A stretch of DNA of 64,000 nt from Anaeramoeba ignava BMAN (Eukaryota; Protista; Anaeramoebae): NCBI GenBank assembly GCA_028826165.1, contig JAPDFW010000009.1:1-64000 (forward strand). The letters run 5' to 3'. Within the stretch, counting starts at the first letter, position 1. Every line of letters starts with the position of its first letter. Positions 1 to 64,000 of this stretch are shown piece by piece. The notes under the pieces are model-generated. The model had not been told where the DNA came from. It was given only the letters and a program-made list of their open reading frames with translations, and made no database searches. Position numbers and translations under genes: made by a program.

Positions 1-1515
1 ATATCGATGATGTTTATTATTGTTCTTATAAAGAATTGGAAGCCATTTTAATCACCAACATTATTTATGCAATAACGTCGATTGTTTGAATGCTGATTTG
101 TTGCTTTTTGAGACAAAAAATTGTCCCAATCCTTTCTATGAAACATTTTGAAAATTTCATAAAGAAAATAATAATTTAGCAAATCCAAAATTGGGATCTG
201 CAGAAAAATCCCAACACAAAGAAAATCACCACAATTCCAATTATAAAAGCAATTATTATGATAGAAGAAACTGCAAATTTTATTCGATATGGAAATGATT
301 TCCAAAATAATTTTCAAATTGAAAATCTCTTTTTGCAAAAAACTTATGTTGATCACTTGAATCAGAAAAAGCATTTTTGAGGCAAAACAAAAATGCCCAT
401 TTGTTTAAAATCGGCATAATTATGAAATGATAAAACTCAAAGAATTTTAATGAAAAATTTCCTATAAATTTGTTTTTGGAAAAGTTAATACTGCTTATTT
501 TTATACTTTTTATCAACATTATTTAATTCGATTTCTTGGAAAAAATAATTAATGATATTATTGAAATTTTATTCCTAATAAGAAACTTAACAAGACTTGT
601 ACGATTATAGATCGAAAAGAAATGTGTTAAAAATCTATTTCCTGATTTGAATGAAACTATAAAAAGAAGAAGAACAAAAAGAAATGAAAAATTGAAAAAC
701 AACTGAAAAGAATATGAATATGAATATGGAATATAAAAATGAAAAATGAATATAAAATGAAAATGAAAATGAAAAACAAAATCAAAATCAATATGAAAAT
801 AAAAATGAAAAACAAAATCAAAATCAATATGAAAATCAAAACTGGCAAAAATCAATATATGAAAATAAATATGAAAATCAATATGAAAATCAAAATGAAT
901 ATCAAAACGAATATCAAAACGAATATCAAAAACGAATATCAAAACCAACATTTTTATCAATATGAAAATCCATATGAAAACGAATATCAATATCAAAATC
1001 AAAATCAATATCAATATCGAAATCAATATCGAAATCAATATCGAAATCAATATCAAAATCAATATCAAAATCAATATCAAAATCAAAATCAATATCAATA
1101 TCAAAATCAAAATCAAAATCAATATCAAAATCAAAATCAAAATCAATATCAAAATCAATATCAAAATCAATATCAAAATCAAAATCAAAATCAATATCAA
1201 TATCAAAATCAATATCAAAATAAAAATCAAAATCAAAATCAAAATAATCAAAATAATCAAAATAATCAAAATAATCAAAATAATCAAAATCAAAATCAAA
1301 ATAATCAAAATAATCAAAATAATCAAAATAATCAAAATCAAAATACAAAGAAATATCAAAAGAAAATTAAAGAAAAAAATAATTTATTCACTCAAGAAGA
1401 TTTTCCAGATTTATTACAATCATTAGAAGAACCAAAACAAATAACAAAAAAAGGAACTCAAAATTCAAAAAGAAAAAATTCAAGAAGGAAAAAAAAAGTT
1501 CAAAAATTGATTTAA
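1..1515 (+). CDS. 3' part of a ZNF598/Hel2-like RQC E3 ligase (starts upstream of window; several frameshifts)
   Basis: Pieced frames at 3-120 read DDVYYCSYKELE / HFNHQHYLCNNVDCLNAD / FVAFET, resembling the ZNF598 C2H2 region (YYxxYxxLxxHFxxxHYLCxxxxCL..FVxF). C-terminus has a QN/QY low-complexity tract and an EDFPDL motif; stop at 1513-1515. Confidence 0.55.
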
Positions 1516-1620
1516 AATTAATTTAAAATTGATTAAAAATTGATTTAAAAATTGATTTAAAAAATTGATTAAAAATTGATTTAAAAAATTGATTAAAAAT
1601 TGATTTAAAAAATTGATTTG
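1502..1620 (+). repeat. 12-13 bp tandem repeat AAAATTGATT(T)A starting in the last codons of the upstream gene
   Basis: About 9 copies; the unit matches the terminal codons AAA TTG ATT TAA. Confidence 0.8.
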
Positions 1621-1653
1621 AAATTCTTTTATTATAAAAAATAACAGAAAAAA

Positions 1654-2132
1654 TCATTTTTTTTGATTTATTGATTTTAATTGAGTCAAATCACCAATTG
1701 GTTGATATAATTCTGTTTCTAATTCATAAAGTGCAGCTGTTATTTCTTGTCTAATTTCTTGAAGTTTTGAATCATTTTTTTCTTTTTGATTTTTTAATTT
1801 CATTTTTTGATCTTCAATATTTTTATTTCTTGAAACATCATCACTAATTATTAATACTCTCTTTAATTCTGAAATAACTTGTAAAATATTTTGAGAAGAA
1901 ACAGCCTAAAAAAAAATGATTGAATTTTTTATTTATTTTTTTAATTGGATTTTAAATGAAACTTTTTTTTTAAAATTTTTTTAAAAATAACAATTTGTTC
2001 TGCTTGAAGTAATAATTGAAATGTTTCTTGATAATTTTGAGGATTTTTATTAATTTTAGCTGTATCAAATATTTTTGAAAAGTTTTTTATCATTAATTCC
2101 ATTTCATTTTTAGTTATTTTAAGAGGATCCAT
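1654..2132 (-). CDS. MED22: Mediator subunit Med22 (Srb6/SURF5), 2 exons, intron 1906-1991
   Basis: Spliced protein ...MIKNFSKIFDTAKI...QAEQI|AVSSQNILQVISELKRVLIISD...LQEIRQEITAALYELETELY matches the Med22 pattern (NF..I...AKI; SDLK..LIL.D; LYELE.EYY). Confidence 0.85.
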
Positions 2133-2226
2133 TTTTTAAAAAATGAAAAAATAAAAAAATGATTTTTAAAAAATATTTTTTTTTCATTTTTCATTTTTCA
2201 TTTTTCCATTTTCCATTTATTTTTAA
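2133..2226. promoter_or_regulatory. Compact bidirectional promoter with TCATT initiator-like motifs on both strands (example; also 26106-26212, 57323-57420, 63072-63180)
   Basis: AATGAAAAA then repeated TTTTCATTTT within ~100 bp between divergent ATGs; resembles the parabasalid TCAY initiator. Confidence 0.6.
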
Positions 2227-4384
2227 ATGAGGTTTGTTTTAATTACAAAATATAGTTTAATTTAAAAATATAATTTAATTTCAAAATATAATTTAATTTC
2301 AAAATATAATTTAATTACAAAATATAATTTAATTTCAAAATATAATTTAATTTCAAAATATAATTTAAATAAAAAATATAATTTAATTCCAAAATATAAT
2401 TTAATTCCAAAAATATAATTTAATTACAAAATATAATTTAATTTCAAAATATACTTAATTTCAAAATATAATTTAATTCCAAAATATAATTTAATTACAA
2501 AATATAATTTAATTACAAAATATAATTTAATTTCAAAAATATAATTTAATTACAAAAATATAATTTAATTTAAAAATATAATTTAATTTCAAAATATAAT
2601 TTAATTTAAAAATATAATTTAATTACAAAATATAATTTAATTACAAAATATAATTTAATTACAAAATATAATTTAATTTCTAAAAATATAATTTAATTTC
2701 AAAATATAATTTAATTACAAAAATATAATTTAATTTCAAAAATATAATTTAATTTCAAAAATATAATTTAATTACAAAATATAATTTAATTTTAAAAATA
2801 TAATTTAATTACAAAATATAATTTAATTTCAAAAAATATAATTTAATTACAAAATATAATTTAATTTCAAAAATATAATTTAATTTCAAAATATAATTTA
2901 ATTTTAAAAATATAATTTAATTGCAAAATATAATTTAATTTAAAAATATAATTTAATTAAATATAATTTTAAAAATATAATTTAATTCCAAAATATAATT
3001 TAATTAAAAATATAATTTAATTTCAAAAATTAAAATATAATTTAATTTCAAAAATAATTTAATTCAAAAATATAATTTAATTTAAAAATATAATTTAATT
3101 TCAAAAATATAATTTAATTTCAAAATATAATTTAATTACAAAATATAATTTAATTAAAAAATTTAATTTAAAATATAATTTAATTTCAAAAAATATAATT
3201 TAATTACAAAAATATAATTTAATTTAAAAATATAATTTAATTTAAAATATAATTTAATTACAAAAATATAATTTAATTTAAAAATATAATTTAATTTAAA
3301 AATATAATTTAATTTAAAAATATAATTTAATTTCAAAAATATAATTTAAAAATATAATTTAATTTAAAAATATAATTTAATTTAAAAATATAATTTAATT
3401 TCAAAAATATAATTTAATTACAAAAATATAATTTAATTTAAAAATATAATTTAATTACAAAATATAATTTAATTACAAAATATAATTTAATTACAAAATA
3501 TAATTTAATTTCAAAATATAATTTAATTTCAAAATATAATTTCAAAAATATAATTTAATTTAAAAATATAATTTTAATTATAAAATATAATTTAATTTTA
3601 AAAATATAATTTAATTTAAAAATATAATTTAATTCAAAAATATAATTTAATTTCAAAAATATAATTTAATTCAAAAATATAATTTAATTTCAAAATATAA
3701 TTTAATTTAAAAATATAATTTAATTATAAAAATATAATTTAATTATAAAATATAATTTAATTATAAAATATAATTTAATTACAAAATATAATTTTAATAT
3801 AAAATATAATTTAATTTCAAAAATATAATTTAATTACAAAATATAATTTAATTACAAAATATAATTTAATTATAAAAATATAATTTAATTTCAAAATATA
3901 ATTTAATTACAAAATATAATTTAATTACAAAATATAATTTAATTATAAAATATAATTTAATTACAAAATATAATTTAATTTTAAAATATAATTTAATTTA
4001 AAAATATAATTTAATTCCAAAATATAATTTAATTACAAAATATAATTTAATTACAAAATATAATTTAGTCAAGTTATTCAAAGAGATTTTGAAATAATTG
4101 AAGAAATTGAACAAATCCGAAAAGAAGTAAAAAAAATAATAGAAGAAGATGAAACAAAATATAAAGAAGCAAAAAAAATGAAAATAAAAGAAAAAGAAGA
4201 AGACGAACAAAAAAACAAATGTGACATTTGTGGAAATCCAAAAACAGAAATTTGTACTTTAAAAGTATGTCCTCATACTTTTTGTAGAAAAAAATGTATT
4301 GAATCTTATGTTCAAAGAAAAACAAAAATGTCCAACTTGTAAAAACCTGCCAAAATTTCAGATATTAAACAAGTTTATGTTTAA
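2227..4384 (+). CDS. Small C3HC4 RING-finger protein; 5-nt coding first exon (2227-2231), 1837-nt satellite intron (2232-4068), exon 2 4069-4384 with two apparent homopolymer frameshifts near 4320-4345
   Basis: ATG AG|GTTTGT ... atttag|T CAA gives MSQVIQRDFEII...KCDICGNPKTEICTLKVCPHTFCRKKCIESYVQRK-(fs)-KCPTCK-(fs)-PAKISDIKQVYV*; TCATT motifs upstream. Confidence 0.75.
2240..4068 (+). repeat. Intronic satellite, 18-20 bp unit AAAATATAATTTAATT(A/T)C
   Basis: Directly visible tandem array filling the RING-gene intron. Confidence 0.95.
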
Positions 4385-4489
4385 GTTTTTATTCAAAATT
4401 AAAATTAAAAAATTTTTTTATTTTTTTTCATTTTTTTTCATTTTTTTCTTTTCAAAAAAAATTATAAAATTATAAAATAAAAAAAGAAA

Positions 4490-6373
4490 ATGAATGATTG
4501 TTTATTTTTTGGAAGAAATGAATATCCAAAACTTATCAAAAATGAACCAAATCAAATAACAAAACCAATTCAATTTAAATTTGAAAATGAAAATGAAAAT
4601 GAAAATGAAAATGAAAATGAAAATGAAAATGAAAATGAAAATGAAAATAAAAATGAAAATAAAAATGAAAATGAAAATGAAAATGAAAATGAAAATGAAA
4701 ATGAAAAACAAATTAAACAAATTTCATCAAGTGATTTTTCAACAATTTTCCTTTTTAAAAATGGAAAAGCAATAGAATATCTAAATGAACAATATTTAAA
4801 AAATCCAAATCAAAATCCTGAAAAAATCCAAATTGAAAATATTCAAAAAGTAACTGTTGGTTGGGAAAATGAAGCTATTTTAACAATAGAAGGAAATGTA
4901 TTTGCCAAAGGATTTAATATCAATTCAAATAATTCAAAAGAATTTATCAATATTTCATCATTAATTGAAGATACAAATGATAGAATAATTGAAGATATTG
5001 TTTCTGGAATCTTTTCAATTTATTTATTAACTTCAAATCAAAATGTTTATGGAATTGGTTCAAATAATTTTGGTCAACTTGGCTTAGATTCTGAAATACT
5101 TAAAAAAACACAAAAACCAATTTTAATGATGAAAAATGTTTCTAAAATATTTTCAGGAAATACTTCACATCGAATTTTTCTTTTAAATTCAAATCAAGAA
5201 TTATTTGGATGTGGCTTAAATAGATATGGTCAACTTGGATTAGGAGAATCAAAAAAAGACAAACCCAAAAAATTAACCAAAATCCAAAATATTCCAAAAG
5301 GCAAAATAATTGATATTCAATGTGGAAATTTTCATTCAATAATGTTGATTGAAAATGAAAATGAAAATGAAAATGAAAATGAAAATCCAAAAAGAAAAAT
5401 TTATTCATGTGGTTATTATGAATATAATGGACTTGGCAAAAATGAAAATACTTATGAATTTACTGAAATCAAATCATCTTTATTTGAAAATGATAATAAT
5501 ATTCTTGATTTTTCTGTTGGAGATGAATCTACTTTGATCTTAACAACAAATTCAAAATTAATAGTATTTGGAAACAATTCTTATGGTCAATTAGGAATTG
5601 AAGATACAAAAGAGCAATCAATTCCAATTCAAATTGAACTTCCTAAATTAAGATTTAATGAAAATATTTCCAATTATCATGTTCTTTGTGGATATGAAAA
5701 ATCATTTATTTATTATTCTCCTTTTTCTTTTTCCAATCTTGAAGAAGATTTGATAAAATTATTTGAAAGAAAAGAATTTTGTGATATTTCATTTAAAACC
5801 AAAAATGGAGAAATAATCAAAGCTCATAATTTAATATTGAAATATAGATTAAAAGATGAAAATCAAATTGAAAAACTTCAAGAAATTATTTCAAAAAAAT
5901 CAATTAAAGAATCAAATCAAATATTTGAAATGATTTATTCAAACAAAATAATAAATCCAATATTATATTCTGAAATTAAAGAAATTATAAATTCAAATGA
6001 AAAAATTGAAGAAACAATGAAAAGAATTTATTTAAATGAAAATGAAAATGAAAAAGATTTTATAATTGAAAAAAAAGAAAAACAATATAAATTTCCAAAA
6101 TTAATATTAATAATGAGAAGTGAATTATATCGAGGAATGTTTTTATCTGTAACAAATGATAAATCAAATAAAGTTACAGATTATAGTGAATTAAGTAATA
6201 AATCATTTCAAATATTTGAATATTGGATTTATTCAAATCAAATTAAAGATGAAATTCAAATTACACAAGAAATAATTAATGAAATTCAAATTGGAATTGA
6301 TTATTTTCAATTAAATGAAACAAATCCAAATTTATTTGATTTATTAATTAACAAATTTAATAATCAAAATTAA
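4490..6373 (+). CDS. RCC1-repeat beta-propeller + BTB-like domain protein, copy A (intronless)
   Basis: GxNxxGQLG and CGxxHS RCC1 motifs; C-terminal FCDISF...AHNLILKYR and KLILIMRSELYRGMF BTB-like segments. Confidence 0.9.
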   Translation: MNDCLFFGRNEYPKLIKNEPNQITKPIQFKFENENENENENENENENENENENKNENKNENENENENENENEKQIKQISSSDFSTIFLFKNGKAIEYLNEQYLKNPNQNPEKIQIENIQKVTVGWENEAILTIEGNVFAKGFNINSNNSKEFINISSLIEDTNDRIIEDIVSGIFSIYLLTSNQNVYGIGSNNFGQLGLDSEILKKTQKPILMMKNVSKIFSGNTSHRIFLLNSNQELFGCGLNRYGQLGLGESKKDKPKKLTKIQNIPKGKIIDIQCGNFHSIMLIENENENENENENPKRKIYSCGYYEYNGLGKNENTYEFTEIKSSLFENDNNILDFSVGDESTLILTTNSKLIVFGNNSYGQLGIEDTKEQSIPIQIELPKLRFNENISNYHVLCGYEKSFIYYSPFSFSNLEEDLIKLFERKEFCDISFKTKNGEIIKAHNLILKYRLKDENQIEKLQEIISKKSIKESNQIFEMIYSNKIINPILYSEIKEIINSNEKIEETMKRIYLNENENEKDFIIEKKEKQYKFPKLILIMRSELYRGMFLSVTNDKSNKVTDYSELSNKSFQIFEYWIYSNQIKDEIQITQEIINEIQIGIDYFQLNETNPNLFDLLINKFNNQN

Positions 6374-6498
6374 AATTAAAATTAAAATTAAAAATTAAAA
6401 TTAAAATTAAAATTAAAATTAAAATCAAAATCAAAATTAAAATTAAAATTAAAATTAAAATTCCAAAATTCATTTTTTTCATTTTTTTTCTTTTTAAA

Positions 6499-8262
6499 AT
6501 GAATGAAATTTTATTTTTTGGAAGAAATGAATATCCAAAATTTATCAAAAATGAACCAAATCAAATAACAAAACCAATTCAATTTAAATTTGAAAATGAA
6601 AATGAAAATGAAAATGAAAAACAAATTAAACAAATTTCATCAAGTGATTTTTCAACAATTTTCCTTTTTAAAAATGGAAAAGCAATAGAATATCTAAATG
6701 AACAATATTTAAAAAATCCAAATCAAAATCCTTCAAAAATTCAAATTGAAAATATTCAAAAAGTAACTGTTGGTTGGGAAAATGAAGCTATTTTAACAAA
6801 AGAAGGAAATGTATTTGCTAAAGGAAGATATATTAATCCAAAAGAATTTATCAATATTTCATCATTAATTGAAGATACAAATGATAGAGTAATCCAAGAT
6901 ATTGTTTCTGGAATATTTTCAATTTATTTATTAACTTCAAATCAAAATGTTTATGGAATTGGTTCAAATAATTTTGGTCAACTTGGTTTTGATTCTGAAA
7001 TACTTAAAAAAACAGAAAAACCAATTTTAATGATGAAAAATGTTTCTAAAATATTTTCAGGAAATACTTCACATCGAATTTTTCTTTTAAATTCAAATCA
7101 AGAATTATTTGGATGTGGCTTAAATAGATATGGTCAAATTGGATTAGGAGAATCAAAAAAAGACAAACCCAAAAAATTAACCAAAATCCAAAATATTCCA
7201 AAAGGCAAAATAATTGATATTCAATCTGGAAATTTTCATTCAATAATGTTGATTGAAAATGAAAATGAAAATGAAAATCCAAAAAGAAAACTTTATTCAT
7301 CTGGGTATTATGAATGTAATGGACTTGGCAAAAATGAAAATACTTATGAATTTACTGAAATCAAATCATCTTTATTTGAAAATGATGATAATATTCTTGA
7401 TTTTTCTGTTGGAGATGAATTTACTTTGATTTTAACTTCCAATTCAAAATTAATTGGATTTGGACATAATGAATATGGTCAATTAGGAACTGGAGATACA
7501 AATAATCAATTAATCCCAATTCAAATTGAACTTCCTAAATTAAGATTTAATGAAGATATTTCTAATTATCATCTTTCTTGTGGTTCTTATAAATCATTTA
7601 TTTATTATTCTCCTCTTTCTTTTTCCAATCTTGAAGAAGATTTGATAAAATTATTTGAAAGAAAAGAATTTTGTGATATTTCATTTAAAATCAAAAATGG
7701 AGAAATAATTGAAGCTCATAAATTAATATTGAAATATAGATTAAATCAAAATGAAAATGAAAAACTTCAAGAAATTATTTCAAAAAAATCAATTAAAGAA
7801 TCAAATCAAATATTTGAAATGATTTATTCAAACAAAATAATAAATCCAATATTATATTCTGAAATTAAAGAAATTATAAATTCCAATGAAAAAATAGAAG
7901 AAACAATTAAAAGAATTTATTTAAATGAAAATGAAAATGAAAAAGATTTTATAATTGAAAAAAAAGAAAAACAATATAAATTTCCAAAATTAATATTAAT
8001 AATGAGAAGTGAATTATATCGAGGAATGTTTTTATCTGTAACAAATGATAAATCAAATAAAGTTACAGATTATAGTGAATTAAGTAATGAATCGTTTCAA
8101 ATATTTGAATATTGGATTTATTCAAATCAAATTAAAGATGAAATTCAAATTACAAAAGAAATTATTGATGAAATTAAAATTGGAATTGATTATTTTCAAT
8201 TAAATGAAACAAATCCAAATTTATTTGATTTATTAATTAATAAATTTAATAATCAAAATTAA
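6499..8262 (+). CDS. RCC1-repeat + BTB protein, copy B
   Basis: 587-aa ORF, close paralog of copy A. Confidence 0.9.
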   Translation: MNEILFFGRNEYPKFIKNEPNQITKPIQFKFENENENENEKQIKQISSSDFSTIFLFKNGKAIEYLNEQYLKNPNQNPSKIQIENIQKVTVGWENEAILTKEGNVFAKGRYINPKEFINISSLIEDTNDRVIQDIVSGIFSIYLLTSNQNVYGIGSNNFGQLGFDSEILKKTEKPILMMKNVSKIFSGNTSHRIFLLNSNQELFGCGLNRYGQIGLGESKKDKPKKLTKIQNIPKGKIIDIQSGNFHSIMLIENENENENPKRKLYSSGYYECNGLGKNENTYEFTEIKSSLFENDDNILDFSVGDEFTLILTSNSKLIGFGHNEYGQLGTGDTNNQLIPIQIELPKLRFNEDISNYHLSCGSYKSFIYYSPLSFSNLEEDLIKLFERKEFCDISFKIKNGEIIEAHKLILKYRLNQNENEKLQEIISKKSIKESNQIFEMIYSNKIINPILYSEIKEIINSNEKIEETIKRIYLNENENEKDFIIEKKEKQYKFPKLILIMRSELYRGMFLSVTNDKSNKVTDYSELSNESFQIFEYWIYSNQIKDEIQITKEIIDEIKIGIDYFQLNETNPNLFDLLINKFNNQN

Positions 8263-8765
8263 AATTAAAATTAAAATTAAAATTAAAATTAAAATCAAAA
8301 TTAAAATTAAAATTAAAATTAAAATTAAAATTAAAATCAAAATTAAAATCAAAATTAAAAATTAAAATTAAAATTAAAATTAAAATTAAAATTAAAATCA
8401 AAATTAAATTTAAAATTAAAATTAAAATTAAAATTAAAATTAAAATTAAAATTAAATTTAAAATCAAAAACAAAATCCAAATTTATTTTTATTTATTAAT
8501 CAAAAAACTTTTCCAAAAATTCATTTTTTCATTTTTTCATTTTTTCCTTTTTCAAAAAAAATTAATAAAAAGAAAAAGTAATTATTTTTCTTTTCTTTTT
8601 CATTATAAAAAAAATAAATCAAAATAATAAAACATTTTCTTTAAATTCTTTTATAATTTAATTTATTTATTCAAAATAATTTATTTTATTTTAAAATTAA
8701 TCCAAAAAAAAGGTTATTTTCTATTATTTTTATTTCTTATTTTTTAATTTGGAATTTAATTCAAA

Positions 8766-11700
8766 ATGGAACAAATTCAAAATCAAATTAATGAACTTCA
8801 AAAAAGAATGAATGAAAAAGATAATCAAATTAATGAACTTCAAAAAAGAATGGATGAAAAAGATAAACAAATTAAAGAACTTCAACAAAATTTATTCAAT
8901 ATAATTCAAAATAATTATAACAATAATATTGATAATTATAATAATAATCAAAACACAAAACCAGAAAAAGAAAAAAAAGCAGAAAACTTTTTAGAATCAT
9001 TTTTAAATGAAAATCAAAATGAAAAAGAAAATGAAAGTAAATTTTTATTATTCTTATTTTATTTAATTAAAAATTCTTTCTAAATAAATAAATTTAAATA
9101 TATTATATTTATAAATAATTTAGAATTAATTTCAATTGAAGAAATTATAAATTTAATTAATCAATTTCCAAAAAATGAAAAAATTCAAGAAAATGGATGT
9201 TTTATTTTAGAAAAAATTTCAACAAAAAATGAAGGTAAATAATATTATTTTTAATTTAATTCAAAATTCAAAACTAATTTAAAAAAATAAAAATAAAGAA
9301 ATCCAAAAATTAAAAGGAATTGAAATTGCAAAATATCAAGGAATTTTATTTATTCTTAAAGCAATTAATAATTTTCCAAATAATCAAATTATTCAAGAAA
9401 AATCAATTTCAATTTTAGCTAATATTGCTTTTGATTCTCGTAATATTTTAATTTCCATTTTAATTTCAATTTTCCAAATTAAATTAAAATTGAATTAAAT
9501 TTAATTAAATTGAATAAAAAAATTACAAATAGAAAATCAAATTGAAATTAAAGAAATGAAAGGAATTGAACCAATTATTAAATCAATTATTAATTTTCCA
9601 AATAATAGAGATATTCAATTTCAAGGAATTAGATGCTTAAATAATCTTGCTTTAAATAATGGTAAATAAAAAAACAAAATAAATCAAAAGAAATAATCAA
9701 TTTAATATTTATTTTCTTCTCAAAAAAAAAATTACAAAAAGAAAATCAAATTGAAATTAGAGAATTAAAAGGAATTAAACCAATTATTAATGCAATGAAT
9801 AATTTCTCAAAAGATATAAATATTCAATCTGAAAGTTGTGATAGTTTATTTAATATTTCTCATAATGAAAGTAAATAATCAAGAATAAAACATAAAAATA
9901 AAAGATTTGATAATAATTCAATCAAAAATCAAAAATCAAAAATCAAAAATCAAAAATCAAAAATCCAAAAATCAAAAATCAAAAATCAAAAATCAAAAAA
10001 TCCAAAAATCAAAAATTAAACTTTTCTTGTTTTTGAAAAAAAACAAAAATAGAAAACAAAAACAAAATTAAAGAATTAAATGGAATTGAACCAATTATTC
10101 AATCAATGATTAATTTCCCAAATGATGAATATATTCAAAATAGTGGATGTAAAGTTTTAACAAATATTTCTATTAATGATGGTAAATTATTATTATAAAT
10201 TAAATTTATATCAAAAAATATTAATTAACTAAATAAATAAACAAAAATAGAAAACAAAATCCAAATTAAAGAATTAAATGGAATTGAACCAATTATTCAA
10301 TCAATGATTAATTTTCCAAATAATAGAGATATTCAATTTAATGGATGTGAAGCTTTAATTAATATTTCTATTAATAAAGGTAAATTATTATTAAACATTT
10401 TCAATCAAAAATCAAAAATCAAAAATCAAAAATCAAAAATCAAAAATCAAAAATCAAAAATCAAAAATCAAAAATCAAAAATCAAAAATCAAAAATCAAA
10501 AATCAAAAAATCCAAAAATCAAAAATTAAACTTTTCTTGTTTTTGAAAAAAAACAAAAATAGAAAACAAAATCCAAATTAGAGAATTAAATGGAATTGAA
10601 CCAATTATTCAATCAATGATTAATTTCCCAAATGATGAAGATATTCAAAATAGTGGATGTAAAGTTTTATCAAATATTTCTATTAATGATGGTAAATTAT
10701 TATTATTAATTAAATTAAATTTATATCAAAAAATATTAATTAACTAAATAAATAAACAAAAATAGAAAACAAAATCCAAATTAAAGAATTAAATGGAATT
10801 GAACCAATTATTCAATCAATGATTAATTTCCCAAATAATAGAGATATTCAATTTAATGGATGTGAAGCTTTAACAAATATTTCTATTAATAAAGGTAAAT
10901 TATTATTAAACATTTTCAATCTAAATCAAAAAATCAAAAATCAAAAAATCAAAAATCAAAAAATCCAAAAATCAAAAATTAAACTTTTCTTGTTTTTGAA
11001 AAAAAACAAAAATAGAAAACAAAATCCAAATTAAAGAATTAAATGGAATTGAACCAATTATTAAATCAATGATTAATTTCCCAAATGATAAAGATATTCA
11101 AAATAGTGGATGTAAAGTTTTATCAAATATTTCTATTAATGATGGTAAATTATTATTATTAATTAAATTTATATCAAAAAATATTAATTAAATAAACAAA
11201 TAAACAAAAATAGAAAACAAAATCCAAATTAGAGAATTAAATGGAATTGAACCAATTATTCAATCAATGATTAATTTCCCAAATGATAGAGATATTCAAT
11301 TTAATGGATGTGAAGCTTTAACAAATCTTTCTTTTAATAAAGGTAAATAATTATTAATTAAATTAAATAAATGAGAGAAATCAAAATAAAACAAATTATT
11401 TTCCATTAATTTTAATCCAAAATTTAATTAAATTAAAATAGAAAACAGAATCAAAATTGAAGAATTAAATGGAATTGAAATAATAATAATAAATCTAACA
11501 AAATCTGTATTTTATACTCAAGAAATCTATTATAATATATGTAAAGCTTTATCAAATTTTTCTTTAGATGAAGGTAAATAATAAAAAGAATAAACAATTT
11601 ATTTTATTTTCTTTTATTGATTTTAATTTATTTTATATCTTTTTTATTAAATCTAAAAACAAAATTGATTTTAAATTTCTTTCCAAAAAAATAGAAAATA

Positions 11701-13700
11701 AAATCAAAATTAGAGAATTAGATGGAATTAGTCAAATTCGTAACGCAATGAATAGTTGGTATGAAAATGAAGAAATTCAAAAATTTGGACTTAAAACCGT
11801 TTATAATCTTTCAACTGATAAAGGTAAAATGAAAATAATTTGAAAATATTAAATTATTTTGATATTTATCATTTCATAATTCACTTTTATCTTATTTTAT
11901 TTTTTCTTTATTCTTATATTTATTCCAAAAAATATTTTATTATTTAATTAATTAACTTTAAAGAAAGTCAAAAACAAGATCATAAATGAAGTTTCTCATC
12001 AAATTATAGCAGCAATGAATAACTTTCCAAATAATGAAAAATTCAAAATTATGGATGTGGAATTTTATCAAATATTACAACTAATATTAGTAATTTATTT
12101 ATCAATAAAAAAAACACAAAAATATCTTCAAAAACAAAATTTTATTTTTAATTTTTGATTTTATAATTATTAGATAATGCCTATTACTTAAAAAATATAA
12201 ATGGAATTGAACCAGTTATTAAAGCAATGATTAATTTCTCAAATAATGAACAAATTCAAGAAAAAGCATTTGAAGCTTTATTTAATTTTTCTAAAAACTC
12301 AAGTAAATTATATCCATAAATAAATATTATAAAACAAATATTATTAATCATATTCATTTCTTCTTTTTTTTTTCAAAATCAAAAAAAAAAATAATTATTA
12401 GTGAATTTAGATAAAATTCTAGAATTAAATGGAATTGAAATGATTATAAAAGCAATGATTAATTTCTCAAAAAATCAAAATATTCAAAATCAAGGATGTG
12501 GATTTTTATCTATTATTTCTAATGATAAATGTAAATTATAAAATTATAATTCAAACAAAAAACAAATTATTATTAATAATAATAATAACAATAAAACAAT
12601 AGTTAAGAAAATTAAAATTTTAGAATTAAATGGAATTGAAATGATTATAAAAGCAATGATTAATTTCCCAACAAATAAAAATATTCAAAATCAAGGATTT
12701 AAAGTTTTAATGAATATTTTAGATAATAAGGGTAAAATATTAATCAAACATAATTAATTCAAATATAAATATTTAATTTATAAATATAAAAATAGAAATT
12801 AAAAGCACAATAAAAAAAATCAATGGAATTGAAGCAATTATTCAATCAATGATTAATTTCACAAAGAATTACAATATCCAAAATAAAGGATTAGAAATTT
12901 TATCTATTCTTTCTAATGATAATGGTAAAATATAAATCAATCAATAAATATTTAAATCTAAATATTTAATTTATAAATATATAAAAATAGAAATTAAAAA
13001 CGCAATAAAAGAATTAAATGGAATTGAAGTTATTATTCAAGCAATGATTAATTTCTCAACAAATGAAAATATTCAAAATAAAGGATTTGAAATTTTATCT
13101 AATATTTCTAATGATAATGGTAAAATATAAATCAATATTAATATTTAAATCAATATTAATACTTAAATCAAAAATTAAAAACAGAAATTAAAATTCAAAT
13201 TGGAGAAATAAATGGAATTGAAACAATTATAAAAGCAATTATTAATTTCCCAACAAATCAAAATATCCAAATTAAAGCATTTGAATCTTTATCAAATTTA
13301 ATTGATAACAAAGGTAAAATGATTTTTATTATTTTATTATTTATTTTGAACTTATTAATTCTCATAAAACAAAAACAAAATAAAACAGAAAATAAGAACA
13401 AAATTATTCAATTAAATAGAATTGAAATTATAATCAAAACAATGAATAATTTTCCAAATTCTGAATTAATCCAAAAATTTGGATGTTTAATTTTATATCA
13501 TATTTCTTTAAATAAAGGTAAAAATCAAAATCAAAATCAAAATCAAAATTAAATTTAAAATTCAAAATTTAAATAATTTAGAGAATAAAATGGAAATAAG
13601 AAGATCTAAAGGAAATGAATGCATTAAACAAGCTTTAAAACGTTTTCCAAAAAATCAAGAAATTCAAAATTTTGGAAAGAAAACATTAAAAAATATTTAA
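8766..13700 (+). CDS. Armadillo-repeat protein, ~22 exons, one ~43-aa repeat per exon with phase-1 introns; N-terminal coiled coil
   Basis: Repeated exons ag|AA AAC AAA ATC CAA ATT..ELNGIEPIIQSMINFPNxxxIQxxGCxxLxNISxNx G|gtaaat. Last exon ends TLKNI* at 13700. One missing A near 12040 shifts the frame of one exon. Confidence 0.8.
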
Positions 13701-13752
13701 AAAAACAAAATTAAAACCAAAATTCATTTTTTCATTTTTTTTCATTTTAAAA

Positions 13753-15550
13753 ATGAATGAAATTATATTTTTTGGTTCAAATAAATATCCAAAACTTTTC
13801 AAAAATAAAACAAATTCAATAAAAAAACCAATTCAATTTAATTTTGAAAATGAAAATGAAAATGAAAAACAAATTAAACAAATTTCATCAAGTAATTTTT
13901 CAACAATTTTCCTTTTTAAAAATGGAAAAGCAATAGAATATTTAAAAGAAAATGATTTAAATCAAAATCCTGAAAAAATCCAAATTGAAGAAAATATTCA
14001 AAAAGTAACTGTTTGTTCTCAAAATGAAGCTATTTTAACAATAGAAGGAAATTTATTTGCAAAAGGATATGATATCAATTCAAAAAATTATAATGAATTT
14101 ATCAATATTTCATCATTAATTGAAGATACAAATGATAGAATAATTCAAGATATTGCTTCTGGTTACAATTCAATTTATTTATTAACTTCAAATCAAAATG
14201 TTTATGGATTTGGTTCAAATCAATATGGTCAACTTGGTTTTGATTCTAAAAAACTTCAAAAAACAGAAAAACCAATTTTAATGATGAAAAATGTTTCTAA
14301 AATATTTTCAGGAAATACTTCAGATTCTGTTTTTCTTTTAAATTCAAATCAAGAATTATTTGGATGCGGATATAATACATATGGTCAACTTGGATTAGGA
14401 GAATCAAAAAAAAAAGACAAACCCAAAAAATTAACCAAAATCCAAAATATTCCAAAAGGTAAAATAATTGATATTCAATGTGGAAATTCCCAATCAATAA
14501 TGTTGATTGAAAATGAAAATGAAAATGAAAATGAAAATGAAAATCCAAAAAGAAAACTTTATTCATGTGGATATTATGGATATAATGGACTTGGCAAAAA
14601 TGAAAATATTGATGAATTTACTGAAATCAAATAATCTTTATTTGAAAATGATGATAATATTCTTGATTTTTCTGTTGGAGATGAATTTACTTTGATTTTA
14701 ACTTCCAATTCAAAATTAATTGGATTTGGAGATAATTCTAATGGTCAATTAGGAACTGGAGATACAAAAGAGCAACCAATTCCAATTCAAATTAAACTTC
14801 CTAAATTAAGATTTAATGAAAATATTTCCAATTATCATATTTCTTGTGGTTCTTATAAATCATTTCTTTATTATTCTCTTTTCCTTTTCCAATCTTGAAG
14901 AAGATTTGATAAAATTATTTAGAAGAAAAGAATTTTGTAATATTTCATTTAAAACCAAAAATGGAGAAATAATTGAAGCTCATAAATTAATATTGAAATA
15001 TAGATTAAATCAAAATCAAAATGAAATTGAAAAACTTCAAGAAATTATTTCAAATAAATCAATTAAAGAATCAAATCAAATATTTGAAATGATTTATTCA
15101 AACAAAATAATAAATCCAATATTATATTATGAAATCAAAGAAATTATAAATTTAAATGAAAAAATTGAAGAAACAATGAAAAGAATTTATTTAAATGAAA
15201 ATGAAAATGAAAATGAAAATGAAAATGAAAAAGATTTTATTATTGAAAGAAAAGAAAAACGATATAAATTTCCTAAATTAATATTAATAATGAGAAGTGA
15301 ATTATATCGAGGAATGTTTTTATCTGTAACAGAAGATACTTCTAATAAAGTTACAGATTATAGTGAATTAAGTAATAAATCATTTCAAATATTTGAATAT
15401 TGGATTTATTCAAATCAAATTAAAGATGAAATTCAAATTACACAAGAAATTATTGATGAAATTAAAATTGGAATTGATTATTTTCAATTAAATCAAACAA
15501 ATCCAAATTTATTTGATTTATTAATTAATAAATTTAAAAATCAAAATTAA
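13753..15550 (+). pseudogene. RCC1-BTB copy C, disrupted
   Basis: Paralog codon TCA is TAA at 14632-14634, plus a small deletion near 14878 that shifts the frame. Confidence 0.75.
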
Positions 15551-15586
15551 AATTAAAATTAAAATTAAAATTAAAATTAAAATAAT

Positions 15587-15770
15587 AAAAAGGGAATAAG
15601 TTTGGTAATCAAACATCATTCCCCCACATTACTTTGTAATGTTAGCTATGAAAAATTAAAAAAAGATTTTCTTTGGAAAAAGAAATGCTTTTCTAAAGGT
15701 GAAAAAAAAAAATAAAAATAAAAAATTAATTTAATTTTATTTCTTTTTCACCGAAATGGATTATGGATTA
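15587..15770 (-). ncRNA. Candidate structured small RNA of unknown class (four stem-loops, Sm-like site)
   Basis: Hairpins at 15698-15752, 15659-15694, 15626-15642 and 15591-15624. Plus-strand A.C mismatches become G.U pairs on the minus strand. Single-stranded AAUUUUUCA at 15649-15657; ends in a U-run. Confidence 0.55.
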
Positions 15771-15833
15771 AATTTAAAATAAAATTAAAATCAAAATTCC
15801 AAAAATCATTTTTTCATTTTTTTCATTTCAAAA

Positions 15834-17594
15834 ATGAATGAAAGTTTATTTTTTGGTGAAAATAAATATCCAAAACTTTTCAAAAATAAACCAAATGAAA
15901 TAACAAAACCAATTCAATTTAAATTTGAAAATGAAAATGAAAATGAAAAACAAATTAAACAAATTTCATCAGGTTTATTTTCAACAATTTTCCTTTTTGA
16001 AAATGGAAAAGCAATAGAATATTTAAAAGAAAATGATTCAAATCAAAATCCTGAAAAAATTCAAATTGAAAATATTCAAAAAGTAACTGTTGGTTTTTCA
16101 AATGAAACTATTTTAACAAAAGAAGGAAATGTATTTGCAAAAGGATATGATATCAATCCAAAAAATCCAAATGAATTTATCAATATTTCATCATTAATTA
16201 AAAATAAAAATGATAAAATAATTAAAGATATTGTTCCTGGAATTAATTCAATTTACTTATTAACTTCAAATCAAAATGCTTATGGAATTGGTTCAAATCA
16301 ATTTGGTCAACTTGGTTTAAAAAAATCAAAAATATCCAACAAACCAATTTTAATGATGAAAAATGTTTCTAAAATATTTTCAGGAAATTCTTCAGATCAT
16401 GTTTTCCTTTTAAATTCAAATCAAGAATTATTTGGATGTGGAAATAATAATTCAAATCAACTTGGATTAGGAAAATCAAGAAAAGAACAAGTGATCCAAA
16501 AATTAACCAAAATCCAAAATATTCCAAAAGGCAAAATAATTGATATTAAATGCGGATATTGGAATTCAATAATGTTAATTGAAAATGAAAATCCAAAAAG
16601 AAAACTTTATTCATGTGGGTATTTTCAATATAATGGACTTGGCAAAGATGAAAATATTGATGAATTTACTGAAATCAAATCATCTTTATTTGAAAATGAT
16701 AATAATATTCTTGAAATTTCTTGTGGATATGCTCATACTTTGATTTTAACTTCCAATTCAAAATTAATTGGATTTGGAAATAATAATAATGGTCAATTAG
16801 GAACTGGAGATACAAATAATCAATTAATCCCTATTCAAATTAAACTTCCTAAATTAAGATTTAATGAAGATATTTCTAATTATCATATTTCTTGTGGTTC
16901 TTATAAATCATTTCTTTATTATTCTCCTCTTTCTTTTTCCAATCTTGAAGAAGATTTGATAAAACTATTTGAAAGAAAAGAATTTTGTGATATTTCATTT
17001 AAAACCAAAAATGGAGAAATAATCAAAGTTCATAAATTAATATTGAAATATAGATTAAATCAAAATCAAAATGAAATTGAAAAACTTCAAGAAATTATTT
17101 CAAATAAATCAATTAAAGAATCAAATCAAATATTTGAAATGATTTATTCAAACAGAAAGATAAATCCAATATTATATTATGAAATTAAAGAAATTATAAA
17201 TTCAAATGAAAAAATTGAAGAAACAATGAAAAGAATTTATTTAAATGAAAATGAAAATGAAAATGAAAAAGATTTTATTATTGAAAAAAAAGAAAAACAA
17301 TATAAATTTCCTAAATTAATATTAATAATGAGAAGTGAATTATATCGAGGAATGTTTTTATCTGTAACAGAAGATAAATCAAATAAAGTTACAGATTATA
17401 GTGAATTAAGTAATAAATCATTTCAAATATTTGAATATTGGATTTATTCAAATCAAATTAAAGATGAAATTCAAATTACACAAGAAATTATTGATGAAAT
17501 TAAAATTGGAATTGATTATTTTCAATTAAATCAAACAAATCCAAATTTATTTGATTTATTAATTAATAAATTTAAAAATCAAAATCAAAATTAA
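15834..17594 (+). CDS. RCC1-repeat + BTB protein, copy D
   Basis: Intact 586-aa paralog. Confidence 0.9.
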   Translation: MNESLFFGENKYPKLFKNKPNEITKPIQFKFENENENEKQIKQISSGLFSTIFLFENGKAIEYLKENDSNQNPEKIQIENIQKVTVGFSNETILTKEGNVFAKGYDINPKNPNEFINISSLIKNKNDKIIKDIVPGINSIYLLTSNQNAYGIGSNQFGQLGLKKSKISNKPILMMKNVSKIFSGNSSDHVFLLNSNQELFGCGNNNSNQLGLGKSRKEQVIQKLTKIQNIPKGKIIDIKCGYWNSIMLIENENPKRKLYSCGYFQYNGLGKDENIDEFTEIKSSLFENDNNILEISCGYAHTLILTSNSKLIGFGNNNNGQLGTGDTNNQLIPIQIKLPKLRFNEDISNYHISCGSYKSFLYYSPLSFSNLEEDLIKLFERKEFCDISFKTKNGEIIKVHKLILKYRLNQNQNEIEKLQEIISNKSIKESNQIFEMIYSNRKINPILYYEIKEIINSNEKIEETMKRIYLNENENENEKDFIIEKKEKQYKFPKLILIMRSELYRGMFLSVTEDKSNKVTDYSELSNKSFQIFEYWIYSNQIKDEIQITQEIIDEIKIGIDYFQLNQTNPNLFDLLINKFKNQNQN

Positions 17595-17713
17595 AATTAA
17601 AAATCAAAATTAAAATTAAAATTAAAATTAAAATTAAAATTAAAATTAAAATTAAAATTAAAATTAAAATTAAAATTTAAAATTAAAATTAAAATTAAAA
17701 TTGAATTTTAAAT

Positions 17714-18490
17714 TAATTATTGATAAAATTAAAATTGGAATTAATTTAATTTTATAAATTTATTAATGAAATTATTGATAAAATTAAAATTGGAATTGAT
17801 TAAATTTTTATAATTATAAATGAAATTATTGATAGAATTAAAAGTGGAATTGATTATTTAAATTTATAATTATAAATGAAATTATTGATAAAATTAAAAG
17901 TGGAATTGATTATTTTTTTTAATTAATTTGTTAATGAAATTATTGATAGAATTAAAAGTGGAATTGATTATTTTTTTTAATTAATTTAAAAAATGAAATT
18001 ATTGATAAAATTAAAAGTGGAATTGATTATTTTTTTTTGATTAATTAAAATTTATAATTATTGATAGAATTAAAAGTGGAATTGATTATTTTTTAAAATT
18101 ATTGATAAAATTATTAAAAGTGGAATTGATTATTTTATTAATTAATTTAATTTTATAAATTTTATTAATGAAATTATTGATAGAATTAAAAGTGGAATTG
18201 ATTATTTTTTTTAATTTTATAAATTTATAAAAATAAAAAGAATTGATAGAATTGATAAATTAAAAGTGGAATTGATTATTTTTAATTAATTTATAAATGA
18301 AATTATTGATAGAATTAAAAGTGGAATTGATTATTTTTTTTTATAATTTATAAATGAAATTATTGATAGAATTAAAATTGGAATTGATTATTTTATAAAT
18401 GAAATTATTGATAGAATTAAAAGTGGAATTGATTATTTTTATAAATGAAATTATTGATAAAATTAAAATTGGAATTGATTATTTTTTTTA
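17714..18490 (+). repeat. ~14-copy minisatellite (45-70 bp period) derived from the RCC1-BTB coding 3' end
   Basis: Core GAAATTATTGATA(A/G)AATTAAAA(T/G)TGGAATTGATTATT matches CDS 17484-17520 (EIIDEIKIGIDY). Confidence 0.9.
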
Positions 18491-18646
18491 ATTAATTAAA
18501 AAAATAAAAAGAAAAACAAATTATTTTGAAAAATGAATCATTCAATAAAAATTTTTGAAAAATCATTCAATAAAAAAAAAATTTTTTTAAAACAAAAAAA
18601 AATTTTTCATTTTTTTTTCAATAAAAAAAAAAAGCATTAAAAACAA

Positions 18647-19260
18647 ATGGATTTAAGCAATTTTAAATTTGAATTAAAACCATGGGATAAATTTGTGCAA
18701 AAACCAGCTATTCCACAAGGAGATCAAATCATGGATAGATTAAAGAAAAATATCTCATATTGGATGTCAAACTATTTGATTGTTGTCGCAGCTTTTATGA
18801 TTCTTCTTATATTGAAAAATCCAGTAGCAATTATTGCACCAATTGCTTCTGTTGGTGGTGCTTATTATTTCTTCAAGATGAATAAAGGGGCAGATTTGGT
18901 TGTTGGTGGTATCAAAATTGATAAAAAAATGGCTACTTATGGACTTATCGGAAGTAATTATTTAAAATTTTTTTTTTGCTTTCATTTTTTTTTAAAAATT
19001 TTTCAATTATCAAAAAAATTAAAAAATTAAAATTAAAAAATTAAAATTAACATGAAATCCAATCAAATGTCAAATTAAAAAAAAATTTTCAATTATTTTT
19101 ATTATTATTATTATTATTATTAGTTGGTGCTGGTTTACTTTTAATAATTGCTAAAGCAGATGTTTTCAAATTCTTAATTTTCGCCGCAATAGTAATTTGC
19201 GCTCATGCAATTGTTATTCCTCCAACAACAGAAAAAAGCAAAAACAAAACAAAGAAATAA
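18647..19260 (+). CDS. PRA1: PRA1 family (prenylated Rab acceptor) protein, 2 exons, intron ~18954-19123
   Basis: LKPWDKF...RLKKNISYWMSNY motif, hydrophobic hairpins, C-terminal ICAHA and basic tail. Confidence 0.85.
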
Positions 19261-19575
19261 AAGGAAACCACATTAATAATTTTTTTTTTTGAAATTTTTT
19301 TTTCATTCACAAAGGAAATCAAAACAAAATAATAGTTATCTTTTTTTTTTTTTTTCCAAATTAATTCAATCAAAAACAATTTTCTCAATTAAACTCATTG
19401 AAATCCAATTTAATTATTTTTTTTTAATTATTTTATTTTAATTTTTAAATTGGAATTTATTTTTTGATTTGTAAAAGAAAAGAAAAAAAAGAAAAGAAAT
19501 CAAAATGAAAATTAAATTGAAAATCAAAAATCAAATTGATTAAAAAAAAAAAGAAAAAAAATTTCATTCGCATTT

Positions 19576-21490
19576 TCATTTTTCTTCACGATCAAAGATT
19601 TTAACATATTGATGAATTGTATCTCTGTTATTTTGAGCAATACATTCTGCAATCTTTTCAATGTTTCGAATTTCCTTTAAAAAAATTAAATTAAAAAAAT
19701 TAAATTTAAAAAATTAAATAAATCAAAAAGAAAATGAATTAATTTTTCATTTTACTTGTTCTTTGAGTTTAACAAAACTATAAAAAATTCCAAAATGGAA
19801 TTGTTGTAAAAAAGAGGATTCATTTAAACGAACTTGATGTAGAAAAAATCCATCATCTAAACTTGTGTTAACTGACATTTTTGATTCATTAAAAATATCT
19901 TTATAAAGCTTTTTATCAAAAAAAAAACAAAGTAAAAATAAAATTTGATTAATTTTTCAAATGAAAAAAAATTGAAAATAATTTTGATTGATCTCACTTT
20001 GTGTTTATCTAAAACTTGAAGAATTGCATCATCATCTTCTGCACTTGAAAGTTTCTGAAGAGCTAAATTTAGAATTTTTTGGATAATTTTAAATAAAATA
20101 ATTTTAAATAAAATAAAAAAATAAAATATTCACTTGTGCTATCAAGATATCCAATTTCAGGATATAATTTTAATTTATCATGTTTTGTCAATTCGGTTTT
20201 TTGACTATTCTTTGTAATTGTAATACATCTACGATCAGCTTCAAACTAAATCAAAAATTAACAATTACAAGAAATGAATGAAATTTTTTTGGATTTAATA
20301 AAATAAATACTTTTAAAATTTCACTCATAATTTCAGCAGTTTCTCCTCCAAGTTTTTGGCAATACTTATAAAAATCTTCGAGATAACTTTTATATAAAAT
20401 ATTCCTAACAATTTCCAAATTTGATTCAGAAACATCTTCTTGACTTAAACAATTAATAAAATATGGAGCAAGCTAAAAATAAATAAAAGAAAATAATTAT
20501 TAAAATTTAATTTCTTGTAATTGAAATTAATTGATGAAAAAAAAATTTTTATTTACAGGAGTTTCAATAATAACAGAATCATATAATTCAGATAATGATT
20601 TTGTTGCAAATAAAGTTTTCATCTCTTTAAACATGCCTAAAGGATGGCATTCATCAACAAAATCTTGGATATTTCCTCCAGAAATTGAGCCTTGGAAAAG
20701 TAAAATAATATTATCAATCATGTATTCATAACTTTGAAAAAATCACAAATATAAAAGTAATCAAGAAAATATTAAAAAAAATTTTTGGATAATTAGTAAT
20801 GATTTATTATCCAAAAATAAAACAAGTAAGATTACGTTATATAATCCATAAAAGTATGAAGAGGTTCAACAGATTGAGAATGAATATGATTAAATTGTTC
20901 AACAAGTTTTTCAGTACATTTTTGGAAGAAAGTGAAAGTGTCTAATGGACTTTTGAAATAAATTTTAATATAAATTTTAAAATAAATTTTGAAATAAATT
21001 TTTAAATAAATTTTAATATAAATTTTGAAATAAATTTTAATATAAATTTTAAAATAAATTTTGAAATAAATTTATAAATAAATTATTAAATAAATTTTAA
21101 AATAAATTTTAATATAAATTTTGAAATAAATTTTGAAATAAATTTTGATATAAATTTTGAAATAAATTTTGAAATAAATTTTAATATAAATTTAGAAATA
21201 AATTTTGATATAAATTTTAAAATGAATTTTGAAATGAATTTTGAAATAAATTTTGAAATAAATTTTGAAATAAATTTTAAAATAAATTTAATTATAAATT
21301 TTAATATAAATATAAACCTTGGTTCGTTTTGAAGAAAATTTCCATAGTCAGTTGTAGCTAAACTCATTTTCATATCATCAAGAGAAGTGCATTGAGTTAA
21401 ATTTGTATAATCTTGTGCTGTTAAAAGTCCTCCTACAAATCCTCTTACTAAAGCTTCATAATATCCATGTTCAATATTAAATGTTAACAT
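19576..21490 (-). CDS. ATP6V0D: V-type ATPase V0 subunit d (Vma6), 8 exons
   Basis: [17 protein letters not shown]...NLTQC...[59 protein letters not shown]; all seven introns GT-AG and in frame. Confidence 0.95.
20950..21317 (-). repeat. Intron 1 of V-ATPase d filled with 12-bp AAAATTTATTTC/AAAATTTATATT repeats
   Basis: Visible array between GT donor at 21317 and AAAAG acceptor at 20950. Confidence 0.9.
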
Positions 21491-21739
21491 TTTTCTGTTT
21501 TTTTTCTTTAATTTGTTTTGTTAAAAATATAAAAAAATGAAAAATGAAAAATGAAAAAATGAAAAAAAAATTTAATTTTCTTTTGTTTTTTTTTACACTC
21601 ATCATTCATTTTATTGATAATTTTATTAGATTTGAATGATTTTTTTCTTTTAGAAAAAATGGTTAATTTGATCTAACAAAAAATCAAAACAAAAAGAAAT
21701 GAAAAAATTTTTTGGATCATTTTGAATTTTATAAATGAA

Positions 21740-22360
21740 TTTTAATTTTAATTTTAATTTTAATTTTAATTTTAATTTTAATTTTGATTTTGATTTTAAT
21801 TTTTAATTTTAATTTTGATTTTAATTTTGATTTTAATTTTAATTTTGATTTTAATTTTGATTTTGATTTTGATTTTAATTTTGATTTTTAATTTTAATTT
21901 TAATTTTAATTTTAATTTTGATTTTAATTTTAATTTTAATTTTAATTTTGATTTTAATTTGATTTTGATTTTTGATTTTTGATTTTGATTTTAATTTTAA
22001 TTTTAAATTTAATTTTGATTTTAATTTTGATTTTAATTTTAATTTTAATTTTAATTTTAATTTTAATTTTAATTTTAATTTTAATTTTAATTTTAATTTT
22101 AATTTTGATTTTCATTTTCATTTTCATTTTGATTTTGATTTTGATTTTGATTTTGATTTTTAATTTTGATTTAAATTTTAATTTTGATTTTAATTTTAAT
22201 TTTGATTTTAATTTTAATTTTTGATTTTGATTTTAATTTTGATTTTGATTTTGATTTTGATTTTGATTTTGATTTTAATTTTGATTTTGATTTTAATTTT
22301 AATTTTGATTTTAATTTTGATTTTAATTTTGATTTTAATTTTGATTTTAATTTTGATTTA
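21740..22360 (-). repeat. (AAAATT/AAAATC)n hexamer microsatellite downstream of the actin cluster
   Basis: Visible. Confidence 0.95.
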
Positions 22361-22420
22361 AATAAATCCAAAATTCAAATATTCCAAAATTTCGCTTAAT
22401 AAATTGAATCAAAGAAATGC

Positions 22421-23557
22421 TTAATAATAGCATTTTTGATCAATAATATTTGGTCCAACTTCATCATATTCTTCTTTTGAAATCCACATACGTTGGAAAG
22501 TGGATAATGATGCTAAAATAGATCCTCCAATCCAAGGTGAATATTTACGTTCTGGAGGTGCAACTAACTTAACTCTTGTTTGTTGAGGAAATAATGCTTT
22601 GAGTTCATTTTCAAGTCTATCTGAAAATTTTGGGAAAAATGTTGATCCTCCTGATAAAACAATATTTCCAATAAAATCTCTTCGAGCATCAATATCACTT
22701 TCCATAATTGAATTATAAATGATTTTATGAATTCCTTCTAAATCAATTCCCATTAATCTTGGTTGAAATAATCCTTCACAACATTTTATTCTTTCTTCAG
22801 AAACACTGATAATATCTCCATTTTTTAATTCATATTCTTTTTCTAAATTGAATTGATTTTGATTTTGTTTGATTTCTTCTTCATAATTAATTGAACAATA
22901 ACATAATTTTTCTTTAATTTCTCTTGCCATTTCAATTTCATTTGATGTTGTAAATGAATATCCCCTTTCTTCAAGTAATTTGATTAAGAAATTAGTTAGA
23001 TCAAAACCTGAAATATCATATCTATCAATTCCTTTAGGAATTTCATATCCTTCATAAATTGTTTGAGTAAGTGTTACTCCATGTCCAATATCAACAACAA
23101 TTCCTGTTGTTCTTCCTGATGAATATAACGATAAAACTCCAGAATTAGCAATATAAAAAGCAGGTATATCAAATGTTTCAAACATAATTTGAATTGTTTT
23201 TTCTCTGTGACTTTTTGGATTAAATGGTGGATTTATCATAAGAATTGGATGTTGATTTGGATTGATTTTGATTTGATTAGCGAAAATATTATCCCACATT
23301 TTTTCCATATTATCCCAATCTTCGACAATTCCTCTTTGAATTGGATAATTTAAATTTAATATTTCTCGATTTTTTTGAGCTTCATTTCCAATATATTCTG
23401 TTTTGGATGAAGTACTATAATTATCATATTGATTAAGTTTTTCCCCAATAACAGATGATGTAACTGTTCTTGGTGCGTCATCTCCTGCAAATCCTGTTCT
23501 AATCTCAAAACTTCCATTATCTAAAACGATTGCTTGAATTTCATCTTCGTCAAACAT
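22421..23557 (-). CDS. Divergent actin / actin-related protein, copy 1 (intronless)
   Basis: AIVLDNGS..TGFAGDDAPR, LSLYSSGRTTGIV, NIVLSGGST, APPERKYSPWIGGSILASLSTF..MWISKEEYDE; start at MFDEDE by comparison with copy 2. Confidence 0.9.
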   Translation of the reverse strand: MFDEDEIQAIVLDNGSFEIRTGFAGDDAPRTVTSSVIGEKLNQYDNYSTSSKTEYIGNEAQKNREILNLNYPIQRGIVEDWDNMEKMWDNIFANQIKINPNQHPILMINPPFNPKSHREKTIQIMFETFDIPAFYIANSGVLSLYSSGRTTGIVVDIGHGVTLTQTIYEGYEIPKGIDRYDISGFDLTNFLIKLLEERGYSFTTSNEIEMAREIKEKLCYCSINYEEEIKQNQNQFNLEKEYELKNGDIISVSEERIKCCEGLFQPRLMGIDLEGIHKIIYNSIMESDIDARRDFIGNIVLSGGSTFFPKFSDRLENELKALFPQQTRVKLVAPPERKYSPWIGGSILASLSTFQRMWISKEEYDEVGPNIIDQKCYY

Positions 23558-23710
23558 TTTTAAAAAATTAAAATTAAAATTGAAAAAAATGAAAAAAATA
23601 TTTTTGCTTTTTTTTTCATTCATTTTGAAAAAAAAAAAAAAGAAGAATGAAAATTGAAAATTGATTGAAGAATGAAAAAATTGAAAAAGAAAATTGAAAG
23701 AAGAAAATGC

Positions 23711-24847
23711 TTAATAATAGCATTTTTGATCAATAATATTTGGTCCAACTTCATCATATTCTTCTTTTGAAATCCACATACCGTGGAAAGTGGATAATGA
23801 TGCTAAAATAGATCCTCCAATCCAAGGTGAATATTTACGTTCTGGAGGTGCAACTAACTTAACTCTTGCTTGTTGAGGAAATAATGCTTTGAGTTCATTT
23901 TCAAGTCTATCTGAAAATTTTGGGAAAAATGTTGATCCTCCTGATAAAACAATATTTCCAATAAAATCTCTTCGAGCATCAATATCACTTTCCATAATTG
24001 AATTATAAATGATTTTATGAATTCCTTCTAAATCAATTCCCATTAATCTTGGTTGAAATAATCCTTCACAACATTTTATTCTTTCTTCAGAAACACTAAT
24101 AATATCTCCATTTTTTAATTCATATTCTTTTTCTAAATTGAATTGATTTTGATTTTGTTTGATTTCTTCTTCATAATTAATTGAACAATAACATAATTTT
24201 TCTTTAATTTCTCTTGCCATTTCAATTTCATTTGATGTTGTAAATGAATATCCTCTTTCTTCAAGTAATTTGATTAAGAAATTAGTTAAATCAAAACCTG
24301 AAATATCATATCTATCAATTCCTTTAGGAATTTCATATCCTTCATAAATTGTTTGGGTAAGTGTTACTCCATGTCCAATATCAACAACAATTCCTGTTGT
24401 TCTTCCTGATGAATATAATGATAAAACTCCAGAATTAGCAATATAAAAAGCAGGTATATCAAATGTTTCAAACATAATTTGAGTTGTTTTTTCTCTGTGA
24501 CTTTTTGGATTAAATGGTGGATTTATCATAAGAATTGGATGCTGATTTGGATTGATTTTGATTTGATTAGCGAAAATATCATTCCATATTTTTTCCATAT
24601 TATCCCAATCTTCAACAATTCCTCTTTGAATTGGATAATTTAAATTTAATATTTCTCGATTTTTTTGAGCTTCATTTCCAATATATTCTGTTTTGGATGA
24701 AGTACTGTAATTATCATATTGATTAAGTTTTTCCCCAATAACAGATGATGTAACAGTTCTTGGTGCGTCATCTCCTGCAAATCCTGTTCTAATCTCAAAA
24801 CTTCCATTATCTAAAACGATTGCTTGAATTTCATCTTCGTCAAACAT
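23711..24847 (-). CDS. Divergent actin / actin-related protein, copy 2
   Basis: Nearly identical to copy 1, including the upstream leader. Confidence 0.9.
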   Translation of the reverse strand: MFDEDEIQAIVLDNGSFEIRTGFAGDDAPRTVTSSVIGEKLNQYDNYSTSSKTEYIGNEAQKNREILNLNYPIQRGIVEDWDNMEKIWNDIFANQIKINPNQHPILMINPPFNPKSHREKTTQIMFETFDIPAFYIANSGVLSLYSSGRTTGIVVDIGHGVTLTQTIYEGYEIPKGIDRYDISGFDLTNFLIKLLEERGYSFTTSNEIEMAREIKEKLCYCSINYEEEIKQNQNQFNLEKEYELKNGDIISVSEERIKCCEGLFQPRLMGIDLEGIHKIIYNSIMESDIDARRDFIGNIVLSGGSTFFPKFSDRLENELKALFPQQARVKLVAPPERKYSPWIGGSILASLSTFHGMWISKEEYDEVGPNIIDQKCYY

Positions 24848-24965
24848 TTTTAAAAAATTAAATTTAAAATGAAAAAAATGAAAAAAATATTTTTGCTTTT
24901 TTTTTCATTCATTTTGAAAAAAAAAAAAAAGAAGAATGAAAATTGAATCAAGGAAATGCTTAGTA

Positions 24966-26105
24966 TTAGCATTTTTGATCAATAATATTTGGTCCAACTT
25001 CATCATATTCTTCTTTTGAAATCCACATACCGTGGAAAGTGGATAATGATGCTAAAATAGATCCTCCAATCCAAGGTGAATATTTACGTTCTGGAGGTAC
25101 AACTAACTTAACTCTTGCTTGTTGAGGAAATAATGCTTTGAGTTCGTTCAAAAGTCTATCTGTAAAATTTGGGAAAAATGTTGATCCTCCTGATAAAATA
25201 ATGTTTCCAATAAAATCTCTTCGAGCATCAACATCACATTCCATAATTGAATTATAAATGATTTTATGAATTCCTTCTAAATCAATTCCCATTAATCTTG
25301 GTTGAAATAATCCTTCACAACATTTTATTCTTTCTTCAGAAATACTAATAATATCTCCATTTTTTAATTCATATTCTTTTTCTAAATTGAATTGATTTTG
25401 ATTTTGTTTGATTTCTTCTTCATAATTAATTGAACAATAACATAATTTTTCTTTGATTTCTCTTGCCATTTCAATTTCATTTGATGTTGTAAATGAATAT
25501 CCCCTTTCTTCAAGTAATTTGATTAAAAAATTAGTTAAATCAAAACCTGAAATATCATATCTATCAATTGCGTTAGGAATTTCATATCCTTCATAAATTG
25601 GCTGAGTATGTGTTACTCCATGTCCAATATCAACAATAATTCCTGATCCTCTTCCTGATGAATATAACGATAATTTTCCAGAATTAGCAATATAAAAAGC
25701 AGGTATATCAAATGTTTCAAACATAATTTGAATTGTTTTTTCTCTGTGACTTTTTGGATTAAATGGTGGATTTATCATAAGAATTGGATGTTGATTTGGA
25801 TTGATTTTGATTTGATTAGCGAAAATATCATTCCATATTTTTTCCATATTATCCCAATCTTCAATAATTCCTCTTTGAATTGGATAATTTAAATTTAATA
25901 TTTCTCGATTTGTTTGAGCTTCATTTCCAATATATTCTGTTTTGGATGAAGTACTACTACTATTATAACTATCATATTGATTAAGTTTTTCCCCAATAAC
26001 AGATGATGTAACAATTCTTGGTTCATCATCTCCTGCAAATCCTGTTCTAATCTCAAAACTTCCATTATCTAAAACGATTGCTTGAATTTCATCTGGGTCA
26101 AACAT
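24966..26105 (-). CDS. Divergent actin / actin-related protein, copy 3
   Basis: More diverged paralog; ends QKC* because a TAT codon has become TAA. Confidence 0.9.
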   Translation of the reverse strand: MFDPDEIQAIVLDNGSFEIRTGFAGDDEPRIVTSSVIGEKLNQYDSYNSSSTSSKTEYIGNEAQTNREILNLNYPIQRGIIEDWDNMEKIWNDIFANQIKINPNQHPILMINPPFNPKSHREKTIQIMFETFDIPAFYIANSGKLSLYSSGRGSGIIVDIGHGVTHTQPIYEGYEIPNAIDRYDISGFDLTNFLIKLLEERGYSFTTSNEIEMAREIKEKLCYCSINYEEEIKQNQNQFNLEKEYELKNGDIISISEERIKCCEGLFQPRLMGIDLEGIHKIIYNSIMECDVDARRDFIGNIILSGGSTFFPNFTDRLLNELKALFPQQARVKLVVPPERKYSPWIGGSILASLSTFHGMWISKEEYDEVGPNIIDQKC

Positions 26106-26212
26106 TTTTAAAAAATTAAAATTAAAATTAAAAAAATGAAAAAAATATTTTTGCTTTTGGATTTTTTCCCATTTTTCCCATTTTTCATTTTTCATTTTTT
26201 TTCTTCTTAAAA

Positions 26213-27991
26213 ATGAAAGATATTATATTTTTTGGTTCAAATGAAAAACCAAAACTTATAAAAAATGAACCAAATGAAATAACAAAATCAATTCAATTTA
26301 AATTTGAAAATGAAAATGAAAATGAAAAACAAATTAAACAAATTTCATCAGGTTATTTATCAACAATTTTCCTTTTTGATAAAAATGGAAAAGCAATAGA
26401 ATATTCAAGAGAAAATGATTCAAATCAAAATCCTGAAAAAATCCAAATTAAAAATATTCAAAAAGTAACTGTTGGTAATGAAAATGAAACTATTTTAACA
26501 ATAGAAGGAAATGTATTTGCAAAAGGAGAAAATATTAATCCAAATAATCCAAATCAATTTATCAATATTTCATCATTAATTGAAGATAAAAATGATAGAA
26601 TAATTCAAGATATTGTTTCTGGAACTAAATCAATTTATTTATTAACTTCAAATCAAAATGCTTATGGAATTGGTTCAAATTATTATGGTCAACTTGGTTT
26701 TGATTCTGAAACATTTCAAGAAACAGAAAAACCAATTTTAATGATGAAAAATGTTTCTAAAATATTTTCAGGAAATTCTTCTTATTGTGTTTTTCTTTTA
26801 AATTCAAATCAAGAATTATTTGGATGCGGATATACTGAATATGGTCAACTTGGATTAGGAGAATCAATAAGAGAAGAAACAATCCAAAAATTAACCAAAA
26901 TCCAAAATATTCCAAAAGGCAAAATAATTGATATTAAATGCGGATATTTTCATTCAATAATGTTGATTGAAAATGAAAATGAAAATCCAAAAAGAAAACT
27001 TTATTCATGTGGAGATTATTCATTTAATGGATTTGGGAAAGATCTAGATGTTTATGAATTTACTGAAATCAAATCATCTTTATTTGAAAATGATGATGAT
27101 ATTCTTGATTTTTCTTGTGGGAATTCACATACTTTGATTTTAACTTCAAAAGGAAAACTGTTCGGATTTGGAAGTAATTTATTTGGTGAATTAGGAAATC
27201 GGAACACAATAAATTTTCAATTAATTCCAATTCAAATTGAACTTCCTAAATTAAGATTTAAAGAAGATATTTCCAATTATCATATTTCTTGTGGAGATAA
27301 TAGATCATTTCTTTATTATTCTCCTTTTTCTTTTTCCAATCTTGAAGAAGATTTGATAAAATTATTTAGAAGAAAAGAATTTTGTGATATTTCATTTAAA
27401 ACCAGAAAATGGAGAAATAATTAAAGCTCATAAATTAATATTGAAATATAGATTAAAAATCAAAATCAAAATCAAATTGAAAAACTTCAAGAAATTATTT
27501 CAAATAAATCAATTAAAGAATCAAATCAAATATTTGAAATGATTTATTCAAACAATTCCAAAATAAATCCAAAATTATATTCTGAAATTAAAGAAATTAT
27601 AAATTCAAATGAAAAAATTGAAGAAACAATGAAAAGAATTTATTTAAATGAAAATGAAAATGAAAATGAAAAAGATTTTATTATTGAAAGAAAAGAAAAA
27701 CAATATAAATTTCCTAAATTAATATTAATAATGAGAAGTGAATTATATCGAGGAATGTTTTTATCTGTAACTGAAGATAAATCTAATAAAGTTACAGATT
27801 ATAGTGAATTAAGTAATAAATCATTTCAAATATTTGAATATTGGATTTATTCAAATCAAATCAAAGAAGAAATTCAAATTACAAACGATATAATTGATGA
27901 AATACAAATTGGAATTGATTATTTTCAATTAAATCAAACAAATCCAAATTTATTTGATTTATTAATAAATAAATTTAAAAATAAAAATTAA
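26213..27991 (+). CDS. RCC1-BTB copy E, split by two compensating indels (~27404 and ~27455); pseudogene or assembly error
   Basis: ORFs 26213-27424 and 27539-27991 are in the same frame; +1 and +2 insertions relative to paralogs. Confidence 0.75.
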
Positions 27992-28710
27992 AAATTAAAA
28001 TTAAAATTAAAATCAAAATCAAAAATCAAAATCAAAATCAAAATTAAAATTAAAATTAAAAATTAAAATCAAAATCAAAATTAAAATTAAAATTAAAATC
28101 AAAATCAAAATTAAAATCAAAATCAAAATTAAAATTAAAATTAAAATCAAAATTAAAATTAAAATTAAAAATTAAAATTAAAATTAAAAAAATCAAAATT
28201 AAAATTAAAATTAAAATTAAAATTAAAATTAAAATCAAAATCAAAATTAAAATTAAAATTAAAATTAAAATTAAAATTAAAATTTAAAATTAAAATTAAA
28301 ATTAAAAATTAAAATTAAAATTAAAAAAAAATTAAAATTAAAATTAAAATTAAAATTAAAATCAAAATCAAAATCAATATTAAAAATCAAAATCAAAATT
28401 AAAATCAAAATCAAAATTAAAATTAAAATTAAAATTAAAATTAAAATTAAAATCAAAATCAAAATTAAAATTAAAATCAAAATCAAAATCAAAATTAAAA
28501 TCAAAATCAAAATCAAAATCAAAATCAAAATTAAAATCAAAATTAAAATTAAAATTAAATTTAAAATTAAAATTAAAATTAAAATCAAAATTAAAATTAA
28601 AATCAAAATTAAAATTAAAATTAAAATTAAAATTAAAATTAAAATTAAAATTAAAATTAAAATCAAAATCAAAATTAAAATTAAAATCAAAATTAAAATT
28701 AAAATCAAAA
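27992..28710 (+). repeat. (AAAATT/AAAATC)n microsatellite between RCC1-BTB copies
   Basis: Visible; similar shorter tails follow copies A, B, C, D and the fragment. Confidence 0.95.
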
Positions 28711-28752
28711 TAAAAATTCCAAAATCATTTTTTCATTTTTTTCTTTTCAAAA

Positions 28753-30537
28753 ATGAATGATTGTTTATTTTTTGGAAGAAATAAAAATTCAATTCTTATC
28801 AAGAATAAACCAGATTCAATAGCAAAACCAACTCAATTTAAATTTGAAAATGAAAATGAAAATGAAAATGAAAATGAAAAAGAAATTAAACAAATTTCAT
28901 CAGGTCTTTATTCAACAATTTTCCTTTTTGAAAATGGAAAAGCAATAGAATATTTAAAAGAAAATGATTCAAATCAAAATCCTGAAAAAATCCAAATTGA
29001 AGAAAATATTCAAAAAGTAACTGTTGGTTATGCAAATGAAGCTATTTTAACAATAGAAGGAAATGTATTTGCCAAAGGATATGATATTAATCCAAATAAT
29101 CCAAATAAATTTATCAATATTTCATCATTAATTGAAGATAAAAATGATAAAATAATTCAAGATGTTATTTCTGGAATATATTCGATTTACTTATTAACTT
29201 CAAATCAAAATGCTTATGGAATTGGTTCAAATCAATTTGGTCAACTTGGTTTCGATTCTGAAACACTTCAAGAAACAGAAAAACCAATTTTAATGATGAA
29301 AAATGTTTCTAAAATATTTTCAGGAAATTCTTCAGATTCTGTTTTTCTTTTAAATCCAAATCAAGAATTATTTGGATGCGGATATAATCAATATGTTCAA
29401 CTCGGATTAGGAGAATTAGTAAAAGAAACAAAAATTCAAAAATTAACCAAAATCCAAAATATTCCAAAAGGCAAAATAATTGATATTCAATGTGGGTTTT
29501 ATCATTCAATAATGTTGATTGAAAATGAAAATGAAAATCAAAATGAAAATCCAAAAAGAAAACTTTATTCATGTGGGCATTATCAATATAATGGACTTGA
29601 CACAAATGTCTATGAATTTACTGAAATCAAATCATCTTTATTTGAAAATGATGATAATATTATTGATATTTCTTGTGGTGATGATTATACTTTGATTTTA
29701 ACATCCAAATCAAAACTAATAGGATTTGGAAGTAATTATTTTGGTCAATTAGGAAATCGGAACACAATAAATTTTCAATTAATTCCAATTCAAATTGAAC
29801 TTCCTAAATTAAGATTTAATGAAAATATTTCCAATTATCATATTTCTTGTGGATATGATAAATCATTTCTTTATTATTCTCCTCCTTCTTTTTCCAATCT
29901 TGAAGAAGATTTGATAAAATTATTTAGAAGAAAAGAATTTTGTGATATTTCATTTAAAACCGAAAATGGAGAAATAATCAAAGCTCATAAATTAATATTG
30001 AAATATAGATTAAATCAAAATCAAAATGAAATTGAAAAACTTCAAGAAATTATTTCAAATAAATCAATTAAAGAATCAAATCAAATATTTGAAATGATTT
30101 ATTCAAACAGAATAATAAATCCAAAATTATATTCTGAAATTAAAGAAATTATAAATTCAAATGAAAAAATTGAAGAAACAATGAAAAGAATTTATTTAAA
30201 TGAAAATGAAAATGAAAAAGATTTTATAATTGAAAGAAAAGAAAAACAATATAAATTTCCAAAATTAATATTAATAATGAGAAGTGAATTATATCGAGGA
30301 ATGTTTTTATCTGTAACAAATGATACATCTAATAAAGTTACAGATTATAGTGAATTAAGTAATAAATCATTTCAAATATTTGAATATTGGATTTATTCAA
30401 ATCAAATTAAAGATGAAATTCAAATTACAAAAGAAATTATTAATGAAATTGAAATTGGAATTGATTATTTTCAAATAAATCAAACAAATCCAAATTTATT
30501 TGATTTATTAATTAACAAATTTAATAATCAAAATTAA
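28753..30537 (+). CDS. RCC1-repeat + BTB protein, copy F
   Basis: Intact 594-aa paralog. Confidence 0.9.
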   Translation: MNDCLFFGRNKNSILIKNKPDSIAKPTQFKFENENENENENEKEIKQISSGLYSTIFLFENGKAIEYLKENDSNQNPEKIQIEENIQKVTVGYANEAILTIEGNVFAKGYDINPNNPNKFINISSLIEDKNDKIIQDVISGIYSIYLLTSNQNAYGIGSNQFGQLGFDSETLQETEKPILMMKNVSKIFSGNSSDSVFLLNPNQELFGCGYNQYVQLGLGELVKETKIQKLTKIQNIPKGKIIDIQCGFYHSIMLIENENENQNENPKRKLYSCGHYQYNGLDTNVYEFTEIKSSLFENDDNIIDISCGDDYTLILTSKSKLIGFGSNYFGQLGNRNTINFQLIPIQIELPKLRFNENISNYHISCGYDKSFLYYSPPSFSNLEEDLIKLFRRKEFCDISFKTENGEIIKAHKLILKYRLNQNQNEIEKLQEIISNKSIKESNQIFEMIYSNRIINPKLYSEIKEIINSNEKIEETMKRIYLNENENEKDFIIERKEKQYKFPKLILIMRSELYRGMFLSVTNDTSNKVTDYSELSNKSFQIFEYWIYSNQIKDEIQITKEIINEIEIGIDYFQINQTNPNLFDLLINKFNNQN

Positions 30538-30539
30538 TA

Positions 30540-31380
30540 AAGAAAATAAGAATAAGTTTAATTTAATATTTAATTTATAAATTAATTTAAAAATATAATT
30601 TAATATTTAATTTTATTATTAAAATAATAATTTATTGTTTTAGATTTAAATATTTTATTATTTAAATCTAAAACATATAAATATAAAAAATAAGAATAGA
30701 TTTAATTTAATATCTAATTTATAAATTAATTTAAAAATATAATTTAATATTTAATTTTATTATTAAAATAATAATTTAATGTTTTAGATTTAAATATTTT
30801 ATTATTTAAATCTAAACATATAAATATAAAAATAAGAATAGATTTAATTTAATATTTAATTTATAAATTAATTTAAAAATATAATTTAATATTTAATTTT
30901 ATTATTAAAATAATAATTTAATGTTTTAGATTTAAATATTTTATTATTTAAATCTAACATATAAATATAAAAATGAAAATAGATTTAATTTAATATTTAA
31001 TTTATAAATTAATTTAAAAATATAATTTAATATTTAATTTTATTATTAAAATAATAATTTATTGTTTTAGATTTAAATATTTTATTATCAAATATTTAAC
31101 ATATAAATATAAAAATGGGAATAAGTTTAATTTAATATTTAATTTATAAATTAATTTAAAAATATAATTTAATATTTAATTTTATGTTTAAAATAATAAT
31201 TTAATGTTTTAGATTTAAATATTTTATTATTTAAATATTTAACATATAAATATAAAAATAAGAATAGATTTAATTTAATATTTAATTTATAAATTAATTT
31301 AAAAATATAATTTAATATTTAATTTTATTGTTTAAAATAATAATTTAATGTTTTAGATTTAAATATTTTATTATTTAAAA
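30540..31380. repeat. ~143-bp tandem repeat, 6 copies, with internal palindromes
   Basis: Units start near 30544, 30688, 30830, 30970, 31113 and 31256; the first contains a perfect TGTTTTAGATTTAAATA-N6-TATTTAAATCTAAAACA stem. Confidence 0.9.
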
Positions 31381-31784
31381 ATATTTTGAAAATTGATTTT
31401 TTTGAAATTAAAATTTTATCTTTTTTTTTGAATTAAATTGAATTAATATTAATTTGGAAATTTGTTTTAAAATTTAAATTTATTAATAATTTTTAAATTC
31501 CAAAAAAAAAAATTAAATTAAAAATTAAATTAAAATAATTTTCCTTTTTTTTTAATAATAAAAATTAATAAAAAATAATAATTTATTAATAAATTAATTT
31601 AAAATAATAAATTAAAAAGAAAATTAAATTAATTATTAATTTAAATTTATTCTTATTTTTTATATTTTTATTTATTTTCAAAATCCACTTTTTTTATTCA
31701 TTTTTTAAATTTTTTTTTTTCATTTTTTTCCTTTTTTTTAAAAACAAAAACACAAAAACAAAAACACAAAAAACAAAAAACAAA

Positions 31785-33482
31785 ATGGATAATAATAATA
31801 ATAACCAAATTGAAAATGCAAATCAAAATCAAAATGAAAATGAAATGAAAAATTTAGAAAAAAAAGTAACAAAAAATTTAATTAAAGATTATTCAAACCT
31901 TTTAAATGGAAATTCATTTAAAGATTTTTCAATTTTTGTTGAGAATAAATCAAATCCTTTTGAAATTAAAGTTCATAAATCAATTTTATCTTCAAGATCT
32001 CCTTTTTTTAATGAGTCATTAAGACAAGAATCTCTTTCTATTTCTTTAAATCAATTTAATAAAAAAGAAATGGAATCAATTTTGAGTTATATTTATTATG
32101 GAAATATTTCTTTTGAGAATCAAGAAAATCTTCTTCAATTATTGGAAATTTCAATTTATTTTAAATTAAATTTATTGAAAGAAATTATTCAAAAAAAAAT
32201 TTTAAATTCAATTAATTATTCAAATTTTTTCCAATTTTTATTCCAAAATCGAAATTTAAATTCAAATGAAATTGAAATAAAATGTTTTGAATTAATAAAT
32301 CAAAATTTTTCCCAAATTCAAAATAATGAGAATTTATTCAATTTAACTAAAGAAGAAATTATCAAATTTATTCAATTTAAACAAGAAAAAAAAGAAATTT
32401 TTCAATTTGATTTTTTTCAATTTTTAAATAATTGGATTGAAAAAAGAAATCAAAGATTAAAAGGAAAGAAAGAAAAAGAAAAAGAAAAAGAAAAGGGAAT
32501 TGAAAAGAAAAGATTATTTCATTCTTTTTTTTCATTATTTGATAAAGATTCAATTTCAAAACAAGATTTTGATAAATTAAAACAATTTGATTTTTTTCCT
32601 AAATCTTTTTTAGTTGATATTCAAAACAAAGTTATTCAAGATAATCAAAAAGAAATTGAAAAGAAAGAGAAAGAAAATCAACAAATGAAAATTGAAATTG
32701 AAGATAAAAACAAAGAAAATCAAAAACAAAAACAAGAAATTGAAGAGAAATGGAAGAAAGAAATTGAGAATAAAGAGAAAGAAAATCAACAAATGAAAAT
32801 TGAAATTGAAGAGAAATGGAAGAAAGAAGTTGAAGAGAAAAACAAAGAAATTGAAGATAAATGGAAGAAAGAAGTTGAAGAACTTAAATCCAAATTTGAA
32901 TTAATGGAATTACAAAAGATTTTTTCAGATTCAGAAATTGTGAAAGATATTGAATATGTTAAGAAATTACAAGAATGGATAAATGATAATGATTTTTTTT
33001 CTAAAATGAAAAAAGGATTTTCAGCAAAAAGAGATGGTTTTAATTCTCAAAATTGGCATAAAGCAGTTGATGGGAAAGGAAAAACATTAGTTATTATCAA
33101 AACAAAAGATAATTTTATTTTTGGAGGTTTTACTCAAGTTGGATTTAAACATTCACAATATGGAGAAAACATTCATGACTCAAATGCATTTATTTTTTCA
33201 TTAAGAAATGATAAAGGGGATAGAATACCTGCAAAGTTTACAATTCAAAAAGGTCAAGAAGGTTATGCAATTTATTCTTATTTAAGTTATGGTCCAATAT
33301 TTGGTAATGGTAGTGGACATGATTTTCTATTAAGTTCTAATTTACAACCTGGTGATTCAAATTTTGGTTGTAGTTATAATCTACCTAATGGAATTACTTA
33401 TAATACAGATTCAGGTAGAAGTTATTTAGCTGGTTCTGAAAATAAATGGGTTGTTGATGAAGTTGAAACTTATTTCATTTAA
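31785..33482 (+). CDS. BTB/POZ - coiled coil - TLDc domain protein (intronless)
   Basis: DFSIFV...IKVHKSILSSRSPFF BTB; FSAKRDGF..QNWHKAVDGKGKTLVIIKT..FIFGGFT...FIFSL...YGPIFG...VDEVETY TLDc. Confidence 0.9.
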   Translation: MDNNNNNQIENANQNQNENEMKNLEKKVTKNLIKDYSNLLNGNSFKDFSIFVENKSNPFEIKVHKSILSSRSPFFNESLRQESLSISLNQFNKKEMESILSYIYYGNISFENQENLLQLLEISIYFKLNLLKEIIQKKILNSINYSNFFQFLFQNRNLNSNEIEIKCFELINQNFSQIQNNENLFNLTKEEIIKFIQFKQEKKEIFQFDFFQFLNNWIEKRNQRLKGKKEKEKEKEKGIEKKRLFHSFFSLFDKDSISKQDFDKLKQFDFFPKSFLVDIQNKVIQDNQKEIEKKEKENQQMKIEIEDKNKENQKQKQEIEEKWKKEIENKEKENQQMKIEIEEKWKKEVEEKNKEIEDKWKKEVEELKSKFELMELQKIFSDSEIVKDIEYVKKLQEWINDNDFFSKMKKGFSAKRDGFNSQNWHKAVDGKGKTLVIIKTKDNFIFGGFTQVGFKHSQYGENIHDSNAFIFSLRNDKGDRIPAKFTIQKGQEGYAIYSYLSYGPIFGNGSGHDFLLSSNLQPGDSNFGCSYNLPNGITYNTDSGRSYLAGSENKWVVDEVETYFI

Positions 33483-33954
33483 AAATTAATTAATAATAAG
33501 AAAATCAAACTTTTTTTTTTTAATTTTTTTTTTCAAAATTTAATTCAATTTTAATTTACTTTTAATCAAATTAATTTCTTCAAAATAATAAATAAGAAAC
33601 AAATTTTAATTTTAAATAATTTAATTTTAATTTAAAATATTTATTAAAAATTTAATTAATAAAAAATAATCCAAAAAAAAAAATAATAAATTTTAAAAAA
33701 TTGAATATTTTTAATATTATAAATAAAAATAAAAATTGAAAATAGAAATTAATAATAATTAAATTTAAATTCATTAATTAAAATATTAAAATAAAAAAAA
33801 TCAAATAAAATTTATTATTAATTAATATTTAAATATTAATAAATTATAATCAAAATCAAAAATAGAATAATTAGTAAATTATTTTTAGAAAGTTTATCTT
33901 ATTCAATCATGTTAAATTCAATTTATTTAAAATTTTTTAATTTTTTAATTTTAT

Positions 33955-34450
33955 TTTTTAATATATTTTATTATAATTAAAATTGGAATAATAAATAATC
34001 AAAAATATTAATTTATAATAAATAAAAATATTATATTCAAATTAAAATAAAATAAATTTAAATTAAATTATTATTAAATATTATTAAAATTAAATATATA
34101 TCTTTATTAAAATATTTATTCCACTTTTTAATATATTTTATTATAATTAAAATTGGAATAATAAATAATCAAAAATATTAATATAATAAATAAAAACATT
34201 ATTCCAAATTAAAATAAAATAAATTTAAATTAAATTATTATTAATTATTATTAAAATTAAATATATATATTTATTAAAATATTTATTCCACTTTTTAATA
34301 TATTTATTATAATTAAAATTGGAATAATAAATAATTAAAAATATTAATATAATAAATAAAAATATTAAATTAAATTAAAATAAAATAAATTTAAATTAAA
34401 TTATTATTAAATATTATTAAAATTAGATATATATCTTTATTAAAATATTT
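33955..34450. repeat. ~168-bp tandem repeat, 3 copies
   Basis: Units start ~33955, 34125 and 34292; each has AAAATTGGAATAATAAAT. Confidence 0.85.
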
Positions 34451-34463
34451 CAATTTTCTTCTC

Positions 34464-34739
34464 AATTTTATTAAATTATTGAGAATAATTTTATATTATT
34501 TTAAATAAAGAAATATTAATAAAATATATAAAATATAATTAATTTTAAATTTAATTATTTAATATTCTTTATTCCATTTTTGAAATAAATTAATTCAAAT
34601 ATTTTATTAATTTTATTAAATTATTGGGAATAATTTTATATTATTTTAAATAAAGAAATATTAATAAAATATATAAAATATAATTAATTTTAAATTTAAT
34701 TATTTAATATTCTTTATTCCATTTTTGAAATAAATTAAT
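34464..34739. repeat. ~145-bp tandem repeat, 2 copies
   Basis: AATTTTATTAAATTATTG(A/G)GAATAA...ATTCCATTTTTGAAATAAATTAAT occurs twice. Confidence 0.85.
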
Positions 34740-35063
34740 GAAAAAGATTTTATAATTGAAAGAAAAGAAAAACAATATAAATTTCCAAAATTAATATTAA
34801 TAATGAGAAGTGAATTATATCGAGGAATGTTTTTATCTGTAACTGAAGATACATCAAATAAAGTTACAGATTATAGTGAATTAAGTAATAAATCATTTCA
34901 AATATTTGAATATTGGATTTATTCAAATCAAATTAAAGAAGGAATTCAAATTACACAAGAAATAATTGATGAAATTGAAATTGGAATTGATTATTTTCAA
35001 TTAAATCAAACAAATCCAAATTTATTTGATTTATTAATTAAGAAATTTAATAATCAAAATTAA
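34737..35063 (+). pseudogene. 5'-truncated RCC1-BTB fragment (last BTB-like segment only)
   Basis: Begins at NEKDFIIERKEKQYKFPKL and runs to the family stop, followed by an (AAAATT)n tail. Confidence 0.85.
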
Positions 35064-35274
35064 AATTAAAATCAAAATCAAAATTAAAATTAAAATTAAA
35101 ATTAAATTAAAATTAAAATCAAAATTAAAATCAATATCAATATCAATATCAATATCAATATCAATATCAACATCAATATCAAAATCAAAGGAGTAGTTTA
35201 ACCATTTTTTCATTTTTCATTTTTCATTTTTCATTTTTTCATTTTTCATTTTTATTTTTCATTTTTTAAAATAA

Positions 35275-37257
35275 ATGAACTGGGAAAAATTATCTTTTGA
35301 TCATTCTATTCCATGTGCAAGAGGATTTCACTCGATCGTAAATCGCGAGTTGCAAAGAGAATTAATATTATTTGGGGGAACAAACAACGAACACAGTTTC
35401 AATGATTTATGGCGATTCAATTATGAATTTTTGCGATGGGAAAAAATCAAGGTAGAATCTAAAGAAAAACCATCACCAAGACATTCATGCACAGGAGTGC
35501 TTGTGAATGACGACGAGAAATTGCTTATTTTTGGGGGGTTTACAGGACATTATTCAGGACCATTAAATGATATTTGGATCTTTGATTTCGAATCAAATAA
35601 ATGGGAAGAAATGATCCAAAAAAACACAGTTTCAGGACAAAAAGATCACACAACATGTGTGCTTGGAAATAGGGTTTATACGCTTGGAGGAGCACAAAAT
35701 AATGCGTTTATGAGGGATTTAACAAATAAATTCCAGTGTTTTGACATCACAACAAAAAAATGGACTGAATTACCCTCTTTTCCTTTTAATATTCGTTGGC
35801 ACACAATGGTTGCTCATAAAAATCAATTGATTGTGTTTGGAGGATATGTTAATAGTCAATATTCAAATCAAACTTGGTCGTTTGACATCAAGTTGAATCA
35901 ATGGATTGAAATCAAGCCCAGTGAGTCGTTTATTCCCGAGACGAGGGAAGGACACACTGCGGCTATGGGCCTCGCTTCTGACGCCCAGGATAATATTATG
36001 TTTGTTTTTGGAGGTCATAAATACGATCTCTCAACTTCAACTCGTTTTTATTTGATGGAATTGCTCGCGCTCGATCTCGAAAGTAAGGCCTGGATTCGCA
36101 TCAAGGAATCAGGCGATATTTCAGGCAGAAAAGCGCAGAGCTTGAATATTGTCAAGAACTCGCGGGGTTCGTTTATTATTGTGTTTGGAGGAAGATATCG
36201 TGATCCCCAATTGGATTTCCATTATTTTGATGAGTTTTATATGATGCAGCTCCAGTTTTCTGCATCTTTGCTTCATTTATACGCACGCAAAGAATTGTGC
36301 GATCTTGAAATCAAATCAAAAAACGGTGTTTTACTTGCGCATCAATTGGTTCTTAAGCTCAGATTGCGCGAGAATTATTCAACTTTTTTAATTCGTTGTT
36401 TGGGCGAAACTTGGCAAAATGTTGATATTCAACTGAAAAATATTTATGGAAGATATTCAAGCTCAATTCCAAAGGTTTTCGACAACATCCCTTTGAAGAA
36501 TTTCCAAGACGACATGCTTGTTTTGTTTCGTGATTTCGAAGATTCAAAAGATTTCACGATTGTCGTTCAAAAATCCGAAAAGGAAAAAAAAATCCGAGTT
36601 CATAAACTCATTCTTGCTGCAAAAAGCGATCTTTTTCGAGGGATGTTTTTGTCGGTTGTTGATGACGATTCAAACACTGCTCCTGATTTCAGTGGGAGAT
36701 CATACAAGGCAGTCAAAACACTTGTCAGATTTCTTTATTTCGAAACTCTTCCATCTTCAACAGATCCTATTGTTGCTGCTGAATTGATTGATGCCAGTTC
36801 TTATTATATGCTCAGTAGTTCTTTTCTCAATATTCTTTGCTATCAAATTATTCATGAGAATCTTAATTTGCAGAATGTGATCCAAATATTCTCAATTATA
36901 TCTAAAAAATTATATGTTGATGAAGCTTATTTGATAAGAGATGAATGTTTGAATGTTTTTCAGAAGCATTTTAGAGTAATAAATAAAGAGTTTCAGGATT
37001 TGTTGAATATTAATGAAGCTATTGAAGTTATTCAAAGTTTGATTCTTTCTCAAAGTCAATTGAATACTTTATTGAAAAGTTGTGATTCTATTAAAGATGA
37101 TAATTTTCGAGAAGAAATTAAGAAGGAAGTTGAGAAATTGATTGAAAAGTCTCGACTTCATTCTACAAAAATAGAATCTCAACCTCAAACAGAATCAGAT
37201 AATTCTAAGAAAAAAAAGAAAGAAAAGAAGAAAAAGAAGAAATTTTTCTTTTTTTGA
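35275..37257 (+). CDS. Kelch-repeat + double BTB protein (LZTR1-like architecture), intronless
   Basis: Six Kelch blades (LFGG...NDLW, IFGG...NDIW, VFGG etc.), then LCDLEI..AHQLVL and DFTIVV..VHKLILAAKSDLFRGMF. Confidence 0.9.
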   Translation: MNWEKLSFDHSIPCARGFHSIVNRELQRELILFGGTNNEHSFNDLWRFNYEFLRWEKIKVESKEKPSPRHSCTGVLVNDDEKLLIFGGFTGHYSGPLNDIWIFDFESNKWEEMIQKNTVSGQKDHTTCVLGNRVYTLGGAQNNAFMRDLTNKFQCFDITTKKWTELPSFPFNIRWHTMVAHKNQLIVFGGYVNSQYSNQTWSFDIKLNQWIEIKPSESFIPETREGHTAAMGLASDAQDNIMFVFGGHKYDLSTSTRFYLMELLALDLESKAWIRIKESGDISGRKAQSLNIVKNSRGSFIIVFGGRYRDPQLDFHYFDEFYMMQLQFSASLLHLYARKELCDLEIKSKNGVLLAHQLVLKLRLRENYSTFLIRCLGETWQNVDIQLKNIYGRYSSSIPKVFDNIPLKNFQDDMLVLFRDFEDSKDFTIVVQKSEKEKKIRVHKLILAAKSDLFRGMFLSVVDDDSNTAPDFSGRSYKAVKTLVRFLYFETLPSSTDPIVAAELIDASSYYMLSSSFLNILCYQIIHENLNLQNVIQIFSIISKKLYVDEAYLIRDECLNVFQKHFRVINKEFQDLLNINEAIEVIQSLILSQSQLNTLLKSCDSIKDDNFREEIKKEVEKLIEKSRLHSTKIESQPQTESDNSKKKKKEKKKKKKFFFF

Positions 37258-37269
37258 ATTTACAAATAA

Positions 37270-39995
37270 TTAAAAATTACCAAATTTATTTAAAAATTTA
37301 TTTAGAAATTTATTCAGAAATTTATTCAGAAATTTATTTAAAAATTTATTTAAAAATTGGAATAAAAATTGGAATAAAAATTGGAATAAAATTTATTTAA
37401 AAATTGATTTAAAAATTGATTTAGAAATTTATTTAGAAATTTATTTAAAAATTGGAATAAAAATTTATTTAAAAATTTATTTAAAAATTGGAATAAAAAT
37501 TGGAATAAAAATTGGAATAAAAATTTATTTAAAAATTTATTTAAAAATTGGAATAAAAATTGGAATAAAAATTGGAATAAAAATTGGAATAAAAATTGGA
37601 ATAAAATTTATTTAGAAATTTATTTAGAAATTTATTTAGAAATTTATTTAAAAATTGGAATAAAAATTGGAATAAAAATTTATTTAGAAATTTATTCAGA
37701 AATTTATTCAGAAATTTATTTAGAAATTTATTCAGAAATTTATTCAGAAATTGGAATAAAAATTTATTTAAAAATTTATTTAAAAATTGGAATAGAAATT
37801 GGAATAAAAATTGGAATAAAAATTGGAATAAAATTGATTTAAAAATTGGAATAAAAATTGGAATAGAAATTTATTTAAAAATTTATTTAGAAATTTATTT
37901 AAAAATTGGAATAAAAATTTATTTAAAAATTGGAATAAAAATTGGAATAAAATTGATTTAAAAATTGGAATAAAAATTGGAATAAAAATTGGAATAAATT
38001 TATTTAAAAATTTATTTAGAAATTTATTTAGAAATTTATTTAGAAATTTATTTAAAAATTTATTTAAAAATTTATTTAGAAATTTATTTAAAAATTTATT
38101 TAAAAATTGGAATAAAAATTTATTTAAAAATTTATTTAAAAATTGATTTAAAAATTGGAATAAAAATTGGAATAAAAATTGGAATAAAAATTGGAATAAA
38201 AATTTATTTAAAAATTTATTTAAAAATTGGAATAAAAATTGGAATAAAAATTGGAATAAAAATTGGAATAAAAATTGGAATAAAATTTATTTAAAAATTT
38301 ATTTAGAAATTGATTTAGAAATTTATTTAGAAATTGGAATAAAAATTTATTTAGAAATTGATTTAGAAATTTATTTAAAAATTGATTTAAAAATTGGAAT
38401 AAAAATTTATTTAGAAATTGATTTAGAAATTTATTTAAAAATTGATTTAGAAATTTATTTAAAAATTTATTTAAAAATTTATTTAAAAATTTATTTAAAA
38501 ATTGGAATAAAAATTGGAATAAAAATTGGAATAAAAATTGGAATAAAAATTGGAATAAAAATTGGAATAAAAATTTATTTAAAAATTGGAATAAAAATTG
38601 GAATAAAAATTGGAATAAAAATTGGAATAAAATTGATTTAAAAATTGGAATAAAAATTGGAATAGAAATTTATTTAGAAATTTATTTAAAAAATTTATTT
38701 AGAAATTTATTTAAAAATTGGAATAAAAATTGGAATAAAAATTGGAATAAAAATTGATTTAAAAATTGGAATAAAAATTGGAATAAAAATTGATTTAAAA
38801 ATTGATTTAAAAATTTATTTAGAAATTTATTTAAAAATTGGAATAGAAATTTATTTAAAAATTGGAATAAAAATTGGAATAAAAATTGGAATAAAAATTG
38901 GAATAAAAATTTATTTAAAAATTGGAATAAAAATTGGAATAAAAATTGGAATAAAAATTGGAATAAAAATTGATTTAAAAATTGATTTAGAAATTTATTT
39001 AGAAATTGGAATAAAAATTGGAATAAAAATTGGAATAGAAATTGATTTAAAAATTTATTTAGAAATTGGAATAAAAATTGGAATAAAAATTTATTTAAAA
39101 ATTTATTTAAAAATTTATTTAGAAATTTATTTAAAAATTGGAATAGAAATTTATTTAAAAATTGGAATAAAAATTGGAATAAAAATTGGAATAAAAATTG
39201 GAATAAAATTGATTTAAAAATTGGAATAAAAATTGGAATAAAAATTGGAATAAAAATTTATTTAAAAATTGGAATAAAAATTGGAATAAAAATTGATTTA
39301 AAAATTGATTTAAAAATTGGAATAAAAATTGATTTAGAAATTTATTTAGAAATTTATTTAAAAATTTATTTAAAAATTTATTTAGAAATTTATTTAGAAA
39401 TTATTTAAAAATTTATTTAAAAATTGGAATAAAAATTGGAATAAAAATTTATTTAAAAATTGATTTAAAAATTGATTTAAAAATTGGAATAAAAATTGGA
39501 ATAAAAATTTATTTAAAAATTGATTTAAAAATTTATTTAGAAATTTATTTAAAAATTGGAATAGAAATTTATTTAAAAATTGGAATAAAAATTGGAATAA
39601 AAATTTATTAAAAAATTTATTTAAAAATTGGAATAAAAATTGGAATAAAAATTGGAATAAAAATTTATTTAAAAAATTGATTTAGAAATTGGAATAAAAA
39701 TTGGAATAAAAATTTATTTAGAAATTGATTTAGAAATTGATTTAGAAATTTATTTAAAAATTTATTTAAAAATTGGAATAAAAATTTATTTAAAAATTTA
39801 TTTAAAAATTTATTTAGAAATTTATTTAAAAATTGGAATAGAAATTTATTTAAAAATTGGAATAGAAATTGATTTAAAAATTTATTTAAAAATTTATTTA
39901 AAAATTGGAATAAAAATTGGAATAGAAATTGATTTAGAAATTTATTTAAAAATTGATTTAAAAATTGATTTAAAAATTTATTTAAAAAATTGATT
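37270..39995. repeat. 2.7-kb intergenic 12-bp satellite with interspersed variants AAAATTGGAATA / AAAATTTATTTA / GAAATTTATTTA / AAAATTGATTTA
   Basis: Visible. Confidence 0.95.
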
Positions 39996-40231
39996 TTCTT
40001 AGTTAGAAATTGTAAAGATTAAGAAAGTGGAATGAAAAAAAGGTTTGATTAAAGAAAAATAAGTTATTCAAAAATTGAGAAAAAAGAAATTTTTTTTAAC
40101 TTGTTTTAAAAGGATTTAAAAATAGAGAATAATGATCTTTAAAAAGAAAAATTTTTTTTTGATTTTTTTTTTTTCATTCACTTTTTTTATTTCAATTTTT
40201 TTAAATTTTTATTTTTTTTAAAAAAAACAAA

Positions 40232-41022
40232 ATGAATTCACCAAAATTTCAAATTGTTGTTGCTGGAACAGGAGCAGTTGGAAAATCAGCAATAACACTT
40301 CAATTTATTGCAAAACAATTTGTTCAAAAATATGAACCAACAATAGAAGATGTTTATAAAAAAATGATCACAATTAATAATCAACATGTTATTTTAGATA
40401 TTCTTGATACAGGTAAATTAATAATAATAATAAAAATAAAATAACGGAAAAATTTTTTTGCCAGTTCAACTTAATAAAATTTTTCAATTTAAAAAAAAAT
40501 TTCAAAAAAAAATAATAAAAAGCTGGTCAAGATGAATATTCTTCTTTAAGATCTCATTATTATGCTAAAGGAGATGGATTTTTACTTGTTTGTTCTTATG
40601 ATAATTTTTCTTCAATTGAAGAAATTCTTGAATTTAAAGAAACAATTCTTCAAGCAAAAGATGTAGAAGATTCTTCTCAAGTCCCAATTCTTCTTGTTGT
40701 AAATAAATGTGATCTTTCAAATAAAGATCGAGTATTTTCAAGAAAAGAAGTTGATGATCTTGCTCGACTTTATGATCTTCCAGTTATTGAAACTTCAGCA
40801 AAAAATGGGGTAAATAAAAATTATTTTTTAAATTTTTATTTTTAAATAAATTTTTAATTAATTTTTTTATAATTTTTTTTTTAGACAAATGTTGATAATG
40901 CTTTCCATAAATTGACAACTCAAATTTTAAAACAAAAATCAATTGGAAAAAAAGATTCCAAAACCAAAACAAAAGCAAAAAAAGAAAAAAAGAAAAGATC
41001 AATAAGATGTTCAATTATGTAA
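40232..41022 (+). CDS. Ras/Rap-family small GTPase, 3 exons (introns 40413-40522 and 40810-40884)
   Basis: GTGAVGKS, YEPTIED, LDT|AGQDEY, NKCD, ETSAK, polybasic tail and CAAX box CSIM. Confidence 0.93.
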
Positions 41023-41346
41023 AAAAGAAGAAAAGAAAAGAAGAAGAAAGCAAATAAATTTTTGCTTTATTTTTTAAATTGTTTTTTGTTTGTTTTTAAA
41101 TTTTGATTTGGTTTTAAATTTTAATTTGCAAATTAATAAAAATTTTGAAAAGGAAAAGAAATGAAAATTTGTTTTTTAATTTGAATTAAAAACTGGAATG
41201 AAAATTAAAATTAAAATTAAAAATTGAATTAAAATTAAAATTAAAAATTGAATTAGAATTAAAATTAAAATTGAATTTGAATTTGAAAAGGAAAGCAACT
41301 ATTGTTTTTTAAAAAGAATTAAAAGAAAAGAATTAAAAGAAAAGAA

Positions 41347-44300
41347 TTAATCGACTCTTTGTTCGATCATATCCAAAACATCATTAGCAGCCTTAGTAAT
41401 TTTAGTACCAGGACCGAATACAAGATTAACACCATTATCATAAAGGAATTGGTAGTCCTGAATTGGGATAACACCACCACAGATAACAACAACAGAACCA
41501 GCACCTTCTTTCTTTAAGGCTTTAACAAGTTGAGGCATAAGAGTACGATGACCAGCAGCTAAGGAAGAGATTCCAACAACATGAACATCAGAATCAACGG
41601 CGGATCTTGCGACTTCATCTGGAGTTTGGAAAAGTGGACCGACATCGACATCGAAGCCAAGATCTGAGAAACCGCTTGCGATAACTTTTGCGCCACGATC
41701 ATGTCCATCTTGTCCCATTTTCGCAACAAGAATTCTTGGTCTTCTTCCGTATTTTTCCTTGAAACGATCCACTCGATCTATGATTTCTTGGAACTCTTTC
41801 TTGTTCAAATACTCCCCCGCATAGCTTCCTTGGACAACACTATCCTTGAGCTGGAATCTTCCCCAAACTTTTGCCAGCGCGTCGCTTATTTCACCAACTG
41901 TGCATCTTGCTCTGGCGGCCTCAACGGAAAGTTCCAACAAATTTCCGTTGCCGGAACGAGCACTTTCCGTTAAAGCTTCAAGTGCTTTTTTTGCTTTTTC
42001 CGAGTTTCTTTCTGCGCGCACTTTCTCGATGCCTTTTATCTGCGACTCTCTTACTACAGTGTTATCAATCACACGCACTTCGAGCGGATCTTCTTTTTCA
42101 AGTCTGAACTTGTTAACGCCAACAATTGTGTCCAAGCCACTGTCAATTCTGGCTTGTTTTCTGGCAGCTGCCTCTTCAATTCGATGTTTTGGCATTCCGG
42201 ATTCAACTGCTTTTGCCATACCGCCAAGTTGTTCAATTTCATTTATGATCTCCATTGCTTTTTGACAGAGATCGTCCGTTAATTTTTCCATCATAAAAGA
42301 TCCGCCCCAAGGATCCGCAACATTGCAGATATGAGTTTCTTCCTGCAAAATTAACTGAGTATTTCTTGCGATCCGGGCGCTAAATTCAGTTGGAAGTCCA
42401 ACTGCTTCATCAAATGAGTTTGTGTGCAAGCTTTGTGTGCCTCCTAGCATTGATGCCATCGCTTCTACTGTTGTTCGTATGATATTGTTGTACGGATCTT
42501 GCTCTGTTAAGCTCCATCCTGATGTTTGACAATGTGTTCGAAGCATCATTGATCTTTCTTTTTTGGGTGAAAAGTTTTTCTTTACTAATTCAGCCCATAA
42601 TCTTCTTGCTGCTCGTAGTTTTGCTACTTCCATGTAGAAGTTCATTCCAATTCCAAAGAAGAATGAAAATCTTGGTGCAACTGAGTCTACGTCTAATCCT
42701 GCGTTAACTGCTGCTCGAATGTATTCGATTCCTTTTAATTTTATAAATGAATTTTAATTTTAATTTTAATTTTAATATTGATATTAATTTTAATTTTAAT
42801 TTTAATTTTAATTTTAATTTTAATTTTAATTTTAATTTTAATTTTGATATTAATATTAATTTTATAAATGAATTTTAATTTTAATTTTAATTTTAATATT
42901 GATATTAATTTTAATTTTAATTTTAATTTTAATTTTGATATTAATTTTAATATTAATTTTAATATGAATTTAATAAATTAATTTTAATTTTATAAATGAA
43001 TTTTAATTTTAATTTTAATTTTAATTTTAATTTTATAAATGAATTTTATAAATGAATTTTAATTTTGATTTTAATTTTAATTTTAATTTTAATTTTATAA
43101 ATGATTTTTAATTTTGATATTAATATTAATTTTATAAATGAATTTTAATTTTAATATTAATTTTATAAATGAATTTTAATTTTATAAATGATTTTTAATT
43201 TTAATTTGAATTTTAATTTTGATATTAATATTGATTTTAATTTTAATATTAATTTTGATATTAATTTTATAAATGAATTTTAATTTTATAAATGAATTTT
43301 ATAAATGAATTTTAATTTTATAAATGAATTTTATAAATGAATTTTAATTTTGATTTGTACCATCTGCTAATGTAAAAGCTAATTCCAAAGCATTATCAGC
43401 ACCAGCTTCTTGCATATGATAACCTGAAATAGAAATCGAATTATATTTTGGCATATTTTTAGAAAGATAACCCATAATATCTGAAATAATTCTCATTGAA
43501 GGCAAAGGAGGATAAATAAAAGTATTTCTAACCATAAATTCCTTAAGAATATCATTTTGAATTGTTCCTGAAAGAAGTTTTTTATCGACTCCTTGTTCTT
43601 CTCCAGTCACAATAAACATCCCTAAAATGGGAAGAACTGCTCCATTCATTGTCATTGATACACTCATTTTGTTAAGTGGAATCCCGTCAAATAATTTCTT
43701 CATATCTTCAATGGTATCAATAGCTACTCCTGCCATTCCAACATCTCCTGATACTCGTGGATGATCTGAATCATATCCCCGATGTGTTGATAAGGAGAAT
43801 GCAACTGAAAGTCCCTTTTTTATTTTAAATTTTTAAAATGAATTTTTAATTTTAATTATTTTTAAATTTTAATTTTAATTTTAAATTATTTTTTACAGTT
43901 TGTCCTGCTGCTAAATTCTTTCGATAAAATGCATTTGATTCTTCTGCTGTTGAAAATCCTGCATATTGTCTAATTGTATGTTTTTTTACAGCTAAAATTC
44001 AATTAAAAATAATATTGAATTGAATTGAATTAAATATTAAATTGAATTGAATATTAAATTGAATTAAATATTAAATTGAATTAAATATTAAATTGAATTG
44101 AATTAAATATTGAATTGAATATTATATTGAATTAAATATTGAATATTATATTAAATTGAATTGAATATTAAATTAAATATTAAATTAAATTGAATTAAAT
44201 ATTAAATTGAATATTAAATTATATTGAATTGAATATTAAATTGAATTAAATTGAATTGAATTGAATTGAATTGAATTGAATTGAATTAAATTAAATTGAA

Positions 44301-45584
44301 TATTGAATTGAATATTGAATTAAATATTAAATATTGAATTGAATTGAATATTGAATTGAATATTGAATATTAAATTAAATATTAAATTAAATTAAATTGA
44401 ATTGAATTTGAATTGAATTGAATATTGAAATTGAAATATTGAATAAAATTAAATTTAAATTGAATTGAATATTAAATATTGAATTGAATATTAAATATTG
44501 AATTAAATATTAAATATTAAATAAATTGAAAATGAATAAATATTAAATTGAATTAAATGAATATTAAAAATTAAAATTGAATTGAATTGAATATTAAATT
44601 AAATATTAAATTGAATTGAATTGAATATGAATATTGAATTAAAATAAATGGAATATTGAATATTGAATTGAAATTGAATTGAATTAAATATTAAATTATT
44701 AAATTGAATTGAATATTAAATTGAATATTAAATTGAATTAAATATTAAATATTAAATTGAATTAAATATTAAATATTAAATTGAATTGAATATTGAATTA
44801 AATATTAAATATTAAATTGAATTGAATATTGAATATTAAATATTAAATTGAATTGAATATTGAATATTAAATATTAAATTGAATTGAATATTGAATATTA
44901 AATATTAAATTGAATTGAATATTAAATTATTAAATTGAATTGAATTAAATATTGAATATTAAATATTGAATATTAAATATTAAATTAAATATTAAATTGA
45001 ATATTGAATATTAAATGAATAAAATTAAATTGAAATTAAAATATTAAAATTAAATTAAATATTGAATTGAATATTAAATATTGAATTAAATTAAATTGAA
45101 TTGAATTGAATATTAAATTGAATATTAAATATTGAATATTAAATTGAATTGAATTGAATATTAAATATTAAATATTAAATATTGAATTGAATTAAATTGA
45201 ATTAAATATTAAATTAAATTGAATTGAATTATATTAAATTAAATTGAATTAAATATTAAATATTAAATTGAATTGAATTAAATAATACTTACTATACATT
45301 GTTGCCTTAGGACCACGTGTAAATGGAAAAATACCAGGAAATTCCTTTTTGTAATTTGGAATATCATTTGGTCCATAAACAGGTTTTACTTCAATTGATT
45401 CTGGTGAAAGCCAAACAAGTTTTTCAGGATCTTTCCCTTTTAATTCTTTTTTTGCCTCCTTTTCCCATTCTGGATCAAATGTAATTTTATTGGAAATCTC
45501 TCGACTTGTTAAATTTTGTAAATTTTGTTTTGTTAAATTTAATAATAAAGTTCTATTTAAACTTCTTGGAATAAATTGAAACAT
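41347..45584 (-). CDS. MMUT: Methylmalonyl-CoA mutase (adenosylcobalamin-dependent) with N-terminal organellar presequence, 4 exons (introns 43992-45292, 43815-43896, 42732-43360)
   Basis: [65 protein letters not shown]12 motif [10 protein letters not shown]. Confidence 0.96.
42732..43360 (-). repeat. Intronic AAAATT / AAAATTCATTTAT repeats (MMUT intron 3)
   Basis: Visible. Confidence 0.9.
43992..45292 (-). repeat. Intronic 5/7-bp AATTC / AATATTT satellite (MMUT intron 1)
   Basis: Visible. Confidence 0.9.
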
Positions 45585-46071
45585 TTTTTTAATTTTTTTA
45601 ATTTAAAAAAAAAAATTTTTTTTATTTTATTGTTATTTTAAAATTAAAAGAAAGAAAAAATGAAAAAAAAAATTAATTAAAAAAATTAATTAAAAAATAA
45701 TTTTTTCTAATTTTGACTTAAATTTGTGAAAAATTAATAATTTCTTTTTTTTTCAACTTAAAATTATCCTTTTAATCAAATAATAATTAATTAAAACTCT
45801 TTTCAAAATTATTTTTCTTTTCTCTCTTATTAAATTAAATTCAAAAAAAAGATATAATTAAGATTCAAATTTATTCTCAAAAAAATATCAATTTTTCTCA
45901 TTTAAATTAATTTAAATCAATATAATATTTTAATTCAAATTTCATTTTAATTTTAATTTAATTTATTAGAATTTAATAAAAAATAATTTATTGAAAAAAG
46001 AAAAGAAAATTCAATTTTTTATTTTAATTTTTTTTTTTTCATTTTTTCTTTCTTTTAAAAAAAAAGCAAAA

Positions 46072-48061
46072 ATGGAGAAACCTTTAATATCAAAACCACA
46101 AGTAAATTTATTTACAATTAATTTAAAATTATTTTGTAAATTTAATTTAATTTAATTTTATTAAAAAAAAAGAAAATTAAAATGTTAACAGAAATTTTCA
46201 CAAATGTTACTCGATTTTCTGTTTATTTTTTTATTGGAATGATATTTTGGTTAAACTACAAAATATTCAAAAAACAATTAATTGCTTTGTATAAAATTTA
46301 AAAATTAAAAAATTAAAAAATTAAAAACACACTTTTTACTCAATCTAAAAATTCTTTATTTATCCAACTTTTAATAATTCATCCCCATTAATTATTCATC
46401 TAAAAAATAATTCAAATCAAACAGTTTGTGGTCTGTCATAATTGCCATGTTTTTAGAACCATATAAAGACTCAGTTTATCGAATCATCTTAATTTTCAAA
46501 GACTTAATTAAATTCTTTCCAATTCAATCTCTTTTTGGAGTCATTATTATATATTATTTCCTGAGGATCTTCTCATCCACTTTTGCTACTACTTTCCTTA
46601 TCTTTGTTATTGTTCTTGTCGCAACAACAAAATCAGATAAAAATCAAGGATCTTCTTTACTTGTTTTAGTGATTTTTGTTTTAATTTTTATTGTTCCACT
46701 CATTTTCATATTGATAAAATCAGCACAACAATCAACAGAACTTGGGTCAAATTTAAGAACTTATTTTAAAGAAAATCCAGAAATTCTTTCAGATCTTCAG
46801 GTTTAAAAAAAAAATATTAATTCAAAAAAAATAATTTAAAAATTAATTCAAAAAAAAATTTCAAAAAACAAGAAAACTGCTTTTTTCCAAAAAATTGTTG
46901 CTTTTCTTGCAAAATTTAATGTCGAAGTTCCTAAATTAACTCCTACTTTAGTTTCAAAAAAAATTGCTCCATTTTTACAAGCAAAATTATTTATGTCTCC
47001 AGCTCTTTCTATTTTTTCAAATTTCTTCTCTTCTGTCATGTCTTTCTATATTTTTTTCATTTTCACATTATATCTTCTTCAAGTAAAATTCAATTTTAAA
47101 AAGAAAAGAGAAAAAAATATATTTATTAATTTTAAAAAAATTTTTATTTATTTCAACAGGAGATGGATAAATTTAAATCATTCTTTCAAAGTATTTTAAA
47201 AAATATTTAATTTCTAAAATAATTTATATTTAATTTATAAAATAATTTATATTTAATTTATAAAATAATTTATATTTAATTCCAAAATAATTTATATTTT
47301 AATTTATAAAATCATTTATATTTTAATTTATAAAATCATCTGTTTAGAATTCTCTCCATTTTGTCAAGAAGATAATCAAAAAATTGGGAATTCTATTCGA
47401 AATTTAACAGCTCAACTTCTTAAAAGTACAACATTAGTTGCTTTTATTAATGGAGCAATTGCATTTTTCACTTTCAAAATTTGTGGACTTCCTGTTCCAC
47501 TTGTTCTTGCATCTTTGAATGGATTTATAACAGCATTGCCAGTTATAGCATATGTTCTTGTTTGGGGATCAGCATCTGTAGAAATTGAATTAAATTTACA
47601 AATTTAAAAAAAAAAATTTAAACAATTATTTATTAAAAATTTAATCAATAATTTGACATCTAAAAAATTTATTTATAAAAAATTTATTTATTAAAAATTT
47701 ATTTATTAAAAATTTATTTATTAAAAATTTATTTATTAATAATTAATTTATTAAAAAATTATTTATTATAAAATTTATTTATTAAAAATTTTAGCTCGTT
47801 TTATTCTTTCAAGGAAGAATTCTTGCTTCATTATTCATTGCAATCATTCATAGTATAACAACTTTTGTTTTAAGTCCAATTATAAGATCTACTGTTCCTG
47901 GTGGTCATCTTTTCTTTAGTAAAATCTCTTTATTTTTTGGTATAGCTGCTTTTGGAATTCAAGGTGCTTTTTTCGGTCCTTTTATTGTTGGTTTAACAAT
48001 TACTTTCCTTGAAATCTTTCAAAAATATCAATCAGACAAAATTCATTTAAAAAAAGATTAA
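46072..48061 (+). CDS. TMEM245 / AI-2E-family multi-pass membrane protein, 7 exons
   Basis: Spliced FLWSVIIAMFLEPYK, ...LPVIAYVLVWG..., PGGHLFFSKISLFFGIAAFGIQGAFFGPFIV resemble TMEM245/AI-2E motifs. Confidence 0.75.
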
Positions 48062-48245
48062 ATTTTTAATTCCACTTTTTTTTTTTTAATTCCACTTTTT
48101 TTCCTTTTTCAAAAAATTCAAAATGAAATTCAAAATGAAATTCAAAATGAAATTCAAAATTTTTTTTTGATTTGATTTGATTTGATTTTGTTCGCAATTT
48201 TTTTAATTTTCTTTTTTTTCATTTTTTTCATTTTTTTTTTTAAAA

Positions 48246-51200
48246 ATGAATTCTTTTTCTTCGAATTTTTTTGACCCATTTCAAACATTTCTTTCAATTC
48301 GTTCAATTAAAATTTTAATCACACCAATAGATTCAATTCCCACAAAACAATTCGAAAAATATTTTTCAATAATAAAATCAAATTCAAAAATTGAGTTAAA
48401 AAAGTAAAATAAATAAAAAATAACTTTTTCTTGAATTAAATTTTAATCAAAAAATCAAAAAAAAAAAAGAAATAAAAAGATTTATTTAGATTTTCTTCAT
48501 TCAAATTATGTAAATAATAATTGGCAAGAATTTCAACCATATAAAAAAATATTTGGAATAATTGTAATTGTAAATCAAACAGAAAAAATAACGTTTAAAA
48601 CAATTAAAAGGCTCTTTCATTCCAAAATCGAGCCATACAAACATAATTTACTTACAACTAAATGCTTTATTTTTGGTTCAAAACAAATTGAGAATTTTCA
48701 TTCAAAATTTATTTTTATTGAATATGAAAACGATATTGAATCAATTCAGCTCAAAATAAAAAAACACCTTGAATTGTTTGTGGATGAAATTGTGGGGAAT
48801 TTTTCAAGCCAGTTATTAAAATTAAACAAAATCAACAGGAGAATATCAACTCCTGAAAATATTGAATCACTTTTAACTTCATCTTCAAAAAAGAAAAAAA
48901 TGGATCAAAAATTTGATATGATTAAAAAAAAGCTATTAAAAGTCGATTATCTCTTGTTAGGCGGAGAATTGGAAATAGCTCATGAAGAATATAAAATTTG
49001 TTTGCAATTATTCCCAAATGATGAATATTTCCCAGTTTATCAAGCTGGATGTTATGAAAGAATTTTATTTACATTCCCAGAAATTTATGAAGAAAAACAT
49101 GTGAATTCAGATGATTTTGATCTCAATCAAAAAACCAAAAAAAATCAAAATTTGGATTTTTGTCCCAATTATCAGAATATTCTTTCTCAATTCAAATTTA
49201 AACAAAATATTCGCAACAATTCATTGATTGAGAAAGCAAAAAATTTGTATCAAAAAACTTTGGCAATTTATTTGGAAAATAATAATTATATTTTGGCAAT
49301 TGAATTGATAATGAAGTTTTGTTCTTTAATAATTTCTCAAAAATTTGATATTTCTTTGAATCGTAATTTACTTGTTGCTTTAAAATATTCAGATAATTTA
49401 GATCCAAATCAAAAAGTATATTTATTGGAAAATGTTAAAAACAAAAACAAAAACAAAAACAAAAAAAAAGAAAGAAAGAAATTTTTCTCATCTCATCTTG
49501 TATTTTTCTTTTTCAAAAACACAAAATAATTCAAATCAATTTTGTGGGAATTTAGTTTTTATTATTTATTGGTTTTGCTTTTTTATTTTATCGAATCAAT
49601 TTCAAAAGAAAATTTCTATTTTTCATCTATCAAGCTCATTCTTTATCAGATTCAAATGATTCTTTATTTATCTTACGAGAATTTCTTTCGCAATATTTAA
49701 TCAAAAGAAATAATTGTCAAAATAATAAAAATAATAAAAATAAAGAAAATAATAAAAATATTAAAAATAATGAAAATAATCAAAATAATGAAAATAATGA
49801 AAATAATGAAAATAATGAAAATATTCAAAATAATGAAAATAATGAAAATAATCAAAATAATGAAAATAATCAAAATATTCAAAATTTAAAGGAAATCCAA
49901 TTTCGAAGAATAATTAAAATAATCAAAATAATGAAAAATAATTACAAACAATTTGAATAATGAAAAATAATGAAAATAATGAAAATAATCAAAATATTCA
50001 AAATAATTTGTTTCTCCAATTTTAATTACAAACAATATAATTCAGCAAATCATAAACAGTTCATTATTTGTTTCTTTTGCACAACAAAAAAAACTTAAAA
50101 ATGAATACTCATTACTATGGGATCCACTTAAATATCAAGTTTTGAAGAATGTTTTGATGGATTCTAAAAAAAATAATGAAAAAATTACAACTTATTATCC
50201 TCATTTTTTATTCACTTGCTCCAAAAGTATGGATCTTTTAACTCAAGAACAAATCATCAAAAAGTTATATTCCAACAGAATGAATGAAGAAACAACAATT
50301 GATTTGACTTTATGTCAAATTATCCAAAATTTGATTCCAAAATCCGGCATAAAAACAGATCCAGATATTCCCAAAAGCAAAAATACAAGCCAAAATGAAC
50401 TTCATAAAATGTTTCTTTTCCAGTCAAATCATAGCCATAAAAATATTTTATTAAAGAAAAGAAATTGGGTTAATTGGGTGGAAAATGAGCCTCAAGAAAT
50501 TAAACTGAAAATATCCAATTCATATGATTTCCAAATATTCATTGAAAATATAATTGTTATTACAAAAGGAGTAGAAGTGAGAACACATAATTTCACTCCA
50601 ATCATTTTGGATCCAAATACTTTATCAAAAAAAATCAAAATAAAAGTCATCCCCACAAAAGAAGGAGATTTGAAAATTGAGGGATGTATAATTTGGATGT
50701 TTCATCAACAATTTTGGAACAAAATTAAAGTTTCAACAAGAATTCATGTTATAAAACAACTTCCTTTAATCAAAATAGAGCAATTAAATTTGGAGAAGAA
50801 CCACAAATTTTATGGTGGAGAAGTTACAAATTTTTCAATTGAAATTGAAAATATTGGAAATCTTCCAATTCATAACATCTCAATTTCAAGTGAGATTTCA
50901 AATTGGGAAGAATTTCATTCAACTTTGAAAAATTTACTTCCACATAAATTTTCAAGTTCTATTAGCTGGAACCAAAACCAAATTCAAGAAAAACTTCCGC
51001 TTAATCCATCTTCCAAATTTGTTTTGAATATACAAGCTTATTTGGAAGAATCAATCATTTCTTCAAGATTATTATTTAATTATTCTTCGTTTGATGAAGA
51101 ATATTCAAATCAAGTTTTAAAAAGAGAAGCAATTTTGCAAACAGAATTTCAAATGGAATATGCATTAACACTTGAATTGGTGAAAATTCTTCCGTTTCAT

Positions 51201-52082
51201 TATCAATATAATAACAAAAATGAAAATAATCATAATAATCACGAACAAAAAACAAATTTTTATGAAAAATCAAATGAAAAATTTATGATTATTCTTTTAT
51301 TACATAATCTTTCAAATGAAGATTTTCATATAAAATTCCCCAAAATTTTCAATTCTCCTCATTTCTATCAAATGATCAAAAATGGTGAAAATTTTCGACA
51401 AAATCATTTCAATCGAGAAATATTTATCAATTCAGATTTGGATATAGAACAAAATAATTCAACAGATCCACAATTAATCCAATCAAAATCGAATATGTAT
51501 TTTTTAGTCAACTTTCTTTTGGAAGATGAAATGAAATTTTCTGATAAATTTTCTCAAGAAGAACTTGATAATCATTACATTTCAAAATTCCATAAAAGAC
51601 CAAAACTCCACAAACAAATTTGGTTCAGAAAAATTTTCGAACTTCAATATCAAATTATCAAATTATGTCAAATTGAATGGAATTCCGTTAATTCTTTAAG
51701 AAATGGCAAAATATTTTTAGCAAACTCTTTGAATAATCAAGTTCAAATTATGATTCCTTTTGTTAAAATTTTTTGGAAATTTCCCAAAAATTATCAATTG
51801 TTTGAATTTTTTCCTTTTGAAATTGAAATTATGAATAATTCAAATTGCTTTCTTTTATTAAATCTTGAAGTTGTTTTGTTATTTGAAAATGTTAAAAATA
51901 ATTTTATTTGGACAGGATCTTTAAAAGTAAATAATATTCAATTAGAAGAAGATCTTCCAAAATTTAAACATAAAATTTTCTTTTGTTTTTTACAAAAAGG
52001 AAGATATAATTTTCAAATTAATTTACAATCTGTATCAAAAAGTTTAAAATTTAGATCAATTTCATTTTCTATTGAGATTTAA
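48246..52082 (+). CDS. TRAPPC9: TRAPP II subunit TRAPPC9/Trs120, introns ~48404-48469 and 49416-49555; frameshift(s) in Asn-rich tract ~49880-50010
   Basis: IKILITPIDSIP...F, NWQEFQPYKKIFGII, KVDYLLLGG, RINFKRKFLFF, WVENEPQEIKLKISN, IPTKEGDLKIEG. Confidence 0.75.
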
Positions 52083-52213
52083 AATCAATAAAAAAATGGA
52101 ATTAAATTTGGAAAAAAAAAAAAAGTGGAATAAAACAAATTTTTATTTTAAATTTGCCCAAAAAAAAAAAAGAAAAGAAAAAGCAAAAAGAAAAAGCAAA
52201 AGAAAAATATTTT

Positions 52214-55200
52214 TTAATTTTCGAAATCATCAACGGAATATTCTTTCTTTTCCGTTATTAATGGTTCTTTTTCTGCCCATAAAGAAGGTTCTAAAAAAAA
52301 TTCAAATTAAAATTAAAATTTAATTTAAAATTTAAAAATTTTAATAAATTACTGTATTTAATTTTTGGAACAGGAAACAGAACAAAGATCACAACTATAA
52401 TTGGTAAAAATTCACAAATCAAATAATAGAACAAAGCAATGAGAGCAAAAGTAGAATCTCCCATTTCTTGATGAAGATTTGCTTCAATCAAAGTGACAAT
52501 TCTTAAAATATAACAAATCAAAGAAATTAATAACGTAATAAAAATTTTTTTGGGAGCAGAATCTCTCATTGATGTGTGAAATTTCTGTAATTTTAAAACC
52601 CATGCGCTAAATATTGACAATCCAATTGCGCAAATACAATACATTGATGCAAGAAAAAAATTATCTTCATCTTTGTTATTAAAAATAATTGAAAAATGAA
52701 TTGCATATAAAATAACGTTTGTAATAACAAAAAACCATAATAATCTTGCTATAACTTTATGTCTTTGTAAATGATGAAAACTTCTAACACTAATATAAAC
52801 TTGTCCTCTTTTTTTTGAATTTTCAATTTTAAATTTGATTTTAAATTTGAATTTTGAATTTAAATTTGATTTTAAATTTTGAATTTAATTTTGAATTTTG
52901 AATTTAAATTTGATTTTGATTTTGAATTTAATTTTGAATTCTACAAACAATGTAAATAAAAGTAATAAAAATGCTGATAAAAAAAAATCTGAAACTATTG
53001 CATTAAAAATATCTAAATGTCTTGAATGTGAATCAGTAAATGATTGGAAAAAACCAAAGAAAAGAAATGCAAAAAATCTTCCAAGTGCTCCAATTGAAAT
53101 TAACATAAAATATATCTATAATTAATTTTAGATTTAATTATAAATTTAATTATAAATTTTGTTATAAATTCTGTTATAAATTTTGTTATAAATTTTGTTA
53201 TAAATTTTATTATAAATTTAATTATAAATTTAATTATAAATTTAATTATAAATTTTATTATAAATTTAATTATAAATTTAATTATAAATTTTGTTATAAA
53301 TTTAATTATAAATATTGTTATAAATTTAATTATAAATTTAATTATAAATTTTGTTATAAATTTAGTTATAAATTTAATTATAAATTTAATTATAAATTTA
53401 ATTATAAATTTAATTATAAATTTAATTATAAATTTAATTATATATTTAATTATAAATTTAATTATAAATTTAATTATAAATTCTGTTATAAATTTTGTTA
53501 TAGATTTAATTATAAATTTAATTATAAATTTAATTATAAATTTAATTATAAATTTAATTATAAATTTAATTATAAATTTTGTTTTAAATTTAATTATAAA
53601 TTTAATTATAAATTTAATTATAAATTTAATTATAAATTCTGTTATAAATTTAATTATAAATTTTGTTATAAATTCTGTTATAAATTCTGTTTTGAATTTT
53701 GTTTTAAATTCTGTTTTAAATTTTGTTATAAATTTAATTATAAATTTAATTATAAATTTAATTATAAATTCTGTTATAAATTTTGTTTTAAATTTAATTA
53801 TAAATTCTGTTTTAAATTCTGTTTTTAAATTTAATTATAAATTTTGTTATAAATTTAATTATAAATTTAATTTTAAAATTTTGTTTTTAAATTTTGTTAT
53901 AAATTCTGTTATAAATTTAATTATAAATTTTGTTATAAATTCTGTTATAAATTTTGTTATAAATTCTGTTTTGAATTCTGTGTTAAATTTTGTTATAAAT
54001 TTTGTTATAAATTTTGTTATAAATTCTGTTATAAATTTAATTATAAATTTAATTATAAATTTAATTATAAATTTTGTTATAAATTTAATTATAAATTTTT
54101 TGTTATAAATTTTGTTATAAATTTTGTTTAAATTTTGTTTTTAAATTTAATTATAAATTTTGTTATAAATTTAATTATAAATTTTGTTATAAAATTTTGT
54201 TATAAAATTTTTGTTATAAATTTTGTTTTTAAATTTAATTATAAATTTTGTTATAAATTTAATTATAAATTTTGTTATAAATTTTGTTATAAATTTAATT
54301 ATAAATTTTGTTATAAATTCTGTTATAAATTTAATTATAAATTTAATTTTAAATTTTGTTATAAATTTAATTATAAATTTTGTTATAAATTTTTGTTATA
54401 AATTTAATTATAAATTTTGTTATAAATTTAATTATAAATTTAATTATAAATTCTATTATAAATTTAATTATAAATTTTGTTATAAATTTTTGTTATAAAT
54501 TTAATTATAAATTTAATTATAAATTTTGTTATAAATTCTGTTATAAATTTTTGTTATAAATTTTGTGTTAAATTTAATTATAAATTTAATTATAAATTTT
54601 GTTATAAATTTTGTTATAAATTTTGTTATAAATTTTGTTATAAATTTTGTTATAAATTTTGTTATAAATTTAATTATAAATTTTGTTATAAATTCTGTTA
54701 TAAATTCTGTTTTAAATTTAATTATAAATTTTGTTATAAATTTTGTTATAAATTTTGTTATAAATTTTGTTATAAATTCTGTTATAAATTTTGTTATAAA
54801 TTTTGTTATAAATTTTGTTATAAATTTTGTTATAAATTTAATTATAAATTTAATTATAAATTTAATTATAAATTTAATTATAAATTTAATTATAAATTTT
54901 GTTATAAATTTTGTTATAAATTTTGTTTTAAATTTTGTTATAAATTTTGTTATAAATTTTGTTATAAATTTGTTATAAATTCTGTTTTAAATTCTGTTAT
55001 AAATTTTGTTATAAATTTTGTTATAAATTTTGTTATAAATTTTGTTATAAATTTTGTTATAAATTTTGTTATAAATTTTGTTATAAATTCTGTTATAAAT
55101 TCTGTTATAAATTTTGTTTTAAATTTAATTATAAATTTTGTTATAAATTTTGTTTTAAATTTTGTTATAAATTTTGTTATAGATTTAATTATAAATTTAA

Positions 55201-56124
55201 TTATAAATTTTGTTATAAATTTAATTATAAATTTAATTATAAATTTTGTTTTAAATTTAATTATAAATTTAATTATAAATTTAATTATAAATTTTGTTAT
55301 AAATTCTGTTATAAATTCTGTTATAAATTTTGTTATAAATTTTGTTATAAATTTTGTTATAAATTTTGTTTTGAATTCTGTTATAAATTTTGTTTTAAAT
55401 TTAATTATAAATTTTGTTATAAATTTTGTTATAAATTTTGTTATAAATTTTGTTTTAAATTTTGTTTTAAATTTTGTTTTAAATTCTGTTATAAATTTTG
55501 TTATAAATTTTGTTATAAATTTAATTATAAATTTAATTATAAATTTAATTATAAATTTAATTATAAATTTAATTATAAATTTTGTTATAAATTTTGTTAT
55601 AAATTTTGTTTTGAATTCTGTTATAAATTCTGTTATAAATTCTGTTTTAAATTTTGTTTTAAATTTTGTTTTAAATTTTGTTATAAATTTTGTTATAAAT
55701 TTTGTTTTAAATTCTGTTATAAATTCTGTTATAAATTTTGTTTTGAATTCTGTTATAAATTTTGTTATAAATTTAATTATAAATTTTGTTATAAATTTAA
55801 TTATAAATTTAATTATAAATTTTGTTATAAATTTTGTTATAAATTCTGTTTTAAATTCTGTTTTAAATTTTGTTTTAAATTCTGTTATAAATTTTGTTAT
55901 AAATTTTGTTTTAAATTCTGTTATAAATTCTGTTATAAATTCTGTTATAAATTCTGTTTTGAATTTTGTGTTAAATTCCCTTTTCATTTTTTTTGATAAA
56001 TTACTAATTGATGAATAGTTTCTCTTGCACGAATCCAAATAAGAATGAAACGATATAAAGCAAAAACAAATAAAGTTATATAAAAAAGTAAAAGAATTAA
56101 ATAAGCAACTGCAACTACATTCAT
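52214..56124 (-). CDS. THH1/TOM1/GPR137-like 7TM membrane protein, 4 exons; first intron 53116-56004
   Basis: MNVVAVAYLILLLFYITLFVFALYRF...|IYFMLISIGALGRFF...FFLSAFLLLLF...YYLICEFLPIIVVIFVL...EKEPLI; in-frame GT-AG joins. Confidence 0.75.
53120..55975 (-). repeat. 2.9-kb intronic 12-bp satellite (sense TAACAAAATTTA / TAATTAAATTTA / TAACAGAATTTA)
   Basis: Visible. Confidence 0.95.
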
Positions 56125-56312
56125 AATAAAAAAAGAGAAAAAAAAAAAAAAAATAAAAAAAATGAATTTTTTAATTATTTTTTTTATTCACAAAAAATAA
56201 AAAGCAAAAAAAAATTTTTTTCCATATTTTTTTCTCATTTCAAAAAAAAAAATTTTTTTCTTAAGATTATCAAACAAAAATAATCTCCTTTTTTGTTTTA
56301 TTTTTATTTTTA

Positions 56313-56857
56313 TTATTTTTTTTGATTTGTTCTTGCTCTTTTTAATTCTGAACCATCTTCTCTTTGTTGAAAAGTGGATTGTTCGGTTGTTAAATTTTTT
56401 GAAAAATGTTGTCTAACACTTAAATGAATATCTTGGTCTTCAAGATCTTTAGAATTTCTATGAAGTGCAAAATCACAAGCTTGTTGAGTAATTTTCTCAA
56501 CAAATTCATCTAAAACTTCATAAAGAAACTTTTTAATTAAATAATTAAATAAAAATAAAAAGGAGAAAAAAAAAATAAAAATAAAAAAAGGAGAAAAATT
56601 AATAATTTTTTTAAATAGATTATTAATTTTTATAATAAATTACATCTTCTACTCTTAAATCATAAGTTAATTGAGAATCAATTTGAGAAATAATATCTTT
56701 TAATTTTTTTCTTGAACTTACACCCTTTTTATTTATTTATTTTAAATTAAAAAAAAAAATTATTTTTTTTATTTTTATTTAATTAATAAATAATTTTTTA
56801 ATTTACTTGAGAATTAGGTTGATTTGAAATATTTGCTCTTCTTGTTAAATCTGACAT
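56313..56857 (-). CDS. TAF12: TFIID subunit TAF12 (histone fold), 3 exons
   Basis: SRKKLKDIISQIDSQLTYDLRVED|FLYEVLDEFVEKITQQACDFALHRNSKDLEDQDIHL matches the TAF12 fold. Confidence 0.88.
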
Positions 56858-57202
56858 TATTTTTATTTATTTAAATTTTTTTTTTAATTAATTATTTATA
56901 ATAAAATAAAATAAAATAAAATAAAACAAAAATAAAAAAAAAAAAAAAAATTTTTTTTATTTTAATTAAAAAGATCAAAAAGAAAAAAAAAAAGAAAAAA
57001 AAATTACTAAATAATTACAAAATATTAATAATTATTTATTTTTTTTATTAATTTTTTTTATATCATTTTTATATCATTTTTAAATATTAAATTATTTATT
57101 TATTCATTTTCATTTTGAATTATTTATTTGTAATAGATTTAAAAATAATGTTAGAAATTTATAAAAAAACAAAAAAAAAAAAGAAAAAAAAAAGAATTTG
57201 TT

Positions 57203-57322
57203 TTAAAATTTATGAATTTGTTGTTTAGTTTTTGAAATGAAATAAACTAAAGGAGCAATAATTCCAGCACATAAAATAATTAAACCAATAAAATATGAAA
57301 GAATTGTTGGAGAATCGTACAT
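57203..57322 (-). CDS. 39-aa single-pass membrane microprotein, unknown function
   Basis: MYDSPTILSYFIGLIILCAGIIAPLVYFISKTKQQIHKF*; GC-richer than flanks; TCATT/TCAATT motifs upstream. Confidence 0.55.
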   Translation of the reverse strand: MYDSPTILSYFIGLIILCAGIIAPLVYFISKTKQQIHKF

Positions 57323-57420
57323 AAAAAATAATTGAAAAAAAATTGAAAAAAAATGAAAAAAAAATTAAAAAAAAATTAAAATTCAAAATTTCATTTTTTT
57401 TCTTCTTCCTTTTTTTATAA

Positions 57421-60154
57421 ATGTCAGATATTATAATTCCTAATAAATTATCTCAATCTTCTCTTGAAAAAGAATTAAAAAAAAGAAAACTTAGTTCAAA
57501 AGGTTCAAAAAAAGAGTTAATTTCTCGATTAGAATCAGCTTTAAAAAAAGAAAAGAAAGAAAAAAGTAAAAAAGAAAAAAATAAAAAAGTAAAAAGTAAA
57601 AGTAAAAGTAAAAGTAAAAGAAAAAATAAAAAAGATAGTAAAAATAAAAAGAAAAATAAAGAAAAATCTAAACGTAAAAAGAAAAATAAAGAAAGTAGTG
57701 AAAATGAAAGTGAAAATGAAAATGAAAATGAAAATGAAAATGAAAGTGAAAATGAAAATGAAAATGAAAATGAAAGTGAAAATGAAAATGAAAATCAAAA
57801 TGAAAATGAAAATGAAAATGAAAATGAAAATGAAAATGAAAATGAAAATGAAAAAAAAAAAATGAAAATGAAAATGAAAATGAAAATGAAAATGAAAATG
57901 AAAATAAAAATGAAAATGAAAATGAAAATGAAAATGAAAATGAAATGAAAAAAATGAAAATGAAAATGAAAATGAAAATGAAAATGAAAATGAAAATGAA
58001 AATGAAAATGAAAATGAAAATGAAAATGAAAATGAAAATAAAAATGACATTAAAAAACAAGAAATAGAAAATCAAAGTGAAAATAAAAATAATAATAATG
58101 ATAATAATAATAATAAAGATAAAATGGAAACTGAAGATAAAAATGACGATCAAGTTGGAAGAAAACAAAAACAAAAACAAAAAACAATTGACATTGAAAA
58201 AGAAAAAGAAAAAGAAAAAGAAAAAACATATTCAGAAAAAATTGAAGTTGATTATGATGATGGAGACATTGAAACTGAAAAAAAAGAAACATATTCAAAG
58301 ACAGAAAATGAAAAAATGGAAATTGATAATGAAATAACTAAAAATTATTTACAAGAACCAAAAGTGAATGAAAACACAACAATTGTTCCACCAACTAAAA
58401 CTCCAAAATCTCGTGTTCTTCTAATTAAAAATTTTGTTAGACCTTTTACTTCTTATTCTGCTAGACAACTTCTTTCTAAAACTGGAAAAATAAATGATTT
58501 TTGGATGAATAATATTAAAACACATTGTTTTGTTTTTGTAAGTTTTTTATTATATATAAAATAATATATAAAATAATATATAAAATAATATATAAAATAA
58601 TATATAAAATTATATATAAAATAATATATAAAATTATATATAAAATAATATATAAAATAATATATAAAATAATATATAAAATAATATATAAAATAATTAA
58701 TAAAATTATATATATAAAATATATATAAAAATAATATATAAAATAATTAATAAAATAATATATAAAAATAATATATAAAAAATAATATATAAATAAAAAT
58801 ATAAAAAAAAATAATATAATAAAAATAAAAAAAAATTATATAAAATAATTAATATAAAATAATATATAAAAAAAATAATAAAATAATAAAAATATAAAAA
58901 AATAAATATAAAATAATATATAAAAAATAATATATAAAATAATATATAAAATAATATATAAAAAATATATATAAAAATAATATATAAAATAATATATAAA
59001 ATATAATAAAAATATAAAATAAAAATAATTAATATAAAATAATATAAAAAAAATAATAATAAATATATAAAAAATATATAAAAATAATATATAAAAAATA
59101 ATAATAATAAAAAATAATATATAAAAATAATATATAAAATTATATATAAAATAATATATAAAAAATATATATAAAAAAATAATAAAAATATATAAAAAAT
59201 AAATAATATAATATAAAAAATAATATATAAAAATATATAAAAATAATATAAAAAAAAATATAAAAATAATATATAAAAAAAAATATAAATATAAAAAATA
59301 ATAAAATTATATAAAAATAAAATAATATATAAAATTATATATAAAATAATATATAAAATTATATATAAAATAAATAATAAAATTATATATAAAATAATAT
59401 ATAAAATAATATATAAAATAATATATAAAATAATTAATAAAATAATATATAAAATAATATATAAAATTAGTACGAAAATATCGAAGATGCAGAAAGAACT
59501 AGAAATGCTGTTTATAATCTCCGTTGGCCACCATCAGGAAGAAAACTTTTACCAGACTATTTCTCCGAAGAAGAAGCAGAAAAAATAGTGAAAAAATATC
59601 GAACATCACCAACAACAAAAGGATACGATGGATTAGATATCAATGAAACAGGAAGAAGCGAAAAAACACCCAAACAAGACATCTCAAGAAGTAAAAGAAA
59701 AGTAGATGAACCAATGAATGAAAATCAAGATAAATCAAGACTTCGCACATCAAGATATTCAAATTCAAGAAGTGAAAAAAAAGATGATGAAAAATATGAA
59801 GAAGAAAAAAAAGAAAGATTTAGAGAAAAAACAAGACATTCAGAAAGAGAAAAAAATCATGATTTTGATTATTCAAGAGACAAAGAAAGAGATAAAGAAA
59901 GAGACAAAGAAAGAGACAAATGGAGAGAAAAAGAGAGAGATTATCATGACAGATATCATCATAGTTCACGTCATTCTTCAAGACCAGAAAAAATATTCGA
60001 TGATAAAGATGAAAGAAGAATTCAATTCTTAAAGAAACAAGATCAATTTTTGGAAAAATTTTTTCTTAAAACTAAAACTAAACCTCATTTATATTATCTT
60101 CCTGTTTCTCAAGAACAAAAAACTTCTAATAATTTAACTCCTTCAAAAAAATGA
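57421..60154 (+). CDS. ACIN1: Acinus-like protein (SAP, RRM, RSB motif), intron 58538-59470; frameshifts in EN microsatellite ~57850-57960
   Basis: SAP LEKELKKRKLSSKGSKKELISRL; RRM IKNFVRPFT...FWMNNIKTHCFVF|YENIEDAERTRNAVYNLRWP; RSB FFLKTKTKPHLYYLPVS. Confidence 0.88.
58548..59470 (+). repeat. Intronic 12-bp AAAATAATATAT satellite (pure A/T)
   Basis: Visible. Confidence 0.95.
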
Positions 60155-60348
60155 AAATTTTATTATTTTTTTTTTAAAAAGAATTTAAAAAAAGAATAAG
60201 AAAAAGAAAAAGAAAAAGAAAAAGAAAAAGAACTTTTAATTAACGGAAGATAAAAAGAAAGAATTTCAAAAAAAAATAATAAAAATTAAATTAAAAAAAT
60301 AAATTGAAAATTTATTTTTATTCAATTTGATTTTCGGATAAAAAAAAA

Positions 60349-63071
60349 TCATTTCCGAAAAACAAATTCACTTAAAGGAGAATCATAACTTGAACTAACT
60401 TTTAAATTTTGAAAATGTTTCTTCAATTTGGGTTTTTGAGGAGTTAATTGTTTCTTTTTAGATTCAATATTGAGTTGAGAATCTGCAGAATCAAAATTTC
60501 TTTTTGCAAATAAATTAAAATGAGGATTTGATAAAATTCCATCATTTTCAAAATTCATGATTGAATTTTTGGAAACAAGATTTTGTTTGCGATGTTTATT
60601 TTGAGTTTCATCAAAAATCAACACAAGTTTTTGAACAGCAAACGATTTATTTTCTTCAACAAAAAAAGGTTCATAAAATTTAAGATGAGAAACACTTTCA
60701 ACTCTTTTTTTTAATTGAAGAAATTGACCTTCTTGAGGAACAACACTGATCAATCGATACAAAGCCTCATAAAGCTTCTGGTACAAAGATGGCTCAGTAA
60801 GATGAAGTCTCTGGAAAACAAAGACAAAAGAGTCAAAGAAATGAGCGAATATTTCTAGTTCTTTTAGAAACAAAACTGTCATGTCAACTTGGGAAATGAT
60901 TTGGATCAGATCACTTGCAAGTGAGTAATCTTGAGCCAAAAAGCACAAACTGAGTGTAGAGCCTGTGCAACAACACCATGCCTTGAAGATAACCTCGAAT
61001 ATGTCTTCTTTTATTTGTTCTTGTTCTTGATCTTTTTCGATTATCTGTTTTGACGGTGTTGTCGGTTGCCGGAAATTTTGCGAATTTTTTTGTTTTGGAT
61101 CAATTAGGGACAATTTTTCGAACTTTTCTTCTTCTTCTGTTTTTTGTTGAAGAGAATGGAAATCCTTGAAGGCGCGATCAAAGTTTGAGAGGAGATGGTT
61201 GTGCTGTGATTGATCAGAATGGATGCCGATAAGAAGGTTCCGAAGATTCTCAACTTCTGGCGAAGTTAATAAAATGAAGTTAAGTGATTGAACCATAATT
61301 TGTCTGAATTTGAGCTGTTTTTCTTTCTGCAAAACAAGAGATAACTGACGGAAAAGTTGCTCGTCATCAACTAAATGAGCGACTTTTTCGAGAATCATTA
61401 CTCCTTTTGTTGTCAAAAGATCTTGTTTTTGCTGGAAAAACTCGACCAAGTTGAGGATGAAAATTTCGAATTTTTCGTGTGACAATCCTGAAAGTTCACA
61501 CAGAATCGAGATGGCAAGACTGAGTATATTATCTGAGGGGTTTGAGAGATATAGTAATAAATGTGGGAAAAAATTATCGGAAAAGGACTCGAATTTTTTG
61601 GGACTTTTTTTATGGATAATAGACACCCATTCAAGACTTGTATAAAATGTCGGTTCAAATTGAAGTAAATTAATCACACTCATTTCAGACACTTTGACAA
61701 TGATCTGAAAAACAGAATCGTAAATATTTCTCACGTCAAAATATTCGCTTTTGACCAGTTTGATGAGAGCTGAATTCACATGTTTGGCTGATGTTGAAAT
61801 TTTTTCATTTTCATTTGAAAGTGAGAAAATCATTGATTTCATTAGGGAAGGTAAATGTTCGCAAGGAAAAGGAAAGATTCCTTTGTAAGCCATTGATATC
61901 AAAACTCTCATCCATTCTAATGCTGTTTCTGTTGTTTTTATGTCCATTGATTCTGAATATAATGTAGATATTTTGACTAAAGTTTTGTAATCAATATCTT
62001 GTGTTTTTTCTATTTTTTGTAATGAAAGTTCTTTAAGAACTTCTGCTAATAATTTTTCAGATGATTGTTGAACTTCTTTTCTTTGTGAAGATAAAAAGTG
62101 ATAGAGTCCATCAAGAAGTTGAGATATATATGTGAGAATATCTACTTCTGGGAACTGAATTGATTGTATTAATCCAACCAACAATAAATAATTGGACATC
62201 CCTTTTAATTTTTTAAATGAATTTTAATTTTTAAATTTAATTTTAATTTTAATTTTAATTTTGATTTTAATTTTAATTTGAATTTTAATTTTGATTTTAA
62301 TTTTAATTTGAATTTTAATTTTAATTTTAAATTTAATTTTAAATTTAATTTTAATTTTTAATTTTAATTTTAATTTTAATTTTAATTTTAATTTTAATTT
62401 TAATTTTAATTTTAATTTTAATTTATAAATGAATTTTAATTATAATTTTAATTTTAATTTTAATTTTAATTTATAAATGAATTTTTAAATGAATTCAAAT
62501 ATCTTGTTTACTCATTTTTAACATAAATTAACTCTTTCAAAATAGAAATTAAAATTTGAACTCTAAATTTAGAATTTGAAATAGATTCAGTAACAAAATC
62601 CTTAAGAAGATTATCAAGAAATCTAACAGACTTTTTAATAATATCATTTTGGTCAGAAAAAAGGACAGAAAAACCGACAAGAATTTCTTTAATAAGACTA
62701 AAAATTTGGTCTTTTGAAACTTTTGCGATATTATAAAAGACTTCACAAGCAGCAAATCTAACTGAAAAATCAGGATCAGAAAAACAATAAATAACATGTT
62801 TTAAAATTAAATCTTGAAAAATCAATAAAGAATCGCCTAATCCAACTGCTATTGCTGATAAACCCATTAAACACCCTTTTCTTTGATTAATATTCGGTGA
62901 ATTGAGTAATTTGTTAGTTAGAAATTGTATTAATTTTGATGTTTTTTCATGTTGATCTTGCTTAGTAAAATCTATAACTGAAATTGTTATTTCTTTTCCT
63001 GCTTGTTTTCTTTTTTCATATGTTTTATCAAAAAGATTTCTTTGAATACTTTCACTTACAGAAAAATCCAT
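60349..63071 (-). CDS. VAC14: VAC14 (PIKfyve/Fab1 scaffold), intron 62202-62511; 1-nt frameshift at ~62151
   Basis: RNLFDKTYEKRK, RKGCLMGLSAIAVGLG, VRFAACEVFYNIAKVSK, DVQLFIVGWINTINSVP/EVDIL, MVQSLNFILLTSPE, LSLCFLAQDY, FVFQRLHL.EP. Confidence 0.9.
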
Positions 63072-63180
63072 TAAAAAAAAAAGAAAAAGAAAAATAAAAA
63101 ATAAAAAATAAAAAAAAAGGAGAAAAATTTTTTTTTTCATTTTTTTCATTTTTTTTTATTTTTTCTTCTTCTTTTTAATA

Positions 63181-64000
63181 ATGGAAAAAGCTGCTGAAAA
63201 AATTACTATTTTATCTGAACATTTAAATGGTCTTCTTGCTCAAATTTATAATATAAAACAATTGGTAAAAAAAAAACACAAATTTTTTTTTTAATTAACG
63301 TTTTAATTTAAATTTTATTTTGAAATTATTTATTTAGTTTGATGGTCCTTCAGCTCCTCCTTATTTTGTTGATGATAAAATGAGTAAAGCAATTGTTAAA
63401 GGTTTTAAGAAGTTTGGACAACAAAAAGTTTCTGATAAATTTTATGTTGTAAATTAAAATTAAATATAAAATTAAATACAAAATTAAATATAAAATTTAA
63501 TACAAAATTAATCACAAAATTAAATATAAAATTAAATACAAAATTAAATACAAAATTAAATACAAAATTAAATACAAAATTAAATATAAATTAAATATAA
63601 AATTAAATTCAAAATTTAATATAAAATTAAATACAAAATTAAATATAAAATTAAATATAAAATTAAATATAAAATTAAATACAAAATTAAATATAAAATT
63701 AAATATAAAATTAAATATAAAATTTAATACAAAATTAATTATAAAATTTAATACAAAATTAAATATAAAATTTAATATAAAATTAATCACAAAATTAAAT
63801 ATAAAATTAAATATAAAATTAAATATAAAATTTAATTTTAAAATTTAAAACAAAAATTAAATACAAAATTAATTACAAAATTAAATATAAAATTAATCAC
63901 AAAATTAAATATAAATTAAATATAAAATTTAATATAAAATTAAATACAAAAATTAAATATAAAATTTAATATAATTTAATTACAAAATTAAATATAAAAT
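63181..64000 (+). CDS. NCKAP1: 5' end of NCKAP1/Nap1/Hem (WAVE complex); exons 63181-63264 and 63339-63448, continues beyond the window
   Basis: MEKAAEKITILSEHLNGLLAQIYNIKQL|FDGPSAPPYFVDDKMSKAIVKGFKKF matches the Nap1 N-terminus (AEKLTIL...LYNIKK...P.YL.DK). Confidence 0.82.
63449..64000 (+). repeat. Intronic 12-bp AAAATTAAATA(T/C) satellite
   Basis: Starts immediately after the GTAAAT donor. Confidence 0.9.

Follow-up and report, generated by a model that had tools for sequence, protein, structure and literature searches.

A folded element lies between two RCC1-BTB genes

The window analyzed here covers the opening 64 kb of contig C11 from Anaeramoeba ignava BMAN, in an assembly of 42.8 Mb with ~18% GC; the genome paper for this strain gives 80.65% A+T, short and AT-rich introns, and ~33 AT-AC introns. 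The locus is flanked by two plus-strand RCC1-BTB genes, the first with an ORF that ends at 15550 and the next with an ORF that starts at 15834. The DNA between them (15551-15833) has a GC content of 17%, compared with 6% in the spacers at 6374-6498 and 27992-28752, both of which are nearly pure (AAAATY)n, in agreement with the preliminary description of ~180 nt of unique sequence inside a microsatellite spacer. Directly before the ATG of each RCC1-BTB gene (6460-6498, 28715-28752, and 15795-15833) sits a ~40-nt block (AAAATTCCAAAA..TCATTTTTTTCATTTTTTT..), which is probably a core promoter or 5' UTR of the family. Elsewhere in the window, three actin genes with ORFs of 400, 378, and 409 aa are arranged in tandem on the minus strand (22421-26195).

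Read on the minus strand, the sequence at 15587-15770 has a minimum free energy fold of four hairpins at -45 kcal/mol (z = -6.2), and none of 200 shuffled sequences folded as well; the plus strand gave -40.2 kcal/mol (z = -4.3). Five G.U pairs are present in the minus-strand fold, three of them in the last hairpin, and their plus-strand equivalents are A.C mismatches, which upholds the strand asymmetry noted previously. The minus strand is taken to be the coding strand, as had been proposed, because it is favored by the orientation of the promoter described below, by the five G.U pairs, and by its better z-score. The four hairpins themselves fared unevenly: the fold is far better than those of shuffles, but the first stem and the second hairpin are not conserved among the copies of the element found elsewhere in the genome, and for the second hairpin this is true of both sequence and register. 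Scans of the window and the region with Rfam 15, at gathering scores and at E-values up to 10, matched no family, so the element does remain unrecognized as a member of any Rfam snRNA family.

Seven copies of the element share an invariant 3' module

A BLAST search of the whole assembly found six more copies, bringing the total to seven: the window copy (C11:15590-15701, minus strand), four on contig C80 (near 176962, 180397, 204532, and 208520), and two on contig C109 (near 139448 and 146693). A covariance model (R1) built from the 3' part of the element recovered exactly the same seven in a genome search, at ~100 bits each, with the next match at 23 bits and no diverged paralogues. None of the six sister loci matched anything in Rfam. 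The copies occupy two unrelated gene-array contexts. Those on C109 lie within RCC1-BTB arrays that are paralogous to the window, with flanking coding DNA 85-94% identical to it; those on C80 lie between unrelated, unannotated ORFs of ~695 aa, which have no Pfam domain and run on the same strand as the copies. The presence of the C80 copies amid unrelated ORFs indicates that the unit is independent of its neighbors.

Alignment of the copies revealed a sharp contrast in conservation. The 66-68-nt 3' module, from the U-run to CCCTT, is 98% identical between the four lineages of copies and varies at two loop positions only, and conservation stops at CCCTT. Between the same lineages, identity is 41-58% in the 5' arm, the spacer, and the outer flanks, all of them rich in indels, and 74% in the promoter box. 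The four C80 copies are near-identical across >200 nt, and gene conversion between copies could contribute to the 98% identity. Covariation was sought at 22 pairs in the two invariant hairpins and none had a change on both sides, because the stems never vary and no orthologue was found in which they might. Two scans for relatives in metagenomes gave no matches and then 77 chance matches, the best of which was a GC-rich bacterial terminator.

Downstream of both C109 copies (L002 1630-2400; L006 1544-2383) there is a ~93-nt tandem repeat, the unit of which opens with ~22 nt corresponding to the end of the RNA gene (the apex of the terminal hairpin plus CCCTT). A decayed gene copy without a CCATAA box is found at L002 ~1820-1960, also on C109.

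The element shares an upstream box with the snRNA genes

The minus-strand sequence upstream of the conserved module contains the box CCATAA-N7-CGG (15751-15766). Across the genome this motif occurs 25 times, compared with 12 for a reversed control, and within AT-rich intergenic DNA it is found before the seven copies and before U2, plus at one site on contig C95. In all seven copies the distance from the box to a conserved CAC is 62-68 nt, and a run of 9-11 T residues immediately precedes the CAC. In the window copy, the intervening A/T-rich spacer (15702-15750) is the part that is 58% identical between lineages, and it ends in an 11-T run (15712-15702).

The U2, U4, U5, U6, and U6atac genes of this genome were located with Rfam models. 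A whole-genome U1 screen missed the true U1 gene, which was recovered by combining the CCATAA box with ACTTACC; it lies at C115:417635-417803 on the minus strand (L076 1341-1509), scores 43.9 bits (E = 4e-9), below the Rfam gathering score, and has ACUUACCU, an AUUGCAC loop, and an AAUUUGUG Sm site. U1, U2, U4, U5, and U6 are each single copy. CCATAA was found upstream of the RNA 5' end by 62 nt in U1, 67 nt in U4 and in U6atac, 73 nt in U2, and 99 nt in U6; no clear box was seen within 200 nt upstream of U5 (L039). The resemblance is closest in U2, where the layout is that of the element: box, A-rich spacer, T12, and RNA 5' end. The (T)CCATAA box therefore looks like a promoter element of the snRNA genes of this organism. 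It also resembles the plant USE and the consensus of the dictyostelid DUSE.

These data change the reading of the 5' part of the locus. The preliminary description had proposed a four-hairpin transcript of 184 nt that opened with a leader (15770-15753) and a first stem (15752-15698). The leader overlaps the CCATAA box common to U1, U2, U4, U6, and U6atac, and the first stem corresponds to the A/T spacer plus the T-run, with its pairing lost in the C80 copies. Because both coincide with an snRNA-type box and spacer, the leader and the first stem probably lie outside the RNA, and the first ~70 nt of the supposed transcript are better read as promoter and spacer. Neither the first stem nor a doubled UAAUCCA noted within this region is conserved in the other six copies. 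Since the box, spacing, and layout are those of the snRNA genes, the RNA start is most likely at or just after the CAC.

Several further sites with related sequences were seen in the course of this survey. The box on C95 (L031; C95:193501-193516, plus strand) lies in AT-rich intergenic DNA, is flanked by the inverted repeat CTTGTCAACT ... AGTTGACAAAC, and possibly marks another small-RNA gene. A near-identical pair of U2-like sequences, L012 (C57:254345-254471) and L013 (C67:346616-346742), scores 52 bits and has CCATAA at about -60; both members differ from the main U2 on C13 at the 5' end and in the 3' half. The motifs TTATTCCA(C/T)TTTTTT and ATTAATAAA recur beside snRNA-type genes: downstream of U1 (L076), where they build 27-nt tandem repeats, in the L002 and L006 repeat units, ~190 nt upstream of U2 (L011), and, in inverted orientation, downstream of the C80 copies (L026-L028). 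They may represent a 3'-end signal, a neighboring promoter, or a satellite.

The predicted RNA has a variable 5' arm, an Sm-like site, and two invariant hairpins

The predicted RNA is ~112 nt long in the window (15590-15701, minus strand), running from the conserved CAC to CCCUU; we infer both ends from the comparison above, and the sequence between them folds with z = -4.2. Transcription would start at or near the CAC (~15701-15693), probably by RNA polymerase II, and would yield RNAs of about 89-113 nt among the copies. RNA polymerase II is favored over RNA polymerase III because of the internal run of five to seven T residues and because no T4 run directly follows the C80 copies. A possible alternative start, the second T-run (CAUAGC), would give an RNA of ~61 nt without the Sm site, but it is disfavored because the box would then be 91-116 nt away, a distance far too variable for such a promoter. 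In one sequencing run of unknown kind, 30% of words were present.

The RNA would begin with a variable 5' arm (15658-15701), which starts with CAC-Y-Y, ranges from 28 to 51 nt across the copies, and accounts for the lowest identity between the four lineages (41%). Three of the four variants have a hairpin within the arm, beginning 8-10 nt in from the 5' end (~15694-15659 in the window copy), in no common register. The arm is followed by a single-stranded, Sm-like site, AAUUUUUCAUAG (15646-15657), present in all copies as A-U5-7-CAUAG; chance U-runs arise easily at 18% GC, which counts against it. It sits between stems and ends in C instead of the canonical G, and the local U2 (AUUUUUAG) and U5 (AUUUUUAA) sites likewise do not have the canonical final G. 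An unrecognized snRNA-type gene with an Sm-like site between stems had been proposed from the window alone, and the element does look like such a gene. The order after the arm is constant: A-U5-7-CAUAGCUA, then a 7-bp hairpin with an AAA loop (15626-15642), which is identical in all seven copies, then a terminal hairpin of 15 bp (15590-15625) with one bulged U, three G.U pairs, and the two variable loop positions, ending in CCCUU.

The single-stranded part of the constant region, AUAGCUAAC, was considered as a possible guide. Its complement is not enriched in the genome (121 sites with up to two mismatches, compared with 466 for the control), and this role was rejected. Against U1, U2, U4, U5, U6, and U6atac, the invariant stretch paired no better than shuffled sequences did.

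Assessment of alternative identities

The preliminary description suggested a spliced-leader RNA, in which a leader ending in ...UUUCG would be followed by the donor GUGAAA; in a second, dinoflagellate-like version, the donor would be AAA|GUAAUGU, inside the first invariant hairpin, and the Sm site would fall in the exon. The seven copies, set against single-copy spliceosomal snRNA genes, would suit such an RNA, and the sequence CG|GUAAAAAU in the C80 copies would be a good donor by local standards (introns that join ORFs in the window give the consensus G|GTAAAT). In known spliced-leader RNAs the donor is paired with the preceding strand, and the GUAAUG of the invariant hairpin is paired in the same way. 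This reading does not hold, as the supposed leader is the promoter box, also found 73 nt upstream of U2. At the proposed donor site, the C109 copy near 139448 and the U2 promoter both have GA, and the sequence that follows CCATAA differs among copies. Moving the exon into the 5' arm does not help, since the arm has no conserved GU and three of the four variants have none, and the second version would require an intron without an Sm site and an exon of 49-68 nt whose 5' half varies. BLAST of the whole assembly found no genomic relics of the leader, and the literature searched holds no report of trans-splicing in Anaeramoeba. We consider a spliced leader extremely improbable. It is also unlikely, but much less so, that the element is no functional RNA at all and is instead a duplicated stretch of DNA, such as the decayed remains of an snRNA gene or a palindrome associated with repeats, with copies that are alike through recent duplication and gene conversion. 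In line with this, the copies occur only in local arrays, spread over three contigs, the four on C80 are near-identical across >200 nt, and on C109 the last 22 nt of the gene have seeded the ~93-nt tandem repeat, beside which the boxless copy has decayed. Relaxed selection in this genome is illustrated by that decayed copy, whereas the seven others have kept the box and its spacing to the CAC in every case; the contrast between 98% and 41-58% identity holds between four lineages with diverged flanks, and the G.U asymmetry favors an RNA fold over a DNA fold.

If the RNA is functional, it could in principle be a very divergent snRNA of the minor spliceosome (U11, U12, or U4atac). U12-type introns and a U6atac gene exist in the genome, where U11 reached only 26 bits, U12 gave no match, and the U4atac model found U4 again and nothing else; the invariant stretch contains GCUAAC, the complement of GUUAGC in U6atac. 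However, these motifs would form a duplex of only 6 bp (z = -0.8), the Sm site lies on the opposite side of GCUAAC from that expected of both U4atac and U12, and nothing in the element is complementary to the AUAUCCUUU donor. The U11, U12, and U4atac models miss the locus, which has no Rfam match even at E = 10, and seven copies with a variable 5' end would be unexpected for RNAs that serve ~33 introns. This identity is very unlikely, and it retains a small residual probability; U11, U12, and U4atac were not confidently located in the genome. A U7-like guide snRNP is improbable to a lesser degree. Here, the 5' arm would pair with targets and an Sm/Lsm ring on AAUUUUUCAUAG would recruit a cleavage factor, making an RNA-guided 3'-end processing particle outside animals. 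The layout of a single-stranded 5' arm, an Sm site, and 3' hairpin(s) fits, and a variable arm on a constant scaffold is suited to a guide. The animal U7 Sm-site consensus is AAUUUGUCUAG (PMC12360213), relative to which AAUUUUUCAUAG has one substitution and an extra A, and two of the arm variants start with the pyrimidine-rich CACUCUU. Against this, the Rfam U7 model (RF00066) had no match in the region or, genome-wide, at any of the seven loci, and the RNA is 89-113 nt with two hairpins, compared with ~60 nt and one hairpin in U7. In the histone 3' flanks that were read there is neither a stem-loop nor a purine element that matches the arms, a covariance model search for the histone 3' stem-loop gave a best score of 16.9 bits with no match accepted, and SLBP is absent (best PF15247 match, E = 0.15). 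With no 3' stem-loop in the histone flanks read and no SLBP, the element is not U7 itself. The U7-like guide role is the most interesting remaining reading, and in a more general form, which we rate as somewhat less probable again, the element would belong to an Sm-class guide family outside animals that combines a constant U7-like scaffold with 5' antisense arms interchangeable for each target. It is similarly doubtful that each variant directs an RNA-processing step, such as cleavage or 3'-end formation, in a lineage without the histone stem-loop system.

The H3 and H2B 3' flanks (L053-L062) share TTTAATTTGAAAT ~35-90 nt after the stop codon, and the H3 genes encode proteins of 184-190 aa whose N-terminal tail contains a long (GQK)n-like insertion.

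Other candidates were rejected. U1 (RF00003) does not apply because the arms vary and fit the local donor consensus inconsistently, only the C80 type has CUUAC, there is no Rfam match, and the true U1 is on C115. A telomerase RNA was suggested by the doubled UAAUCCA, but the doubling occurs in the window copy only, within the promoter, and the invariant module contains no permuted repeat; the same observation disposes of the proposal that the doubled motif is a guide or template. No telomere-like repeat was found at the end of C11 that forms the start of the window. The idea of a SINE-like insert, or retroposed RNA, is contradicted by homology that includes the external upstream promoter and by the presence of only seven copies, in local arrays on three contigs. 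A box C/D or H/ACA snoRNA was rejected because UGAUGA is present only in the C80 arm, no CUGA or ACA is found at the 3' end, and no Rfam snoRNA model matched. An intron-like reading, with a metamonad-type branch site and acceptor, is unsupported by the 3' ends of local introns.

Discussion

These data indicate that the seven-copy, snRNA-type gene family is real and selectively maintained and that it has no membership in a known family. We estimate a probability of roughly 0.6 that Anaeramoeba ignava has a lineage-specific small nuclear RNA gene in seven copies, of which the element is one. Judged by sequence, the family is probably an Sm-class-like snRNA restricted to this lineage, in which the 3' scaffold is constant and the 5' arm varies. 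As a working guess, the product would be a putative non-spliceosomal Sm-class RNP. An Sm or Sm-like ring would assemble on the A-U5-7-C site between the stems, the two invariant hairpins would act as a protein-binding, stabilizing scaffold, and the variable 5' arm could act as a guide by base pairing, like that of U7, or else be a leader under no constraint.

Comparison with known systems is consistent with an snRNA-type gene that stands outside the established classes. The element is like the local U1, U2, U4, and U5 genes in its upstream CCATAA box at the same distance, its T-rich stretch before the start, its U-rich Sm-type site between stems, its GC-richer terminal hairpin, and its size. 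It is unlike the spliceosomal snRNAs in that it has no ACUUACCU, GUAGUA, U5 loop 1, or U4/U6 pairing strands and no Rfam match, is present in seven copies rather than one, and varies between copies in its 5' third. Animal U7, a non-spliceosomal RNA, has a comparable order of 5' arm, Sm site, and 3' hairpin, and its Sm-site consensus, AAUUUGUCUAG, is close to the Sm-like site of the element, but the element is longer and has two hairpins, the U7 model is silent, and the genome has no histone stem-loop, SLBP, or matching downstream element. Spliced-leader RNAs and nematode SmY RNAs are likewise small and multicopy, with a hairpin-flanked Sm site and an snRNA-type promoter; the element has no conserved 5' exon with a donor, and its supposed leader is promoter. 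The dictyostelid Class I RNAs are a lineage-restricted multicopy class recognized through an element ~60 nt upstream that is common to snRNA genes (PMC7919456). The present element shares with them its restricted, multicopy occurrence and its snRNA-type promoter element at a similar distance. They differ in being 42-65 nt long and in lacking an Sm site, and they carry an 11-nt motif and a terminal 5'/3' stem; they also come from a different eukaryotic supergroup and have no sequence relation to the element.

Anaeramoebae are a deep, little-studied branch allied to the metamonads, and the literature searched contains no report on the small RNAs of Anaeramoeba. The CCATAA box, with its spacing of 62-73 nt, provides a handle for annotating non-coding RNA genes here and has already recovered the true U1. 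Its resemblance to USE and DUSE hints at an old, shared grammar of snRNA promoters. If the genes are expressed, they would constitute an abundant-looking class of nuclear RNA with an snRNA promoter and an Sm-like core, outside the nine spliceosomal families, and a fresh function for the Sm scaffold would come within experimental reach.
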